Source: Octopus bimaculoides | Lineage: Eukaryota | Direction of reading: 5' to 3' | DNA: 64,000 nt | Assembly (NCBI RefSeq): GCF_001194135.2 | Contig: NC_068985.1 | Location: forward strand, 17,734,224 to 17,798,223 | Shown here: positions 1-64,000 of the stretch, piece after piece | How positions within the stretch are numbered: the first letter of the stretch is position 1 | How the letters are laid out: the number at the start of each line of letters is the position of its first letter | Made by a program: the position numbers and the translations under genes | Notes under the pieces: model-generated | The model's database searches: none | Seen by the model: only the letters and a program-made list of their open reading frames with translations | Told to the model about the DNA's origin: nothing

Positions 1-190
1 TGGGGGGGGGGGACAAACATATACATACATATATATATATATTATGGGCTTCTTTCAGTTTCCGTCTACCAAATTCACTCACAAGACTGGTCAGCCCAAG
101 ACTATAGTAGAAGACACTTGCCCAAGGTGCCACGCAGTGGGATTGAACCTGGAACCATGTGGTTGGTAAGCAAGCTACTCACCACACAGT
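1..190 (-). mobile_element. SINE family A (tRNA-like head, internal microsatellite), partial
   Basis: Matches the intact copy at 16959-17395 in reverse (ggtaagcaagctact..., ttgcccaaggtgccacgcagtgggattgaacc). Confidence 0.85.
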
Positions 191-194
191 CAAT

Positions 195-340
195 GCTTAG
201 CAGTATTTCGTGTTTCTTCATATTCTAAGTTCAAATGTCACTGGGGGCAATATAATAAGTACCAGTTGAGCAGAGGTCGATGTAATTGATTTACTCCTCC
301 CCCAAAATTGCTGGCCTTGTACCAAAATTTAAAACCAGTA
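195..340 (+). mobile_element. SINE family B, degenerate partial
   Basis: aaatgcttagcagtatttcg...aagtaccagttgagc similar to the copy at 5970-6195. Confidence 0.65.
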
Positions 341-389
341 TCAACAATGACTCATGTCAGAAATGTACATATTCCAAAAGAGGCTAATT

Positions 390-620
390 GTGAAGGCATG
401 TGGTCTAGTGGTTAGAGTGTTGCACCCACAATCTTGCTATTATGGTTTCAATTCTGAGACAGGGTAGTGTGTTTTGCTCTTGAGCAAAACCCCTCATTTC
501 CCATTGCACCAGTGCATTCAGGTGTAAATGAGTAACCATCTGACATCAGACTGGTGTCCCATTCAGGCGGAATTTTGCAATCCTGGCTGCTTATGTGTCA
601 TGGACACTGGGCAACCAACC
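390..620 (+). mobile_element. SINE family D (tRNA head), degenerate
   Basis: gtgaaggcatgtggtctagtggttagag A-box-like head and cttgagcaaaac motif, as in 56260-56550. Confidence 0.6.
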
Positions 621-634
621 GTGTGTGTCTATGC

Positions 635-962
635 CAGGGCTGGTCAACTGAGACCTGTGGGCCACATGTAGCCTGCAGGCTTTTATCTTGCAGCCCGCTT
701 GATACTTTCTTGAAATGGGTTTATTTAAACAAACATTTAAAAAATTTTACCAAAAATTGAAGATTGTAATGAAAATTAAAAAAGGAAGATACAACTGTTC
801 TGGCAACGATAATATTTCATGTTGAATCAACAGTCATTTATTCACTATTGTAATAATAGCACTAGAAAGCAAAATGCTTTCAATTCTGTCAATATACCAG
901 CAACCCTCAAAAAACCTTGTGATTAAAGTGGCCTGCAATGTAATTCGAGTTGGCCAGGCCTG
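635..962. mobile_element. hAT (Charlie-like) MITE
   Basis: TIRs CAGGGCTGGTCAAC / GTTGGCCAGGCCTG; 8-bp TSD GTCTATGC (627-634) / GTCTAGGC (963-970), 7 of 8 identical. Confidence 0.8.
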
Positions 963-1730
963 GTCTAGGCTTTTAGACAATAATGTTCAGAGAATGATGA
1001 TGATAATGAGAAGCTGATTCCATTTTAGAAAATTTGGATTAAAGTGATTATAGGTGGTATTAATTTATAGTTAACAGGGCAAACAAGACAAATATATTTT
1101 GTGCTAGGAAACAGTTGCAACATCCTGTAGTATTCTCACTAAGAGAATGTTATAGAATGAGATGACTTAATTTCCTCAATATGTAGAACCATAGTAGAAT
1201 ACTTGCTAATGAACTGATTTACAGATTTAAAACTTATGACTTTGAAGAATAAAAATAATGGTTTCAAAAAAAGAAAACAGGTAAAAAAAAAAAAAAAAAA
1301 AGGAGAAAAGAATTAGGTTTTGTTCTTCATTTTAAATTATCTAAAAACAAATATTTATAATTCAAATTAATCAGATTATCTAAAAATAAATAAGGATATT
1401 TATAATTAATCAAATAATCTAAGAATGAATAAGTATTTATAATTAATATAAAAGCACTATTTTAATTTTTGTCGTCAATTTTATTTTATTTTTTTTTTGT
1501 TTTCAATTTTTCATGACATTCAAATTAAAAATACTGGCAGCTGAGATAATGAGCTTATATTGCATATTTCCAAAAATCCAACATTAAAAACAAACATGAT
1601 CATTAGGAATAGTGTATTTGACAAAAAGCAAAGTAACAATTTAGGCAAGCAGATAAAACAGGATCAAGAATGAGAATTAATGCAAGTTAGAAAGTTTAAA
1701 ACTTGTAAAAGCATATATAGTTCAACCCAC

Positions 1731-1859
1731 CTTACATGCTTCACACGTGTTAACACCATAATGGAATCCTGAAGCTTTTTCCCCACATATACGACATGGA
1801 GGTAAAACAGCCTCTGTGATTGAACAATGACTAGCACTCTCTGTCATTTTGTAGGGTCT
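1731..1859 (-). CDS. Exon of a nuclear hormone receptor, first C4 zinc finger of the DNA-binding domain (NR1-like; subfamily not assigned)
   Basis: Encodes [43 protein letters not shown]; polypyrimidine tract plus CAG acceptor at 1860; GTGGGT donor at 1730 directly after CEACK (phase 0, the conserved NR intron position); ATG at 1847. Downstream exons lie left of the window. Confidence 0.93.
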
Positions 1860-2515
1860 CTGAAAGTAAAGAAAGCAAAACAAATAAAAAATATTGAAAC
1901 ACATTTTACTCACAACATGCATCTTTGAAAGAAACTAAATATTTGAATTCTAGCGAAATACTGTTGATTTAACATCTGCTTTTACCAATTTTATATGGAC
2001 TTAACTTTTCAGAACTCTCTAAATTACCTTATCCTTTACCAGTTTTAGTCATATATACATACATANNNNNNNNNNNNNNNNNNNNNNNNNNNNNNNNNNN
2101 NNNNNNNNNNNNNNNNNNNNNNNNNNNNNNNNNNNNNNNNNNNNNNNNNNNNNNNNNNNNNNNNNNNNNNNNNNNNNNNNNNNNNNNNNNNNNNNNNNNN
2201 NNNNNNNNNNNNNNNNNNNNNNNNNNNNNNNNNNNNNNNNNNNNNNNNNNNNNNNNNNNNNNNNNNNNNNNNNNNNNNNNNNNNNNNNNNNNNNNNNNNN
2301 NNNNNNNNNNNNNNNNNNNNNNNNNNNNNNNNNNNNNNNNNNNNNNNNNNNNNNNNNNNNNNNNNNNNNNNNNNNNNNNNNNNNNNNNNNNNNNNNNNNN
2401 NNNNNNNNNNNNNNNNNNNNNNNNNNNNNNNNNNNNNNNNNNNNNNNNNNNNNNNNNNNNNNNNNNNNNNNNNNNNNNNNNNNNNNNNNNNNNNNNNNNN
2501 NNNNGGGGGGGGGGG

Positions 2516-3350
2516 GAAGAAATGTCAGCAAACCTAGAAATGAAGCAGTCACTGAAGAGTGGTCAAAGAACATCCATTGATACTCTGGCTGTGTGGGCTG
2601 TTGCCCCATCCTTCTGAAACAACACACGTCAAATAGGCATACGTTTTCATCATAATTCAGGCACAAAAAGTTGTTTATCATCTCAATGCAAAGCTTGGAG
2701 TTCACAGTAACAGCATTTCCATTATTGTCTTCAAAAAGTAAGGACCAATGACAGCAGCTTTTCCAACAGCACACCAGACCATCACTTTTGGGCTGTGAAG
2801 TGGTCTTTCATGCAGTTCTCTCAGATTTTGAAGAGCTCAATAATGACAGTTCTGTTGATTCATCACGCCTCTGAGATGAAAATAAGCTTCATCACTCATT
2901 AACAAAATGAGGTTATCATTTGCCTCAAAAATTGCTTTCATCTGATGTGTGAAATTAAGCCACCGTGCATAATCCCATGGTTTCAACTGTTGCCCAATAA
3001 CCAATTTGTATGGGTGGAAATGCAAGTCTTCATGCAAAATATGTCTTACTGATTCATCACACATGTTCCAAATTTTACTGTTTGTAGCACCCCTACCAGT
3101 CTCCTATTTATTAGTGTACCTCGTGTATGAAGTGCATTCACCCAACGTAAGATTGTGTTATGGGTGGGAACAGCCTGATTTCGGTGAATGTTGAAGTGGT
3201 GCCGAAACTCACGCTGAACTGCTATGACAGATTTGTTATTCTTCACATAACTGTCATAGGCAAACATGCAGTGCTCTATCGTCCACAGCGCCATGGCTTC
3301 ACTTGAAAAGAAAAACAAATGATAAGACACCACAGACCAAATGGTACCTG
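2516..3350 (-). mobile_element. Decayed Tc1/mariner transposase, DD41D (rosa)-like
   Basis: MALWTIEHCMFAYDSYVK...VQREFRHHF HTH; HPYKL; SDEAYFHLRGVMNQQNC; FQKDGATAHTARVSM; frameshifts and stops; cut by the N gap. Confidence 0.85.
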
Positions 3351-3424
3351 TTGGACATATGTCCCTCCTTCTGGGGCTGAGGAATAGCCATTACAAAGAC
3401 GTCCATCCTATCTGCCACACACAC

Positions 3425-3800
3425 ACACGATAGGTTTCGTTCAGTTTCTTATTTCCTTATTGCCTACAAGGGGCTAAACATAGAGGGGACAAACACGGGC
3501 AGACAAAGGGATTAAGTCGATTACATCGACCCCAGTGCGTAACTGGTACTTATTTAATTGACCCCGAGAGGATGAAAGGCAAAGTCAACCTCGGCAGAAT
3601 TCGAACTCAGAATGTAGCAGCAGACAAAATACCGCTAAGCATTTTGCCCGGCGTGCTAACGTTTCTGCCAGTTCGCCGCCTTTCAGTTTCTACCAAAAGC
3701 ACTAACAAAACTTTGGTCAGCAGAGAATTATATTAGAAGACACTTGTCCAAGGTACTCTGTAATAGTACTGAACCCAAGGCCATACAGTAAGGAAGCAAG
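3425..3800 (-). mobile_element. SINE family A 5' half (host of a nested family B copy)
   Basis: agaagacacttgtccaaggtac...gaacccaagg...aagcttctc; interrupted at 3450-3681. Confidence 0.7.
3450..3681 (-). mobile_element. SINE family B, young full-length copy
   Basis: Head aggcggcgaactggcagaaacgttagcacgccggg; 10-bp TSD TTCAGTTTCT at 3440-3449 and 3682-3691; CpGs retained. Confidence 0.9.
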
Positions 3801-4719
3801 CTTCTCAAGCACACCACCTATTTATACATGTACATTATATTATGTATATTATAAAAGTTCCTGCATATATTAATAGTAATGGTGTTTATTACACAGGTAC
3901 AAATAAGTGGCATGCACACATTTTTCAAAAGCATTTGTTCTTCAATCATATATCCATCATTTTTTTCTGTCATTTACATTAATTATTCTAGGGCAATATG
4001 AGGCCACTATGTTTTTTTTCTTTTTGACAATTGCTATTTACAGTTAAATGTGTTTATAGACAGGAATGTAGCTAATATTATTGTCAAGTTATCTGCCGGT
4101 CATTGACCTTGTTAACAACTACCCCCTCCTTAGCTTATACTGACCAACAACCCACCGCACCCTTCTCATTTTTATTCTCCTCCCATCTCCAACCACACTC
4201 AAAAATTCTCCTCCTTTCTCTTTCCAACCATTTCCCACTTACACAGGCGCAATAACTTGATTCTTTATCTTTTCTGATCATTCTTCCTGTCCCCCCACCA
4301 TCTGCAAGCGTTCCATGCTAACTGGCAAATCACTCCCACCTCTCTCCCTCCCCCTCCCTCCCCTGATATAATTCTTGAATAATGGTAATATCATCAGCCA
4401 ATAAGATACTTTTGATCAATTTTTTATACAAAGTTTGTTGTGATAATCAAATATCTCCATTCTAGTAAATATCATTCTTATATTCCTTTTTCCATAATTC
4501 TTCCAAGATTGAAACAAAAGACTCATAAGAATTTGTGAAGTTTTTTTTTAGCTTCAGTACACACACACACACACACACACATACTGAAAGATAGATAGCC
4601 ATATAGACAGACATATAGATAGATAATATTGATTTCATTGATTTTTTTCAAGTTTTACAATTAATGGTTTTTTCTTTTTTGATTTTTTAAAAATAGGTAA
4701 AGAAAATACAAAACACATA

Positions 4720-5766
4720 TATTCTTTTACTTATTTCAGTCATTTGACTGTGGCTACGCTAGCACACCGCTTTAAGTCGAGCTAATTGACCCCAGGACTT
4801 ATTCTTTGTAAACCTAGTACTTATTCTATCATTCTCTTTTACCGAACTGCTAAGTTACGGGGATGTAAACACACCACCATTGGTTGTCAAGCAATGTTTT
4901 GGGCCACAAACACAGACACACAAACATATATACACACACACATCATCATCGTCATTTAACGTCTGCTTTCCATGCTGGCATGGGTTGGATGGTTTGACTG
5001 AGGACTGGTGAACCAGAAGGCTGCACCAGGCACCAATCTGATCTGGCAAAGTTTCTACANNNNNNNNNNGACTGGTGAACCAGAAGGCTGCACCAGGCAC
5101 CAATCTGATCTGGCAAAGTTTCTACAGCTGGATGCCCTTCCTAACACCAACCACTCTGTGAGTGTAGTGGGTGCTTTTACATGTCACCGGCACGAGGGCC
5201 AGTGAGGCGGTTCTGGCAACGACCTTGCTCAAAAGGTGTTTTTTACATGCTACCTACATGGGAAGCAGTCTGGTGGCACTGGCAACAACCACGCTCAAAT
5301 GTTGTTTTTCACATACCACCAGCACATGTGCCGGTAAGGCAATGATCATGCTCGAATGATGCCTTTTTATGTGCCTCCGGCACAGGAGCCAATCTGTGGC
5401 CCTCGCAACGATCACGCTCAGATGTGCTATTAACATTCCACTGGCACGAGTGCCAATCAGGCGGTACTGTCATCGGCCATGTCAGCGATTTTGATTTGAT
5501 TTCACTTGCCTCAATAGGTCTTTGCAAGCAAAGTTTATTGTCCAATGAATGAGGGGTACTGAAAAAAACCTGTTGTGTAATATATATATATATATATATA
5601 TATATAACACAACAGGTTTTTTTCAGTTTCCGTCTACCAAATCCACTCACAAGGCTTTGGCCAGCCTGAGGCTATAGTAGAAGACACTTGCCCAAGATGC
5701 CAAGCAGTGGGACTGAACCCGGAACCATGTGGTAGGTAAGCAAGCTACTTACCACACAGCCACTCC
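4720..5766 (-). mobile_element. SINE family A split by a family C insertion in its central microsatellite
   Basis: 3' half at 4720-4940, 5' half at 5610-5766; family C sequence between. Confidence 0.8.
4941..5557 (-). mobile_element. SINE family C (RTE-like 3' tail ending in (GAT)n, internal GGCAC repeats)
   Basis: catcatcatcgtcatttaacgtctgctttccatgctggcatgggttggat...ctggatgcccttcctaac. Confidence 0.85.
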
Positions 5767-5969
5767 TGCGCCTTATTCATTAGTAGGAAAACTTAAGTCT
5801 CAGTGAAATCATTATTATCAATAAATTTTACTCTACTAATTATAAAAAGTCCCACCATCAATAAATATTTTGTTTTCAACAAGATCTACAATACCATACG
5901 ATGAACAATGATGATATATATACATCAGCCGTTTGGTCAAGATCAAAGTGTAGTATATATATGTATGAA

Positions 5970-6195
5970 GGTGGCGAGCTGGCAGAAACGTTAGTGCGCC
6001 GGGCGAAATGCTTAGCGGTATTTCGTCTGCCGTTGCGTTCTGAGTTCAAATTCCACCGAGGTCGACCTTGCCTTTCATCCTTTCAGGGTCGATAAATAAA
6101 GTACCAGTTACGCACTGGGGTTGATGTAATCAACTTAATCCCTTCGTCTGTCCTTGTTTGTCCACTATGTTTAGCTCCTTGTGGGCAATAAAGAT
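5970..6195 (+). mobile_element. SINE family B, full-length
   Basis: ggtggcgagctggcagaaacgttag...gagttcaaattcc (B-box-like)...gtgggcaataaag. Confidence 0.9.
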
Positions 6196-6214
6196 ATATA
6201 TATATATATATATC

Positions 6215-6380
6215 TACACTCTCTGAGTGGTTGGCGTTAGGAAGGGCATCCAGCTGTAGAAACTCTGCCAAATCAGACTGGAGCCTGGTGTTGCCATCCG
6301 GTTTCACCAGTCCTCAGTCAAATCGTCCAACCCATGCTAGCATGGAAAGCGGACGTTAAACGATGATGATGATGATGATG
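6215..6380 (+). mobile_element. SINE family C, 5'-truncated
   Basis: gagtggttggcgttaggaagggcatccagc...ggacgttaaacgatgatgatg. Confidence 0.9.
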
Positions 6381-7558
6381 ATATATGTATGATGTAATAT
6401 AAATGTGAAAACCACTAAAAATAACCTTGTTTTAATCAATACGTTAGCATATTTATTTTCTGTAGTTGTACACTTTTCACAGCACTTAGCATCTATTGTT
6501 GACAATAGTTGATCCCCAACTCCAACAGAACTGGCTCAGTAGGCAACAGTCTAAATTTGTCAATACTTGTTATCACTGTAACTACTATATTCTAAAGAAA
6601 ACCTAACTTTGAATTTTGAGAAGGTTTGGGTTTTTTAAATTTTTTTATGAATATTTTATACATATCCACTTTATTCTCGATTCAATTCTCAAATTTAAAA
6701 CCCACTTATTTGGTCCACTTAAGTCTGCCACAGCACTGTGAATAATATTACAAACACATTCACTGCATCCAATTTCATGCTTAATAGACTTTTGTCACAT
6801 ATCAAAGTTGATTAATCACGTAAGCTGAACTCAACTTTCCGTTACCATCGAGTACTTCTCATGAGGGCAATTACAAAGAAAAAAAAAAAAGAAAATCAAT
6901 CAAATATCAAGATTAGTGGTTGGGCAACTTGTACATATTTACCTAAGCTGCTGAGTTCCTTTTATGGTAGCGAAAATGATAACTGCCTTTTGATAACGTT
7001 AATTCGAGGGAGTTGGTCAAATCAAGAAAGCTTTATCTCAACAAATTTCACAACAGCTGATATATTTACATTGATTTAAAAGTTCTTCAGCCCTATCACT
7101 TAGCAGTGCTTTATTCCTTACACCTTACTATTTACATTAGTTTGCTGATAACATTTCAATATATATATAGGTCATAAAAAGAATGTTGAATACAATATTC
7201 TGGTAGTTTCAGGCAAACTATTAAACTGATTCATTATTCTGATAACTTTAGAAGAGCATTATGTTTTTTATCGTTTAAGTCTTGAATATTTCTGAGAAAT
7301 AAAACACACAGCACAATTAAAATACACACACACATATATATTACAGAGAAGGAAAGTCTGTGTGTGCGTGTGCATGTGTGTCTTTGAGTGTGTGAGGGAG
7401 AGTATATATTATAATGGGGGAGGCATGTTTTATGGAATTACTCTGGGTTTCTTGTCCATAAGGGGATACGCCTTACAGCGTATCATCTAAACCCAAACCT
7501 GTTGACCTAAGACCTCACCTTGGAGTGTGCTTCTTCTCCAGATGTATGCTTTTCTACA

Positions 7559-7589
<31 letters not shown>

Positions 7590-7784
7590 GGGGAGAATTC
7601 ATGAAAAAACAACAGACGAAGACAGGTGGTGTAAACAACAAATGGATGTATTAGTATAACGCTCGGGAATAGAGAAAGTCTTTAACGTTTCAAGCCTACG
7701 CTCTTCAACAGAAACGAACACAGAAAGAAACAAGGAGAGAAAAAATATGTGTAGTGGTCAGCGATCTATCATGGCGAATGATAG

Positions 7785-7787
<3 letters not shown>
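7590..7787 (-). mobile_element. Short (TA)n-flanked Penelope-type element with a hammerhead-like motif
   Basis: Minus strand 7714-7681: TTT-CTGTTGA-A-GAGC-gtag-GCTT-GAAAC-GTT-AAA; body homologous to 49171-49265. Confidence 0.6.
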
Positions 7788-7823
<36 letters not shown>

Positions 7824-9049
7824 CTAAAAGTCTGTGATTACTTGCTTGCTTGCCTGTAATTTAGTACAGCCAAACCAGTGTATAATGGGAAAATACTCTG
7901 AAAGTAAGGCAGTCCTGAAATGTGAATACAAACAGAATAAAACAAGTTTCGTATAAATCAGACCATGGATTCCTGAGAAATGTGTTTTATTTTATTTGTT
8001 TCCACAAATTTAAGCCGTGAAACCTGGAATTATTGCCATTTACTGTGAACACCTGGATAGTTTTGTTTGCGGAAAAGTGGATGTTTAAACAATGATGATG
8101 ATGATCATATTTTCACCAAAGTAATAAATAAAAAACTATATCATATTTAAAGGAAGCAATTTACAGAAGTTGGGACATTTTAATTTAAAATATAACTGAA
8201 GTAATCAGCTTTAAAATTAAAAGAGATATTACACCTCAAAACTTGCAGATACTTCTGAAGATTCAAATTCTTATAGAAAATAGAAACTCAGTGAATTTTT
8301 GAGACAAAAGAAAGATTTGAGGTAAACCAATAGAAGTAATTTAATGAAAAATCAGCTCATTTAATCAAGCTGGTTAGTGAACTAAATAGATCTTTGATTA
8401 CAATGGAATTTTTCATTTACACGTGAACTTTGGTTAAGAGATCTATGAATCACAACGAAGTAAGTTTTGATTTACCAAGGTAGACAATGCTAACCAATGT
8501 AAAATGGCCACACATTTGCACACAGATTAAGTGTGAAATAATTCTGCACGTGTTGCAATATTTTTGGAAAATAAATCTAAAATTACTTAAGTAAATAGAG
8601 TTAAGTGTCTTGTTTAGAGACAAGATAATCAGCTTCAAAAATAAGTGTAAGCAATTAAGGCTGACAGCATACTATTTGCATGAGTTAAGCAATGTCCTTG
8701 GCACAGTTTCAAATGATAAGCAGCTGATATCAGATACGAGGTGAAAATCTTTAAGCACTTTCTGATTCACAAAAACTGTATTTTATATATATTACAAATG
8801 TGGTATCACACAGTACAAGCAAAAGTACCCCCCGCCCACACACGTTTCAAGCTTTTAAAAGATTTGCAATATTACATAGGAAGAAAACTATCTAAAATTT
8901 GATTTGCCACAGCAGAAAGCAATAAAAATGTAGACACGTTGACATCATTGCCACCATCATCACTCAGCAACTGTATAAAAAAGGAAATGATCACGCACTG
9001 TCTATAAGTTGAAAATAATCATTACAACAAACTTTTTGAACACAATAAG

Positions 9050-10190
9050 AGGTGGGGGTGGGTTTTGAGCCAAGTTAACACTATTGATTGAGACTATATG
9101 ATAATATATTGGATAATGAACACTTGCTCATATACAGTTGCTATTTCTCTGAAAAACTATCAAACATATACAGAAATTCTGCACTGCAAACTCTCAAAGG
9201 GAAATTAATAACTTGAATGTATCAACTAAGTACACCAAGTGAAAAACTAGCTTTGTTTGATGTTGTGAACTTGTAACAGAATCAAAGTAATCAAATACTT
9301 GATAGATTCTTTTACTTAGGAATTACCAGATTGTATTGATAAAAAAATTAAGATAGATCATCTTTAATTTATTTTAGAAAACATTTATTTCATGTATGTA
9401 ATGTAACTGCTTTCTGTTAAATATCAGGCACAGCAACGGGAACCAAAGTTTTAGCAACTTATGCTAACCTAGTTTGTGGAAATCATGAATTAAAAAGTTT
9501 CTTAATCCTTACAAATATTTAGAAATAGCTTCAGTAGTTAATTGAAAGAGAAATAGGAAATATTTCAGGACAACTGTTTTATTTTATAAAGGGAAAATGT
9601 TGATGAGTTGAATGAATTTAGAAACCTCATACACTGTATACACTCCCCACATCCAATTTACTATGGAATAGAATAACAACAAACTCTTTTTAAGATATAT
9701 TGACGATAAAAGAAATAAGAAATTTGAAACTTGTATACACTTGAAGCCTAGAAACTCAAGACAATACCTATTTATTTGGTCCAACATTATAGCAAAATGA
9801 ATTTGCACAATTGTTTTCAATCCTTTACCAACAATAGAAGCAAAGGAAATATTTACTAATAGAAAATGTCAATTGAATTTAATTGATAATAGAATTCAAA
9901 GTGTGAAACATTGATATTCAAGGAACAAAAATCAAATGTGAAAAAAAAAAGTTAAACCATATGTCTCAACATCTTAACCCAAACATCAGAATCTTTGAAA
10001 ACTTTCATAAAAAATTATTTGCATGAGATTAAGAGATGAAAAAAGATAATGGAAAGATATCTGTTAAAAGTAGAAGACAAATTTTGAAAAAATAGATAGT
10101 GATAAGCAAGAAACCAGACACAAAATCTAAAGGTTGCAAATGCAATTGATCAAACTGTAGAATATCTAACTGTATATTAAAAGGTTCTGG
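9050..10190 (+). mobile_element. Decayed Penelope-like element (PLE) reverse transcriptase region
   Basis: LALFDVVNL (9248), ISGTATGTKVLATYANLVCG (9421), D-N-C-F-I remnant of the YIDD region, HIQFTME, LFLDILTIK; many stops and frameshifts. Confidence 0.8.
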
Positions 10191-11068
10191 CTATCATTTC
10201 AAGCTGCATGTATTTTCAAAATTAATTAAAATGATGCCATTCTGAAAATTTAATATATTTTCTAACATGCAAAGGTTGCTGAGTACCTTACTTGGAAATA
10301 GGTAAATGTTGGCAACGGGAAGAGCTTCTGGCTGTAGAAAATCTACCTCACCAAATTCTGTCTGACCCATGCAAGAATAGAAAACAGTTAAATGATGAGG
10401 ATGGTAAAGCTGAAGGTGTTCCGATGAAGTGAAGAATTTTTTTGATGTTGTGTAATTGGCAGAAAACACTGATAAAACACAGCTGAGATGATAAAATGAA
10501 CTTTTGTGAATGAATCTGATTTTTGCAATTTTTTTTTTTTCGATGGAGATTGTTTATTTAGAGATAAATTTATATCTTATCACACAACAATTCACATTAA
10601 TCTATCAGAGATTTAGGTAATGGAAAAGCATATTATACTGCTGACTATGAATAGGTTAAAACTACCTCTAATGTTGATATAATTTAAGTGGAAAATATTG
10701 ATAAAGAACAACAAATGGTTGGACAGATGAAGAAGGGATGAAAGTCCAGACATAAAATGTGGGTCAAATAATTTGGTGGGCTGGTAAAGAAACAGTCTTA
10801 GTTTTATGATCAGTTTAGAGCCTAGATAGCTCTTACTATATATATAAAAAAAAAAAACTATCTACAATATTATTCTGTTTGTTTCTGCATGCCCGGCTGT
10901 TTTGTTTGTGTGTTACACTTATGGCAAGGGAGGTAATAACTTGAAGAGAGAATTATATATATATAAAAATTTAGATTCAAGGTGAATATGGTACTTAAGT
11001 TTAGGCACCAGAATTTAATATGGTATTATCCAAGATAATCTTATTTTTGGAATTGTTTGGATAATACC

Positions 11069-11071
<3 letters not shown>

Positions 11072-11152
<81 letters not shown>

Positions 11153-11175
11153 CATACATACATACATACAGAGAG
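11072..11175. repeat. Compound microsatellite (CT)n(TA)n(CATA)n(GA)n
   Basis: Directly visible. Confidence 0.95.
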
Positions 11176-12364
11176 AATGTCCAGCTTATTCTGCATTTGT
11201 GTGTTCAAATGAAGTTGAAGAATGTCCTGATGATGTATAAATTTATGCATTAAAAGATATATCAGTAGATGGTTGAATTAAAGTGAAATAATCTTGGTTA
11301 GCAAATAGCTGTGGATGTTACACTTTTATATTTTATGTATTTCAGATCAAACCGCTATAATTCTTTTTATTTTTTTTATATTAGGTTTAAATACTTATTT
11401 ATACGAGAATAGACAAATATATACATCAGCAGAAGGGAAAGTAGGTATGATATCTGTCTATCTATCTAGGTAGATAGATAAGTATATAAGTAAGTCTACA
11501 GATATCAATAAATATGCCTATAGAGAAATATATTAATAGATAAATAAGTAGCTGGGTAACTGAACTAAAATGAAATAAGAAATAAAAGTAATCTCAGTTG
11601 GTAAATAACATGGTCTTGGTGGTGGTTGAACAAGTGACAAATGTAGGTATTTTTTTAAATATATTTATTTAAATAAATTTTATCTTTTTAATTCATCTTT
11701 ATTTCCTTAAACTATAAAGCACATTATACAGTCAAACATTAAAAGAAGAAAAATAAGCAACACCTTCTAAGTTCATTTTGCTAATATTCAAAAATACAAT
11801 TTTGATTATAATGGCAGGATTTCAAAAGAACTGTTTTGAAATTCTTTACTTGTGTTTAATATATTAACATAATGTTAAGCCAACTTACATTGTGGAATTT
11901 CCATGGGTCCTGCAAGTATCCATAATTATTATATGAAAATAACACTAATACCTAGTGGAGTGAGTCAGTAATTGCAGCCTTTGGTCATTTCAGTTAATAA
12001 GCCATAAAAATGTCATACGTGATTAATGACATATATGTGTAGCTGCTCTGATGCACCGACTGATAACAATGAGCTAGATTACGCAACCTATATTTTCACA
12101 GGTGTGTCAGTGGGTTAAGACTGTAGAGAAATTTTATTAGGACAGAAATAAAAATAGTCTTTAAAAAATATGGAACTAGCAATGGCCTTCACATTATTGA
12201 AGGTTATGTGCACCAAGACTTGTAAATGGAGAACAACAGTAACAAAGAGATTAAGGATAATGACAGAAACAGCTTTGATAATGAAGGCTACACGAATTCA
12301 ATCAATATTTCCCTTAACAAGATATTCCATTTGTTTTATTTTTATTCATCATCATCATTTAAAG

Positions 12365-12575
12365 TTTCAGTACCGCCTGACTGGCCCTCGTGCCGGTGGC
12401 ACGTAAAAGCACCCACTACACTCTCGGAGTGGTTGACGTTAGGAAGGGCATCCAGCTGTAGAAACTCTGCCAGATAAGACTGGAGCTTGGTGCAGCCTGC
12501 TGGCTTGCCAGTCCTCAGTCAAATCGTCCAACCCATGCTAGCATGGAAAGCAGACATTAAACGATGATGATGATA
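12365..12575 (+). mobile_element. SINE family C, 5'-truncated
   Basis: cagtaccgcctgactggccc...gcagacattaaacgatgatgatg. Confidence 0.85.
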
Positions 12576-12656
12576 TATTATATACATACATATACACACA
12601 CACACACACAAGAGTGGACAAATGAAAGAAGGACACAACACATTTATTGGGAGTTA

Positions 12657-13161
12657 CATATATGGATCAAAACAACTTGATTTAAATTTGTTGGTACTCA
12701 GAGTTCCAAGTATGATGCTAATCTTCAGCTATATTGAATTTGAATGAGAGAAGTTGATTGTTATTACCATAAGGTGGGCTGCGATTGGTCGAAGAATGTT
12801 ATGCGGTGTTGTGGTTTGATGTTCGTATACCAGCAACAACAGTTATTTGGAGGTATCTGGATATTCCTCAGTGAATATGGTAGTGGTTGTCTCTCCATTA
12901 GCGAATGTCTGACCAACAGTTTGCAGTGGAGAGACAGCCACTACCGTACTCACTGAGGAATATCCACATACCTCTAAGTAACTATTGTCACTGATATATC
13001 AACATCAGACTGTAATGCCGCGTGACCTTCCTCAACCAATCACAGCCCACCTAATAGTTAATAACAATCAATTTCTCTCATTAAAATTCAAAATGGCTGA
13101 AGATTAGCATCACGCTTGAAACTTGGAGTACCAATGAATTTGAATCAAACTGTTTTGATCC

Positions 13162-13170
<9 letters not shown>
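12657..13170. repeat. About 510-bp palindrome with a hammerhead motif in each arm
   Basis: Arms of about 250 bp centred near 12912; ends catatatggatcaaaaca / tgttttgatccatatat; HHR motifs at 12692-12731 (-) and 13094-13133 (+). Confidence 0.9.
13094..13133 (+). ncRNA. Type-I minimal hammerhead ribozyme motif (partly decayed)
   Basis: TGG-CTGAAGA-T-TAGC-atcac-GCTT-GAAAC-TTGGA-GT-A/CCA. Confidence 0.7.
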
Positions 13171-13196
<26 letters not shown>

Positions 13197-13271
13197 GATT
13201 TCAACTATATGGTTTCAGGATTAGTCTCATAGTGTGACACTGGCACTTTGGGCAAATGTCTTCCACTATAA

Positions 13272-13430
13272 GGTACAGGCATGGCTGTGTGGTAAGAAGC
13301 TTGTTTCTTCACCACATGGTTCTGGGTTCAGTCCTACTGTGTGACACCCTGGGCAAGTATCACCGACTAGAACCTTAGGCTGACCAAACCCTTGTGAGTA
13401 ATTTGGTAGATGGAAACTGCAAGAAGCCTG

Positions 13431-13472
<42 letters not shown>

Positions 13473-13677
13473 TTAACCACTGCTTGAAAACCGGTGTTGG
13501 TGTATTTATGTCCCCATATTTTACCAGTTCAGCAAGAGATCAATAGAATTAGTACTAAGCTTAAAAAAACAGAAAAAAAAAAAAGTCCTGGGGTCAAATT
13601 GTTCGACTAAAACCCTTCAAGGCAGTGCCACAGCATGGCTGCAGTCAAATGACGGAAACAAGTAAAAGATAAAAGAA
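13272..13677 (+). mobile_element. SINE family A, full-length, diverged
   Basis: ggcatggctgtgtggtaagaag head, (GT)n centre, gcagtcaaatgacggaaacaagtaaaaga tail. Confidence 0.85.
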
Positions 13678-13865
13678 TCAGCCCTGGGCTAACCAAAGCC
13701 TTCTGAGGGGATTTGGTAGAAGGAAGCTTAAAGAAGCCAGTCATGTATGTGTGTAAGTATATATCATGTAATCGACCACATTGATGGGTGTTTTACATCA
13801 CTGGTCACACTTTGCTTTGTTTTAGCTTTTGAATGATTCCACCCTACTGGCAAGACAAGCAGATC

Positions 13866-13866
13866 A

Positions 13867-13912
<46 letters not shown>

Positions 13913-14130
13913 GAATACACATACACACATATACACATACATGAATATATTTTTATATATGTATACATACACACACACACATATATGCATACATAAATGT
14001 ATTTTTATATATGTACACACACACATATATATGCATACATAAATATATTTTTATAAACGTATACACACACATACATATATGCATACATAAATATATTTTT
14101 ATATATGTATGCACACACACACACACATGT
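13866..14130. repeat. (TA)n plus a tandem AT/CA minisatellite (unit about 45-50 bp)
   Basis: Repeated aaatatatttttatatatgtatacacacacacatatatatgcatacat. Confidence 0.85.
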
Positions 14131-15584
14131 ACATATTTAAAGGTAAATGGGGCAGATAAAATCCAGACACTCAAAAATTAGGAAACAGAGCAGATGTGTG
14201 TGTGTGTGTGTGTGCATGTGTGTGCGTGTGCGTGTGTGTGCGTGTGTGTGTGTGCGTGTGTGTGTGCATGCACATAAGTGTCTCCTTATCTTGACGTTGC
14301 TTGATAGTTGGATAGTTGTATATGAGTGTCATGATCATACAAGCAGTGTCCACTTCCAATATTTCATGAAAACAAGTCTGACCAAAGGGAAATATTACCT
14401 CATTTGGAAACAAATGAGATTTAGCAACAGGAAGGGCATCTGACTAAAAAATCTGCCTCAACAAATTCCACCTGGCCTATACAAGCATGGAAAAGAGGAT
14501 GTTAAAACGACGATCTTGATGTTTATATTTGTGTTATGCTAGGAAATACAGAAAATGGTTTCCTCTCGGCTTTCTACAGGGAATATGCTAACTACTATAT
14601 GTTTTCTATATTTATAAATGTAATGGCAGCTCATTCTACTTTCATTTTTTAGTGATTGTGTTGAGGGTAGTCTAGCTTTTCTGTTGTATGTTTTGGTGCA
14701 GTTACCTAACATGAGTTTAAGGTGTGTGACAGTATCTAGTTTGTATATAGATTTATCTTTTGTTGGCAAGTGCGCATGAATATTGAGGAAGTATTTGAAA
14801 GGTTTTGTGTGGCTACTTAAGAGGTTTTAGAAGGAGCTGATTATTTTGCTTAAAAACAGTTATTAAGAATATCATTTCAGGAATTGAAGCTCTTCCCATC
14901 TTCAGCAAAGATGACAATTTCTGCAGTTACCATGTTCATAACTATACACAAAAGCAAGAATAAACCAGGTTATATTAAAGGTACATTCAATAGTTTCTCT
15001 CAATTTCCAAATATCTCAAAAGCACACATCGAAAATTTATTGTGCAAAATGACTAACAAATATCTGTGCAAGTAATGTCTCATCTTAAAGTTCACTTACT
15101 GTTGCTCTGATGTACAATCTTGGTTGAGAGTTTATCTTGGGGCAAAATACTAAAGGATTTAAGAAACTAACTGCAGAAATTCCTTATTTCTGTATATACA
15201 AACATTCAAGTTGAAAAGTGGATTATACCACAGAATTTTCCTAGTTTACATTGAAAGTTTAAAATTCAACTGTTAACACACAAACACACATCTTATTAAA
15301 ACAGAGAGTCTAATAAAATATTGTTTTATTCACGAACAAGAAGGGAACTGATGAACAAGAATAGAAGCAGTCTTTATATCACTATAGGCAGAGGAAATTG
15401 TGTTAAGTGCTGATGGTGATGCTGATAATGAGAAATAATGAAATGAAAATAAAGTCAAAGTAGAAGAGGAGATAAAACAATATATAAATAGAAAGATGGG
15501 ATTGGTATGATAATGGTTGTTGTGGCGGAAGTAAGAAAATTGGAGAAGATGAAGTATGTGTGATGATGAGGAGGAAGAGGATAG

Positions 15585-15619
<35 letters not shown>

Positions 15620-16958
15620 TATATATGCATGTATACATATGTATTATTGAGACATTACAAAATGTCATACATTTTGGTCAAGTTTTTTCTACTGCAGCCT
15701 TGGACTGACCAATGTCTTGCAAATGAAATTGATAGGCAGAAACTGTACAGAAGCCCATCATGTGTGTGTGTGTGTGTGAATATTTACATTCCTCAGTTCA
15801 TTTGAAAAGTATTGAACTATAGATGGTGAAGTTTTGTTGACACTTCCTGGCCACAAACATCATCTAGTTCTGTGCTTTTGAAGACATCATCATCATCATT
15901 TAATGTTCATTTCCATGCTGGCATAAGTTGGTTGGTTTAACAAGATCTGGGAAGCTGCAAGGCCACATCCAGCTCTAATTGCTTGCTTTGGTATGGTTTC
16001 TATGGCTGGATGCCCTTCTTAACACCAACCACTTTAAAGAGTGTAATGGGCACTTCTTTTGTAACACTGGCACTTTGACCTACATGCACACTGACATTGC
16101 ACATCTAACAGATATTTCATCTGCTTGTTATAACCTTTAGATGCAATAAGAATATGAGAACTATTAACCACTATCTCCAATCCCAATAAAAATTCCTACA
16201 AGAGAAGTAAACCTTGTTCATTGTGCAACAACATGAGTCAAGTTAATTCCATCACAAATTATAGCAGGAATGTTATGATTTATACAGATAGTGAGACCAG
16301 TAAAGATTCCCATTTCATGTACACAACAGAATGCAAACACAACTTGATTTATGTAGGTTGCACAACAGAAAATTAAAAGATTCAATGGGAATAGGTGTGA
16401 CATGAAGTACAATAACTGTAGTTTGACAGAACTTGAACATTTTAAATCAAACAGCAGTAAATTTAGAGGAATACCTGAAAGTACACACTCTCAGAAAATA
16501 TTTTGAATACACTCAGTTCTCAAAACATGCGAGGATAAATATATTTGTGAATCACTAATGTCACACCTGGAAGAATTAACAAAATGACAGAATTCCATCA
16601 CATTTACACAAAACGTTTTGACTAATTGTTCTCTTTCCTGCTTTTTTCTTTCTCTAGTTAAGAAAAAGCAAAAATTGATGACAGTTTTATTTAGAAAGGA
16701 ATGCAAGATATTCCAGTCCAAATTTAGAATTTCTGTGTATTTTTCATTTTGAGTTTAAGGAAGACAGACACACTGTTGAAATGTTCAATTCAATAAAAAG
16801 AGTCGAACTTTATTATAAATCATATTCTGCTCTTCTTATTGTGTATTTACCACCGTGAAGAGTCACAAATCTTCATAAACCAATAATAATAATGATGAGA
16901 GTGGGGACATGATAGGAATAGTGAATATGACACAGAAACAATATATATATATATATAT

Positions 16959-17123
16959 GGAGTGGCTGTCTGGTAAGTAGCTTGCTTACGAACTACATGG
17001 TTCCGGGTTCAGTCCCACTGCGTGGCACCTTGGGCAAGTGTCTTCTACTATAGCCTCAGGCCGGCCAAAGTCTTGTGAGTGGATTTGGTAGATGGAAACT
17101 TAAAGAAGCCCGTCGCATATATG

Positions 17124-17154
<31 letters not shown>

Positions 17155-17395
17155 ATATGTTTGTGTGTCTGTGTTTGTCCCACATCACTTGACAACCGAT
17201 GCCTGACAACCGATGCTTGACAACCAATGCTGGTGTGTTTAAGTCCCCGTAACTTAGCGGTTCCGCAAAAGAGACCGATAGAATAAGTACTAGGCTTACA
17301 AAGAATAAGTCCTGGGGTCGACTTGCTCGACTAAAGGTGGTGCTCCAGCATGGCCACAGTCAAATGACTGAAACAAGTAAAAGAGTAAAAGAGAG
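16959..17395 (+). mobile_element. SINE family A, young full-length copy in (TA)n
   Basis: ggagtggctgtctggtaagtag head, gggttcagtccc B-box-like, triplicated gacaaccgatgc at 17191-17232, (AGTAAAAG)n tail. Confidence 0.92.
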
Positions 17396-17689
17396 AGTAT
17401 ATATATATGTTAGTATTCAGTCAATTCGAGGATGTCATTCTCATAAGAGATTAATATGTTAAAAAATTTCACTGGTTTAATCCACAACTCTTTTGAGGGA
17501 AGTCTTGACGATATGTATGGGATTATTATAAGTATTATTCAATAAAAGTTGAGAAAATGGAAAGCTGGTAAAGATGTAAATTAATCTATTAACATAGTTC
17601 CAAGGTAAAAACTGATTACAAATAAAAAAAATAAAAAAAACCTGTCAAAAACAATATATTGTGTGTATATATACATATACACACATTGC

Positions 17690-17995
17690 ATGGCACCTTG
17701 GGCAAGTGTTTTCTACTACAGCCTCAGGTCGACAAAAGCCTTGAGTGAATTTGGTAGATGGAAACTGAAAGAAGCCTGCGATGTGTATATTTGTGTGCAT
17801 CCCCCACTATTACTTGACGACTGGAGTTGGTGTGTTTACATCCTTGAAACTTGGCAGTTCAGCAAAAGAGACTGATAGAATAAGTGCTAGGCTTTAAAAG
17901 AAATTATGTCCTCCAGTCGATTTGTCTGACTAAAATCCTTTAAAGCAGTGCTCCAGCATGGCCAGTCTAATGACTAAAACAAGTAAAAGATAAAT
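17690..17995 (+). mobile_element. SINE family A, 5'-truncated and diverged
   Basis: ggcaccttgggcaagtg...aaacaagtaaaagata. Confidence 0.8.
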
Positions 17996-18521
17996 ACATA
18001 TACACACCCAATATATAATAGCTGTGTTAATATAATAATGTAGTAGATACCTAATTAAAATGACATGTTAAAGGAAATTAGAAGTAGTGATAAGCTTTCT
18101 TGATTGAAGTGTTTTCCAAATTTGGAATGGGTAACAGAAGTAAAAGAAAACACGTGGAAGAAGTTCATAGGTAGAAATATAAGTAAATATACAAAAGAAT
18201 TACATGAGAAAGTTAATAATACATAAATGATAAATGCGTGATAGATAAATGATAATTAGATAAACAATCATGCTAGCCATGTGGTGGGAGTAAATGTAGA
18301 TAGGTGAGTTATATATAGATAGATGAAAGTGCAATGGTAGGAAAATTAATATATAAAGGTATATATCTGAGGTGTAAAATAAAATTGCAGAATAAGGTGA
18401 AGATTGCAGGTTGTTACTTTAAAGAAAATGGTTAAAATCTTTAATTGGGGTGGTCAGTATGTTTGTTGGATGCTACTGTGTTGAATGAATCAAAGTGATG
18501 GCCAGATTGAAACAAACTAAT

Positions 18522-18930
18522 CATCATCATCGTCGTTTAATGTCTGCTTTCCATGCTGGCATGGGTTGGATGGTTTGACTGATGGCTGGCAAACCAGAAG
18601 GCTGCACCAGGCTCCAATCTGATCTGGCAGAGTTTCTATAGCTGGATGCGTTTTCTAATGTCAACCACTCTGAGAGTGTAGCGGGTGCATTTTATGTGCC
18701 ACCGGCACGGGAGCCAGTCAGGCAGCACTGGCATGGGACCAGCAGGCGGCACTGAGTCAAGTGACGTCATTGTCATTGCTGAGGACAGTACCGCCTGATT
18801 GGTACCCTGCTGGTGGAATGTAAAAAGCACCATTCGAGTGTGGTTGAGTGCTTTTTACGTTCCACCGGCATGGGTACCAATCAGGTGGTACTGTCCTCGG
18901 TAATGACAATGACGTCACTTGACTCAACAG
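18522..18930 (-). mobile_element. SINE family C ending in an inverted duplication
   Basis: Family C tail at 18522-18700; palindrome with arms 18753-18830 and 18848-18926. Confidence 0.85.
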
Positions 18931-20194
18931 GTTTTCACAAGAACACAAATTACATACAACAAAGTAAGGTTATACTGAGGTCAAGTTAGTATATCTTGAA
19001 AATGAATTCAAGTTTTAAAAAATTTGCATTTGCATGAAATTCATGAAGAGTATTTATCAATTTTACATTTGGCAAAGAGTATTTCCAAGCTCTTGAACAT
19101 ACAAAGACTAGATGGTCAATTGTTTCTAGTATAGGATTTTGATCTGGATAAAATGTTCCATTTTAGATTATAAGATAAATTTATATTTTTTCAGTTCCCA
19201 GATGAAGCAAAATAATGAGATATCATTACTTTGATTTCGGTTTCTAAAAGTAAGGGCATGTTCGTTAAAGTAGTATTTAAAAGGACCGAAAGGGAGACTA
19301 ATATATGTGCTGAAGGAATTGTTAGTTTGCACAGTAGATTTGTAAACAATGTCACTATTTATGCTTTTGGAATCAAAGAGTCAAGCATTGAGGTTTTGCG
19401 TTAAAAATATTCTATGATATTTTTGCTGTAGAAGTAAGTTTTCTCCAAGAAATTTAGAGAAAGATTTAACTACAGGGGTTACAAATGCAAAGTTGTATGG
19501 AGGATTATATAGAGAAATGTTTCTTTTTCTCAAAAGAGGTTTTGATTTGTATTGACATACTGTCTTGCAATCTGGAATATATATAAACTGAACTTCTAGT
19601 CACAGAACAGTGAATTCCCTATTTCCAATTTCTACCTATCATCTAACTTCTGTTCTAACTACCAAATACTGGTTCTTGCTCTCACCGTTCTTCCGACCTT
19701 TCCAAATCCATTTCTTATCTTTTATGCCTCTATCTACTGTATCATTCCACAGATCTGGTCTGTGACTCACAATGGGGTCTTGTAGCAACTCCCAGTTGAG
19801 CTTGTGCAATATCAACTAGTATTTCTTTGAGCTAACACCTTGCTGAAGGATCTTTTAGGTCTTATATCTTCCTTCATGAAACTGAGTTGTCTCTGATTCT
19901 GTCTAGCTCTCAGCCTGTTCACTAGTCTTTATTAAATGGTATATTGTTCACTGATGAAGAACACAAAATCCACAACCATTGCCTATCCCATTTTTGGTAT
20001 ATAAACTAGTAATCTACATACATATGTACATATTATTGGTATGACACCATTCTGTATTACACAATGTTATTCTAAAATAATGCTTTAATTAGAAATTACT
20101 GTTACTTCTTACTAAGTAAAACGAATCTTTGCACACAAATATTTTCTACATTATTTACATTTGACGGATATTTGACCTCATCTTGTTTGTTGTT

Positions 20195-20240
20195 AACACA
20201 ACTTTTCAGCTGATATACTCTCCAGCCTTCATCAGGTGTC
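20195..20240 (-). ncRNA. Type-I minimal hammerhead motif
   Basis: GACAC-CTGATGA-A-GGCTG-gagagtatat-CAGCT-GAAAA-GTT/GTGTT. Confidence 0.7.
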
Positions 20241-20441
20241 TTGGGGAAATTTTGAACCTGGGTTCTCATTCCTAAGGTATTTTTCTATGTTATTATTATT
20301 ATTCAGGTCACTGCTTGGAATCGAACTCGAAATCTTGGGGTTAGTACCCTGCGCTCTTAAACACTACGCCATATGCCCGTGCTACTAACCCCAAGATTCC
20401 GAGTTTGATTCCAAGCAGTGACTTGAATAATAATAATAATA

Positions 20442-20487
20442 GACACCTGATGAAGGTTGGAGGGTATATCAACCGAAACATTGTGTT
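20442..20487 (+). ncRNA. Type-I minimal hammerhead motif
   Basis: GACAC-CTGATGA-A-GGTTG-gagggtatat-CAACC-GAAAC-ATT/GTGTT. Confidence 0.75.
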
Positions 20488-21099
20488 AACAACAAACAAG
20501 ATGAGGACAATTGTTCATCAAATATAAATATTGTACATAATTCCTCATCTCTTAAATATAGAATTGAAATATTTTTCTACCTGATATATTGATTTTCAGG
20601 CTGTTTTTTTAATACATGCTCATATATTATACACACACACACAAACATATAACAGTTTTCACTAAAAACTGAAGTATTATGCTGTTTGTTTATCTCTTTG
20701 TATATCTTAGCGAGTTCAATTCAAGATTTTATTTGCTAGTATATCAGGTATCACATCCTTTGTATAATTTCCTCTAAACATGATCAGTGGTTTTTCAAAA
20801 CAAATATCATAAAATTTAACCCACCTCAGTTTCATACAATGACTACTCAAATTTCCTACAGAGCCAGTTTTTTATGTTCACACGTTCTTTGAAATTACAC
20901 TACAGTGGTGTAGTATAGTGTGCAGACCACACAGGATAGTAATTTTATATGTAATTTTTGCTGTAGTGTAAGGTATATTAAGGGGGCAACCATTTTGGAT
21001 ACAGTGCAGGGTGGCCAAAACCCACACAACACCACTTGATCAAGTAAATGATTTAATAGAACTAAACACCATTGTAAAATTGCTTAAACCTTATCTTTA

Positions 21100-21420
21100 T
21101 CATCATCATCATCATCATTAATGTCAGTTTTCTATGCTGGCATGGGTGGACAGTCTGACATAAGTTGGTAAGGCTGAGAGCCACACCAGGCTCCATTCTT
21201 TGTTTTGACATGGTTTCTACAGCTGGATGCCCTTCCTGACACCAATCACTTTACAGAGTGCACTGGGTACTCTTTACATGGCACCAGTACCAGTGCTTTT
21301 TATGTGGCACCAACAGCAGTGCTTTTTATGTGGCACCAGCTGCAGTGCTTTTTACATGGCAGTCCTCACCAACAGAGTCACCAAGCAACTTGCAAGACCA
21401 AGCTCCTTGACTGGGAACAG
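21100..21420 (-). mobile_element. SINE family C, diverged
   Basis: (CAT)n tail, ctggatgcccttcctgac, tandem gtgctttttatgtggcacc repeats. Confidence 0.8.
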
Positions 21421-21659
21421 GGTAGGGTAGTTTTATTGATTTTAAAGATAACCATTTCTGATAGCAACTAAAATATTTTTTTATAGTCTTAGCTAATACT
21501 TAAGTGTATAAATTTCATCTACTTTTAGTGTATTTCTCAGGATACTTGCATAAAAAATAAAGATTTTCTTAAATTATTAGCCACCTTTAGTTTCATCTAG
21601 AATTAATCTAAATTCATTTGATTTCCATAACATTGGAAATGAGCTCACTGTACTAATTG

Positions 21660-22030
21660 TTGAAAAAGTTACAAATATATGACAATAAAACAATTGGATA
21701 TGAAAAAAATCTCACTATACTGTTTGTTGTTACAGAGAGGCTTAAAACTTTAAATGAACAAACAAAGCCGAAAGGAATTATCCTATCCAGTGTTTTGTTC
21801 ATGTATGAACAAAAGTGATATGAAACTGTGGTTGGGGAAAGGTTGTCTGTTGAAAAAACCAAAATTACTAGTGTGGGATCAATACTCAGCTCACAAAACA
21901 GGATTAATAAAGGGAAATATCTTGAGCAATTAAAAATGAAAGCAAGCAGTCGCTGATGGGGGTTTAATGTTGCAGACACAACTTCTATAAGTTTCAATCA
22001 AGAAACCATTCAAATGGTTTAAGTAAAAAG
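21660..22030 (+). mobile_element. Decayed pogo/Tigger-family (DDE_1) transposase fragment
   Basis: IKTIGYEK; DMKLWLGKGCLLKKPKLLVWDQYSAHKTGLIKG; GGL...KKPFK remnants of the QPLDV..NKPFK motif. Confidence 0.75.
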
Positions 22031-23019
22031 AATGGAACAAGTGGGCAACTGCTGGGTATTTAGTAACCCCAACAGAATGACCAAAGAGGTCTACTATTGC
22101 ACAGGTATGTCAATGGTGGTGTTATCATGGGCAGAGCTGTGAGAGGAAATATAATAGCCAAGGTGTCAAAAATTGTGGAATCTATGATGGTATGGATAAC
22201 ATCAAAGACAAACTTCTACATAGAATAGCAGTCACCCAGGTAAAACTTGTGTTGGTAATAGTGATTGATATGTTAATAAACATCATATTTAATGAAGTAC
22301 AGAGTCACTAACATTTGCCAGACATGTATTTTCAGTACAAGATTAAAGCAGACGGGAGAAGAAACAGTTTTCTTTTTTCCATTGATACTTTCTCTCAAAT
22401 AAACAAACTCACTCTGAATATATGGGGTTGGGTATGCCCCAATAACTCCACAGAACATAGTAAAGATCAAATTTACCTAATCTACTCACAAGGCTTCAGA
22501 CAGCCTTGGGTTATAGCAGAAGACATTTGCTCAAGGTGCCATGCAATGGGAGTGAACTTGAAACCATTGCATTGGGAAGCAAACATCTTACCACACAATC
22601 ATACCTGCACTTATTGCCACATCTTGTACCCTCATTTTTTAGGGTCAATGCCTACAGCTTTTGCAGACCTTCCATACTGGTAACATCAATGTAGCTAATA
22701 TTTAATTTGAACTTCTGCAAGTTGGTGCTTACCAAGAAAGTGTGAATCAAGAGGAAATTTTGGTAGAGGAATGGGAGAAGTGTTTAGCTTAGAGTTTTGA
22801 ATGAGATGCAGAAGGAATAACTAGAAGACCAGAGGTTAGTGTATTGTGTATGAGTTCCAGGATGGTACACTCCTTGTTAGTTGAGAGGAACAGGAAGTGC
22901 TGTAATGGTGGTAGACAATACAATGAAAGTGGCTGACTTGGGGTTGTAGCAATTGAATCAACTGGATGGCTTTTGGGGGACGTTTGTGCACAGCAGCTGC
23001 ACCATTCCAGATATATCTT

Positions 23020-23345
23020 ATCTTTTACTTGTTTCAGTCACTTGACTGTGGCCATGCTGGAGCACCACCTTGAAAATTTTTTAGTCGAATGAATTGACTC
23101 CGGTATTTGTTTTTAAAGCATGGTACTTATTCCTATTGGCCTATTTTGCTGAACTGCTAAGTTACAGGGATACAAACACAGACACACATACAATGGGCTT
23201 CTTTCAATTTCCATCTACCAAACCCACTCACAAAGCTTTGGTCAGCTCAATGACATAGAAGATACTTGCCCAAGGTGCAACATGATGGGACTGATCCCGG
23301 AGCCATACAGTTCGGAAGAAAGCTTCTTACCACATGGCTACAGTA
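23020..23345 (-). mobile_element. SINE family A, diverged
   Basis: cttttacttgtttcagtcacttgactgtggcc...cttaccacatggc. Confidence 0.8.
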
Positions 23346-23943
23346 TTCTAATGTGGGCTACACATGTACATAGCAGTAGGTAAGCAGCTGTACAATATTG
23401 AAGTATTTTATGGCTCCAAAGGGGGAGTGCAGTCTCTGAGATATGGTTTGGCTGCGGTTTCCTTTATTTATATGTCAACATGAGAAGTCATTGGAAGTAT
23501 GAAAAAGATTGAGATACTCATGCAGAACAAAACAAGAGTCATTGGGGATGTAAGTTATCTAGATATCTGGTAAAAATTTCAATAGAGTGAATCAGTTGAT
23601 ACTACTTGACCTAACAATTAATGATCTAAAGGAAATTTGCCTGTTATTTCTAATTACCTTATTAAGCTTCCTGATTGGTTCAATGATTACATGGTAGAAT
23701 ACAGTGATAAGTAATTTTGCACTTGAACGATTATGCTTAACACTAATTAAACTTTACTCATACCCAATAGTAATTATTTGAATTATTTCCTATCTGTAAC
23801 TTGTTACCATAATTTTGCTGCAATACAATCTTTGTTCCAATTAATTTTAAAGAGTAAGAAAACAGACATTGTTAATTTGGTGTTTGGATCATAAATTAAA
23901 ATATTTAGTTCAGTATAATCATTTCTTCTAGATTAGTAATACT

Positions 23944-24312
23944 CTTTTACTTGTTTCAGTAATTTGACTGCGGCCATGCTGGAGCACCGCCTTTAGTCGA
24001 GCAAATCAACCCCAGGACTTATTCTTTGTAAGCCTAGTACTTATTCTATTGTTCTCTTTTGCCGAACCGCTAAGTTACGATCACATCGGTTGTCAAGCGA
24101 TGCTGGGGGGACAAACACTCACACATATATATATATATATATATATACATATATATGATGGGCTTCTTTCAGTTTCCGTCTACCAAATCCACTCACAAGG
24201 CTTTGGTTGGTCCAAGGCTATAGTAGAAGACACTTGCCCAAGGTGCCACACAGTGGTACTGAACCCAGAACCATATGGTTCGTAAGCAAGCTACTTACCA
24301 CACAGCCACTCC
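23944..24312 (-). mobile_element. SINE family A, full-length
   Basis: Both ends present, CpGs largely retained. Confidence 0.9.
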
Positions 24313-24371
24313 TACGCCTAATAGTTAATACATGTGGAAAGAAATTACACAAAATGTATTTATTACAATAG

Positions 24372-24780
24372 GTGCAGGCATGGTTGTGTGGTTAAGAAGT
24401 TTGCTTTCTAACTGTGGTTTTGGGTTCAGTCCTACAGTGTGGCAACCTGAGCAAGTGTCTTCTGCTATAGCTCCAGGTTGACTAAAGCCTCAAGAGTGGA
24501 TTTGGTAGGTGGAAACTGCAAAAAAGCCTGTTGTATTAATGTGTATGCATGTATGTTTGTGTGTACCCATGCCTTGACATCAAAAGATGGTTGTTAACAA
24601 GCAGGCAGTTTGTTTCTAGTCTTCCATGAAAAACGTATCTGGCCATAGGAAATATTACCTTATTTGGAAATAGGTGAGGGTTGACAAAAAGAAGGACACC
24701 TGGCTGTAGAATATCTGCTTCCAAATTTTCTGTCTGACTCATGCAAGCATACAAAAGTGTGTATTAAATGGTGATGGTTT
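24372..24780 (+). mobile_element. SINE with a family A head and a family C-like tail
   Basis: ggcatggttgtgtggttaagaag head then gaaatattaccttatttggaaa...ctggctgtagaa...; similar tail at 14385-14520. Confidence 0.65.
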
Positions 24781-25209
24781 ATTACAAAGATTATTTTTAT
24801 ATGAAATGGATCAAGTCTTTGTTGTCAGTGCTTAAGATATATTTAAATTGTGGGAAATTACTTTGTATATATTTATAACTAAACATATTTTTAGATAAAA
24901 TAAGTTTAGTCTTGTTCTCACCGCTTAAAATGTATCTAATTTGTGAGTAGTACAACAAAACACTTATACTATAATAAATACTAATTTATGTATTTTATAT
25001 ATCAGGATATTGTGAACAATTGGGCCATTAGTTACATGTTTCAAACTTGTCAATCACTGCATTTATAATACAAGAGTGACAAAGAATCATTGTGCAAATT
25101 AAACAGACCAAACACCATGGGGCATTTTTAATTGAAAGTGCTGCTTTATTAGTCTTCTCTCTCACATTGCTGAAAGATATACACATACATTATATATATA
25201 TATATATAT

Positions 25210-26150
25210 ATACTCTTTTCTCTTTTACTTGTTTCAGTCATTTGACTGCGGCCATGCTGGAGCACCGCCTTTAGTCGAGGAAATCGACCCCAGGACTTAT
25301 TCTTTGTAAGCCTAGTACTTATTCTATCGGTCTCTTTTTGCCGAACTGCTAAGTTACGGGGACGTAAACACACCAGCATCGGTTGTCAAGCGATGGTGGG
25401 GGGACAAACACACATACATATATATATATATACATATATACNNNNNNNNNNNNNNNNNNNNNNNNNNNNNNNNNNNNNNNNNNNNNNNNNNNNNNNNNNN
25501 NNNNNNNNNNNNNNNNNNNNNNNNNNNNNNNNNNNNNNNNNNNNNNNNNNNNNNNNNNNNNNNNNNNNNNNNNNNNNNNNNNNNNNNNNNNNNNNNNNNN
25601 NNNNNNNNNNNNNNNNNNNNNNNNNNNNNNNNNNNNNNNNNNNNNNNNNNNNNNNNNNNNNNNNNNNNNNNNNNNNNNNNNNNNNNNNNNNNNNNNNNNN
25701 NNNNNNNNNNNNNNNNNNNNNNNNNNNNNNNNNNNNNNNNNNNNNNNNNNNNNNNNNNNNNNNNNNNNNNNNNNNNNNNNNNNNNNNNNNNNNNNNNNNN
25801 NNNNNNNNNNNNNNNNNNNNNNNNNNNNNNNNNNNNNNNNNNNNNNNNNNNNNNNNNNNNNNNNNNNNNNNNNNNNNNNNNNNNNNNNNNNNNNNNNNNN
25901 NNNNNNNNNNNNNNNNNNNNNNNNNNNNNNNNNNNNNNNNNNNNNNNNNNNNNNNNNNNNNNNNNNNNNNNNNNNNNNNNNNNNNNNNNNNNNNNNNNNN
26001 NNNNNNNNNNNNNNNNNNNNNNNNNNNNNNNNNNNNNNNNNNNNNNNNNNNNNNNNNNNNNNNAGGGTTATACTAGAAGACACTTGCCCAAAGTGCAGTA
26101 CAGTGGGATTGAACCTGAGACATGGTTGGGAAGCTAGCTTTTTCACCACC
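25210..26150 (-). mobile_element. SINE family A spanning an assembly gap
   Basis: 3' half at 25210-25441, 5' part at 26064-26150. Confidence 0.8.
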
Positions 26151-27489
26151 TAATGACATCTGTGTTCTTATATATATATATATATAAAATAATATATAGC
26201 TGTACACATATAAACACACAATGAACTTTCACACAGTTTCTATTTACCAAATCTCATTCAAAGATATTAATCAAACTAGGCTCTAGCAGCAGACACATAC
26301 CCAAAGTGTCATGTAGTGAGATTGAACCTAAAACTACTTGGTTGTAAAGCAATTTTTTTAACCACACAGTCACAACTGCACCCATATGAAATAATAAAAT
26401 TAAGCAAAAAAATTTCCATATGTTAGTCTCAGTAATTTTGTTATATGTGAGCTAGCATAATTAATGCAGTGAAGCAAAATTAATTTTTAATCAACTGTAA
26501 TTACGCCTCTAATGAGAAAAAAAAAATATTAACACTAAAGAAAATTCTTGTCAAGAGAGATAAGGGAAAGAACTCTAAAACTTAAATTGATCAAAACTTA
26601 AATGTTTAAGCTTTTGGTTTTTATTTTGGTTACATGTATTTTCTGACTGTTGCTTGATAGCAGGTATGGGCAATTTTTTTCAAGAAGCAGCCTGTAGGAG
26701 TCCTGACTCCATCATCAGGCAGGTTGCCCTACCACAAAAAAAAAAAAAAAAAAATTCAAGGTAATTTTTCATTGGTGTGCCACTCAGGAAGTCCTGTGAG
26801 CTGCATGTGAGCTGCAGTTTGCTTGTGACTGCTCTACAATATAAATGGCTTAAAATCAAATGTAGGAAGAAAGAAAAAGAAAAAAAAAACTTGAAATTAG
26901 TATAAATGGATATATCATCTTTGATTTTCAGTTGGTTTTATAACTCAAATAATCACGTAAGCTTATATATCTGATGACAGAATTAGTTTATGTTATTAAC
27001 ACATTAACCTAAAATGGCATCAGTTAGTATTTGTTTGCTTGTTTGACTTTAGAGAGTTAACAAGTAATATCAGCAGCAGAAAATCTAGCTAACAGTAGTA
27101 TATATTAATTTTAAGGATGTGATGACATACTTCTTACTCACTCACCAGGTTAGTATGTCAACAGCCATACAATTTTGTTTTGTTCTATAATCCCCATCCC
27201 CTCCTTCACTGGTTTTCTTTTTCCTCTATGTAATTCCATTATCTAAAAACACCTCATAATTTTTTCAACTTTCAACTTTTATATTCAATTTATTAAAGAG
27301 ATTTCAAGTTGCACATAACAAATTGAAGGGAAAAAAATAAGATCCATACCGAGTTTACAGACTTTAAGTTCATTAAATGTATTAACTGTAATTTAAATTC
27401 AAATTTTATTGGTTAGAAGTTCATAAAAGAACAAATTAACTAGCTGTGTCATCCAATTTGCTGTAAGAACTTTTATTATTTAATTAATG

Positions 27490-27900
27490 ATTAAGGCAAC
27501 AAGCTCGAAGAATTGCTATTGTGCCAGGCAAAATGCTTAATGGCATTTTGTCCATTTTTATGTTCTGAGTTCGAATTCCACCAAGGTCAACTTTGTCTTT
27601 CATCCTTTTGGGGTTAATAAAATAAGTACCAGTATAGCAACGGGTTTGATGTAATCGACTTAATTCCTCCCCCAAAATTCCTGGCCTTGTGCCAATAGTA
27701 GAAAAGGTTGTTTAATTAACGAGGTGGCAGAATTATTAGCATGCCAGATAAAATGCTTAGTAGCATTTCTTTTGAGTTCTAATTCTGGTGAGGACAAATT
27801 TTGCCTTTCAATCCTTTTAGGGTTGATAAAATAAGTACCAGTCAACTACTGGGGATGATTTAATTAATCCCTCTTCTCAAAATTGCCAGCCGAAATTAGA
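27490..27900 (+). mobile_element. Two tandem diverged SINE family B copies (27490-27710, 27718-27900)
   Basis: Repeated aaaatgcttag...gagttc...aataagtaccag. Confidence 0.75.
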
Positions 27901-28825
27901 ATTAATATTTATCATGTTTAACACATAAAACGCGATGGACCATGATCATGGCCGTCAGGCATGAGGTCAACAGGCTACGATTATGGCCCAGATAGATGCA
28001 TTTAATTTATGAGCATTTGTTGGGGTCTAATGTCACTCAAACGCTCTGATACCCCCAGAATGCAAGAGAACTAATAGTTCAACTAATGACTTTTCAGATG
28101 ATGTAAAACTTGCCACCATTATATACTAAGAAGATATTTTAACTATTTTTTGTTTTTTATGTGTGCATGGTAGTCTCATTTTCATAAAATGTGCTCAGCA
28201 GTCCATGCTATGTAAGTGCAAATTTCAGCGCTTTATGGGTTAATCTAACTTATATACATCTTTTTAATAACAGACTGCAGATATGAATGCCCCAGCATGA
28301 CCACAGTCCAATGACTGAAACTAATAAAAGAATAGACCAAAGTATACAGTACAAAAGTCCTCATTTTGTTTGGTCTTTTTACACACACATACACTGTGTA
28401 GTTAATTTCTAATCAACTTTTCATTTAATTTACTCATCCATATAGCTTGTTATTAGGAAGATGATACTATTCAATTTTGGAGGCAGTTTGGATAAGAATC
28501 TCAGAGCCAGTCCACACTCATCAATTGACCATTTTCTCACAATATTTCTGATGAAATACACCTATTTCAAACTTAATAATGAAGAATATAGTAAAATAAC
28601 ATCATCATTATTAAGCTCATGTTTGAAACATAAATTAACATGAAATTTAATTGGGGAGTATTAATTAAGATCTCTTTAAAACAGAGAATTTGTACTATAG
28701 AAGCAACAAGAGGTGGTCATGGGTAGTAGGTTGGTATCAAAAGGGTTAGACCTACATGTGAGAAGTTTATATGTAATGTTATCTTTTAGAAGCTTGAGCT
28801 TAATTATTTTATTCTTACAACATAG

Positions 28826-29452
28826 CCATGCTTGTGGCTGTGTGGTAAGAAGTTTGCTTCCCAGCCAGATGGTTCTGGGTTCAGTCCCACTGCATGACAC
28901 CTTGGGCGAGTGTCTTCAACTATGTCATCAAGTTGACCAAAGCATTGTGAATGGATTTAGCAGACAGAAACTGAGTAAAGCCTGTCATGTGTGTGTGTCC
29001 CACCACCACTTGACAACCAGTGATGGTGTACTTACATCCCTGTAACTTAGCAGTTCAGCAAAATAGAATGATAGAATAAGGAGTGGCTGTGTGGTAAGTA
29101 GCTTGCTTACCAACTACATGGTTCTGGTTTCAGTCCCATTACGTGGCACTTTGGGCAAGTGTCTTCTACTACAGCCTCAGGCCAACCAAAGCCTTGTGAG
29201 TGGATTTGGTAGACAGAAACTGAAAGAAGCTTGTCATATATGTGTGTGTGTGTGTCTGTGTTTGTCCTCCGAACATTGCTTGACAACCGATGCTGGTGTG
29301 TTTACGTCCCCGTAACTTAGTGGTTCGCCAAAAAGAAAACGATAGAATAAGTACTAGGCTTACAAAGAATAAGTCCTGGGGTCGATTTGCTTGACTAAAG
29401 GCGGTGCTCCAGCATGGCCACAGTCAAATGACTGAAACGAATAAAAGAAAAA
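28826..29452 (+). mobile_element. Two adjacent SINE family A copies (28826-29075, 29080-29452)
   Basis: Second head ggagtggctgtgtggtaag at 29080 interrupts the first copy after gatagaataag. Confidence 0.85.
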
Positions 29453-29677
29453 AATAAGTACCAGGTTTTTTTGTTTTTTTTAAAAAAAGTACTAGCGTTG
29501 ATTCATTCACCAAAAAATTATTCGAAGGCAGTACCTAAGCATAGCCACTGTCAAATGACTTAAACAAGCAAAACATAAAAGATTAGTCGCTCTGTCAACT
29601 TTACCTGTACCATCTGCTATATCAACTTCAGAAAACTAACCCATCAACTTAGATGGAAGCAAGAGCAAAATGGATTC

Positions 29678-30075
29678 TCATCATCATCGTTTAACGTCTG
29701 CTTTCCATGCTAGCATGGGTTGGGCGATTTGACTGAGGACTGGTGAAACCAGATGGCTACACCAGGCTCCAATCTGATTTGGCAGAGTTTCTACAGCTGG
29801 ATGCCCTTCCTAATGCTAACCATTCTGAGAGTGTAGTGGGTGCTTTTACATGCCACCGGCACGAAGGCCAGTTAAGCGATACTGGCAACGGCCACGCTCA
29901 AAATGGTGTATTTTACGTGCCACCTGCACAGGAGCCAGTCCAGAGGCACTGGCAACCATCTCGCTCGAATGTCTTTTCACGTGCCAGGAAGGCGACGCTG
30001 GTAATGATCATGCTCAAATGGTGCTATTTACGTGCCACTGGGATCATCTTTATTTTCATGTCCACTTTTTCATGC
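29678..30075 (-). mobile_element. SINE family C
   Basis: catcatcatcgtttaacgtctgctttccatgc... with internal GGCAC repeats. Confidence 0.88.
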
Positions 30076-30274
30076 CTGCGTATGACAGACAGAGTTTATT
30101 GATGCAGGTTTTCTGCATGCTGTTCTTGTTGCCAGCCCTCACTTGTTTCCTTAACAAAATATTTTTGCAGAATATTGAATAACACTGTATGACAGTGACA
30201 CACATTTACAACTATTACATGATGCCAAGACAAGGAGATGCAAAGACGCACACACACACACACACACATGTATA

Positions 30275-30466
30275 TACGTGCTAGTGCCACGTATAAAGCA
30301 CCCAGTACATTTTGTAAAGTGGTTGGTGTTAAGAAGGGCATCCAGCCATAGAAATCATGCTAAAAGCAGACAATTGGAGCCTGGTTCAGCTCTCAGGCTT
30401 GTCAGCCCCTGTCAAACTGCCCAACCAATGCTAGCATGGAAAACGGATGTTAAAGGATGATGATGA
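30275..30466 (+). mobile_element. SINE family C, 5'-truncated
   Basis: ggttggtgttaagaagggcatccagcc...gttaaaggatgatgatgatg. Confidence 0.8.
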
Positions 30467-30764
30467 TGGCCATCCACTCGTGACTGAGGAAGACCATTGC
30501 TGACCTTTAGGAACACTGTGTGCTCTCGGAAAATAAAAATATGTAGGTAGGGGAAAAAAAAAAGCAGCACATATCGAGCAGAGGTCAGCAATGCCAGTGC
30601 AGAGTTGTAGGTCCAATAAGGCTTGCATGACACCTCATAGACCCTCTCCACTCTATTGACATTATCCAGAGACAATTCAGAGCAAGATGTCTGGTGCCAA
30701 TATGAGTCAGAGACTCAGGGACATGTACCTGTACTATCTGCATATGTGTGTGTGTGTGTGTGTG

Positions 30765-30980
30765 TGATCATCATCATCATTTAATGTCCATCTGTCCATG
30801 AGTTGGATGGTTTGACAGGAGCTAGGCAAGCTGGAGAGCTGTACCAGGCTTCATTGTCTTCTTTGGCATGGTTTCTATGGCTTGATGCCCTTCCTAATGC
30901 CAACAACTTTACAGTGTACTGAGTGCTTTTTATGTGGTATCAGCATCAGTGCTTTTTACACGGCACCAGCACCAGTGGGG
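30765..30980 (-). mobile_element. SINE family C, diverged
   Basis: tcatcatcatcatttaatgtcc...gatgcccttcctaatgcc. Confidence 0.75.
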
Positions 30981-31003
30981 TCGCCATGCATTTTATATCC
31001 CTT

Positions 31004-31222
31004 GTTCTCTACATAAGTTTCATCATTGTGGTTATTTGCACCCTCTGCAATGGCTGTTCCAAGTGCAATTGGATGCTGAACCACAGCAGATCAACAGAGG
31101 AACACTTTATTGCATTTGATCTACATAACATACTGCAATAAAGTGTTCCGCCGAAGAACTGTTGTGATTCAGCATCTAATTGGATGCAAATAACCACAAT
31201 GGTGAAACAAATGGTATAAAGT
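31004..31222. repeat. Palindrome with a hammerhead-like motif in each arm
   Basis: Arms 31017-31114 / 31134-31208, 19-nt spacer; HHR-like motifs at 31103-31004 (-) and 31145-31222 (+). Confidence 0.8.
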
Positions 31223-32519
31223 ACATCTTGTGTTTATAATTTCTCTTACATTTGTTCCATTTACCGTAACCAATAATATTGCTATGTACAGAGTGACCAC
31301 ACTACTATACTGGAAGTAGACTGGATTATGATAACACTGTGTGACACAGTTTTTGTTCTTGGGGAGCAACTGTTATTTCTTATTCGCTTGCCCCACAAAA
31401 TTATGAAAAGTGGCCAATATTTCCTTCAAACTTTGCTCTTGTTACATTTATTCAAACCCCAAAGAATCCCTCTCAATGTATGGCTATGATGTTCCCCTTC
31501 TACTGCTCATGATCACAAACACATATATTGTCAGCCACTAAAGGACATGCTCAAGTAGTTAAGGTCAAGCAAATCTGTGGTATTGAGCAGAATATTTGCT
31601 ATAATGACATTTTTGTTTCAGTAACACAGCACCAAATTTGTCTGAAATATAATGGAACATAGGCAATTTCTGTTTGTTGATCTATTACTATCTTGCTGCC
31701 TACACCAGTGAACCAATCTTGACGAAACTTTGCATACATGTTAAACTAACATCCAGTTCAATTATAGACTAATTAGATTTCAATACAAATCTATAATGGA
31801 CTCTCTTGGGGATGTTGGGCTATTATATAAAATGAGAAGGGTGCAAAGAGTGTTACTATGAGGGAAATGTGGTGGCATAGTGGGGGTGACTGATACAGGG
31901 AAGGGGAGATGTATAAGCGATAAATATGGAGTGGCAGTGGGATGAATGTTAATACAGCTGTCATAAGTAACTTTTAAAACGCCAAAGAAGGGAAACAAAG
32001 ATGGGTGTGAGGAATACGTAATTTTAAGGAGAGATGGGGTAGATGACTTTTCTGCTGTTCATCGCAAAGAAACACACATACACACACACACATATATATA
32101 CATACATACGTCTACTATACACCATTTTAAACTCATGATTACCTGTGTGTACGTTTGTAAATGTGTGTGTGTGTGTGTGTGTGATGTCCTATAACTGTGT
32201 CTCTACTTTTGTACAGACTTCTCTGCTGCTGTCACATCCTGTGAAATTTTAAAATTATGTCAAAATTATCAAATTTGGTATGTTGAAATAATTTTCCACA
32301 TTAAATCTGATTTTGTTATTTGTTCCAGAAAAATTAAAGAAAAGTGTTACTGAGGTTTAAAGTTTAATCAATTTTACCTAATCAGAAAATAGGATTTGAA
32401 AGCTGGCATTTCCTGCATGATAGTTGTCTATCACAAAATGAAAGCAAAATCATTACCTGTATAGTTAATTAGGTTGAACAAGGTGTCATATCTAACATCT
32501 GGAGTAGTAGCATTCTAGT

Positions 32520-33385
32520 CAACTGTTATAAGGGTAAAGGAGAGGCATTACACAGAAGTAGTTAGAAGTAGTAAATTGCTGGCCAGGTTATGAAAGTTAT
32601 GGACAAAGTAAGGAACAGAATTTAAGATGTAGTTTGATTGTGCTGAGAAGTACCACTGATAACATCTTATTAGTAAGACAATTTCAGGAAAAGTATCCAG
32701 CTAAAAGTAAGCCACTGTACTAGGCATTTATTGACATGGAGAAAGCCTTCGACCAAGTCCATTGTTTTGCGATCTGGTGGTTTCTGAGGAAGCTAGAGGT
32801 GGATGAATAGCTTGTAAAAGTCATACAATCCATGCATAGAGTTATTGTCAGTAACCACGAGAGTTAACCATGTGCTATCATCATTTAACATCCGTTTTCC
32901 ATGCTGGTATGGGTAGAACAGTTTGACAGCAACTGGCAAATTAAGCTCTACTGTGTTTTAGTATGGTTTTCTACAGTTGGATGCCCTTCTTAATGCCAAC
33001 CACTTTACAGAATGCACTGGGTTTTTTTGACATGGCACCAACAGCAATGACATTAAGTAACTTACAGGATAAACCCCTCAACTGGGGTGGGGAGTAGTAT
33101 TGAGGGACAGAGAAGGTATCTTACATTATAAGAGAAACAAAGCTACCTCAAATGGAGAGTACAGTGATAAATTTAGGGTATATGTAGGAGTTCACCAGGG
33201 CTGAGTTCTCAGTCCCTTCCTAATCATCATTGTTTGCCCGGCCATAACAGAGGAATTTAAGATGGGTTGCCTTTGAGAACTACTATACAATAACATCATT
33301 CTCATAGCAGAATCTGTAATAGAATTAGTAAAAAATTCCAGGTGTCAAAGCAAAACCTGAAATTGAAGGGCCTCAAAGAGCAAGA
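32520..33385 (+). mobile_element. Decayed RTE-clade LINE reverse transcriptase fragment, interrupted by a family C SINE (about 32875-33110)
   Basis: KPLY*AFIDMEKAFDQV..IWWFLRKL; GVHQG*VLSPFL; IAES.IEL..KF...NLK.KGL. Confidence 0.85.
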
Positions 33386-33769
33386 AAACAGAAAAGACTC
33401 CAGGCCACTCAATTAAAAATAGCCCTAAAAGCATATCATTTTTGTCTATGCCCCTGCACCCAATCAGTCCTTGGCGAATCTCTCTCTTCCTACACACAAC
33501 TCCTCTTCATGAAACTCACCCCTCTCTACAACTAAGCTTGCTAACACCCTCCTCCATCACTCTTCTGTCTATGACACTATTCACTCAGCTACTATAAGAA
33601 CAGAACTGCACTTACTTCATCTCTCTGGAACCATTTTCTCTTTCTCATGCACTCTTAGTATCATCCCATACCATCTTAGTTTTCACTAAACACCTCTTAC
33701 AGCCCTCTCCCTCTATACACGCCCTCATTTTGCTACAAAAACGGACACACATGACTTCATGACAAAAGT

Positions 33770-34380
33770 ATGCTTCCTAACCATGTGACTAAGTTCAATC
33801 CTACTGTGTGGCACCTTGGGCAAGCGAGATTTCTACAACAGCCCTGAGCTGACCAAAGCCTTATGACTAGATATGGTAGTGTGTGTGTGTGTGTACGTGC
33901 GTGTGTATATGTTTGTGTTTCTGTACGTGTATGTGTGTTTCTGTACGTGTACGTGTGTTTCTGTACATGTATGTGTGTGTGCTTCTGTATGTGTATGTGT
34001 GCATTTCTGTACATGTATGTGTGTGTGTTTCTGTACGTGTATGTGTTTCTGTACGTGTATGTGTGTGCATTTCTGTATGTGTATGTGTGTGCGTTTCTGT
34101 ATGTGTATGTGTGTGCGTTTCTGTATGTGTATGTATGTGTTTCTGTACGTGTATGTATGAGTGTTTCTTTATATGTATTTGTGCGTGTTTCTTTATGCAT
34201 GTGTGTGTGTTTCTTTACATGTACGTGTGCGTGTTTCTTTATGCATGTGTGTGTTTCTTTACATGTATGTGTGCGTGTTTCTTTACACATATGTGTGAGT
34301 GTTTCTTTATGTGTGTGTGTGTGTGTGTTTCTTTACGTGTATGTGTGTATGTTTCTGTACATGTATGTGTGTGTGTTTGG
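33770..34380. repeat. SINE family A head (-) followed by a GT-rich minisatellite (unit about 20-24 bp, gtgtttctgtacgtgtatgt)
   Basis: Directly visible tandem units at 33880-34380. Confidence 0.85.
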
Positions 34381-34744
34381 TAGGTGTGTTTTGCATTCAT
34401 TGTTTTGTAAACAATTGCTTCCTGATGATGTCTGCTTGAAATCCACTCAAAAAGACATATCTGGGCGTATTGACACGTTGCATAATCTGTGCAAACAAAA
34501 AAGCTCACTCAATTGGTGCTGTTCGTTTTCAGTTCTCCATGAAAAAAAAAAAAAAATCAAGTCAAAGTTGTTTGTTGTCCAACCAGTGGGAGATTATTAT
34601 TACCACACTTAAAAATAAGTATGGTTAGCAACTGGAAGAGCATCCAGCCATAAAAAACATCTACCCGATGCACTTTTGTCAGACTCATGTAAACATGGAA
34701 AAGTAGATATTAAAACGATGATGATGATAATACACATACACACA

Positions 34745-35120
34745 CACTTTTATTCTTTTACTTGTTTCAGTCATTTGACTGTGGCCATGCTGAAGCAACG
34801 CCTTTAGTTGAACAAATCGACCATAGAACTTATTCTTTGTAAGCCTAATACTTATTCTACTGGTAACTTTTGCCAAACTGCTAGGTTATGGGGACATAAA
34901 CACACCAACGATGGTTGTCAAGCGATGGGGGGAGGGAGACAAACAGACACACAAATACATATATATACACATACACGACGGGCTTCTTTCAGTTTCCGCC
35001 TACTAAATCCACTCACCAGGCTTTGGTCGGCCCAAAGCTATAGTAGAAGACACTTACCCAAGGTGCCACGCAGTGGGGCTGAACCCAGAACCATGTGATT
35101 GGGAACCAGGCTTCTGCACC
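34745..35120 (-). mobile_element. SINE family A, near full-length
   Basis: cttttacttgtttcagtc...ggaaccaggcttc. Confidence 0.85.
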
Positions 35121-35334
35121 TAACTGTTATATAACGTTTATTGCCATAAGAATTTAGAAATTTCAGGAGACATGAAATGAATCATATTCACCAGTGGAAT
35201 TTGAAGTAGATAAAGCTATAAATAACATGATATAAATACTAGGTTAAAAACCCTTGGAAAGAAAAGTCCCATAGGCAACCTTTAACTCTCTTCATCTGAG
35301 GGTTTTTTAACCAAATATTTATGAAGTATTCATC

Positions 35335-35500
35335 ATCATCATCATTGGCGTTTAAAGTCCGCTTTCTATGCTAGCATGGGTTGGACAATTTAACTGAGGA
35401 CTGGCAAGCCAGAAGGCTACACCAGGCTCCAATCTGATCTGGCAGAGTTTCTACAGCTGGATGCCATTCCTAACGCCAACCACTCCGAGAGTGTAGTATT
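35335..35500 (-). mobile_element. SINE family C, 5'-truncated
   Basis: catcatcatc...ccaaccactccgagagtgtag. Confidence 0.85.
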
Positions 35501-35959
35501 ATTTATAAATTTATCTACTTTGAGTTTCACTGTCAAAAATGGTATATATCAACATCATTATTTAACATTTGTATTCCATGCTGGCATGGACTGGATGGGT
35601 TGATAGGAGCTGGCAAGACAAAGCTACACCTGACTACATTTGGCATGGTTTCTATGGCTGAATGCTCTTCTCAATGCTCACCACTTCATAGTGTGTGCTT
35701 GGTCCTTTGTATGTGGCACCAGCAGGATTACCTAGTAGCTTGCAAGACAAAGACCTCTCAGCTGAGAGAGGTAACACATCAACAACATACATACATATAC
35801 ACACATTTTGTATACATGTGTGTGTGTGTGGCCTTTGGCAGTCATTCACTGTTCATTCTGTGAACATGGCTGATGATCAACATGATGTGTGCTACTTCCA
35901 CTTGTTCAAGAACAGAGATGTTTGTTTACTTTTGCTCCTAATTATCTAGAAGGATGTCC

Positions 35960-36260
35960 ATATCTTACAGAAATATGGGAAGATAAGTAAAGCTCAGTAC
36001 ATGGACACTCTCCAAGAGTCTGAGACTATCATGAAGTATACACAGTAATGAAGGAATCTCTGTAATCTTTGAATTCTTTGAGCAAGTAGAGAAAAGACAA
36101 GGAGCACAAAAGACAGAAGATAAGAGAAAGCTGGACACAGCACCATTGGTGAAAAACCAGTAAAGATCTTGTGCAGAGAATGTCACCAAATGCATCAAGC
36201 AACTCTGTGTCTTCGCAATCACTTGAGTCCTCATGTTAGATGAAGGTGAAGTAGAGCTGA
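35960..36260 (+). mobile_element. Possible very old RTE LINE 3' end
   Basis: KILCRECHQMHQATLCLRNHLSPH resembles the RTE C-terminal CxxC...H..H motif; heavily decayed. Confidence 0.3.
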
Positions 36261-36428
36261 AGTGAAGTGGAGTTAATTCCTTGGATAGGGAAAGCTCAAA
36301 ACATACTGATATATACAGAATAACATTCATACATATATATTTTACCTTTTGGCCGATCTGTCCAAGTTAGGTGTCCTAATGTCTACTGCACAGTTAAATC
36401 TTTCAATCCACATAACATACTCAGATAC

Positions 36429-36464
<36 letters not shown>

Positions 36465-36467
<3 letters not shown>

Positions 36468-36602
36468 CATGCAGCTGTAGAAACTCTGCCAAATTAGACT
36501 GGAGCCTGGTGTTGCCATCCGGTTTCACCAGTCCTCAGTCAAATCGTCCAACCCATGCTAGCATGGAAAGCGGACGTTAAACGATGATGATGATGATGAT
36601 GA
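36465..36602 (+). mobile_element. SINE family C, young 5'-truncated copy in (TA)n
   Basis: Nearly identical to 6245-6380. Confidence 0.9.
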
Positions 36603-36755
36603 TATACATACACACACACACATTCACATGTAAACATACTACATACATATATAATTCACAAATACACGTATGACATTAAATGAAATAATATATACATATA
36701 CACACATTCACATGTAAACATACTACATACACGTATAATTCATAAATACACGGCA

Positions 36756-36799
<44 letters not shown>

Positions 36800-36957
36800 A
36801 TCATGATGATGATGATGATGATGATATATATCATGCCTGTATGTATAGGAGTTTGGCAAAACATGTCAACAGAATAAGTACCACAGGCTAAAAAATAAGT
36901 ATTGGGATCGATTTGTTTGATTATAGCCTCAAAGCCACAGTCCAGCGAGTGAAACAA

Positions 36958-36995
<38 letters not shown>

Positions 36996-37063
36996 TGCAC
37001 ATTTCTTTAGAGAAAGTTTTACATACAGGCATTCATACGTAGTGTTCCAGTATTGTCTTAACT

Positions 37064-37101
<38 letters not shown>

Positions 37102-37467
37102 TCTGCTGGTATGAACTGATAGGTCGGCATGTAACATCTTAAGGTAAATCTTTCTCTCTGATGAAATTCTATTCATAACAATGTAAATTTAATGCACAAA
37201 TTTGTAATTTAATTATTGAGTACTAATGGAAACGGCTGTAAGAAGTAAAGATTACCAATTTGTTAATACTAAATAATAATTAACTTTCCACTCTCCATTT
37301 TCTTTTCTTCATTTAACTGGATACGAACTATATGCTTTCTATATATATATATATATATATACATACACCAATTGTTTTAAAGGAATTTCATTCCTTAGTA
37401 ATACTAGGCATTGAACCAGTATTCCCTTGGATGTAGTCATCCCTTTACAAGGTTAACATACCCCCCT

Positions 37468-37524
<57 letters not shown>

Positions 37525-37795
37525 GCATACACACACACACACACAAACATATATATATATATATATATAATCATTTAACGTCATACGTGTATTTGTGAAT
37601 TATATATGTATATGCAGTATGTGTGTGTGTATGTGCGTGCGTAAAATCATTGTTAGCTCTTTTGCAAACAAATAGAATATTAAGTAGTTGTTTTCTTTTT
37701 GATAAGTACGATATGCGATGGCCATCAATTTGTTTATTCTATTTACAAATCATTCATTTCTATAACTAAGCGACAAGAATATTTTATTAACAAAC

Positions 37796-37831
<36 letters not shown>

Positions 37832-38367
37832 AGAGAGGGAGTGTGTGTGTGTTTGTGTGCGTACGTCTATTTGTATATTAGTAGCATTAAGAGAGTTTTA
37901 ATGTTATTTAGTTTTAAACGGACCTTGATTGAGCAGGGCTGTGAACAGTCCAGTTACAGCACCCTGTCGTTTTCTTTTCTGTACGATGTATCTAACACGT
38001 AATCAAATGTAAACTGACATAGGTTTTAAGACACTAGTGTATGAGCAAACGGAAAATCGGTGCTATTTCTAGCAGGATGTGCGACCACGTAGAAGTTCCA
38101 CAGTTGGTTCTCTGGTGCCACATATAGAATTTAAATTATACAAAATCCAGTGCTCTAATTTATTGAATCAACCGATATTAGGACATCTCCGTCGCAAAAT
38201 GATCATAAGTTCTGAGAGAAAAAAAAAAAATGTACCCACGTATTCGAATTATACACTCACTCCCCTTTTCACAAGACAATGTTGACACCAAAACTTTTCA
38301 AAGTTTCTTGCGATCGTATAAAATGGCATAATTTTTGAGAATAGAGAAACAAGTCTCGAAGACTTAC

Positions 38368-38550
38368 CTATAGTTCTCAACAAACTGTTTTTAGTAGAAA
38401 TAATAATTTAAAAAGTTCTCTGACTGGCATTCACGCAAGAATATTAAGAAAAAATAAATGAAAAAAAGAGAAAAAAAACTTGTATTTACTTCCGAGATCG
38501 TCTGACAAATAAGCAACACAGACCAAGATGACCTGCAATACTTTCGTTCG
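38368..38550 (-). promoter_or_regulatory. Candidate non-coding first exon / promoter of the nuclear receptor gene
   Basis: Minus-strand AG|GTAAGT donor at 38368/38367; ETS-like ACTTCCG at 38489-38495; lies at the CpG-poor/CpG-rich boundary. Confidence 0.45.
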
Positions 38551-40339
38551 CCAAAAGAAAGTAGTATGGCATAGCTACAACACTATTACAATATACATGT
38601 ACGTTACCGATCACAAAAAGTAATTACGAATGTACTGTGATAGTAACGAGAAAGATATTAAAGAATTATAAAACAAATCGTAAAAATATTTTTTTTACCG
38701 TACAAATGGAGCCATCCTAAAGTAAGTCACATGCCGGTGTAAACAGAACTAAGTCCTGACATCATTTTATTTCCGTGCGTAATGATTGACTCATTTCAAT
38801 AGCGAATGAAGTAATCAACTACAATACAAAAGTTATCTCATCGCGAGAACTTTTTCGGGGATGGTGGTGGATTGGTTGAATCGTTAGAGTGTCGCTATCT
38901 ATGATATATGTTCTGGCGCTTAACATTCTGCGTTCAAATCTTACAAAGGCTAATTTTATCATTTATCCCTTCGGGGCCGATAAAATAGATACCAGTCAAG
39001 TAATGATGTCGATTTAATCGAGTAACACCCTCCTCTTAAAATTTCAGATTTTATTCCCATGTTAGAAATTATATTTTAGCTGAATCATGGAACAGACAGA
39101 GAAATAATTAATGGTTTTCATATCAATACANNNNNNNNNNNNNNNNNNNNNNNNNNNNNNNNNNNNNNNNNNNNNNNNNNNNNNNNNNNNNNNNNNNNNN
39201 NNNNNNNNNNNNNNNNNNNNNNNNNNNNNNNNNNNNNNNNNNNNNNNNNNNNNNNNNNNNNNNNNNNNNNNNNNNNNNNNNNNNNNNNNNNNNNNNNNNN
39301 NNNNNNNNNNNNNNNNNNNNNNNNNNNNNNNNNNNNNNNNNNNNNNNNNNNNNNNNNNNNNNNNNNNNNNNNNNNNNNNNNNNNNNNNNNNNNNNNNNNN
39401 NNNNNNNNNNNNNNNNNNNNNNNNNNNNNNNNNNNNNNNNNNNNNNNNNNNNNNNNNNNNNNNNNNNNNNNNNNNNNNNNNNNNNNNNNNNNNNNNNNNN
39501 NNNNNNNNNNNNNNNNNNNNNNNNNNNNNNNNNNNNNNNNNNNNNNNNNNNNNNNNNNNNNNNNNNNNNNNNNNNNNNNNNNNNNNNNNNNNNNNNNNNN
39601 NNNNNNNNNNNNNNNNNNNNNNNNNNNNNNNNNNNNNNNNNNNNNNNNNNNNNNNNNNNNNNNNNNNNNNNNNNNNNNNNNNNNNNNNNNNNNNNNNNNN
39701 NNNNNNNNNNNNNNNNNNNNNNNNNNNNNNNNNNNNNNNNNNNNNNNNNNNNNNNNNNNNNNNNNNNNNNNNNNNNNNNNNNNNNNNNNNNNNNNNNNNN
39801 NNNNNNNNGGGAGAGAGAAGGGGGGCGGGAGAGAGAAGGGGGAAGGAGAGAGACAAAGTGCGTGTGACTATTAGAATGTGCACATGCGTGTACTGTGTTG
39901 CAGTAATCAAGAGTTTTAATATTGATGCGACGGCAGTGTGCTCCAATCAATAAACCACTTCACTTGTCGGATCCTACATATGGTTTGGCGGGGATTTGGG
40001 CCCTAATGTTCTCTGCTACTGACCAGGGTCTATAAGAAGAAGATTCTGCCGTTACATCGGTTTGGAGTTTAGAGAACCTAGGTGAGGATTATGACTAAAT
40101 ATCATAGTCCCCTCAAATTTTGAAAGCACCCACATCCCGTGACCCAAAATCAGCCTCGTTTTGGTTTACCAAATTTCTCTTGGAAGGCTTGCTAATCATT
40201 GCATGCTGGTAATCAATAAAATCGACTCCACTACTTGGCTGGTACTTTATTTTATGGAGTTAACGGCAAAGTTGACATCGCAGGATTTGCAATAAGAATA
40301 TAAAAAACCAGAACAAACACCGCAAATGACCCGCCTATT

Positions 40340-40428
40340 TCGCATCGGTTTTGTCTGTCACGTTCGCTCCGATGAGAAGCAATGTGCTAGAGGTAGAGAA
40401 GGATGAGTGTCTTGGATCGACCGCCATC
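40340..40428 (+). mobile_element. RTE LINE 3' terminal fragment
   Basis: atcggttttgtctgtcacgttcgctcc...gagtgtcttggatcgacc, homologous to 44950-45030. Confidence 0.75.
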
Positions 40429-40876
40429 CTGGTCGTATAACAGACGTTAGTTTCGACAAACTCCTTCATTCTGTCGCAGTTAATCTCTGTTGACTGGCCA
40501 GAGTGAGATGCATCTGCAACCGAAATTTCTCGATAGAAATCTTGAAAATCACTTCTGGCACGCATGTTCCACAACAGTATCTTCATCGCACACTGCATAT
40601 CTCCCCGCAGGTTTTCGCCACTTTCTTGCCCATTCTTTTAAAAAGTAAAATAATTATCATGTGTCGATAATATTTGTTTTGGTTCTCCATTTCCAGATTA
40701 ATCCCAAACACACAAAATAAACCCGTCTCATTGCAAGTTCGCGTCGAATTACGTTGAAGCGTCAAATATATAACGGGTGCACTCTCACAAGAGACAGACT
40801 GAAGTTAGCCATTTATCTGAGTGCTTGAAGTTTAGTGTCTATAAAAATCGAGCTGACTTTTTGACCAACCCAAATA
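40429..40876 (-). mobile_element. Mariner (DD34D) 5' fragment with TIR
   Basis: TIR tatttgggttggtcaaaaagtc at about 40876-40855; MENQNKYYRH...GKKVAKTCGEIC..DEDTV...CQKW...SGQSTEINCD...TTR (ATG at 40690). Confidence 0.8.
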
Positions 40877-41099
40877 TTTCAGTTGCATTTGTAAATACAT
40901 TACGTTTGCATTATTTTATATTTTCACTTTCAAAAAAATTGAAAACATAAAATTGCAGATTTTCAGAAAGTAAAACAATAAAATAACAATGCTTTTATTT
41001 TCTGATATACGAAGGGACTAAGGTGTTCCTTTAGCACTAAAATTATATTCAAACATGATAAAGAGACTTTTGAATCATCATCATCAACTCTTGGACATT

Positions 41100-41345
41100 A
41101 TCCTCTTGAGTTCTATGACGCATGGTGTCGGTTGCCCGGTTTCTATGGTACATAAATGACCGAGATCACAACAATCCTCCTGAACAGTACGCTCGTCCAT
41201 CGCAGGGTTACTCAATGGCAGTTGAGTGAACTGGAGCAACGTGAAATTAAATGTTTTGATTTAGAACACAACGCACCGCTCGGTCCGGGAATCGAAACCA
41301 CGATCTTGTGATCGTGAGCGCAATACTCTAACCACTAAACTCATC
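41100..41345 (-). mobile_element. tRNA-headed SINE (family D-related)
   Basis: tttagtggttagagtattgcgctcacgatcacaagatcgtggtttcgattcccggaccg head. Confidence 0.8.
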
Positions 41346-41621
41346 CGCCTTTTAAATCACTCTGTATATTATCACTGCCGTTGTTTTGTTTGGATATTCC
41401 GCAACAGAATTCAAAAAGTACTAGTTAAGTACTGAGTCGATATTATTGATTGTGCCCTTTTCCCAAGTGCATACGTCAGATATAGATTTTCGACAAAGAT
41501 TCAAACTGTTAACGAACTGTTAAAGTTGTTGCTTATCAGTCTTTGTCATGATACATAATTTCCCTAAATTATTTTTAAAACCTGATCTGTTGAATTGACA
41601 ATCTCTTTCCATCCTCGAAAC

Positions 41622-41876
41622 CAATTGTTCTCAGTCAAAGTACATATGACCCTTGGGGTTCATGGAAGATTTTGTTGTTAAAATTGATGCGCATCAAATT
41701 GGTTATACTTCTTTTATACATAAAATATGAAAAAAAAATTTTATACAATTCCTCATAATATTTAATGATGAAAATATAACAGGAATTTTTAAAGCACCGA
41801 ATGGCTATCAGAGTCCATCTGAGTAAAATAAGAATCAAAGGGACCCATTAGTAATAAAAATAGTTGAGAACCACTG
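41622..41876. mobile_element. Diverged hAT-like MITE
   Basis: caattgttctcag... / ...gttgagaaccactg ends; same right end at 55821-55854; TSD not recognisable. Confidence 0.6.
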
Positions 41877-42899
41877 ATTAAACGTAAGGTATACAATGAT
41901 ATTTCTTAAGTATTGAACTATATGATACAGTAAAGATTATTAGTTACAGATACGACAGGCTTCCAAGCAGGTTCCGCCTACTACATTCCACTCACAACAT
42001 ATTGGCCAATCCAGTAGCAGAAGACACTTGTTTAAGGAGCTGCTCAGAGGGGATTGAATAGGAACTTAACCACATAAATCATAATTTTACTCTGAAAACA
42101 CACGTCATAGTGTTTTCCACTCTTCTAGAGAAATCGTTTGTTGGGACTCGTAACTAATGAGCAATTGTATTCTATTTAGATTGGCCTCTTCTTTAAAGTA
42201 TCAAATACAATAAAATAATATCGTTTTACCATCATATTCTTGCAGAGTATTACTTGAGACTTGGGAGGCTGGTAGAACAGCAACAATTATACTGTCTGTT
42301 TAAATTCCTGCAGTTATTAATTTACCTCTTTTTTTTTATGTTCTAAGTTCAAATCCCACAATGAAGGGTTTGCTTTTCATTCCAATAGTAAGGATAAAAT
42401 AAGTACCAAACAGTGTATTATTTAATTGATAATAATGAGTTAAGTGAAACTACTGCAACCTTACAGTTTGGTACATTGCCAAGAAAGAAAGAAAAAAAAA
42501 AACCCAAATTGCTCTTAACGTTCAACGTTCACTCCTTATACTTGTTATCAATACTCCATATTTTACAGCTTAAAAACAAATCTCTTCTAGGATTACACTT
42601 TTGCTCTTGAATAAACTTGGTGCGAAAAAGAAAAACGAACGTTTCCTAGTTGCTGGCGGGAAGTAATTTCCTCCATGTGTTGTAGGTTGTGTTTTACCAG
42701 TACAACATTTTCACGACTTCTGTCAAGTCATGTTGGGGTTACTGCTTTACGGAACTCGATAGAATATGGGTGTGGAGAGATATAAAAGAATCGTGCTTAT
42801 CGTTTCTTTGGTTGTTTCGGACAGATGACTAGCCAACCACGGTTGTTCTATGATCATGTGGTATCAAATTTATTATTATTTAGTTTGAGGAAGATAAGC

Positions 42900-43340
42900 A
42901 GTCTCTCTCGCCTTTGCAGACACTCCCAGAAGGGTGGGGTTGATGTGGGATATATTCACCTTGAATGTCTGTAGGTTGATGCATGTAAAGAAAAAAATAC
43001 GTGGGCAATGAAAATGTTCTTGTAGCGTGCAGTGGTAAGAAGGCTTGAGCAGTTTGGGAGTGAAACATTAAGGATGATGAAGAAGAAAGGTGTTTAATCG
43101 GATGGATATAACGCCTTTGATGAGGGTGGTAGGCAGATAGTTAGTTCAGTGAAGTAGAAATCGTTTAGTAGAAGATATAGAACAGAAAGAGAGGAATAAA
43201 CAACGCATATGTGAGTGAGTGGTTGTTGCTTGTGTTGATGTGTGGAACTTTGCCAATGAATTGGGAGGTCTGCTTGGCGATGCAGTTCGAAATGATTATG
43301 AATGAAACCGCAGTGACGTTTCAAATATTTAAGAAGCACT
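42900..43340 (-). mobile_element. Decayed CR1/L2-group LINE 3' ORF2 fragment
   Basis: Remnants VV.SSLSVLY, TEL, TARYKNIF, NLQTFKVNI resemble the CR1/L2 C-terminus. Confidence 0.5.
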
Positions 43341-43504
43341 CTAATGTCGGCCGCACTCAGGGTATTTATAGTCTAGGTTTCAGGTGAGAGCCCTATGATT
43401 TATCATCTGACTCTGTAGTGTCTTTGAGGGCGAGAGCTTTATTACGCAATACCTTTAAAAAGCGTATCAGTTGCTTTAGAATAATTATGTGGTTTATTTT
43501 TCTG

Positions 43505-43860
43505 ACAGGTGCTGGCATGGCTGTGTGGTTAAGAAGCTCACTTTCCAACCACATGGTTTCTGGTTCAGTCCCATTGTGCAGTATCTTGAGTAAGTGTCTC
43601 TACTATAGCATTGCGAGTGAATTTGGTAGGTGGAAACTGTATGGAAGCCCGCCATGAGTGTATATATCTGTGTCTAAGCCTTTGACAATCGGTGTTGGTT
43701 TGTTTACGTCTTCGTAATACAGCGGTTCGGCAAAAACGAACCGATAGAATAAATACCACACAGAAAATTAAGTACTGGGGTCATTTTGTTCGACTTAGAC
43801 TTTTTAAGACGGTGCCTTAGCATAACCGCAGTCTAATGAGTGAAAAATGAAAAAAAGATA
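43505..43860 (+). mobile_element. SINE family A, diverged
   Basis: ggcatggctgtgtggttaagaag head to gcagtctaatgagtgaaaa tail. Confidence 0.8.
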
Positions 43861-43910
43861 GCTACGAAAAGACCACCTTGTACAGCTCCCGCTGCTTCTA
43901 CATCGACTAT

Positions 43911-44290
43911 CACCGTCGTCGTTGGCACTCCGTCGCTTACGACGTCGAGGGTTCCAGTTGATCCGATCAACGGAACAGTCTGCTCGTGAAATTAACTGAG
44001 CACTCCACAGACACGTGTACCATTAACGTAGTTCTCGGGGATATTCAGCGTGACACAGTGTGACAAGGCCGACCCTTTGAATTACAGGCACAACAGAAAC
44101 AGGAAGTAAGAGTGAGAGAAAGTTGTGGTGGAAGAGTACAGCAGGGTTCGCCACCATCCCCTGCCGGAGCCTCGTGGAGCTTTAGGTGTTTTCGCTCAAT
44201 AAACACTCACAACGCCCGGTCTGGGAATCGAAACCGCGATCCTATGACCGCGAGTCCGCTGCCCTAACCACTGGGCCATTGCGCCTCCAC
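43911..44290 (-). mobile_element. SINE family D (OR1/OR2-like tRNA head), young full-length copy
   Basis: Head gtggaggcgcaatggcccagtggttagggcagcggactcgcgg...ggtttcgattccc; 11-bp TSD ACATCGACTAT (43900-43910) / ACATCAACTAT (44291-44301). Confidence 0.9.
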
Positions 44291-44322
44291 ACATCAACTA
44301 TATTGTTATCTAAACCTTCTAA

Positions 44323-45222
44323 CCCTTTAGCATGCAGATTACTCTGTCACATTTAATACTTATTAATTCGCATTGTTTTGAATTCATCATGCATGAGAAA
44401 ATCTCCGTTTATCGAGCTGCCTGTGTATCGATCCTCCTGTACGGGTTTGATGCCTTTATCGGCACCAGATCAGGCAACCGGAAACATTCCATATCAGATC
44501 GCTCCAAAGCATCCTCATTTTCACGCGGAAGGACAAAGTGCCTCATGCTGAAATCCTCCTGAAGTCTGAGATCTACAGCGTTGACCCTGCATCCTCCGTC
44601 GTCTTTTTAGCAGGGCCGGGCCATGTAATTCGGATGCCAGGTAACCGACTCTCAAATATGGTCCTCTTCAGCGAGATCAAGATTGGAAGTAAGCCTCATG
44701 GACGTCTAAAACTTCGTTTTCATGATAATATCAAGCGGCCTCGCATTTTATGCAGTGTCCCTCCCAATCAGTTGAAGCTCCTGGTTGTTAATCGGAATGC
44801 ATGGGTGGGAGGGCGTGTCATGCTGGAGTAGAGCGCTTTGGAATCGAACGCAGGAGACTGCATGAAGAGAGGAAGAGACGTCGTCATTAAATCCTTGTGG
44901 CTATTGTTCAGAGTCATTTTCGATGCCCTCAGTTTCACAGGATCTCCCTATCGGTCTTGTCAACCACGTTCGCTCTCATGAGAAGCAATGCGCTAGTGAC
45001 GGAGGAGGATGAGTGTCTTGGCTCGACCCTGTCATCATATTTGACGGACTGTCATAAGCAAATAAGTAAGCATCGCATAGCTTCGAGATTTCGATGATGC
45101 GACTGCTTAGTTTTAGAATGGCATTATAGGACAGGTGTGAGGTGCCAACCAACCTTGGCCGCTATATACATAAAATAGGTAGAATATTTGGGCCAGAAAT
45201 GTTCAGTTTAAACTCTAAAGGG
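44323..45222. mobile_element. piggyBac-like MITE hosting an RTE fragment
   Basis: Termini CCCTTTAG / CTAAAGGG; degenerate TTAA-like flanks (ctaa / tcga). Confidence 0.65.
44395..45070 (+). mobile_element. 5'-truncated RTE LINE 3' end
   Basis: KISVYRA.CVSILLYG; GHVIRMP.NRL..VLFSEI..G.KPHGR.KLRFHDNIKR; IGLVNHVRSH zinc-knuckle; (TAAG)n tail. Confidence 0.88.
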
Positions 45223-45954
45223 TCGAGCCATCTGCTATATTCTCACTTTCCACTGTTTTATTCTTGGCACACTGTCCTTGGCCAGTTTTTCTTATTAAGT
45301 TCAAGCATCACAAACCATTTCAAAAGACCTCAAAAACAATCTTATTAAGGAGTCTTAATATGGTCGATCCACCTGCAAGAAATAACTGTGAAATCTATCT
45401 GAAATCAAAACGGCTTTCATTTTATAGAAGAAAGAACACACTCGAAGGGCTGGATGATTAATGTAGTTCTAAACATTAACCCTTAAATACGTGATGGCTA
45501 TATATGAAATACTTTTGATCGTAGGTTTTATCACACGGAGCTGACCAGGGGTTGCTTAACCATCACCACAAAACCAACAAAGACAGTAAATGTTACTTTT
45601 CCTCACCATATAATTATTTAAAATTAACATTTTAATACTCATCTCATTAAATATAATAACAGTAACTCAACTATAGTAGTTATTTTTCACGTAGATGGGA
45701 AGTCTGAAAAGCAATTTTTCTGACTGATTATTTATTTTGCATGCAATAAAATATAGTTATCAGAAATTATTAACGACGGAAGTAGTATTAATATCAAAAG
45801 GTAATCTTTATATCCAGCTTAACATGGATGTCTTGTTAGAACACCAAATACTGTGTTATAATGAAAACGTATATATTTACCTACTTTATTATCTACTACA
45901 CAAGTACGTTTCTTTCTTTTTTTCTGATTCATGAAAACACTGGAAAACCATTTA

Positions 45955-46560
45955 CAGTACCGTGCAAAAGTCTTCGGCCACATTAAGCTACAGTAAATTT
46001 CTACTAATTACCAACTTTCACATTACTGTACATTGCTAATATTTCGTGTGGCTTCCCATAGCTTGGATAATTGTTTCAATGCACCTAGGAAGAGATGCGT
46101 ACAAATCCTTCGTCTTCACAAGTATGAGATGCCATCGTCTGTGACTGAGCTCCCGCAACTCTTCAAGATTGTGCGGATTCTTCGGACGAACACTTCTCTT
46201 TAGTTCTGTCCACATTTGCTCGATGATATTTGAGTCAGCGCTCTGAGCTGTCCAATCTTTCAATACGGTAACACGTCCATCAGCTAGACTGTTGTGTTGC
46301 ATGCGATCTGTGGCATGGAGCTCCATCATGCTGAAAAATCTCACCTTCATCCAAGTCTGGTATCAAATTGTCCTTCAGCAACTAGATGTATTTGGCACTA
46401 TTCAAGTTACCGTCAATTTTAATCAACTTTCTCGAACCATCACTTTTTATGTATTCCTAAAGCATCAGACTCATACACCCAAACTTCACTGTTTTCGTTG
46501 TGTAATGTGGGTCGTTTCGCTTTCTTGGAGGCCTTCTCACAAATTCTCGTACCCTATGTG
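45955..46560 (-). mobile_element. Tc1 (DD34E-type) 3' half with TIR
   Basis: TA|CAGTACCGTGCAAAAGT terminus; IFQHDGAPC; W.AQS.DSNIIEQMW.ELKR; SLPRCIETII.AMGSHTKY. Confidence 0.88.
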
Positions 46561-46561
46561 G

Positions 46562-47545
<984 letters not shown>

Positions 47546-47574
47546 ATACATACATATATACATACATACATATA

Positions 47575-48040
47575 TTGGGTTGGCAACTAAGTTCCCGCTG
47601 TTTTTTCAAGTTTTGGAATCTATTTTTTTCGAGAATTCTATTTTTGAATCATTTTGGAATCTATATTTTTTCTAGTTAATTTTAGTTAATTTTTGTTTAT
47701 TTTCAGATCATTAAAATGGAATGTCAAGTTAAGAAAGGCGAGTATTTTCGACACCTCCTTTTTGCTGCACGACAACGACCGCTCTCATATCACTAATATG
47801 ACCAAGGAAGCCATTCAAACACATGGCTGGGAAGTGCTGTCACACTCGCTGTACTCTCCTGATTTGGCACCAACGGATTTCCACCTTTTTCTATCTCTTT
47901 CAAATGTTATGCGCGGAGCTTCGTCCAATGCTGATGCAGAATTGAGAGCTTGGTTGGATCAATTTTGCGGGTCGAAATCGGGTGATTTCTACCAACGAGG
48001 TATTGAAAATCCTGTTGAATGTTGGGAAGAAGTTGTAAAC
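47575..48040 (+). mobile_element. Mariner (DD34D) with a large internal deletion
   Basis: TA|TTGGGTTGGCAACTAAG TIR; MECQVKKGEYFRHLLF (ATG 47716) joined to LHDN.RSH...WEVL.H..YSPDLAPTDFHLF...WEEVVN. Confidence 0.88.
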
Positions 48041-48790
48041 ATCTCCATAAGTTCGGTCTTGTGAGCAGATGCTGCCGAGAAGCTTCTCGTGAATTGACCA
48101 ATAATCAGGCTCAACAACAAATGAACATCTTGAAACTACTGGCAAATCCTCAAGATGCTCGTTTTTGGTGTCGAATTATAACCGAGGATGAAAAAAATCC
48201 TAATAAGAGAAATCAGCGGCTTCGTTCAGGCCAGGCTTCAAAAGCTTATGTCAAATGAGGATGGTTTGAACAGAAGGTCATTTTGAGTGTATGGTGGAAC
48301 TTCGATGGCTATGATGTGAACACTAACCTTTATGTTCAACGACTGCAGCAAATATATGATGCTTTGAAAGTTCGCAACCCGGCATTGGTCAATCGAACAC
48401 GTGCACTCACGCAGCATGACAATGTTCCAACAGACACTGCGAATATGATCGAACACAAGCTTGAAGGGCTGAAAGTGCTGCCCTACCCTGCCTACAATCC
48501 AAACCTTGTACCATCGGTTTATTACCTTTTCCGAGCCATGGCTCATTTCCTGCAGGGAGGAATGTTCAACAATGTGGATGAGGTTGAAAACGAATGCAGG
48601 AAGTTTTTTTTTTGCCTCCAAACAAGCTAAATGGTATAAAAGTAGAATTGAATTGATGGCACCACGATGGCTACAGACAATAGTATATGAAGGGATATAT
48701 TTTGATGAATAAACGCTTTTCGTGTTTAGTTTGTTTGAACTGTTAATTAAGTTTGAAATAGGAAGAAAAAACTTTTGACTCAATCAGATA
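48041..48790 (+). mobile_element. Second, different mariner (5'-truncated) with 3' TIR
   Basis: LHKFG..S; RIITEDEK; VWWNF; QHDNVP; PAYNPNLVPS.YYLFR; WLQTI.YEG.YFDE; TIR-like acttttgactcaatcaga|ta. Confidence 0.85.
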
Positions 48791-49140
48791 TATATGCGCA
48801 GTATAGCTGAATGTTTAAACAGTTCGCTTCGCGTGGTATCTTGGGCAAATGTCATTTCCTATAGCCTCGAGTAGACCCATATCTTGTAAGCGAAATTGGA
48901 TGCACGAAAAGTGTATAGAAGTTTGGCGGGTGGTATAGCCTTGTTATACACTGTATCGCGCTGATTTTGCCGGAGAATTACACGGTAATTCAGGAGCAGA
49001 TTATTCAGTTGATCGAGCAACTGAATGTTCATCGCGAACGACGGAGAACCAACATCGTTATATATATATATATATATGTAACCTCGTGGGCATCGGTGCC
49101 GATTTTTTCTTCCTCCGTTTTTCCATTCTTTGAACTTTCC

Positions 49141-49177
49141 GTCTTTCCGACGAAGGGCTCCGCCCGAAACGTCATAC
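49141..49177 (+). ncRNA. Hammerhead-like motif (CCGACGA core variant)
   Basis: TTT-CCGACGA-A-GGGC-tcc-GCCC-GAAAC-GTC/ATA; helix I weak. Confidence 0.55.
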
Positions 49178-49358
49178 TTTCTCTTTCCTTTCCCGAGCGT
49201 CTAATAACACTATCCGTATCACGTCCTCACTTTGTTGTTTTTTGTTATTGTTTTTTGAACTTATATATATAATGGATTTACAAATACAATATTCCTACAT
49301 TCACTCTCTATTTCCTATCTTATCTAAACTAACTATTGCTTAACCATCCTCTCACACC

Positions 49359-49406
49359 GTCTCCGATGAAGGGATATAATAAATATCCTGGAAACAGCTG
49401 TAAGAC
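49359..49406 (+). ncRNA. Type-I hammerhead motif (CCGATGA core variant)
   Basis: GTCT-CCGATGA-A-GGGATAT-aataa-ATATCCT-G-GAAAC-AGCT-GT-A/AGAC; helix I GTCT/AGAC perfect. Confidence 0.7.
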
Positions 49407-49641
49407 CTATTTATAAATGTTCTATATTATACACAACCTTGGTTTTTTTTATTTTTTATCTCATTACAAAAAGTAAATCCGGCATACTATTCCTTTCAGC
49501 CATTTCTGAAGATTGCCGGAGTTGATTCTAAAGTTTTGGTGTGAAACCAATTGGTAATTTGGTATAATAATAATATTTCCACTTAGTTACGCAGTACGTA
49601 ATATGAGTGCTTGTTTTTTTTTTCTGACTGATGGATTTTAG

Positions 49642-49679
<38 letters not shown>

Positions 49680-49688
49680 CAGATGTCT

Positions 49689-49750
<62 letters not shown>

Positions 49751-50751
49751 CACACACACACAATGTTGATATTTTCGAAAGCAGCTGGTGATTAATCCAA
49801 AACTCATTCGGGTCGTTGCAGCATTAAGATACTGTTGACTTTGTCTTCTTACAGTATATAGTGCCCCGAGTTTAACTACCATAACAGCTATTTACAGAGA
49901 CGAACCGTCAACTTCTTTCGTCCGGCAAATCTAATATCTGGTTCACTTGTTTCGCCGTAAATCACCGAAAACAACAAATTAACCAGGAGAAAATAATATA
50001 AATATACAAAATACCCATCGTTCGTGAACCTTTAAATGATTTAAAGTGTTCTCGTTCTCAAAATAACAGTTAACTTTTCACCAGCATCTACAACGCTTCG
50101 GACAAGCACTGATAAATACAAACTGAAGGTTAGCTTGACCGCAAAAACTAGATGCAGGCAGCTTGTAGGACTATTTTTAGTACAAAATGTACATTGCCTT
50201 GGTGGATCAAAAATTGAGAAAAATACAAAAATAAAAAAAATTTGCAGTAATTTATTTAAATTGATTCTTTTGAATTTGGTAAATTACCAAAGTACGAGAC
50301 CCCACATTAGTGTTTAACGCATCGAAATATGAATATTATGTTAAACATCAATAATAACCCATTTTTCGATCACTATTATTAATTAAATTGAGCCAATTAA
50401 GAGAGTTACTTCGTGTTGCCGTTTTGTTTATATGCCACTTATGAAGTAGCTACTTGTTTTTGTTTGTTGTAGCCGTCAAAAACATACTTTTGTAATAGCA
50501 TATCATTATTATTATTATTATTATTATCATTATTATTATTATATGTGTTTTCACTTATTGGCAAGTTTCACTCGCGCTTAAACGACCTAAAACATTTTCT
50601 GTCCAATGAAATTAAAAATAAGAACAAATATCTCGGTCAGATCGCGTAATTTTCATCCTTTACTTCATCTCCTCACTTAACTATTTTCCAACTTCGTGTA
50701 TTTATTTCTACATTTGTAGACATAAATAAAACACAGGTTCTTTCACATACT

Positions 50752-51665
50752 AAACACGCACACATACGTACGTACATACTAAACACGCACACATACGTAC
50801 GTACATACTAAACACGCACACATACGTACGTACATACTAAACACGCACACATATGTACGTACATACATACACGCACACACGTACGTACATACATACACGC
50901 ACACACGTACGTACATACATACACGCACACACGTACGTACATACATACACGCACACACGTACATACATACATACACACGCACATACGTACGTACATACAT
51001 ACACACGCACATACATACATACACACGCACATACATACATACACGCACACACGTACGTGCATACACACACACGTACGTGCATACACACACACGTACGTNN
51101 NNNNNNNNTTAGATGCATACGCACATACGTACTTAGATGCATACGCACATACGTACTTAGATGCATACGCACATACGTACTTAGATGCATACGCACACGT
51201 ACGTACATACATACACGCACACACACACACACACACGTACATACATACGTACGTACACATACGTACGTACATACATACACACGTACGTACATACATACAC
51301 ACACGTACGTACATACACACACGTACGTACATACACACACGTACGTACATACACACACGTACGTACATACACACACGTACGTACATACACACACGTACGT
51401 ACATACACACACGTACGTACATACACACACGTACGTACATACACACACGTACGTACATACACACACGTACGTACATACACACACGTACGTACATACACAC
51501 ACGTACGTACATACACACACGTACGTACGTACATACACACACGTACGTACGTACATACACACACACACATATACATACGTCCATACATACATACACACAT
51601 ATACATACGTCCATACATACATACACACATATACATACGTCCATACATACATACACACACACACA
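50752..51665. repeat. Compound CATA/CGTA/CACA minisatellite with successive unit types (about 28, 24, 18 and 30 bp)
   Basis: taaacacgcacacatacgtacgtacatac x3-4; ttagatgcatacgcacatacgtac x4; acacacgtacgtacatac xn; catatacatacgtccatacatacataca x3. Confidence 0.92.
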
Positions 51666-51774
51666 TATACATCATTTTATATTGAAGGGATTAATTTAGA
51701 ATTGTACGAATACATGTTCATATTTTTAAAACTAAACGGAGACAAATTATGTATGAGAAAAAAAAAATCAAGAA

Positions 51775-51865
<91 letters not shown>

Positions 51866-54262
51866 ACACACGCGTTTCTTTGTAATGTATACTTTCTTCT
51901 CACACTCAGTTACGCGCGCAACCTACACACTACCAGAAAGCACGTTGTCTCCAATTTCTATCACACTCATCAATGCTTTTTCTCTTATTCAAGCTAATTT
52001 TGTTTTTAGCTTACGCCATACCCTCCAAAGCCTATCCTATATTATCGTACATCCTCTCTTAAATAAATACTATTTCACAAAATTATTTTTATAAGCATAA
52101 ACTTACTCAGTTTCTTTTCTCTTTTCATCATTTTCGTGATCAGAAAGTAAAATATGTTGATATGGTTTCGTATAATCGCTAGTACATACCATATGACAAT
52201 CCTACAGTTGTATAATTAATTTAAGTAGTATATTTGTAATATTTCTACGACTTAGTCACACAGAAGGAAGGGCAGTACCCATGAGCTTTCGGCAGGACCT
52301 CCGAGGCGAGTGAGAGGGGATAAAACCGGAAATATGGTCCGAATGATTGCGACGGAGATGGGGCTCAACTTAAGACACCCACGGACCAAAGTAGTGGTGT
52401 TGAACCGGGCAAAAGATTATGTCCGTAAATTTATTGAAATGGTTCTGTATCAACGTAAAAAGAATCATTATATGAATTTAATGTAATATATTTGTGCTTG
52501 AAACAAAATCACGGAGAATGATGGAAATATATTGTGAATGACACCAGGTCACCTAGTGTCACTAATAATAGGAGAGTACCAAGAATAATACATCCGTATG
52601 TTTGGTAATGGTAATCCAAACGTCTTCAAAACTTGAAATTTGTAGTGTAATCGTCTTTTGAAATTTACCACTTCTAAATGGAAGAACTAGTTTATCATTA
52701 CTGAATAGAAAATATAATTATTACACTTGTGTTCGTGCACCACAGTTTGATTGATGGTATATTAGGAACACATCAACCTCATTTTATACTTCATTAAAAA
52801 GCAAAAGAAAAACCCAAATAAATTGAACATAGAATCTTACCGAAACCTCCAAAAATATATCAGTGAACATCGTGAGAAAGTATCAGAACTTTTCTGCCAC
52901 ACTAGTACAATCCTACTGCGTAAATAAACTGTAATGACAAGACAATGTGACTTTCCTAAAAACTCGAGGTTGTGCAAAAGCGATAAATGATTATAAGTAT
53001 ACTTATGGATGTTCATTGCCGGAAAAAGAGTTTTGATCTAGGTGTGGTATGTACAGATTGTTGCTAGAGAGAAGCGAAACAAAACGGACTCGACATTTTG
53101 TCTTGTAATATAAACATGATTTCCGTATATGAAGGAGTATCGGATATCCTTTTTCATGAGGTCACTTATATCATCATTATTCGAAATCACAGTGGACATT
53201 GTCTCGTCATTAAATATAGAAGCTAATAATTTTTTTCCCTCCTATTTTGTACGCGGAAACATTTAGAACGTTTGAATTAATACTATAATGACAAAGTGCA
53301 TTTGGTTTAGGGTTTTATCACATTATAACTCAATTGGCATTCACTGTAACTAGAAATTGGAAATATTAATAACATTATACGCTTCACAGTGACATGTACA
53401 AATAAATGAGTTATAAGGAAATTGACCAAATGGCTTGAAATATTTCATATGCAGTTATGCCCATCAGTTAGCTATATATGATGTATATGAGATAACACTG
53501 GGGGAATAATGTAGTTAAGATAATCGGTATAGAAAAGATACACGGATGGGTTGAAAGGCAACAACAACTTGTTGAAAGCGTAAAAATATGACCGTCCATC
53601 ATGAAGTTACTTCGGAAACTATCTACTTTATTTCAGACCCGGAAGAAGCGAGATGAATTTCGAATAGACAGACAAAAATTCTAATTTCGTAAGTGCCTAA
53701 AGGCATTTTGTACGTATTAACCATAAAAGCTTTGCTGAAAGGAAAAGGTGGACAGCAGGGAATTAAAAGATCTTGTTTACCAGGAATTTTGATTCGATGT
53801 AATCTTTGGTAAGCGCGGCGACATCTCTGAAGTAATTTATTGTCATTACGTTAAGTTCTCATGCTAATTTCTTGTGCATGTATGGATATATATATATATA
53901 TATATGTATGTAAGGTCACTATTTGTGCTACTGGTAACATGTAACCCAGTAAACCCTGTCGCATGATCTGGCTGTCGGTACCTAGACCTGCAGCCCTACC
54001 AAACCTGCTTCGTAAGGAGAGTGGTTTTAGTTGGACACAATACAGGATAAAAAGCAAAGCCTGCCAAAGGACAAATGAACTCAGTAGAGTCAACGGCCAT
54101 ACGAAAGCTGGGAGTGAAAGACTCCAAATCTTTGTTCTCTCTCTCTCGGAAAAGGAAAACTGATGTAATACCTGCGGTTATGTCTGCATCTAATGATGTT
54201 GACTACTACTCCTTTTTGGACAAATTCGAGTACGTTGTTTAAAGAACAGGATTGGCTTTGTG

Positions 54263-54411
54263 CAGGGCCGGTCTCAGAGTTACTGGCACCTTGGGCAAGC
54301 TGAACTTCGGCATGTACAAGCTGATGGTCGTAGAAATTTCTTTGTCTTTGTCACGCCCTCCTTGGCGATCCGGGTGACTTCCCGAGTTGCCGGTACCTTA
54401 AGTCGGCCCTG
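54263..54411. mobile_element. 149-bp hAT MITE
   Basis: TIRs CAGGGCCG.. / ..CGGCCCTG; perfect 8-bp TSD GCTTTGTG at 54255-54262 and 54412-54419. Confidence 0.9.
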
Positions 54412-56259
54412 GCTTTGTGCAAGGCCTTTTCTCACTTTAAAAAGTTCCAGGCACAAGCATCACTTAATTCTTAACACCTCTTATGTGTTTCTTACTATAG
54501 CTGACCGTAACTGAAAAACAAAGCACTGAATGAAAATTTCCACGAGAGAATGGAGGCATGTGCCAGCATAGGTGGAATCTGTCTGAAAACCTGCTACAAG
54601 AAGTATCAATCGTTGCTACATCCGTGCAAAAGACCGCAGGACAAAGAAGATCCTTGTTATTTTAAGAGAACAATCAAACGATGATATGGCTCTAATTCAA
54701 GTTGCAGTCATCATGAATATGTATGTATGTATGGATGGATGGATAGTTCTGGTAGGCACTGGAAAAAGCTTTGCTTTGCATCACTGAAAAGGTCAAATAA
54801 TACCAAAACATATCCAGAGTTGCTTCTCCGCGGACAAAGATCAAATTAAATTAATGTTAGTCTTCCACCTTAAATTTATTTCTTTATTTCCAGCGTGCGA
54901 AATTCAAATTTTAATTAATTTAGATTTATGAGTTGCTGCCTTTTTACCTGCAAAAGTAATTTTAATTGAGTTGTTTTTTCTCTTTGCTCTCTACATTAAA
55001 TGTATTAGCACTAATTCAACTATTTTATTTTATGCGGATGGTGTCCTTAGGCAATAGCTCCTCGGTAACATCTTTCCTTAGATCTTCAACTTCTGATGGC
55101 GCTGTCGTGACATGTATATTTTGGGGCACTTTTAATACCTGACACTCATTCTTGATGCGAAATTGTGTAGTTTATTTTTCTTACAGGCGCTGGCATGTGT
55201 TCAAACCCTTGCCAGGTTTGAACACAACTGGTTTCTTCCATCACCAGCGGGGAGATGAATAGCAGCTATTTCTAGTGGTCGAGCGTCTATCATTGACAAG
55301 ACCAAGGAAGGTCGAAATCACGTGATCTGGTGGTCTTGGTGCTGGGGATGGCGGAGATTTATCTCCTTGCTAGTGATATAAATAAGAGAGCATTTTGCAC
55401 CAAAAGCCAATACGAGAGTTTCCCCTCATGGTAACTACCACAGTATAGTTTATCCCAACAGAACATCCATGTTTAAGTGGGGATAAATATTACCTGTCGG
55501 TAATAAAGTAACAACTCAACTTGTACTTTACTTATCATCCCCGAAATAATGAAAGGCATAGTTGATTGGGTGGGATTTGACTCCAGAGCGCTAACGACTC
55601 TGATAACTCATCGCTTGAGAACCAGTAAAGCGGGGTTCACATGATTTTGTTGCTAAGGTACATGTACAATAAATTAGTTGTACTTCTGCCGCAGACAAAA
55701 TATCTTAACTTTTTTAAAAATACAATTCCTAATATTTAATTATAAAAGTATAACGGATTTTTTTTAAAAAATCGAGTGGTTATGGGGGGGGGGACCAGTA
55801 GAGCAAAAGATAAATCAAAAGGGTCCACAGGGAATAAATGGTTGAGAACCACTGGCTTAAACAAACGAATGAAAGCTTTTTGACACATTCTCATTCTCTG
55901 CGAGCGTGTTTGGTTATCATAGGGAAGGAAGGAGTGTTCATACGTTACTACAATGTGTAATTCATTGCATATTAATATATTCGAAGGGAGGAGAAAAGGT
56001 TAACTTGATTTTCGGCCACATATGTTACAGACTACTCTATATAAATAAATGCTAGTGTGTTAATAATGAGCGGGTAGATAAATAGAGAGATAGACAGCAC
56101 TGATTAAGTCGGCTCGGTAAAAATATCTTTTGGGAGCTGTGGGTTAGATAAAGGGGTGGTAGCTGTATTTTTGATGAGCTCGCGTTTAAAAGAGGCTGTA
56201 TTGTTTTAGATTAGAGATTCATGTGCGTGCGTGTGTGATATTGAAGGTGTGAAGGCAAG

Positions 56260-56550
56260 TTGCTTAGTGGTTAGGGTACTCAGCTCAAGATCGTAAAGTC
56301 ATGAGTTCGATTCCCGTCAGCGCGTTCCGTCCTTGAGCAAGACACTATTTCACGTTGCACCAGTTCACTTAGCTGGCAAAAATGAATTGTACCTGTATTT
56401 CGAAGGGCCAGCCTCATCACATTGTCACACTGAATCTCCCTTACAACTATGTTAAGAGTACAGCGCAGTGCTCAGTCATTTGCACGTTAATTCTACGAGC
56501 AGTTGATTGGATCAACTGAAACTACGTCTTCGTAACCGACGGAGTGCCGG
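56260..56550 (+). mobile_element. SINE family D variant (different middle, same 3' part as 43911-44290)
   Basis: gtgaaggc..tagtggttaggg head, gagttcgattccc B-box, gtccttgagcaagacact core, gtaaccgacggagtgcc tail. Confidence 0.82.
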
Positions 56551-56875
56551 TTTAGTTATATTGTAGGTGAGGAAATGTGTGGATTAGTGAATATAGAACT
56601 GTCATTGGGTTAAATCTATATTTTCTCGCGGTTTCTTAAAACTGATAATTTTTACCAAGCACTTCGGTATGTAAACACCATTATCGGTAAAGAACTTATT
56701 TAAAAGTTCTTATAAATTTATAAACATAATTAAGGGATCAGCAACAGTTGCTTCACCACATACCGAAGTTCAGAAATAGCAGCTAAAGTGCTAAAACTCC
56801 AACAGATAGCAATACTTGTAACTCACAAAGGCAAAACAAGAAGAAGAAAATAACGAAACTAACCAGTCTTAGTTA

Positions 56876-56934
56876 ATCATAGACGCGTTTCTGGATCAGA
56901 ACAGTGAAAACCTTCATTTCCTCATCAGTATGAT
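56876..56934 (-). ncRNA. Type-I minimal hammerhead ribozyme with intact core
   Basis: ATCATA-CTGATGA-GGA...TCC-A-GAAAC-GC-GT-C/TATGAT; 6-bp perfect helix I, palindromic ACGCGT helix III. Confidence 0.85.
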
Positions 56935-57742
56935 ATTCTAGTTTGCAAATTTGAAGATGCTGGGAACCATGCATGCNNNNNNNNNNNNNNNNNNNNNNNN
57001 NNNNNNNNNNNNNNNNNNNNNNNNNNNNNNNNNNNNNNNNNNNNNNNNNNNNNNNNNNNNNNNNNNNNNNNNNNNNNNNNNNNNNNNNNNNNNNNNNNNN
57101 NNNNNNNNNNNNNNNNNNNNNNNNNNNNNNNNNNNNNNNNNNNNNNNNNNNNNNNNNNNNNNNNNNNNNNNNNNNNNNNNNNNNNNNNNNNNNNNNNNNN
57201 NNNNNNNNNNNNNNNNNNNNNNNNNNNNNNNNNNNNNNNNNNNNNNNNNNNNNNNNNNNNNNNNNNNNNNNNNNNNNNNNNNNNNNNNNNNNNNNNNNNN
57301 NNNNNNNNNNNNNNNNNNNNNNNNNNNNNNNNNNNNNNNNNNNNNNNNNNNNNNNNNNNNNNNNNNNNNNNNNNNNNNNNNNNNNNNNNNNNNNNNNNNN
57401 NNNNNNNNNNNNNNNNNNNNNNNNNNNNNNNNNNNNNNNNNNNNNNNNNNNNNNNNNNNNNNNNNNNNNNNNNNNNNNNNNNNNNNNNNNNNNNNNNNNN
57501 NNNNNNNNNNNNNNNNNNNNNNNNNNNNNNNNNNNNNNNNNNNNNNNNNNNNNNNNNNNNNNNNNNNNNNNNNNNNNNNNNNNNNNNNNNNNNNNNNNNN
57601 NNNNNNNNNNNNNNNNNNNNNNNNNNNNNNNNNNNNNNNNNNNNNNNNNNNNNNNNNNNNNNNNNNNNNNNNNNNNNNNNNNNNNNNNNNNNNNNNNNNN
57701 NNNNNNNNNNNNNNNNNNNNNNNNNNNNNNNNNNNNNNNNNN

Positions 57743-58300
57743 AGAACTGAAGGGATATTAATCCGAACAAGGGTCCTTTTAATGATTAGGTTTAGTTCGG
57801 TGTGACGAGCGAAGTGACCATCCTTTTGGCAGCAAGACAGACCGTGAAGACCTGTGGGGTCGAGGGGCTTACTACAGCGGCATCTCAGTCCCCTACAGAC
57901 GTTAGCTCCCACTCTGAGTGCGATGGAGATGCGGAGTTCATTAGACTGAGTAGACCTCTAATGTTGGCCACAGGCAGGGTATCTATCCAGTCTCCTGATA
58001 ATTTTGCCCTAGCTGAAAGTAGGCGACACCTTGAAAATTGATCAGATTGATCAAAGAGAGAGTTGAAAGTGGCACCTGAACGCAGATTGTCCCATACTTT
58101 GTTTCTTTCTATCCTCCACTGTAAACGGAACTGACAAACCCAGGTCCCTCCAATGTGATAGAGCTTCATCCATCTCCCTGTTGGCCTGATGTTGCCTATC
58201 AAAGGGGAGCAAGCGTGGATGGAGGAAAGAAAACAAGGAAGAGATAAAGACGAGCACTTGCGCAAGCCTGAGTGAACAACATTAACTCTGGCGGTGAGAT
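57743..58300 (-). mobile_element. CRE/HERO-like non-LTR retrotransposon C-terminal fragment (thumb plus zinc knuckle preceding the REL endonuclease)
   Basis: GLRKCSSLSLPCFLSS; SRCRLLS...SGDWIDTLP; ELRISIALRVGA.VC...CRC..LDPTGLHGLSC..DGHFARH.ELN.II.R. Confidence 0.8.
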
Positions 58301-58567
58301 TCGGGTGGGGTGCAGGCAGGCTAGCTGTAACGGGAGTGGTGAGCTGAATAAGGGGAGGTGGGGGAAGGTTAGCGAAGGAAGTAGATTACATTCCTAATTA
58401 TTGTAATCAAAGCATAGTTATTAACTCCCTATGTGTATCGGATGTTAATAAAAGAGGAAAAGATTCACAGTAAGAACTCGAGACAGATTATTTTTGACAT
58501 AATGAATACGTTCCCTTTCATGAGGTCCTGGAAAGAAAAAAAAAACCAAGACTTAGCTCGTACATAT

Positions 58568-59511
58568 AGGGCTTTCCTATAAGTAGGTTATCTCCCTTGG
58601 CTAGGCGGCGCTCCATGTAGATAAACTTCTGGAGGCTACCCACGCCATTGTTATTGTTTTACGTCTTATCATGGATATAAAGCAGCTTGATGATTCAGCT
58701 ATCGAAGTACTTACTGTGCCTGAGTTAAAGAAATATTTAAGATTATATGGACAGTATGTTACTGGAAGAAAGGCGGACNNNNNNNNNNNNNNNNNNNNNN
58801 NNNNNNNNNNNNNNNNNNNNNNNNNNNNNNNNNNNNNNNNNNNNNNNNNNNNNNNNNNNNNNNNNNNNNNNNNNNNNNNNNNNNNNNNNNNNNNNNNNNN
58901 NNNNNNNNNNNNNNNNNNNNNNNNNNNNNNNNNNNNNNNNNNNNNNNNNNNNNNNNNNNNNNNNNNNNNNNNNNNNNNNNNNNNNNNNNNNNNNNNNNNN
59001 NNNNNNNNNNNNNNNNNNNNNNNNNNNNNNNNNNNNNNNNNNNNNNNNNNNNNNNNNNNNNNNNNNNNNNNNNNNNNNNNNNNNNNNNNNNNNNNNNNNN
59101 NNNNNNNNNNNNNNNNNNNNNNNNNNNNNNNNNNNNNNNNNNNNNNNNNNNNNNNNNNNGTAAGTTGCCGAATTTCACAGATAATGACATAATTACCTCG
59201 TGCTACGGATGAAAGCAAAGCAACAGTTAAGGAGTGGCATATTTTACCACGACAGACACGTACACAGCATCGAATACCACGATGTGAGTGAAAGCTGCTC
59301 TCACTGTATTGTCCGGTGTCTGGTAATCCCTTCGATACTGACATCAAACCAAAAAAAGAATCCTGACCACAGAGTGTGGGTAATTATATCAAATGTCACT
59401 GGCAATGTGCATTCAGCTGATTGCAACTGTTAAAGCAAGTCACTGAGCATGCGTACATGTCATACGGGAGAGTTCCAATCAGGGGTGGATAGCACCTTAT
59501 AGGAAAGCCCT
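58568..59511 (+). mobile_element. Non-autonomous TIR DNA transposon carrying SAP and SWIM coding remnants (ISL2EU-like)
   Basis: Perfect IR ATATAGGGCTTTCCTATAAG (58564-58583 / 59496-59515); AT or TA TSD; LTVPELKKYLRLYGQYVTGRKAD (SAP); RVWVIIS..TGNVHSADCNC (SWIM start). Confidence 0.8.
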
Positions 59512-59974
59512 ATATCTATGTGTACTGCTATTATTTAGTGTAGTTTTTGTCTATTCTTTTCCTTTCTACGTAGCTCTGCCTGTTTGGATCATCCGTTGAA
59601 CATGCTGAGATCACTCGAAGTCCAACTCGGTGATTTTATTTTTGTTATGGCCTCTCTGCAATCTTTCACGCACAATAAAGTTGCTTTTTTCGACTGAGTT
59701 AAACAAAAGCGTTTTGAGATAGGAAAATAAAATTACCTCATTGTAAAAATATTTTATTTACTAGTATAAGGTGATAATGATGCTTATTTTTAGTTGTGAT
59801 ATAGCTCTCTTAAATTTCTTAATGTGTCAAACTCCTGTGTTATCTAACCTTTTGTACTTTTTTTTTTAAACAAAGACATTTATAAACAAACTTTTGATTC
59901 TTGATTCACATCCAATTGAGTGGACTTTCCTGTCGTAAACGATGAGTATCCTGCAATTCGTTTATAGTGATCAA

Positions 59975-60052
<78 letters not shown>

Positions 60053-60399
60053 NNNNNNNNNNNNNNNNNNNNNNNNNNNNNNNNNNNNNNNNNNNNNNNN
60101 NNNNNNNNNNNNNNNNNNNNNNNNNNNNNNNNNNNNNNNNNNNNNNNNNNNNNNNNNNNNNNNNNNNNNNNNNNNNNNNNNNNNNNNNNNNNNNNNNNNN
60201 NNNNNNNNNNNNNNNNNNNNNNNNNNNNNNNNNNNNNNNNNNNNNNNNNNNNNNNNNNNNNNNNNNNNNNNNNNNNNNNNNNNNNNNNNNNNNNNNNNNN
60301 NNNNNNNNNNNNNNNNNNNNNNNNNNNNNNNNNNNNNNNNNNNNNNNNNNNNNNNNNNNNNNNNNNNNNNNNNNNNNNNNNTTTTCAAAAATTTAAAAT

Positions 60400-60730
60400 C
60401 TATATTAACGGTCAGGACCAATTTGACGAAAAAACGAGCAGTCTGGCAGCGAACCCGTGTCATGGTCATTTCTGTGCATGTGCGTAAAATGGCGAAATTT
60501 TACGCTTTGGGGTAGATTTCGTCAAATTGATGTCATGACGGCTAGTGTGCAAAATGTCTAAATTTTGCTTGAGAAATAAAATGCTCTTACCTAATCAAAA
60601 CAATTCGCATTGCAATGATGGGATTACCGTTAATAAGCTGCCTGTTTATACCCATGAAACATTTTTCGTCAAATTGACATCACGATGGCTAGTGCGAAAA
60701 ATGCCGAAATTTTCGCGATTTTTGAAAATC
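60400..60730. repeat. Subterminal-type direct/inverted repeats of an unidentified DNA transposon end
   Basis: TTCGTCAAATTG at 60518 and 60665 (about 50-bp direct repeats), inverted copy at 60419. Confidence 0.55.
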
Positions 60731-63108
60731 GATGCTGATTAAGAAGCGATTTTTGAAAAATTCCATATTGCAGACATGAACCATCTCAACAACAGCGTAG
60801 AAAATTTCCACACTCATTGCCTGGTTAATTGCCTAGTTCGAAGTTTCAATCCAATGTTTAAAAATTACATCCATAGGTAAAGTACACCATCTCAGAAAAT
60901 GTAATATGTTGTTTTTGTGGCCGACATTTTCTGAACCAATCAAAAACAGTATACGAGAAGCTATCCACTAAGACAGGCTTTTTCAGTCGGAAGTATGCCG
61001 GTGAACAAAAAGCCGTTTTGGCAGTTCACAACGGTCCCAATTTCATATCTCAGTCACTTCTGTATGGATGGTCTACCATAACTTTGAGAAAGGAATATGT
61101 CTGTGCTATCCATGATCAACGAAGTTCGTACTAGGTAGATTTGTGAAAATAGGAACCACCACTCTGTTTTATCCTGTCATACGATTAAGCAGCACAATAG
61201 CAGATCTCCCAATCAGTATTGAACATGGTGGGTAAAGATAGTCTGCAAGAAATGGGATTGATATATTATCGTCGGGAAGCAGATAATGGAGGGCCCTAGA
61301 ATGCAGCAAGCGAATTCCTATGTAACTGTATTGAGAATCTTGACGTCGAATGAAACAAATACGTAAGACGGCGAAGGTATGTGGCAATCAATAAATCAGC
61401 AATCAATTAATTGGTTCTTACTGAGGACAAACAGCTGATTGGAAGAAGCCAAACCAGTGAAGCGAATTGCTACAGATTGAATATTTAATTTTCAGTAAGG
61501 TTGCTGGAAGCTTACCGACAGGAATGGAGATTTCGCCGGTATTTTCGCCTCGAACACGTCATTCCCGTTTTGAATTGGACTTGTTCAAAGTTCCAACGTC
61601 GCTTTTCGGCAAAACAGTGTAATATAATGAAGAGCCTTTTTGTTCTTAATCCCCCAAGTGACTCATTTTTTAACATTGATGATTTCACATATGTGAGACA
61701 TACCAACGGAACTTGGTCACCCTGAAGACAGTGTCATAGTGATCGAGTGCAAGTCAAGCTGTTGAATTCACTAATTGAGTTATCTGACTTCTTACATCAA
61801 TACAGAGCTGTTTTCTTCGAACTATTATTCACACAACCTCAAATTGCTGTAATACCGCCTTCAAGTAGTGAGGCAGCGAGCATTTTTTTCAAGCTACAAA
61901 TGATCATGATCTACCTGCAGAATTCCATTTCGTTGTTCATATCAATCATTCTTGCATTAGTCATTTTCTACTCGCGATACCATTTGGCCATTCCGTCTGA
62001 AACATCAGAATTCAATTGCTTTCGTCTGTTCCAGAACCAACTAGAGATTCTTTCCGTGGTCTCACCCCAATCTGCCAGCGGCTGCTTTTCTTTCCCTTCC
62101 TGGTACTATTAGAGTTGCAAGCGGGGAATTCCTGCAGCCAACATTAAGTGGAAATAGCTAGGCCGACTACCTATTTTCCCCACTCATTGACCAGGCACTT
62201 GGTGGTTGCGAGGAGACCTCGGAGTTGCTCTCTGACGTCTCTTCGCAACCATCTTCCTCAAGAGATTATCACTTCAGTCAGAATGATCCTCTTCACTTCG
62301 TTAGGCTATATAACAATGTTAGGTCTCAAGAATGTTTGAACGACCTGGGAAAGTATAGATTTTTCTCCCACGTCCACACACACACACACACACTTATTGA
62401 TATGTAAATGCAGTGAAAATCTATGTGGACACGTTTAAGGATTAGTAAACAAGATAATATACGTTGTTATGTAAAATGTGTTTATTACAGAAAGAATCTC
62501 TATCGATTCAAATTTATCTAAATGTGAGGCAATATATAATGGCTGTGAAGATGTTTGTTTATCGGTAACTGGGCGAATGCTTGTGTGTTGTGACAGGTAG
62601 CAAACCAGTCACGGGAGTTGGCTTTTGGCTATCGTAAATATAAAGATGAAAGCCTTGTTAGAATGTATTTTGGTTTTTTACCTAAGCTTATATTGTAGAA
62701 TTAAGCAGATTTTTTAATGTAACAGAAATCAGAAAAGGTCTAATAGAACTTTCTAAAGCAAGTTTTTGTCTCTAACGTAAATGAAAAGTGATTAACAAGG
62801 TTGAAAGAATAAGGACTACAAGAAAAACGAGCTGAGGTCAACTATAAGCGAATCGAAAGGTTAATAGATCGCATCTCAACAAGGTTTCATCTTACATAAA
62901 CGCGTTTTCTCATACTTACAAACACACGTGTATATGTATGCATGTATATGTGTGTGTTGTGCATGTGGTATAATTTTATATATACATATTGGGTATGGTA
63001 GATGAGTTCAGCATAAATTTAGATTCAGATGAATATGGTACTTAGGTTGAGGCACCAGAATTTAGAACGGTATTATCCATACAAATTCAAAGTAAGGTGA
63101 TCAAAATC

Positions 63109-63175
63109 AAAATAAGCAACAAGAATATCCAGAGGTAATACAGTACTGCAATACCTCTGGATATCCTTGTTGCTT

Positions 63176-63180
<5 letters not shown>
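63109..63180. repeat. 72-bp loopless palindrome
   Basis: aaaataagcaacaagaatatccagaggtaatacagt | actgcaatacctctggatatccttgttgcttatttt; 3 mismatches in 36. Confidence 0.9.
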
Positions 63181-63241
<61 letters not shown>

Positions 63242-64000
63242 GGTTGGATAATCGTATAATTCGCAGTAAGAAGCCTCTCAGAGATACAGATTAAGGATGT
63301 TTGATGCTTATTGTCTCTTTACAACAAAGCCATTTGTTACGGCTCCTGTCTCTTCAGAGAAGAGTAGTGAATGTGTGGATGCTTAGATTTATATATATAT
63401 ATAAGGGATAGAATGGAGCGAGGTGGAGGGAGAAAAAGTGCAGTGGAAGCAGTGATAATGATAATTTTGATAATTATGACTAGCGGGTCCCGTGAATATT
63501 TCACAGAATTAATGGTAAACTTATTGCGTTATTCCTGAAAGCCTGAAAGCGTAGCCTATGTTGTGTCTGTATCAAGAGATAGTCACTCATCTGCTAATCA
63601 CTGAAAAGTGAAGGAAACTGGAATACAATGATTACTTAATGCATTTTATATGCTTTATGCACAATTTTGTAGACTTAAAATACACAGCACTCTCCTTCTT
63701 TCTCTGTCACTCTTCGCCTTTACTTCTTTTTCTCTCTGTTTTTTCTTTCGCTCTTCGACTTCCCTTCAACTAATCACGTGAAAACCTTATAGAGGAGATA
63801 AGTAACGGAGAAAAAAGCTTTAAAAAATTACACATTTCACTCACCACCACCTCTCCTCTCCCATTACATCCCCTTCCTCTCCCATCAACTAATCACGTGG
63901 AAGCGTTACGGACGAACTAAGTAACGGAGTGACGAGCAGAATTATTATAGGATAGGAATGAAAGTGCTCGTTCTTAAGGTATAAAAAGTAAAGTGGGATG

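What the first reader, a model, noticed from the sequence alone, without database searches (positions are those of the whole stretch)
20118..20576. tRNA-promoter-headed hammerhead element (SINE-retrozyme hybrid) as an inverted dimer
Seen: the minus strand reads a tRNA-like head (20378-20306; A-box-like TGGCGTAGTG, B-box GAGTTCGATTCC, ACT in the anticodon-like loop), then (TAA)n, then an HHR (20240-20195), with no T4 run until 20121-20118, i.e. a possible Pol III transcript of about 260 nt. The plus arm repeats this with its A-box deleted. Helix II co-varies between arms (GGCTG/CAGCT versus GGTTG/CAACC), which preserves pairing. Inference: a Pol III-driven, self-cleaving non-autonomous element, combining a SINE head with a Penelope-type ribozyme tail. 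I do not recognise this combination as a described SINE type.
Basis: partly seen in the sequence, partly recalled or inferred. Interest (0 to 1): 0.85.

Follow-up and report, generated by a model that had tools for sequence, protein, structure and literature searches.

The report
Octopus SINE carrying a minimal hammerhead
This is an old, decayed insertion of an octopus short mobile element that joins a tRNA-type promoter head to a Penelope-type minimal hammerhead ribozyme motif; it went in as a head-to-head pair, and the same design recurs in other octopus loci and in one other, unidentified organism.

Summary
The minus strand (20382→20141) carries these parts in order:
- a tRNA-type A/B-box head;
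- a (TAA)n stretch;
- a 48-nt block;
- a 46-nt minimal type-I hammerhead motif;
- a tail.

The plus strand (20383→20566) carries a 5'-truncated copy, head to head with the first. A probable 13-nt target-site duplication flanks the pair.

The hammerhead descriptor hits only these two sites in 64 kb (0.015 expected). It shows the hallmarks of Penelope-like-element (PLE) minimal hammerheads.

The same composite occurs in:
- Octopus sinensis, with its O. vulgaris orthologue;
- a decayed Logan contig;
- an unidentified ENA assembly, with a homologous head, next to 129-nt tandem hammerhead monomers.

So the juxtaposition is not chance. Across six sequences no catalytic-core base varies, and helix II shows compensatory changes.

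Best reading: a non-autonomous SINE-like retroelement family, probably transcribed by Pol III and mobilised by PLE machinery. The inverted pair is an insertion by-product, not a functional ribozyme dimer. Both local ribozymes have lost the family's palindromic helix III (ACGU) and are probably dead.

Transcription, cleavage and the PLE partner are inferred, not shown. The design has a precedent in schistosome Smα/Sjα, so this is a new variant of a known kind.

The parts
20137..20149 (.). Left copy of the probable target-site duplication, AAATATTTTCTAC. It overlaps the last 9 nt of the left unit's tail (microhomology).
   Evidence: local alignment with 20567-20580, 13/14 nt with one indel. 1.1% of random flank pairs score as high, before requiring the position at the boundaries.
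20141..20194 (-). Tail of the full-length unit (GUGUUAACAACAAACAAGAUGAGG...AAUGUAGAAAAU). Includes the hairpin GUUGU-GUUA-ACAAC just 3' of the predicted cut.
   Evidence: alignment with the right arm and the O. sinensis copy; hairpin.
20195..20240 (-). Minimal type-I hammerhead motif: helix I GACAC/GUGUU; CUGAUGA plus an extra A; helix II GGCUGG/UCAGCU; GAAA; helix III reduced to A-AG-U. Predicted cut after GUU, between 20200 and 20199.
20241..20288 (-). 48-nt block (AUAGAAAAAUACCUUAGGAAUGAGAACCCAGGUUCAAAAUUUCCCCAA). A family feature, missing from the right arm.
   Evidence: Also present in L002 (two copies) and L005. Encodes the MRTQV... start of many called ORFs.
20289..20305 (-). Internal (TAA)n microsatellite between head and body.
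   Evidence: It is longer and more complex in L002 and L005.
20306..20382 (-). tRNA-derived head of the full-length unit: A box 20371-20361 (TGGCGTAGTGT), B box 20327-20317 (AGTTCGATTCC), 44 nt apart.
   Evidence: 0 expected by chance; head profile hits only the element loci strongly; no cloverleaf recognised.
20383..20423 (+). 5'-truncated head (from head position ~37; B-box half AGTTTGATTCC) of the inverted partner copy.
20424..20441 (+). (AAT)n of the partner copy, joined directly to the hammerhead. The 48-nt block is deleted at an AGA/ATAGA microhomology.
   Evidence: and direct reading.
20442..20487 (+). Second minimal hammerhead motif: helix II GGUUGG/UCAACC; helix III A-CA-U. Predicted cut between 20482 and 20483.
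20488..20541 (+). Tail of the partner copy.
20542..20566 (+). 25-nt 3' terminal segment TCCTCATCTCTTAAATATAGAATTG, present at this end only.
   Evidence: Shared with L002 10131-10155, with the inverted arm of L005, and with the ORFs P0065 and P0080. Compare the 30-40 bp extension at one end of PLE insertions.
20567..20580 (.). Right copy of the probable target-site duplication, AAATATTTTTCTAC.
20118..20121 (-). First T4 run downstream of the full-length unit, in flanking DNA. A possible Pol III stop for this particular copy.

Best explanation
The region is a single old insertion of an octopus non-autonomous retroelement family.

The unit has five parts:
- a roughly 75-nt tRNA-derived head with A and B boxes;
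- an internal (TAA)n stretch;
- a 48-nt block;
- a 46-nt minimal type-I hammerhead of the Penelope-like-element (PLE) kind;
- a tail of roughly 55-80 nt.

Inferred life cycle:
1. RNA polymerase III starts at the head and reads through the body.
2. The hammerhead plus tail is the module shared with PLEs and retrozymes. It is used by a PLE reverse transcriptase/GIY-YIG endonuclease for target-primed reverse transcription.
3. Because helix III is only the palindrome A-CG-U, the ribozyme can cleave only when two sense copies pair, either two RNAs or tandem units.

How the pair arose: at integration both nicked target strands were used as primers on two related templates. This gave a full-length copy (minus strand) and an inverted 5'-truncated copy (plus strand), head to head, inside one 13-nt target-site duplication.

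State of this copy: each arm has since accumulated about 7% substitutions. Both hammerheads have lost the ACGU palindrome, so this copy is most likely a dead relic.

What is shown: the anatomy, recurrence of the composite at other loci and in another taxon, core invariance with helix covariation, and the inverted or tandem insertion signature.

What is inferred: Pol III transcription, cleavage, and mobilisation by a PLE.
For: 1. Motif: the descriptor hits only these two sites (0.015 expected). The isolated 56-nt RNA folds into helices I and II with an open core.

2. PLE-hammerhead traits listed in PMC4209133:
- an extra nucleotide between A9 and G10.1;
- a short helix I (5 bp);
- G10.1-C11.1 (right arm, L002);
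- a palindromic helix III (ACGU) in L002 and L007;
- dual motifs on opposite strands 100-700 bp apart.

3. Constraint:
- In six sequences from two taxa, 19 of 46 columns vary but none of the 12 core positions does (P=4.5e-4). Within CUGANGA only N7 varies.
- Helix II is 94% paired, with two compensatory pairs.
- In 38 ORF-encoded instances, the K codon (A13 A14 A15.1) is kept in 37/38.
- The loop-3 codon reads R/C/H, that is CGU and its CpG-decay products.
- The pairs W-Q, R-R, Q-C, W-R and R-W fit helix II covariation.

4. Head:
- A/B boxes lie at tRNA spacing, with 0 expected by chance. The A box is perfect in L002.
- Ordinary octopus SINE heads in the same window have the same layout.
- In about 155 kb of non-redundant octopus DNA held, the head profile finds strong matches only next to the body.

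5. The composite recurs: O. sinensis L002 9766-10160 and its O. vulgaris orthologue; L005; L007 with a homologous head and a homologous hammerhead plus tail.

6. PLE-type insertion signature (PMC8557442):
- an inverted 5'-truncated partner at the 5' end in 4 of 4 headed loci, and in ORF P0080;
- a partial tandem of 129-nt monomers in L007;
- a 3' segment at one end only;
- arms that duplicate the same region, unlike L1 twin priming.

7. PLEs are among the abundant repeat families of octopus (PMC8967140).

8. Candidate TSD.
Against: - No autonomous PLE with the same hammerhead plus tail was found, and no PLE ORF lies in the window (only ten ORFs were scanned).
- Rfam hammerhead and tRNA models give no hit even at E<=10, and ARAGORN finds no tRNA.
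- Only three independent octopus hammerhead sequences were available, so covariation within octopus is not significant.
- The relatives were found through similarity to this very region, which biases conservation upward.
- With 10 more nucleotides, the minimum-energy fold prefers a competing hairpin over helix I.
- Minimal PLE hammerheads cleave poorly in vitro.
- The O. sinensis copy has T4 runs before the ribozyme, so not every copy is a good Pol III template.
- The same inversion junction in two octopus loci would be more simply explained by inheritance from a hairpin-headed master. That would not fit a start at the internal promoter.
- The TSD overlaps element-like sequence, and no TSD was convincing in L002.
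Confidence: 0.68

Rival explanations
1. Chance juxtaposition. A very short tRNA-SINE ending in (TAA)n and an unrelated PLE pseudo-LTR fragment that inserts into microsatellites came to lie side by side. The local palindrome arose later by DNA-level duplication.
For: - PLE relatives favour microsatellite targets.
- A body copy without a head sits next to long microsatellites in L002 at 5986-6101.
- The microsatellite between head and body differs in length between loci.
Against: - The same head-microsatellite-block junction (..AAC|AT[CA]GAAAAATA) occurs in the window and in L002.
- The head start GGGCATATGGCG also lies upstream of the body in L005.
- A homologous head precedes the homologous hammerhead in L007, in another taxon.
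- This head is not seen alone in the DNA held.
Confidence: 0.07
2. An ordinary LINE-dependent SINE in which the hammerhead-like motif is fortuitous and has no RNA-level role. The inverted pair is a rearrangement.
For: - No Rfam hammerhead hit.
- Fold z-scores are unremarkable.
- A competing hairpin exists.
- Octopus genomes are full of LINE-dependent tRNA SINEs.
- A 46-nt descriptor would hit several hundred times by chance in a genome of a few Gb (extrapolated).
Against: - The core is invariant while 19 other columns vary.
- Compensatory and wobble-intermediate changes occur in helix II.
- PLE-specific extras that were not in the descriptor are present: G10.1-C11.1 and the ACGU palindrome.
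- Tandem 129-nt monomers typical of retrozymes are present.
- There is no poly(A) or LINE-like tail.
- The arms overlap in content, which LINE twin priming does not produce.
Confidence: 0.1
3. The inverted pair was not made from two templates. Either one cDNA snapped back on itself at a microhomology in the head, or the pair was copied from a master that already had a hairpin head.
For: - The window and L002 share an identical inversion junction at head position ~37-39.
- In L002 there is a direct repeat CGCGGGCA and a palindrome GCCCGCGGGC at the 5' end of the head.
- The head parts of the arms are 95% complementary.
Against: - The arms differ in content: the 48-nt block is only in the left arm and the 25-nt 3' segment only in the right.
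- The arms are no closer to each other than to the O. sinensis copy (site patterns 13/12/10).
- L005 and L007 have other junctions.
- In L007 the two sides are clearly different templates: a headed unit against headless tandem monomers.
Confidence: 0.2
4. A foldback or MITE-like DNA transposon with ~200-bp terminal inverted repeats, or a hairpin small-RNA locus.
For: - Long inverted repeat with a 36-nt centre.
- Weak matches to long-hairpin miRNA precursor models (31 bits against a gathering threshold of 200).
Against: - Other loci are strongly asymmetric: a 60-nt arm in L002, and tail-only or tandem partners in L005 and L007.
- There are 5' truncations.
- There is an internal Pol III promoter.
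- A 13-nt TSD is untypical of MITEs.
- The miRNA hits lie far below threshold and only reflect the hairpin.
Confidence: 0.03

Closest known systems
Smα / Sjα SINE-like elements of Schistosoma (Ferbeyre et al. 1998; Laha et al. 2000; as reviewed in PMC6765202)
   Same: A short non-coding retroelement. It combines a tRNA-type RNA polymerase III promoter with a type-I hammerhead in one unit, and occurs dispersed and in repeats.
   Different: - Smα carries a canonical, fast hammerhead with loop-loop contacts and a real helix III.
- The octopus motif is the minimal PLE type: an extra nucleotide after A9, helix III reduced to ACGU, and no loop 1.
- The phylum differs (mollusc against flatworm).
- The octopus copies show the PLE-like inverted-partner signature.
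Minimal hammerheads of Penelope-like elements (Cervera & de la Peña 2014, PMC4209133; Lünse et al. 2017)
   Same: - Core and architecture match: helix I of 4-5 bp, an unpaired base between A9 and 10.1, G10.1-C11.1, and palindromic 15.2-16.2.
- Motifs occur as pairs on opposite strands 100-700 bp apart.
- Activity is expected only as dimers.
   Different: - Helix II here is 5-6 bp, against the 7-8 bp typical of S. mansoni.
- The motif does not sit in the pseudo-LTR of an RT/GIY-YIG element.
- It lies downstream of a tRNA-type head in a unit of roughly 300 bp.
Metazoan non-LTR retrozymes (Cervera & de la Peña 2020, PMC7229834; Li et al. 2026 preprint 10.64898/2026.07.22.740005)
   Same: - Small non-coding hammerhead-bearing repeats thought to be non-autonomous derivatives of PLEs.
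- The relative in L007 has 129-nt head-to-tail monomers, each with the same hammerhead.
   Different: - Retrozymes are defined as tandem arrays and are reported to lack promoters.
- The window copy is an inverted pair, not a tandem array.
- The unit carries its own putative Pol III promoter.
- Circular RNAs were not tested.
Ordinary octopus tRNA-derived SINEs (tRNA-Core / tRNA-Deu types; PMC8967140)
   Same: The same kind of head: A and B boxes 44 nt apart, as at window 44278(-) and 56260(+).
   Different: - The body and tail are unrelated.
- There is no conserved Core/Deu-type central domain and no LINE-like tail.
- It has a hammerhead and the inverted-partner insertion pattern instead.

Membership tests
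Hammerhead ribozyme, PLE-type minimal type I | Catalytic core CUGANGA ... GAAA ... UH in type-I order | tested here: met
   Both arms and all relatives keep the core, and only N7 varies.
Hammerhead ribozyme, PLE-type minimal type I | Helices I and II base-paired, with covariation | tested here: met
   100% paired in 3 octopus sequences, with 1 compensatory pair; helix II 94% paired in 6 sequences, with 2 compensatory pairs. Shuffle controls are not significant with so few sequences.
Hammerhead ribozyme, PLE-type minimal type I | Unpaired nucleotide between A9 and G10.1; G10.1-C11.1 pair | tested here: met
   The extra A is present in all six sequences. G:C in the right arm, L002 and the L007 monomer; G:U in the left arm.
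Hammerhead ribozyme, PLE-type minimal type I | Palindromic positions 15.2-16.2 / loop 3, allowing a dimeric helix III | tested here: not met
   At this locus helix III reads AAGU and ACAU. It is met in relatives: ACGU in L002 (both copies) and L007, and the R/C/H codon pattern fits it. The feature belongs to the family but is lost in this copy.
Hammerhead ribozyme, PLE-type minimal type I | Match to curated Rfam hammerhead covariance models | tested here: not met
   No hit at E<=10. Minimal motifs without helix III are not what those models describe (my judgement).
Hammerhead ribozyme, PLE-type minimal type I | Self-cleavage at the predicted site | not testable with these tools
   Needs in vitro transcription of monomer and direct dimer.
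SINE (tRNA-derived, SINE2) | Internal Pol III promoter: A and B boxes at tRNA spacing at the 5' end | tested here: met
   at most 1 mismatch each, 43-44 nt apart, 0 expected by chance. Perfect A box in L002.
SINE (tRNA-derived, SINE2) | Recognisable tRNA cloverleaf ancestry | tested here: not met
   ARAGORN finds none. No Rfam tRNA hit at E<=10. A D-arm can be drawn by hand, but the anticodon arm is degenerate.
SINE (tRNA-derived, SINE2) | Short, non-coding, dispersed in many copies, flanked by target-site duplications | tested here: met
   Independent loci in the window, L002 (two), L005 and L007, plus 27 ORF clusters from Logan, ENA and NCBI. There is a candidate TSD of 13 nt at this locus only.
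SINE (tRNA-derived, SINE2) | 3' end shared with an autonomous partner element | not tested
   No octopus PLE or LINE consensus was obtainable. Contig look-ups were exhausted.
Smα/Sjα SINE-like hammerhead elements | Pol III promoter and hammerhead in one ~0.3-kb unit | tested here: met
   Anatomy; description of Smα.
Smα/Sjα SINE-like hammerhead elements | Canonical type-I hammerhead with helix III and loop 1-loop 2 contacts; sequence homology to Smα | tested here: not met
   Helix III is 1 bp plus a 2-nt loop, and helix I is open with no loop 1. Homology to Smα could not be tested because the Ferbeyre paper is not held.
Non-LTR retrozyme | Head-to-tail tandem units, each with a type-I hammerhead | tested here: not met
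   The window has an inverted pair and no tandem. The relative L007 has 2.7 units of 129 nt.
Non-LTR retrozyme | Expression as small circular RNAs | not testable with these tools
   Needs RNA data.
Penelope-like element (autonomous) | ORF with RT and GIY-YIG endonuclease between pseudo-LTRs | tested here: not met
   No such ORF lies around the element. Ten long ORFs of the window gave no RT or GIY-YIG hit. The RT in L007 is RTE-like by its motifs (my reading; Pfam RVT_1).
Penelope-like element (insertion signature only) | Inverted 5'-truncated copy at the 5' end, partial tandems, extension at one end | tested here: met
   Window, L002, L005, L007; criteria.

The most novel reading that the evidence does not exclude
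Cephalopods, and possibly other animals, harbour a conserved class of retrozyme-like elements that carry their own tRNA-type Pol III promoter and are mobilised by Penelope-like elements. That would make it a PLE-dependent SINE class, in which the minimal hammerhead plus tail is the shared 3' processing and recognition module. It would answer how at least some animal hammerhead repeats, reported to lack promoters, get transcribed. It would also tie together Smα-type elements, retrozymes and PLE pseudo-LTRs.
Probability: 0.4. Interest if true: 0.75.

Novelty: new variant of a known kind. Interest (0 to 1): 0.55.

Why it matters
Animal hammerhead repeats (retrozymes, PLE minimal hammerheads) are very numerous, but how they are transcribed and what the ribozyme does are open questions. 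Reviews state that retrozymes carry no promoter.

An element that joins a SINE-type Pol III head to the PLE-type hammerhead module, and that is conserved between octopus and another taxon, offers three things:
- a concrete, testable transcription unit;
- a natural set of headed and headless variants to compare;
- a candidate first example of a SINE that depends on Penelope-like elements.

It also matters for annotation. Copies of this element supply start codons, a 36-residue N-terminus and a splice donor to predicted octopus proteins.

This particular locus is a decayed relic with no likely function of its own.

Tried and rejected
- **Rfam and ARAGORN.** Rfam at gathering and at E<=10 found no hammerhead and no tRNA on the window copy, the O. 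sinensis copy or L007. Only far sub-threshold miRNA-precursor hits appeared, and they merely reflect the hairpin. ARAGORN found no tRNA.
- **More copies in the window.** None was found by BLAST.
- **Exact-pattern DNA scans.** Scans of metagenome, viral and prokaryotic-genome collections gave nothing, as expected for octopus DNA.
- **Mariner route.** A mariner fragment from the window led to an unrelated animal assembly (L001) that shares only the transposon.
- **Six-frame peptide trick on abundant octopus SINEs.** It gave five O. bimaculoides proteins, but only one had DNA on record, and that locus (L004) has no copy of the element.
- **Contig look-ups without DNA.** Five gave none: four had no gene on record and one gene range was too long.
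- **PLE partner.** I looked in L007, but the RT there is RTE-like by its motifs (my reading).
- **TSD for the L002 copy.** Not convincing.
- **Snap-back of a single cDNA.** I considered this as the origin of the pair and ranked it below double priming, because the arms differ in content.
- **A conventional long helix III (GUUGU/ACAAC).** I tested this reading and rejected it, because no U16.1-H17 follows that hairpin.
- **Papers not held.** Ferbeyre 1998 and Lünse 2017.
- **Source organisms.** L005 (SRR11869385) and L007 (ERZ21867824) could not be identified.
Full report
**1. What is in the sequence**

On the minus strand, from 20382 downwards, there are:
- a head with an A-box-like TGGCGTAGTGT (20371-20361) and a B box AGTTCGATTCC (20327-20317), 44 nt apart;
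- (TAA)n (20305-20289);
- a 48-nt block (20288-20241);
- a 46-nt hammerhead motif (20240-20195);
- a tail reaching to about 20141.

The first T4 run on that strand is at 20121-20118.

The plus strand repeats the unit from head position ~37 (20383), through (AAT)n, to a second hammerhead (20442-20487) and a tail. It has no A box and no 48-nt block. It carries an extra 25 nt at its 3' end (20542-20566).

A direct repeat brackets the whole pair: AAATATTTTCTAC (20137-20149) and AAATATTTTTCTAC (20567-20580). Only 1.1% of random flank pairs align as well, before requiring the boundary position. Its inner part resembles the element's own 3' end, as expected if priming used microhomology, so I call it a probable TSD.

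**2. Is the hammerhead more than chance?**

I wrote a descriptor with these requirements:
- helix I of at least 4 bp;
- CUGANGA;
- an optional extra base;
- helix II of at least 4 bp;
- GAAA;
- a loop of 0-8 nt;
- UH;
- helix I closing.

It finds exactly the two sites in 64 kb, with 0.015 expected.

The motif has traits that the descriptor did not require, and which Cervera & de la Peña list as hallmarks of PLE minimal hammerheads:
- a base between A9 and G10.1;
- G10.1-C11.1;
- a short helix I;
- a palindromic helix III. This one is seen in the relatives, not at this locus.

That paper also notes dual motifs on opposite strands 100-700 bp apart.

The isolated 56-nt RNA folds into helices I and II with an open core. 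With more 3' context, a hairpin GUUGU-GUUA-ACAAC competes with helix I.

Rfam's hammerhead models do not score it. I do not treat that as decisive for a motif without helix III.

**3. Is the head real?**

A and B boxes with at most one mismatch each, 30-60 nt apart, are expected 0 times in a random window. They occur three times here: in this element, and in two ordinary octopus SINE heads at 44278(-) and 56260(+), all with 44-nt spacing.

ARAGORN and Rfam see no tRNA. The head is therefore a SINE-type promoter module, not a tRNA gene.

**4. Relatives**

The window has no second copy, and public DNA scans were empty. I therefore searched with peptides obtained by translating the element in all six frames.

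First search. It hit Octopus sinensis LOC115224785, whose predicted N-terminus MRTQVRNFPKTPEEGWRVYQPKRCVNNKHDEDNYPS is an exonised copy. Its locus (L002) shares many repeats with the window at 80-90% identity. An O. bimaculoides locus (L004) shares some at up to 98.8%. The window therefore comes from an octopus, probably O. bimaculoides or a close relative.

L002 9766-10160 holds a full unit:
- a head with a perfect A box, TGGCGTAGTGG;
- a long microsatellite;
- the same 48-nt block;
- the hammerhead GACAC-CUGAAGA-A-GGCUGG...UCAGCC-GAAA-CG-UU|GUGUU, with a perfect helix II and the palindrome ACGU;
- the tail and the 25-nt 3' segment.

L002 also has a 5'-truncated copy at 5986-6101, again with GAAACGUU. 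O. vulgaris carries both copies at orthologous positions.

Second search. An exhaustive HMMER search with the window ORF 20284-20105 gave 27 clusters. There are two groups:
- short ORFs that start at the ATG inside the block. These come from Logan contigs, from O. bimaculoides A0A0L8FV75, and from an O. bimaculoides protein named 'dystrobrevin beta X1';
- ORFs made of tandem repeats.

One Logan contig (L005) is a decayed copy. It has an inverted tail arm, the head start GGGCATATGGCG, a microsatellite, the block, a mutated hammerhead and the tail.

One ENA contig (L007) shows the following:
- on the minus strand, a head (TGGCGTAACGG ... GGTTCAATTCT) that aligns with the octopus head, then a body, then the hammerhead ACAC-CUGAAGA-A-AGCCGG...UCGGCC-GAAA-CG-UU|GUGG and its tail;
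- on the plus strand, head to head with that unit, 2.7 tandem 129-nt monomers with the same hammerhead.

L007 shares no other octopus repeat, so it comes from another taxon. I could not identify it.

**5. Constraint on the ribozyme**

In six sequences (window left, window right, L002, and three from L007), 19 of 46 columns vary, yet none of the 12 core positions does (P=4.5e-4). Within CUGANGA only N7 changes.

Helix II is 94% paired and has two pairs with changes on both sides (C:G to U:A, and U:A to C:G). With so few related sequences the shuffle controls are not significant.

The 38 ORF-encoded instances point the same way:
- the codon for A13 A14 A15.1 is K in 37 of 38;
- the D/E alternation is variation at N7 only;
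- the loop-3 codon is R, C or H, that is CGU and its CpG-decay products;
- the helix II codon pairs are W-Q, R-R and Q-C, with W-R and R-W as wobble intermediates.

These are inferences from amino acids, and the set was selected by similarity.

**6. Head and body belong together**

A profile of the head finds strong matches only next to the body in the roughly 155 kb of non-redundant octopus DNA held (window, L002, L004). It finds only weak, generic matches to other SINE heads. The body occurs without the head only as a truncated copy.

The sample is small.

**7. The inverted pair**

All four headed loci have an inverted, 5'-truncated partner abutting the 5' end of the full unit. ORF P0080 spans such a pair without a head.

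Craig et al. describe exactly this for PLEs, along with partial tandems and a 30-40 bp extension at one end only.

The arms of the window pair duplicate the same region, which LINE twin priming does not produce. They also differ in content: the block is on the left only, and the 3' segment is on the right only. They are no closer to each other than to the O. sinensis copy (site patterns 13/12/10). In L007 the two sides are plainly different templates.

I therefore favour two primings on two related RNAs in one integration event.

One puzzle remains. The window and L002 share the same junction at head position ~37-39. In L002 a direct repeat CGCGGGCA and a palindrome GCCCGCGGGC could guide a template switch there. 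Inheritance from a hairpin-headed master is not excluded.

**8. Mechanism**

Shown:
- the anatomy;
- the recurrence of the composite;
- the core constraint;
- the PLE-like insertion signature;
- the abundance of PLEs in octopus genomes.

Inferred:
- Pol III starts at the head.
- The window's left copy has no T4 run before the flank. The O. sinensis copy does have T4 runs.
- The hammerhead acts only when two sense copies pair through ACGU.
- A PLE RT/endonuclease copies the RNA.

An inverted pair gives each strand only one sense ribozyme. A read-through transcript would instead fold into a long duplex. The pair is therefore not a functional ribozyme dimer.

Here helix III has decayed to AAGU and ACAU, and each arm carries about 7% private changes. 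This copy is most likely dead.

**9. Comparison and novelty**

The idea of a Pol III promoter plus a hammerhead in a SINE-like unit is known from schistosome Smα/Sjα. The ribozyme type and the insertion pattern are those of PLEs. The tandem relative fits non-LTR retrozymes, which are reported to lack promoters and were recently argued to derive from PLE pseudo-LTRs.

I found no paper that links hammerheads, SINEs and cephalopods. Repbase and Dfam could not be checked.

I rate it a new variant of a known kind: of moderate interest at family level, and ordinary as a locus.

Noticed in passing
L002 10001-10113 (O. sinensis CM016884.1); proteins P0056, P0057, P0059, P0087, P0065: Copies of the element are exonised in gene models. 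LOC115224785 starts at the ATG inside the 48-nt block, reads 36 codons through the hammerhead and tail, and splices at a GTAAGT created in the tail. An O. bimaculoides protein named 'dystrobrevin beta isoform X1' (94 aa) and A0A0L8FV75 (51 aa) also contain element-derived peptide. These may be annotation artefacts or real TE-derived first exons.
   Followed up: partly
window 55287-55333 (+): A relaxed descriptor finds another hammerhead-like motif. It has the U3-A8 core variant (UUGACAA ... GAAA) and a 10-nt palindrome AUCACGUGAU where helix III would be. This resembles the Cercyon-type variant described for PLEs.
   Followed up: no
L002 24704-24786 (+) and L003 27172-27254 (+): A canonical-looking type-I hammerhead candidate, conserved between O. 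sinensis and O. vulgaris: CCUAUG-CUGAAGA-...-GAAAC-GUGC-GUC-CAUAGG, with a perfect 6-bp helix I. No Rfam hit at E<=1.
   Followed up: partly
window 20185-20201 (-), 20481-20497 (+); L007 10165-10181: A hairpin GUUGU-GUUA-ACAAC spans the predicted cleavage site and the 3' strand of helix I. It wins over the hammerhead fold when a few more nucleotides are included. L007 has the same hairpin as GUUGU-GGAA-AUAAC. It could be a regulatory alternative fold or a protein-binding site.
   Followed up: partly
window 20346/20347 and 20382/20383; L002 9829/9830: The inversion junction is identical in two independent octopus loci, with the partner starting at head position ~37-39. In L002 there is a direct repeat CGCGGGCA (head nt 4-11 and 31-38) and a 5' palindrome GCCCGCGGGC.
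   Followed up: partly
window 44221-44290 (-), 56250-56320 (+); about eight copies each of two SINE families, e.g. 16959-17399, 23940-24318, 12368-12610, 29678-29986: These are ordinary tRNA-derived SINEs with the same 44-nt A-B spacing and a conserved central domain. Some copies are up to 98.8% identical to copies in O. bimaculoides (L004). This indicates the window's species and recent SINE activity.
   Followed up: partly
window 46039-48627: Remnants of Tc1/mariner transposases in several frames. The mariner part is about 80% identical to a copy in an unrelated animal assembly (L001).
   Followed up: partly
L007 9809-9925 (-): The body of the headed unit in the unidentified taxon contains a second pair of A-box-like and B-box-like sequences (TATGGCTAACGG ... 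GTGGATTCAAT). The head may be a tandem of two tRNA-like modules there.
   Followed up: no
window 2066-2504, 25442-26063, 39131-39808, 56977-57742, 58779-59159, 60053-60381: Runs of N (assembly gaps). They create spurious long ORFs on both strands in the ORF list.
   Followed up: yes
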